From NCBI GenBank assembly GCA_905178155.1, contig CAJINV010000111.1, forward strand, positions 1 to 6,400: a stretch of DNA of 6,400 nucleotides. Direction: 5' to 3'. Positions 1 to 6,400 of the stretch are shown here, piece after piece; position 1 is the first letter of the stretch, and every line of letters begins with the position of its first letter. Made by a program: the position numbers and the translations under genes. The notes under the pieces are model-generated. The model saw only the letters and a program-made list of their open reading frames with translations, did not search any database and was not told the origin of the DNA. The DNA comes from Amoebophrya sp. A120. Lineage: Eukaryota; Protista; Dinoflagellata.

Positions 1-143
1 TGCTGGGAGCGTCAGTGCTGCTGGGAGCGTCAGTGCTGCTGGGAGCGTCAGTGGTGCTGGGAGCGTCAGTGCTGCTGGGAGCGTCAGTGCTGCTAGGAGC
101 GTCAGTGCTGCTGGGAGCGTCAGTGCTGGGAGCGTCAGTGCTG
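1..143. repeat. 18-bp coding tandem repeat GTGCTGCTGGGAGCGTCA, about 8 copies, the last shortened to 15 bp; encodes STDAPS on the minus strand
   Basis: Directly visible; truncated by the window edge. Confidence 0.95.
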
Positions 144-710
144 GAGGTGTCTGGAGCCTCAGTTGCAGGCTCATCAGGATCATGGTCAGGGTCGTTCTCC
201 GCGTTCACGATGTCGTCGTAGTGATCGTCGTTTCGGTCCATCCCGTTCTCACCAAAGTAATGCTTGTACTCTGCCTCCGACACCTCTCCGTCGTCATTCC
301 TGTCAACGAGATCGAAGCGCTCGTCTCCCGCCTCTCCGGGGCCGTCTCCGCTGTGTCCAAAAATCCCACTCTCAATATGCTCCCCCCAACTAAAACTGTT
401 CGGAGTAAAAACCTCGTCGGGTTGGAGTTTTCCGTCGTGGTTGTCGTCCAACTTGTCGAAGGGTACTGACCCCACCCCCTGTGGGTCTTTGCCGAGAGCA
501 AAGACACCCTGGCCGGCGGCGATTCCGGGCGCATTTTCCGGCAAAACGTTTTCATCCACATCTCCGCCGGTTTCCTGCTCGTACCCGCTGCGCACCGTGT
601 CCTGCCAGAAGTCAAAACCCTTGTCCGGCGGCGGGTCCGCGAACGCCGGAAACATGTCGTCCTTCTTGTCGATCCCGTCCGGTCCGAAAACTTCGTTTAG
701 TTCTTGCTTG
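1..710 (-). CDS. Last visible exon: KQELNEVFGPDG...FDKLDDNHDGKLQPDEV...FDLVDRNDDGEVSEAEY...(STDAPS)n, running off the window
   Basis: Open frame read by hand. It is absent from the ORF track, probably because it has no stop in the window. Contains two canonical EF-hand loops. Confidence 0.9.
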
Positions 711-3700
711 GTAACTATCACGGGCAAATGTGTCTGGGTCTGGAAAAATAAATGCAAGATCTGCGATGCATCTTGCGGACGACATGCATGGTCTGAAATG
801 CACACAGAAGCATCACAGATTTTGCGACACCTTCCTCATGCCTATGCCACATGACAAATGCGCCTTTCGCCAACTAAAAAGTTGGTAGCTTTAGGCGATC
901 ACGCAATACAGATTTTCTTGCGATCGAGATTTGTTCGCATGACAAGCTGCCACCTTCCAGACCCAGGCATATTTGCAATGCATAGTAACGAGCCCGTCGT
1001 GGTTTTCATCCACTAGGTTGAACCGCTTCTGGATCACTTCTGGATCCGTTTGGGCGTTTCCGAAAATCGTCGGCGGCGGGCCACCGGCGGGCGCGGACCG
1101 GGTCGCCTCCTCGATGGAGATGGCAGGCACGGCTTCCTTGCCATCTCCCGCGATGTCATTCTTGTCTATGGCGTGCATCTCGTCAAACGTGACATGGCCG
1201 TCCGAGACCTTGTGATCGTGTCCTTGCACAACGAGACCCCATGTAGCCTTCTGATGCTCTGTCAGATCCGGAGGCGTATGCACTGCAAAAGTGTCTGGGT
1301 CTGGAAGTTTGGAACTTGTGATGCTACCCTTGGACTCTGCATAAAATCTGTATAGCATGAACAGCAAAGGAGGCGCGATCTGTGCCACACGGAGAGGGCA
1401 TTTCTCATGCGTCATGAGCATCAGAAAGCCCTCGCAGAATTTCTGATGCTAGGGCACGCATCACAGACCTCATGGGTCATGCAAAATCTGCATGACAAAC
1501 TCTTGCATTCTTCCAGACCCAGACATTTCTACATTTGATAAGGCGACATCTCGCCGTCGTCTTGATTAGACGGAAGCGGCATCCTATGCAAGAAAAAAAG
1601 GAGCGCCAGTACACTCATACATTTTTATGACATTTCGGCAAGAACTTCTCAAACTTGCTCTGCATGAGCATGATCTGCAACGCAGGGACGATATGAATAT
1701 GGCAAGAAAACGTCGTCGCACATCGGGAAACATGGGGGGGGGAGCAGGCTCCGCCCAAGCATTTCCGGCATGAGATAGAGTTTGTCCTCTGTCCTGCTTG
1801 TGCTTGCCTTGTAGCGCAACATCACAATGTGTACCTGCAACACGACTTTTTTCTTTGCATACATGTCCCCCGGGTTGTCGTTGTCCCCGCCTGACCCAAA
1901 CGGGTATGGAACTGTCAGGATTGAAATTAACAGAGTTGAAATAGTTTGTGATGCATAAAATCTATACCAGTTGGGCCCACAGTTTCCAATCGACGCACGA
2001 CAAATTTTCCTGGTCTCTGAAGCAAGTCTGTCATGCTGTTGAGGGCAAGATGGCTGCTCCCTGTCATGCTAGTCAGCCGCCCAATTCTTGACCCTTACCA
2101 GCACTAGAATCTGCCTCCCGCCTTGCGCCTTCTGCAATAGAGTCACGTCAGTCTTTGTGTCGCAGTTTATGCATGACAAATCATTTCAAATTTGTCGATT
2201 TCGAACCTGACACATCCATAACGGGGGGTCGAGTTTTATGACAACATCGCCGCGCCGGTTCACATCATAGTTCTCGTTATCGACCTGCACCTGGCCTGAT
2301 GGGTTGTCATTCGGTTCAGCGAGGTCGCCGGTCCGGTCCTCCAGAGTATCCAGGTGAATTTCCCCCGGTTTGTGATCCGACCCCTCCAGCTTGACGAGCT
2401 TGTCCCAGAGGGCGGGACTCCCCTTGAACTCGTCCTTTTGTAACACGCCGTCGGCTATCAAATGCAAATATGGGGTCTGGGTCTGGAAGAATGCATTTTT
2501 TTGTCATGCAACTTTTCGAAGACACAAGAAATAATGGTCTCTGATGCACGTAAAGCATTACAGGTTTTGCGCTGGCCTCTTGATGCCTATTCCGCATGAG
2601 TAATTTCCTATTTGCGTAGCAACAAGCGGACAGCTTTTCCTTTTGGTGCTCATGCAATACAAATTTTTGCCTATTCATATTCTATAATCCGTAGGACAAG
2701 TTCGAATTCTGCCAGAACCTTCAGACATTTTTGCAATGCATATCGCCGTAGTAGGGTCCGTTTGCGTAGTAGGATCCCTTAGCCTTTCCTTCCATGACCG
2801 CTTCAGCCTGGTCCACGCGATTCAGATCATCCGGAATGTTATACATATGCAAAATCAATCGTTCGCTAGTACTAGTGATTACATCTGCATCACAAATATT
2901 CTCACAAATAAGGTAATGCTGTTCAACAACTGTTTGACTTTGTCTTTGATGCAATATTGGAATTTGTACGACGAGTTCGATAGTTTTACAATGGATAAGT
3001 ACATGTCGACTTCATTGTCATCCCCAGCAATTTCGTCGTTCATGTGCATCTCCAGTTTCGCCTGCAGATCTTCTGCGGGGTTCTCGCCTCCGCGCAATCC
3101 CCCCTGTTGCGTACTCGTCTCGGTTCCGCTTTCGAAGTCGTCGGGATACTGAATGGAGTCCAGCTCGGCTTTGGTAATGATAGGGTGTTTATCAACTGTA
3201 AAAGTGTCTGGGTTTGGAAGATTGCCGGCTTTGTCATGCACATTTTGCATGACTCCTCAAGTCTGTGACGCATGCCCTAGCATCACATATTTTTAGAGGG
3301 CTTCCTGATGCCTATTCCGCATGACAAATGCTCTCTCCGTACTGAAAAATTTGGACTCTCTTTGCTGCTCATGCAATACAGATTTTTTTGGAATCCAAAT
3401 TCAGCATCACAAGTTGCATTCTTCCAGACCCAGACATTTTTACATTTGATAGTGTTCCTTCGTGTGATAGTCCGCGTTGTACTTTTCCGCCGGGTATGGA
3501 AGTGTCAGGATCGAAATCAACAAAATCGAAATAATTTGCGATGCGTAAAATGTAGGGCACTGAAGGCCTGTGTTGGGGAGTAGGCAAATGAGACCGATTG
3601 TGAGCCTGTTTAGGGGTATAAAATGTGCTGCCAGAGTAGCATGACAGGAGGAGTCTTCTTTGCCCAAACTGCATGACAGACTGGATTTGGGTGCGCCCGA

Positions 3701-6205
3701 AATTTGTCATGCGCCACTGGGAAACTGAGGCTCCAACAGACATCGATTTTGTGCATCGCAAATTTTTCGATTTTGTCAATTTCGATTCTGACACTTCCAT
3801 ACCGGGTGTATCCTGTGTAAAAACTTCTACGGGGCCTACGCCCTCGAACCAAGATTGGAATTACTGAACAACCCACGTAAATCCAGAAGCTTTGGAAGGT
3901 GAGTCACGCATGACAGCACGAAATTTATTCGCAGTGTTCTCGCTGCAGTGTAGTGTACTTACTAGAGTAGCTGCGAGTACATCATCTTCCGCATTGCAGA
4001 GCCATCTTCTAATCCTGGTGTTTACGGTATCTTCACAAATCCCGAAACACAACGGGTGGAATTATGGCATTTCATCATCAGATGCGCTGCATGTCAACAA
4101 ACCTTTATTCTGTAGAAGTAGGGGCAAATAACGCAAATCTCCACTATACAATTGATTCTGGGCCGCGGCGGGTGTAGCCGTTTTCTACACAGGATAGGGT
4201 TCCAGGTTTCATCATGCCAGGGTACGTCGCCATGCGCTGCGTATGAGAGTGCAAAAACTCGTCTCTGTCCACTTCCTTTCTTGTCATGCAAAACGCCAAA
4301 TCCACACCCAACCGGGCCTTTTGACCACGTGCGCATGACAAGATTCCGACGTGGCCAAAAGCGCCCTTCCGTCTGGACCACGTCGATTTGTGTTCATGCA
4401 AAAGCTCCATCCTTCAACGAGCTGCTCTCGTTGGTAGAAATGGCCTTCAAACCAGGAGCAGAGCGAGGAGTAGTTGTCCGCTATCATACTGCTGTGTTTG
4501 GATCCAAATCTTGTCCGTGGATCTCCTGTATCAACTGCAAATAACTCGTCTGGGTGTGGAACTTATTGTGCCGCTTGTCGAGCCCTTGTTGCATTCCTGT
4601 AAATTACTCTGTACTGCATGTTGACTGAACAACAAGACCGCAGCCACTTTAGCTTCACCTGTCTTGTTTCATCAGAAAGAAAAACGCATAAAAAGCGCTA
4701 GCGCTACTGACGGCGCGACGAGAGCCTTCTAAAACTTCATCTCACGCTTGGCTGCGCTGTCTTCAACTCCTGCTGAAACTGTTTACTGATCCACAATGCT
4801 GCAGCACAACAAGTTTCCAGACCTCCCAGACGTAGCTGCAATGGATATCCTGGTCTATTTTCAAATCGTCATTGATCATGTTTTATCGAGTGCACAAGTA
4901 TTGTACTAGTCGTCCCACTTACTGTCTTCACGCATGACAGATCCCCCTTCTACAAAGCAAAGCCATCAAGTTAAAAATGCAGATTTCATTTTGCAACCCT
5001 GAGAGAAAATTTCCAATTGCAATTCCGACTTCTACTTCATATACGATAGCGATACTTTTGCAATGCATATGTCCTGCAAGGCAGCCTGCTGCAGCGGATT
5101 CATTTTCGCTGGGTCGATCGGCGGATCGTGGTCCGGGTCGAAGGCACCGGGAGGAAATTGCTCCGCCACCTTGTCTATAAACTGCAAATATGACTGGGTC
5201 TGGAACCTTGTGAGGACGCTGGGCTGCGTATTATGAGGGGGGCAAATCAAGTGCTGCCTCAGCGCGACAAGTTTCTGAGCTTCTGGGTGTTCTTGCCTGT
5301 TCTGCATGACAAACTGCGTTTCTGCATGACAGAAAAATGGGCTGGGGCTCTTGGGTAATGTGCATGACAGATTTAAGAATCACACCAGACAAGCATGACG
5401 AACATGCATTCTTCCAGACCCAGACATATTTGCAATGGATATTGTCCATATACTGGTCTTTCTGCATCTCATGAATCGCCTCTTTCGTGATGCCATGTGG
5501 AAACTTCTCTTCAAATTCTTGTTGAGTGACCTGCCACTTGCTGTCGTTTGCATTTTCACCGTTGTCTCCATCGTCGAACCACGCCACAAGATCCTCGTGC
5601 GCACCATCTTCATCACCCGTGAGGCGGAGCGCAAGCTCGGATGGCTCAGTCGTGTCACTGAAGCCCCCTGCTGTGAGCTCGTCAAAGTCTATTCTGCCAT
5701 CAGAAGCCTCGATTTGTTGCATTATGTGATTCATTACGTCCGGATTGTCAAAAGGAAAATCGCCATCGTCTTTCTGTTTCATTTCTTGGCTGACTTTTTT
5801 GGTTTTCCGCGTGCTCAGACGACGGTTTTGCTTTCTTGCTGTGCTGCGTGCTGTAGCCATTTTCCGCCGCCCCTGTTTGTAGTTCTTCTGGCTTTCTCCA
5901 TTTTCGAGCGCGCTACTCGGACCAGAATTTGCAGCTGGACGAAGATATACTTTATCATCATCCACACGACCACCCGAAGTAGAAGAGGAGGTGTCTACTT
6001 TACGGAACTCGTCACTTGCTGCAGCTGATGAACTACTACTTCCGGCACCAGCAGCAGAAGGAGCGCTCTTACTGCTCGACCCAAGAAACAGAAAGCGTTG
6101 GAAGAAATCTCCCAGCCGATCTTTCCAGGATGAGGAAGAAGCAGCTCCTTTTGTTGTTTCATCTCGATCTCGACGACGCTTCTTGTTTTTCCGCTTCCAC
6201 CGACG
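1..6205 (-). CDS. Multi-exon gene, partial at the 3' end: acidic EF-hand calcium-binding-like protein with a C-terminal (STDAPS)n repeat. Inferred exons: 5442-6205, 5070-5170, 4848-4878, 4489-4523, 4197-4236, 3802-3803, 3452-3489, 2998-3184, 2743-2839, 2221-2450, 1862-1899, 1541-1579, 985-1271, 1-710 (boundaries can slide within the 5-bp DRs)
   Basis: Manual removal of the 13 TAT..ATA elements (plus one DR copy for 12 of them) gives 2599 nt (866 codons + 1 nt) with no stop. EF-hand loops: DENHDGLVTKQE (across a junction), DDNHDGKLQPDE, DRNDDGEVSEAE. The start is uncertain because of the TAG at 6206-6208. Confidence 0.85.
716..984. mobile_element. Element 1: introner/MITE-like intron, TIR family A, 269 bp
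   Basis: Ends TATCACGGGCAAATGTGTCTGGGTCTGGAA and TTCCAGACCCAGGCATATTTGCAATGCATA. Perfect DR GTAAC at 711-715 and 985-989. Splits an EF-hand loop. Confidence 0.92.
985..1271 (-). CDS. Exon: PDLTEHQK...RFNLVDENHDGLVT
   Basis: Core of ORF 891..1421, bounded by elements 1 and 2. Joins in frame on both sides. Confidence 0.88.
1277..1540. mobile_element. Element 2: family A, 264 bp, interior inverted relative to elements 1, 5 and 7
   Basis: TIRs with the GTCTGGGTCTGGAA core. Perfect DR AGGCG at 1272-1276 and 1541-1545. Confidence 0.92.
1541..1579 (-). CDS. Short exon: PLPSNQDDGEMSP
   Basis: Lies between elements 2 and 3; in frame with both neighbours. Confidence 0.75.
1585..1861. mobile_element. 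Element 3: family C (TATGCAAGAAAAAA...GTACAC TIR), 277 bp
   Basis: Imperfect TIR of about 30 bp. DR CATCC (1580-1584) / CATGT (1862-1866). Also readable as an in-frame GT-AG intron at 1584-1862. Confidence 0.8.
1862..1899 (-). CDS. Short exon: FGSGGDNDNPGDM
   Basis: Lies between elements 3 and 4; in frame. Confidence 0.75.
1905..2220. mobile_element. Element 4: family B (TATGGAA.TGTCAGGAT.GAAAT TIR), 316 bp
   Basis: Imperfect TIR of about 40 bp. Perfect DR ACGGG at 1900-1904 and 2221-2225. Confidence 0.92.
2221..2450 (-). CDS. Exon: DGVLQKDEF...VIKLDPP
   Basis: Core of ORF 2186..2467, between elements 4 and 5. Confidence 0.85.
2456..2742. mobile_element. Element 5: family A, 287 bp
   Basis: Left TIR intact, right TIR decayed. 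DR TCGGC (2451-2455) / TCGCC (2743-2747). Confidence 0.88.
2743..2839 (-). CDS. Exon: IPDDLNRVDQAE...GPYYG
   Basis: Part of ORF 2721..2954. The upstream boundary is uncertain (2839-2865). Confidence 0.75.
2840..2997. mobile_element. Element 6: short, degenerate, family-A-like, 158 bp
   Basis: TATACATATGCAAAATCAATCG pairs with the reverse complement of the right end, TATCCATTGTAAAACTATCG. No standard flanking DR. The frame requires removal of a length equal to 2 mod 3. Confidence 0.65.
2998..3184 (-). CDS. Exon: PIITKAELDSI...DDNEVDMY
   Basis: Core of ORF 2879..3250, between elements 6 and 7. Confidence 0.82.
3190..3451. mobile_element. Element 7: family A, 262 bp
   Basis: Family A TIRs. 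Perfect DR GTGTT at 3185-3189 and 3452-3456. Confidence 0.92.
3452..3489 (-). CDS. Short exon: AEKYNADYHTKEH
   Basis: Lies between elements 7 and 8; in frame. Confidence 0.75.
3495..3801. mobile_element. Element 8: family B, 307 bp, interior inverted relative to element 4
   Basis: Near-perfect TIR of about 55 bp. Perfect DR CCGGG at 3490-3494 and 3802-3806. Confidence 0.93.
3809..4196. mobile_element. Element 9: family D (TATCCTGTGTA TIR), 388 bp
   Basis: TATCCTGTGTAAAAAC pairs with GTTTTCTACACAGGATA. DR GGGTG (3804-3808) / GGGTT (4197-4201). Confidence 0.87.
4197..4236 (-). CDS. Short exon: AHGDVPWHDETWNP
   Basis: Lies between elements 9 and 10; in frame. Confidence 0.75.
4242..4488. mobile_element. 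Element 10: diverged TIR (TATGA.AG...CTC..CTCTG), 247 bp
   Basis: Imperfect TIR. DR CTGCG (4237-4241) / CTGCT (4489-4493). Removal restores the frame. Confidence 0.82.
4489..4523 (-). CDS. Short exon: EIHGQDLDPNTA
   Basis: Lies between elements 10 and 11; in frame. Confidence 0.75.
4529..4847. mobile_element. Element 11: diverged family A, 319 bp
   Basis: TATCAACTGCA...GTCTGGGTGTGGAA and TTCCAGACCTCCCAGAC...TGCAATGGATA. Perfect DR TCCTG at 4524-4528 and 4848-4852. Confidence 0.9.
4848..4878 (-). CDS. Short exon: MINDDLKIDQ
   Basis: Lies between elements 11 and 12; in frame. Confidence 0.75.
4884..5069. mobile_element. Element 12: short, family-A-like ends, 186 bp
   Basis: TATCGAGTGCACAAGTAT pairs with ATACTTTTGCAATGCATA. 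DR TGTTT (4879-4883) / TGTCC (5070-5074). Confidence 0.8.
5070..5170 (-). CDS. Exon: KVAEQFPPGAFDPDH...QQAALQD
   Basis: Part of ORF 5032..5307, between elements 12 and 13. Confidence 0.82.
5176..5441. mobile_element. Element 13: family A, 266 bp
   Basis: Family A TIRs. Perfect DR TTGTC at 5171-5175 and 5442-5446. Confidence 0.92.
5442..6205 (-). CDS. Large exon: RRWKRKNKK...DGRIDFDEL...QKDQYMD
   Basis: ORF 5231..5965 (GTG start in the track) stays open upstream to the TAG at 6206-6208. The true start is unknown. Confidence 0.75.
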
Positions 6206-6400
6206 CTAAAAATACCCGGACTTGCTGAGCTTCTCATTCAGTATCTGCAGCTGTTTTTCCGCTTCTTTTTCCTGCTTGTTCCCCAGTTCCAAGACCGCGG
6301 AGCCACCTTCGGTGGAGAGATCTTCCGTAGTTGCCGTCGGGGTCGTTGCCGTCGGGGTCGTTGCCGTCGGGGTCGTTGCCGTCGGGGTCGTTGCCGTCGG
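6206..6400 (-). CDS. Coding-like segment (PTATT)n-EDLSTEGG...LSKSGYF*, in the same frame as the downstream exon
   Basis: Open frame from the window edge to TAG 6208-6206. It is either the 3' end of an upstream gene or part of the same gene. Confidence 0.6.
   Translation of the reverse strand, partial: PTATTPTATTPTATTPTATTPTATTEDLSTEGGSAVLELGNKQEKEAEKQLQILNEKLSKSGYF
6330..6400. repeat. 15-bp tandem repeat GTTGCCGTCGGGGTC, about 4.7 copies; encodes PTATT on the minus strand
   Basis: Directly visible; truncated by the window edge. Confidence 0.95.

What the first reader, a model, noticed from the sequence alone, without database searches (positions are those of the whole stretch)
711..5446. 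One gene split by 13 TAT..ATA inverted-repeat elements that must be removed precisely, mostly without canonical splice sites
Seen: 13 elements with TIRs, 12 with a different 5-bp flanking DR. Removing element plus one DR restores a single frame and rebuilds the 12-residue EF-hand loop DENHDGLVTKQE across element 1. For elements 1, 2, 4, 7, 8, 9, 10 and 13, no position within the DR gives GT-AG, GC-AG or GA-AG. Copies are quite diverged from each other while the exons carry no stops, which suggests a live gene. Known: introns with inverted and direct repeats (introner elements) are described in the syndinean dinoflagellate Amoebophrya, and to my knowledge their removal mechanism is unresolved. 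Inference: a TIR/DR-guided removal system that erases the target-site duplication, acting on RNA or, like ciliate IESs with pointers, on DNA.
Basis: partly seen in the sequence, partly recalled or inferred. Interest (0 to 1): 0.92.

Follow-up and report, generated by a model that had tools for sequence, protein, structure and literature searches.

The report
Transposon introns cut by fixed ruler
This gene of the plankton parasite Amoebophrya A120 is interrupted by 13 copies of an already published kind of small transposon-derived intron, and one copy whose removal breaks the reading frame suggests that the still unknown splicing machinery likely counts five letters from the element's paired ends instead of reading the flanking repeats.

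Summary
The 13 TAT..ATA elements are real. The window is Amoebophrya sp. A120 (two annotated A120 proteins match at 100%), so these are the introner elements of Farhat et al. 2021: a known class whose removal mechanism is still open. One probably-RNA contig joins exons across elements 1-6, each removed as element+5 nt; published models do the same for 6-11 and 13; DNA-like contigs keep the elements. No element offers GT-AG at that length. Two first-reader claims fail. Only 7 of 13 direct repeats are perfect, and there is no single frame: element 6, whose repeat is broken, is still cut as element+5, giving a frameshift and stop, and element 12, the only one without a predicted terminal stem, was seen only retained. 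Both point to an RNA-level, hairpin-defined cut at a fixed distance from the inverted repeats, blind to repeat sequence, frame and element orientation. In 270 related elements from metagenome contigs, 205 have an exact 5-bp duplication, one inside RPB1. Spliceosome versus another enzyme remains untested. Known system; useful natural mutants.

The parts
716..984 (-). Element 1 (269 nt), TIR family shared with 2, 5, 7, 13; exact 5-bp repeat; splits an EF-hand loop
   Evidence: removed as +5 in X4 record 17; paralogue P0001 continuous
1277..1540 (-). Element 2 (264 nt), same family as 1/5/7 but in the opposite orientation; exact repeat
   Evidence: removed in X4 record 17
1585..1861 (-). Element 3 (277 nt), repeat 3/5; a nearby in-frame GT-AG pair (3 nt shorter) does not fit the RNA contig length
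   Evidence: joint length of elements 2-4
1905..2220 (-). Element 4 (316 nt), family shared with element 8, opposite orientation; exact repeat
2456..2742 (-). Element 5 (287 nt), repeat 4/5; RNA contig keeps the upstream copy, which excludes the GC-AG option
2840..2997 (-). Element 6 (158 nt), repeat broken (2/5); removed as 163 nt, giving frameshift and stop; cut lies 0-1 nt before TAT
   Evidence: X4 record 17; P0002 ends here; DNA contig X1 record 5 matches the window without differences
3190..3451 (-). Element 7 (262 nt), exact repeat, high-copy family
   Evidence: removed at +5 in P0002
3495..3801 (-). Element 8 (307 nt), exact repeat
3802..3808 (-). 7-nt spacer shared by the repeats of elements 8 and 9; leaves a 2-nt exon
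   Evidence: sequence; P0002 reproduced with this join
3809..4196 (-). Element 9 (388 nt), repeat 4/5; upstream copy kept in P0002
4242..4488 (-). Element 10 (247 nt), repeat 4/5
4529..4847 (-). Element 11 (319 nt), exact repeat
   Evidence: X3 record 14 leaves the window at its edge
4884..5069 (-). Element 12 (186 nt), repeat 3/5, only element with no predicted terminal stem; seen only retained
   Evidence: pairing probability 0.0 vs 0.60-0.94; X3 record 14, X4 record 20; P0003 reads into it and stops
5176..5441 (-). Element 13 (266 nt), exact repeat
   Evidence: removed at +5 in P0003
1..5860 (-). Host gene: acidic multi-EF-hand protein with a Ser/Thr/Asp/Ala/Pro tandem-repeat tail running off the window; exons about 5860-5442, 5170-5070, 4878-4848, 4523-4489, 4236-4197, 3803-3802, 3489-3452, 3184-2998, 2834-2743, 2450-2221, 1899-1862, 1579-1541, 1271-985, 710-1. 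Annotated as two short models (GSA120T00026255, 185 aa; GSA120T00026254, 113 aa); no model found for the 3' part

Best explanation
These are the MITE-like introner elements of Amoebophrya sp. A120: each sits between 5-bp target-site repeats, stays in the DNA and is likely removed from the pre-mRNA by a machine that likely recognises the stem predicted to form between the TAT..ATA ends and cuts at a fixed distance from it, taking the element plus 5 nt. Shown: identity of the genome, 5-bp duplication, element+5 removal at 12 of 13 sites (one RNA-like contig, two published models), no GT-AG, both orientations removed, the upstream repeat copy kept. Inferred: the 5' cut lies one base before TAT (N|TAT.. 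read as N-U-A, which keeps U+2 and A+3 of a spliceosomal donor) and the 3' cut four bases after ATA; because this length equals element plus duplication, a new insertion in either orientation would be erased without help from the target sequence. I commit to a modified U2/U5/U6 spliceosome in which the stem replaces U1- and AG-based site choice (about 0.55 for this last step). Decayed copies break the gene: element 6 is still cut at +5 after its upstream repeat apparently lost 2 nt (frameshift), and element 12 is retained after losing its stem.
For: Genome: P0002 and P0003 are 100% identical A120 models. Class: Farhat 2021 describes A120 IR motifs as TAT + 7 nt + AAA with 3-5 nt repeats; 15 of 26 ends match that exactly, A at position 13 in 24 of 26. 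RNA level: X4 record 17 joins 3161-2998, 2834-2743, 2450-2220, 1271-985, 710-150 without differences; 1411 nt expected for +5 at elements 1-6, 1411 observed; X1 contigs span elements 3, 5, 6, 9-12 whole, at depth 34-41 inside unique elements against 22-31 in exons, where X3 and X4 have zero depth in the bins inside elements 3 and 9. X3 record 14 holds part of element 12 but leaves at the edge of element 11, and its bin depth fits a 40-nt exon further on (0.6 observed, 0.602 computed): a partly processed molecule (inferred). Fixed ruler: element 6. Stem: element 12. Orientation: 2 against 1/5/7 and 4 against 8; 89 against 101 in related loci. A 2-nt exon between elements 8 and 9 argues for intron-side definition. 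Related loci: 205 of 270 exact 5-bp repeats, 2 at 4 bp, 0 at 6 bp; the +5 frame class keeps long frames in 92 of 189 against 40-56 for the other classes; GT-AG possible in 7 of 227 sense, 10 of 227 antisense; an element in RPB1 leaves Pfam PF04998 positions 1-24 and 26 onwards on its two sides. All nine motifs listed as predominant for A120 in Table S4 begin with N-T; U2, U4, U5, U6 and nearly all spliceosomal proteins are reported present, U1 snRNA not found.
Against: The ruler and stem arguments each rest on one element. The RNA evidence is one contig of depth 7.6 from half of one run labelled 'RNA? (a guess)', plus gene models that may derive from the same data; contigs drop minor forms, so an in-frame form of element 6 or a spliced element 12 may exist unseen. 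Junctions 7-11 and 13 rest on annotation, not on reads seen here. Retention of element 12 could be ordinary pre-mRNA or a transcript end. Data fix the 5' cut only to 0-1 nt before TAT; the N-T donors of Table S4 may be an aligner preference inside slidable repeats. Repeat mismatches cluster at positions 1-2 (window 9 of 10; related loci 31 of 54, p 0.004-0.18 by threshold, absent with one strand call), a hint that identity at positions 3-5 matters somewhat. No branch point, lariat or enzyme was tested; orientation independence sits awkwardly with a branch point.
Confidence: 0.6

Rival explanations
1. Same RNA-level, stem-defined cut, but by a non-spliceosomal endonuclease-ligase (Euglena-like nonconventional splicing, excised RNA circular or linear).
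For: No dinucleotide preference at either cut in related loci; both orientations work, so no strand-specific branch or pyrimidine tract is evident; U1 not found; Euglena introns with terminal pairing use a fixed offset code and are proposed to use other proteins.
Against: The inferred 5' end keeps U+2 and A+3; A120 retains an almost complete spliceosome and 35% GT-AG introns; Fritillaria is reported to splice MITE-derived non-canonical introns with the spliceosome.
Confidence: 0.25
2. Repeat-guided removal: the two 5-bp copies are aligned (template switching or homology-based joining); or the joins are reverse-transcriptase template-switch artefacts at hairpins.
For: Exact repeats in 7 of 13 and 205 of 270; mismatches rarer at positions 3-5; strong hairpins flanked by short repeats are the classic setting for RT jumps (own knowledge).
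Against: Element 6 is joined at +5 with a 2/5 repeat; exact repeats are expected from recent transposition alone; an RT artefact cannot explain why +5 restores frames in genomic DNA, including RPB1.
Confidence: 0.08
3. Programmed DNA excision (ciliate IES-like) makes element-free templates.
For: TA-bearing inverted ends and erased duplication resemble IESs; X3/X4 are RNA only by guess; contigs would hide rare excised alleles and 363 joints were not displayed.
Against: DNA-like contigs and metagenome contigs carry the elements, with no depth drop; partly processed record; 66,565 A120 introns were called from RNA-seq against the genome.
Confidence: 0.03
4. The gene is alive: in-frame minor or stage-specific forms at elements 6 and 12 make the roughly 750-residue protein, and the forms seen here are by-products.
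For: Exons are otherwise free of stops; removing 161 nt at element 6 would give 750 open codons from the first ATG to the window edge; EF-hands intact. This concerns the host gene and is compatible with the main mechanism only if the ruler is leaky.
Against: The only forms seen are the frameshifted and retained ones; no full-length or 3' model found in three searches; a further in-frame TAG at 6206-6208.
Confidence: 0.25

Closest known systems
Amoebophrya sp. A120 introner elements / non-canonical introns (Farhat et al. 2021, PMC7789003)
   Same: Same genome; TAT-N7-AAA inverted ends, 3-5 nt direct repeats (5 bp in their Fig. S19 legend), about 240-nt length, non-GT-AG ends, RNA-seq support, tens of thousands of copies, mechanism open; Gozashti 2025 (PMC12130899) notes tens of such introns in single A120 genes.
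   Different: No difference in kind. Added here: a fixed element+5 length, 5' cut 0-1 nt before TAT, independence of orientation and of repeat match, and two failure cases. The passages read do not state these; Roy et al. 2023 could not be read.
Euglena nonconventional introns (Nomura et al. 2025, PMC12501133)
   Same: MITE-like inverted ends, terminal pairing at a fixed offset from the cuts, slidable direct repeats, unknown machinery.
   Different: Different motif (N3CDG..CHGN5-6 with a purine at exon start) and offsets; circular excised RNA reported there, untested here; unrelated lineage.
Fritillaria borealis non-canonical introns (via review PMC11282704)
   Same: MITE-derived, TIR and TSD, removed by an adapted spliceosome.
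   Different: Dominant AG-AC/AG-AT ends there; here no dinucleotide rule at the 3' end.
Micromonas and Aureococcus introners (via PMC11282704, PMC7789003)
   Same: Non-autonomous DNA transposons whose removal erases the target duplication.
   Different: They supply or co-opt canonical GT/GC and AG sites and so depend on target and orientation; these do not.
Ciliate IESs (recalled, not from a call)
   Same: Short TA-bounded inserts in coding DNA, precisely erased.
   Different: Removed from DNA in a somatic nucleus; here the DNA keeps them.

Membership tests
A120 introner elements (Farhat 2021) | Located in the A120 genome | tested here: met
   P0002, P0003 100% identical, named A120
A120 introner elements (Farhat 2021) | 8-20 nt inverted repeat starting TAT, about 7 nt, then AAA | tested here: met
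   26 of 26 ends TAT (partly by the scan's design), 15 of 26 exact TAT-N7-AAA
A120 introner elements (Farhat 2021) | 3-5 nt direct repeat at the boundaries | tested here: met
   12 of 13 with at least 3 of 5 matches; element 6 fails
A120 introner elements (Farhat 2021) | Repeated in the genome | tested here: met
   Two families inside the window; summed contig depth up to 611,560 on element 7 against about 30 on exons (not a copy number)
A120 introner elements (Farhat 2021) | Absent from transcripts, non-GT-AG ends | tested here: met
   Elements 1-6 in X4 record 17; 7-11 and 13 by annotation only; element 12 not met; 0 of 13 GT-AG
Spliceosomal (U2-type) intron | GT/GC..AG ends | tested here: not met
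   the one GC-AG option (element 5) is excluded by the RNA contig
Spliceosomal (U2-type) intron | Branch point and lariat; dependence on snRNPs | not testable with these tools
   needs lariat sequencing or inhibition
MITE (non-autonomous TIR transposon) | TIRs, fixed-length target duplication, no coding capacity, either orientation | tested here: met
   5 bp in 205 of 270; both orientations; 158-388 nt
MITE (non-autonomous TIR transposon) | Cognate autonomous transposase | not testable with these tools
   no genome held; Farhat found none in A120
Ciliate-type IES | Excised from DNA of the expressed genome | tested here: not met
   DNA-like contigs retain elements without depth loss; rare excision not excluded
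Euglena nonconventional intron | N3CDG..CHGN5-6|R signature | tested here: not met
   ends are TAT..ATA against signature; compared by eye
Euglena nonconventional intron | Circular excised RNA | not testable with these tools
   no such data

The most novel reading that the evidence does not exclude
A120 has a splicing route with no sequence rule at either cut: a non-spliceosomal (or U1- and branch-independent) ruler that binds the TAT..ATA transposon-end stem and removes exactly element plus duplication, making any insertion in any orientation silent, even in RPB1, while genes die only when an element's ends or duplication decay.
Probability: 0.25. Interest if true: 0.85.

Novelty: already known. 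Interest (0 to 1): 0.36.

Why it matters
How A120 removes some 30,000 transposon-derived introns without GT-AG ends or a detectable U1 is an open question stated in the 2021 genome paper. This locus does not open a new system, but it holds two natural mutants that separate the candidate rules (broken repeat still cut at +5; lost stem not cut), and it gives a simple genome-wide test with existing RNA-seq: the cut positions at elements with imperfect repeats. It also warns that A120 gene models are fragmented where old elements decay.

Tried and rejected
Whole-genome analysis: no genome held. Uniform removal lengths element+0 to +7 all leave 11-33 stops. Read evidence is limited to one lay of 4 of the 11 listed runs, so junctions 7-13 and a replicate of element 6 were not seen in reads. 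Run X9 (raw RNA reads, same species label) has no reads on the exons, only 100 on element copies: uninformative. No RNA holder on record was listed. Viral contigs: 0 matches. No annotated model of the 3' half in three homologue searches (weak evidence). Direction of change in repeat mismatches did not fix the cut position: position 1 fits an intronic downstream copy (9 against 1), positions 2-5 are mixed. Stop-codon recoding, known in Amoebophrya ex Karlodinium, was considered for the stop after element 6 and rejected by eye: the shifted frame is stop-rich and loses the EF-hands. Assembly error at element 6 rejected: X1 record 5 matches the window there, though it may be the source sample. Earlier findings: none in three look-ups. 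Roy et al. 2023 not held. The host of the metagenome loci was not identified; 85 of 93 exon pieces were scanned and 13 had Pfam hits.

Full report
Observation. A strict scan for TAT..ATA with an exact flanking 5-mer finds 7 elements, against a mean of 0.31 in 100 shuffles. A looser scan gives six more, picked by eye, for 13 elements of 158-388 nt between 716 and 5441. The host gene is on the minus strand. The repeat is exact at elements 1, 2, 4, 7, 8, 11, 13, has 4 of 5 matches at 5, 9, 10, 3 of 5 at 3 and 12, and 2 of 5 at element 6. At element+5 nt no sliding position gives GT-AG in any of the 13; GC-AG is possible at 5, GA-AG at 11, AT-AC at 12. Removing element+5 everywhere does not give one frame: 32 stops follow element 6, and the frame opens only if that element loses 158, 161 or 164 nt.

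Identity. Single exons were searched. The exon before element 6 is 100% identical to a 113-residue A120 model (P0002, GSA120T00026254), the first exon to a 185-residue A120 model (P0003, GSA120T00026255), and the last exon finds only an A120 paralogue at 51% (P0001). The window is therefore Amoebophrya sp. A120 (Syndiniales). Farhat et al. 2021 (PMC7789003; abstract, sections 11, 12, 16, passages, and supplement part 3 plus passages read) describe in this genome 29,850 introner elements with inverted repeats starting TAT, seven looser bases and AAA, 3-5 nt direct repeats, RNA-seq support, no U1 snRNA found, and an open mechanism. Fifteen of the 26 ends match TAT-N7-AAA exactly. The protein is an acidic multi-EF-hand protein (PF13202 above cut-off in the last exon).

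RNA or DNA. Four of 11 listed runs were laid. X1 contigs span elements 3, 5, 6 and 9-12 whole without differences, with depth 34-41 inside unique elements and 22-31 in exons. X4 (RNA by guess, half read) has one contig joining 3161-2998, 2834-2743, 2450-2220, 76 unplaced letters, 1271-985 and 710-150; the 1411 letters equal the length expected for element+5 at elements 1-6. X3 pieces end at the same edges (710, 1271, 2450, 4848). X3 record 14 contains part of element 12 yet leaves at the edge of element 11, and the depth of one bin fits a 40-nt exon on the same record (inferred). P0002 is reproduced exactly by +5 removal of elements 11 to 6, and P0003 by +5 removal of 13 with read-through into 12. 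So 12 of 13 elements have evidence of +5 removal, six from a contig and seven from annotation (element 6 from both); the annotation may rest on the same reads. Contigs hide rare forms, so rare DNA excision is not excluded, only unsupported.

Two natural mutants. Element 6: its upstream repeat looks like the downstream one less two bases (inferred). Both the contig and the published model remove 163 nt, which ends the frame three codons later. The machinery thus follows neither repeat homology nor frame. The contig carries the upstream letters without mismatch, which places the 5' cut 0-1 nt before TAT; elements 5 and 9 also keep the upstream copy, and element 5 thereby does not use its GC-AG option. 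Element 12: the only element whose ends are not predicted to pair (0 of 20 pairs, z -0.2, ensemble 0.0 against 0.60-0.94); it is retained in X3 record 14, X4 record 20 and P0003, and no removal was seen. Each argument rests on one element. Family members lie in both orientations (2 against 1, 5, 7; 4 against 8) and are removed alike, and a 2-nt exon separates elements 8 and 9, so the signal is likely the symmetric ends. The gene is transcribed and spliced, but no full-length product was seen; it may be a recent pseudogene or rely on unseen minor forms.

Related loci. They share element families at 68-82% identity; the host was not identified. A detector blind to the repeat (it recovers 10 of 13 window elements; 1 hit in shuffled loci) found 270 elements in 111 loci: exact repeat of 5 bp in 205, of 4 bp in 2, of 6 bp in 0. 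The +5 frame class keeps at least 150 open bases on both sides in 92 of 189 oriented elements, the other two classes in 40-56. With codon-based strand calls (234 of 239 pairs agree within loci), GT-AG is possible in 7 of 227 on the sense and 10 of 227 on the antisense strand, and orientation is 89 against 101. One element sits in RPB1, with Pfam PF04998 positions 1-24 before and 26 onward after it, and no GT-AG at +5: removal must work in an essential gene. Mismatches lean to repeat positions 1-2 (12, 19, 7, 7, 9 in 45 elements; p 0.004-0.18 over seven thresholds; not seen with the ORF-based strand call), a weak hint against full indifference to the repeat.

Mechanism. Insertion of a TIR transposon makes a 5-bp duplication; a cut fixed to the terminal stem that removes element+5 erases any insertion. 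With the 5' cut one base before TAT the intron starts N-U-A, keeping U+2 and A+3 of a spliceosomal donor; all nine motifs listed as predominant for A120 in Table S4 start N-T, though an aligner may favour that position inside slidable repeats. With most of the spliceosome present and a precedent in Fritillaria (review passages), a modified spliceosome is my best guess (about 0.55); a Euglena-like non-spliceosomal route (PMC12501133, passages) is the main rival. Neither was tested.

Novelty. The system and this genome are published; Gozashti 2025 (PMC12130899, passages) notes tens of such introns per A120 gene; PMC12005148 and PMC11453091 (passages) repeat the description. Five searches (listings only for the other papers) showed no paper resolving the mechanism or stating the fixed geometry, but Roy et al. 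2023 was not available and figures S19-S25 of Farhat were seen as legends only; either may hold it. Verdict: already known; modest added value as natural mutants for an open question.

Noticed in passing
window 6206-6208 (minus strand): A single in-frame TAG separates a Pro-Thr-Ala-Thr-Thr repeat frame (6400-6209) from 115 open codons before the first ATG at 5860; either the end of a co-oriented neighbour or a third lesion in a longer gene. X3 contigs cover 5790-6129.
   Followed up: no
P0002, P0003: Both models have two accessions on two contigs, so the locus may be duplicated or filed twice; the paralogue P0001 lies four to five accession numbers away on the 2.4-Mb contig.
   Followed up: no
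L040:1464-1725: An element of the window's main family interrupts a highly conserved stretch of RPB1 in a metagenome contig; a good target for testing removal efficiency.
   Followed up: partly
loci L002-L079: One metagenome assembly holds many contigs with the same TAT..ATA families at 68-82% identity; an unidentified relative of A120 with up to six elements in 5 kb.
   Followed up: partly
window elements 1, 2, 5, 7, 13 interiors: A short GCAT(G/C)A-type motif recurs many times inside the elements in both directions; possible transposase or splicing-factor site.
   Followed up: no
window 3399-3451, run X9: About 70-80 raw RNA reads carry an element end joined to one foreign flank: a retained copy of this family at another locus.
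   Followed up: no
window 1-146 and 6327-6400: Coding tandem repeats of 18 and 15 nt (mucin-like Ser/Thr/Pro tails) at both window ends.
   Followed up: no

Follow-up and report, generated by a model that had tools for sequence, protein, structure and literature searches.

More than 60% of the introns of Amoebophrya A25 and A120 are without GT-AG ends, and a U1 is not detectable (PMC7789003, in its accessible part). The introner elements described there by Farhat et al. (2021, PMC7789003), as far as the accessible text goes, have an inverted repeat of 8-20 nt that joins the intron ends and a direct repeat of 3-5 nt, and the A120 inverted repeat reads TAT, seven variable nt and then at least three A. 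In Polarella glacialis and Aureococcus anophagefferens too, TIR/TSD elements make introns on either strand, with GT, GC or GA plus AG sites being supplied by the element or the TSD (10.1101/2020.10.14.339549, accessible part). The nonconventional introns of Euglena (Nomura et al. 2025, PMC12501133) lack GT-AG and have paired termini, and a MITE origin is proposed for them in what is accessible of that paper; their cuts are set by fixed, asymmetric spacers from the paired terminal motifs. As to how such elements are searched for, and in the accessible parts of the two papers, one pipeline allowed opposite-orientation matches (PMC9860276) and another required the same orientation (PMC12130899); the second paper (Gozashti 2025) also gives an A120 TIR family with integrase-related ORFs, which is a lead only.

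The window analysed here is a 6,400-nt stretch of an Amoebophrya sp. A120 contig, and the elements in it are the introner elements published for A120 (Farhat et al. 2021, PMC7789003). The likeness to that description, in its accessible part, extends to TAT-start TIRs, the A-run, a short direct repeat (DR), lengths of about 240-270 nt, non-GT-AG ends and repeated families, and a protein identical to that of the window's host gene (P0002) is labelled Amoebophrya sp. A120, as in Farhat 2021. All 13 elements sit within one minus-strand coding region, as set out below, where X3 stands for contigs of a probable RNA run (its RNA nature being a guess), P0001 for an A120 paralog and P0002 for an A120 protein and its gene model.

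1-5860, minus strand: host coding region, ATG at 5860, leaving the window at its left end, with the 13 elements inside.
716-984, minus strand: E1, family A, oriented like E7; DR exact (711-715 / 985-989).
1277-1540, minus strand: E2, family A, opposite to E1, E5, E7 and E13; DR exact; junction spanned by P0001.
1585-1861, minus strand: E3, with its own TIR; DR 3/5; removal by arithmetic; X3 depth zero over 1592-1797.
1905-2220, minus strand: E4, family B, opposite to E8; DR exact; an X3 piece starts at 2220.
2456-2742, minus strand: E5, family A, oriented like E7; DR 4/5; transcript-upstream DR copy kept.
2840-2997, minus strand: E6, short and degenerate; DR 2/5; 163-nt removal at the TIR register, giving a frameshift.
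3190-3451, minus strand: E7, the family A reference; DR exact; high-copy; joined out in P0002 (gene model).
3495-3801, minus strand: E8, family B, opposite to E4; DR exact, the outer copy overlapping the E9 DR; joined out in P0002.
3802-3803, minus strand: 2-nt micro-exon between E8 and E9, if these are removed separately.
3809-4196, minus strand: E9; DR 4/5; the gene model retains the upstream DR copy.
4242-4488, minus strand: E10; DR 4/5; joined out in P0002.
4529-4847, minus strand: E11; DR exact; joined out in P0002.
4884-5069, minus strand: E12; DR 3/5; weakest predicted end pairing; retained in one X3 contig.
5176-5441, minus strand: E13, family A-related, oriented like E7; DR exact; an X3 piece stops at 5170, before the DR.

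The elements run from 158 to 388 nt, start with TAT, end with ATA and possess matched arms (TIRs; 10-15 of the first 16 nt match in 13/13) and flanking 5-nt DRs, these being exact in 7/13 and matching at three or more of the five positions in 12/13. Family A arms show TAT, seven variable nt and an A-run, and family B (E4, E8) has the TAT start and is without the A-run, unlike the A120 motif in the accessible part of Farhat 2021. A spliceosomal-type register is offered by 2/13 only, E5 (GC..AG, unused) and E11 (GA..AG), and none of E1, E2, E4, E7 and E8 offers a GT, GC or GA 5' site with an AG 3' site, in which the window elements differ from the Polarella and Aureococcus introners. The Euglena signature N3CDG...CH'GN5-6|R is also absent, CDG being found at positions 4-6 in 0/13 window elements, and the purine preference seen in Euglena, which is an unrelated lineage, does not occur after the DR in 235 elements of the wider set described below. 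No part of the window matched an Rfam covariance model (group I/II and other RNAs) at gathering score. With MITEs and non-autonomous TIR DNA transposons the elements share TIRs, a fixed 5-nt TSD, a length too short to code and random orientation, and unlike MITEs they are removed from transcripts. Summed contig depth is very high over E2, E7, E8 and E13, a sign of repetition across the genome. Within family A interiors (e.g. 3190-3451) GCAT[G/C]AC recurs on both strands with means of 1.6 and 2.0 per element, a recurrence resembling subterminal transposase-binding repeats.

The original prediction held that homologous elements lie in both orientations within this one gene, and the alignments bear this out. 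After removal of the outermost 40 nt on either side, which kept the TIRs from driving a match, and with local scores set against 200 dinucleotide shuffles, the interiors of E2 and E7 score 27 on the same strand and 151 on the opposite one, and those of E4 and E8 score 25 and 74; E1-E7 (79/18, same/opposite) and E5-E7 (59/20) are direct matches, as had been claimed for the sharing of the E7 interior, and E1-E2 (20/41) and E2-E5 (18/41) are inverted ones. Shuffle maxima for these six pairs were 25-31, and so the two inverted alignments at issue (151 and 74) stand well clear of them. At the level of bases the reverse complement of 1343-1433 is identical to 3296-3388 in 69/93 columns, and 1950-2071 to the reverse complement of 3637-3760 in 88/125. 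The peptide echoes (HDKCSLR/HEKCPLR) taken from the ORF track as a further sign are mere translations of a non-coding repeat. A flipping of the interior between fixed ends was considered as the cause of the inversion and set aside, because arm positions 4-5 track the interior and inversion of the whole element is then the simpler account.

A pattern made from family A ends gave at least 166 loci, merged to 456 kb and all from one assembly, with the best full-length match to E7 among the related loci listed being 89%. Detection by the ends only, with matched arms required and the DR unused, yielded at least 306 elements; in the related loci listed the 5-nt DR is exact in 233/306 and matches at 4/5 in 45/306, and DR length peaks sharply at 5 nt. 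Host strand was called by a Markov coding model, for which 30 long ORFs served as the training set; the model was correct at 12/13 window junctions. Its junction and locus calls agreed in 134/139 cases. Of 727 ORF segments listed, 147 were scanned with Pfam and 11 gave anchors; these bore out the locus call at 8/9 loci, one being tied, and three of the Pfam-positive ORFs were also in the training set. Strand could be assigned to 235/306 elements and 71 were dropped.

Counted relative to host genes across these 456 kb of related loci, orientation shows no bias. Family A in the loci listed is 49 same and 36 opposite (p=0.19), 21:19 where the two strand calls agree and 5:4 in Pfam-anchored loci, and the families, window elements included, split 77:63, 24:24, 6:10 and 9:5 (related loci listed). 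The first of these is the largest family, of 140 members among the loci listed and including E1, E2, E5, E7 and E13, and since 0/3137 of its pairwise edges are inconsistent orientation is well defined in it. Homologous pairs fall 1863 vs 1805 by orientation (related loci listed), both orientations are present in 8/11 loci with at least two family A copies, and family B is 3:3 of 9, with 3 uncalled. The Polarella and Aureococcus introners, in contrast, are biased to one orientation (10.1101/2020.10.14.339549, accessible part). TIR base composition is equal at 5' and 3' ends of the 235 strand-called elements, and their lengths have no 3n bias (79/74/82). An apparent CAG excess in the 3' arm of the 13 window elements was entertained as a transcript-strand signal and given up, the asymmetry following the element in the 235. 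The products of related loci L021:2-1090 (plus strand), L013 and L020 are a C5 DNA methylase, a DNA ligase + metallo-beta-lactamase-type repair fusion and an SNF2 helicase, and TAT...ATA-type elements occur in the ligase and helicase loci also.

The element class is already published, and the two-way creation of introns is known elsewhere, with spliceosomal ends. The accessible text and supplement text of Farhat 2021 (PMC7789003) do not address the orientation of elements to the host gene, 'orientation' being used there for genes only, and a literature search whose coverage ended at subscription papers found no statement on A120 element orientation; the orientation-blind, TIR-anchored rule was not found reported for A120 in the sources as accessible.

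Both orientations had also been said to restore the frame, and for the six elements so named (E1, E2, E4, E5, E7, E8) this holds: 12/13 window junctions are open after removal of the element + 5 nt, and E6 is the sole junction (1/13) where removal of the element and one 5-nt DR closes the minus-strand frame. Across the related loci, with the frame called on each flank independently, 41 of 44 filter-passing elements (of 235) have a phase consistent with loss of element + 5 nt, and about equally so by orientation (9/10 and 8/9), this being frame evidence and not RNA.

Evidence closer to the transcript comes from one X3 contig of 1446 nt, which aligns without mismatches as pieces 150-710, 985-1271, 2220-2450, 2743-2834 and 2998-3161. 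It skips E1, E5 and E6, each with 5 nt, and the 76 unlisted letters between its 1271 and 2220 pieces equal, by arithmetic, small exons of 39+37 nt after E2-E4 removal. This single contig thus covers elements of both orientations, E2 being inverted relative to E1 and E5. P0002, a 113-aa A120 protein, is identical to the spliced translation across E11, E10, E9, E8, E7 and E6, its gene model joining out E6-E11; A120 gene models were built on transcript alignments (PMC7789003, accessible part), and P0002 may share RNA data with X3 and so is not fully independent of it. Removal of E7 and E8 rests on P0002, no X3 contig having been seen across either. Elements of both orientations are in this way joined out in an X3 contig (probable RNA) and in P0002, contigs being silent as to efficiency. 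The alignment of the paralog P0001 (45% over 316 query aa) crosses the E1 and E2 junctions. Joints were absent from the 6 reads of raw RNA run X11 and the 3 of X12. One X3 contig retains E12 (depth 3.5) and another begins at the E12 end (depth 3.4), which suggests that E12, the element with the weakest predicted stem, is partially retained. E8 and E9 (3490-4196) are 7 nt apart with DRs that overlap by 3 nt, and their separate removal would yield an mRNA no different from that left by a single composite intron of 705 nt, P0002 being in frame through the site.

Given that both orientations are joined out and that orientation is unbiased, signals in the asymmetric element interior cannot be required for removal. 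Random orientation rules out the interior for recognition, which leaves some 40 symmetric terminal bases and a 5-nt ruler. To this extent the original view, that removal is independent of strand-specific internal signals, stands; its extension to branch points and pyrimidine tracts does not, because the TIR 3' arm supplies a U-tract and a branch-like motif in either orientation. What marks these introns out to the cell is likely to be the mirror-image ends and not any interior signal.

The reading favoured here, with moderate confidence, is that the A120 introner elements are MITE-like, lie in either orientation and are cut by a machinery anchored on the paired TAT...ATA ends and on a fixed distance from them. 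Insertion would be by a cut-and-paste transposase or an integrase-like enzyme making 5-bp target duplications. Duplications of 5 bp are associated with integrase-like enzymes. In the pre-mRNA the two arms would form a stem, and this stem together with the invariant UAU/AUA ends would be recognised by machinery that counts a fixed distance from the paired ends and removes the element plus exactly 5 nt. The DR would be a footprint of which the length matters and not the sequence, and in either orientation of the element the ruler would restore the exon as it was before insertion. Candidate catalysts, both fitting, would be a U1-less spliceosome with a stem-binding adaptor or a separate nuclease-ligase route. 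Unrelated TIRs (families A and B, E3, E9) have only TAT[C/G] and matched arms in common, with equal removal length, and GT/GC..AG in any of six registers is found in 17/235 elements sense and 10/235 antisense. For annotation the rule is to remove TAT...ATA and the downstream 5 nt, which reproduced the A120 model here; the accessible part of Farhat 2021 has variable splice positions as against this fixed rule (PMC7789003).

Possible, if on the unlikely side, is that a modified U1-less spliceosome works from linear signals of the TIR (a U-run, a branch-like UUGAU and the terminal UAU/AUA), with pairing being incidental and orientation-blindness arising only from TIR symmetry. The TIR 3' arm does carry a U-run and a YTRAY-like pentamer either way (112/235 sense, 111/235 antisense), YTRAY being found in the last 40 nt of 112/235 elements vs the preceding 40 nt of 25/235, and A120, without U1, retains U2, U4, U5, U6 and most spliceosomal proteins (PMC7789003, accessible part). 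However about half of the elements have no YTRAY within the last 40 nt, the A-run/U-run is missing from family B arms although their removal length is the same, and no conserved terminal dinucleotide exists at any of six registers. Also in favour of linear signals, wobble bias is absent: on the transcribed strand G-U does not outnumber A-C in the arms (117 vs 126; 117 vs 118), and RNA-level selection on arm pairing is not visible. Median predicted end pairing is 0.78 sense vs 0.79 antisense (n=230), partly by construction as matched arms were required; such symmetry of the arms speaks of tolerance and not of an absence of pairing, because inherited arm differences and random orientation give it anyway. 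Arm mismatches are common at positions 4, 5 and 7, and arm matching within an element exceeded that of permuted arms in one orientation class (0/1000) but not in the other (151/1000). Two elements with poor predicted end pairing, E6 (0.31) and E12 (0.0), nonetheless appear to be removed. In favour of structure, the element seen retained, in one case, is E12, with the lowest value of all. Pairing of the arms is plausible, though the G-U excess that would mark it is missing. Orientation independence by itself does not separate the TIR hairpin, as first proposed, from linear motifs in the TIR, and the original step to hairpin dependence went too far.

More tentatively, and unlikely as things stand, a non-spliceosomal and orientation-blind excision-ligation may bind the TIR stem, measure 0 and 5 nt from its base and repair the transposon footprint in RNA. 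Were this true any TAT...ATA element with a 5-bp duplication would be a harmless intron once inserted, and the invasion by tens of thousands of copies would be explained.

Where exactly the cut falls bears upon a further part of the original prediction, that removal depends on the hairpin and the DR; in its strict form hairpin and matching DRs would both be required, the two DR copies being aligned to fix the junction. At mismatched DRs the transcript-upstream copy is kept, at E5 and E6 in the X3 contig and at E9 and E6 in P0002. The E5 pieces 2220-2450 | 2743-2834 have no other letters between them, and the GC..AG register, which keeps the other DR copy, is unused. E6 is cut within 1 nt of the TIR on the 5' side and 4-5 nt beyond the TIR on the 3' side, and there the TIR register with 2/5 DR matches is used and a nearby exact 5-nt pair (in-frame, 158 nt) is not; the out-of-frame 163-nt join is seen in both the contig and the gene model. 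DR mismatches by position are even (14, 8, 9, 12 and 12 in 223 elements, related loci listed). A constraint on DR positions 3-5, suspected from the clustering of window mismatches at positions 1-2, was dropped on the uniformity in these 223. From the E6 register and the even mismatches, it looks as though the junction is set by distance from the TIR and DR identity is dispensable; the register itself rests on three junctions (E5, E6, E9), none in an element of known opposite orientation. A need for matching DRs, which the frequency of exact and 4/5 DRs under DR-blind detection (233/306 and 45, loci listed) and the retention of E12 (DR 3/5) would favour, is improbable on this showing, since E6 is removed at DR 2/5 with the exact in-frame pair ignored, mismatches are uniform over the DR positions, and recent insertion alone would already give exact DRs. 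The DR as a matching sequence is then unsupported as a requirement, and a fixed distance from paired ends is the reading kept here.

It is highly improbable that the form without elements arose in DNA, through precise excision, an empty allele or a retrocopy, and not through RNA splicing. In favour of such an origin are the guess on which the RNA nature of X3 rests, the two accessions of P0002, on two contigs, and 261 joints beyond those listed; but X1 contigs run continuously through the element junctions without mismatches, six elements are absent at once from the X3 contig with X3 depth absent in the E3 and E9-E10 bins, and the element class was defined from RNA-seq junctions (PMC7789003, accessible part).

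The host product is one or more acidic EF-hand proteins, Pfam EF-hand_5 matching the last exon at E=1.6e-7, and P0002, with its two accessions on two contigs, and the paralog P0001 (about 45-51% identity) place the host gene in a small A120 family. In-silico splicing of the host breaks the frame at the E6 join with a stop at 2829-2827, and P0002 ends at the stop which the E6 join creates, as in the predicted splice. The E6 join is out-of-frame in the X3 contig and in the A120 model alike, and the downstream EF-hand exons fall in a different frame. A homolog search with exon 2221-2455 gave no matches and no relative across the E6 join was found. The host gene may be broken, split, or rescued via a minor in-frame isoform.

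Both edges of the window (1-146 and 6327-6400) hold tandem repeats, of 18 nt and 15 nt, that are coding and on the minus strand give Thr/Ser/Pro/Ala-rich, mucin-like tracts. An upstream minus-strand ORF at 6206-6400, with its stop near 6206-6208, may be the end of a co-oriented neighbour gene.
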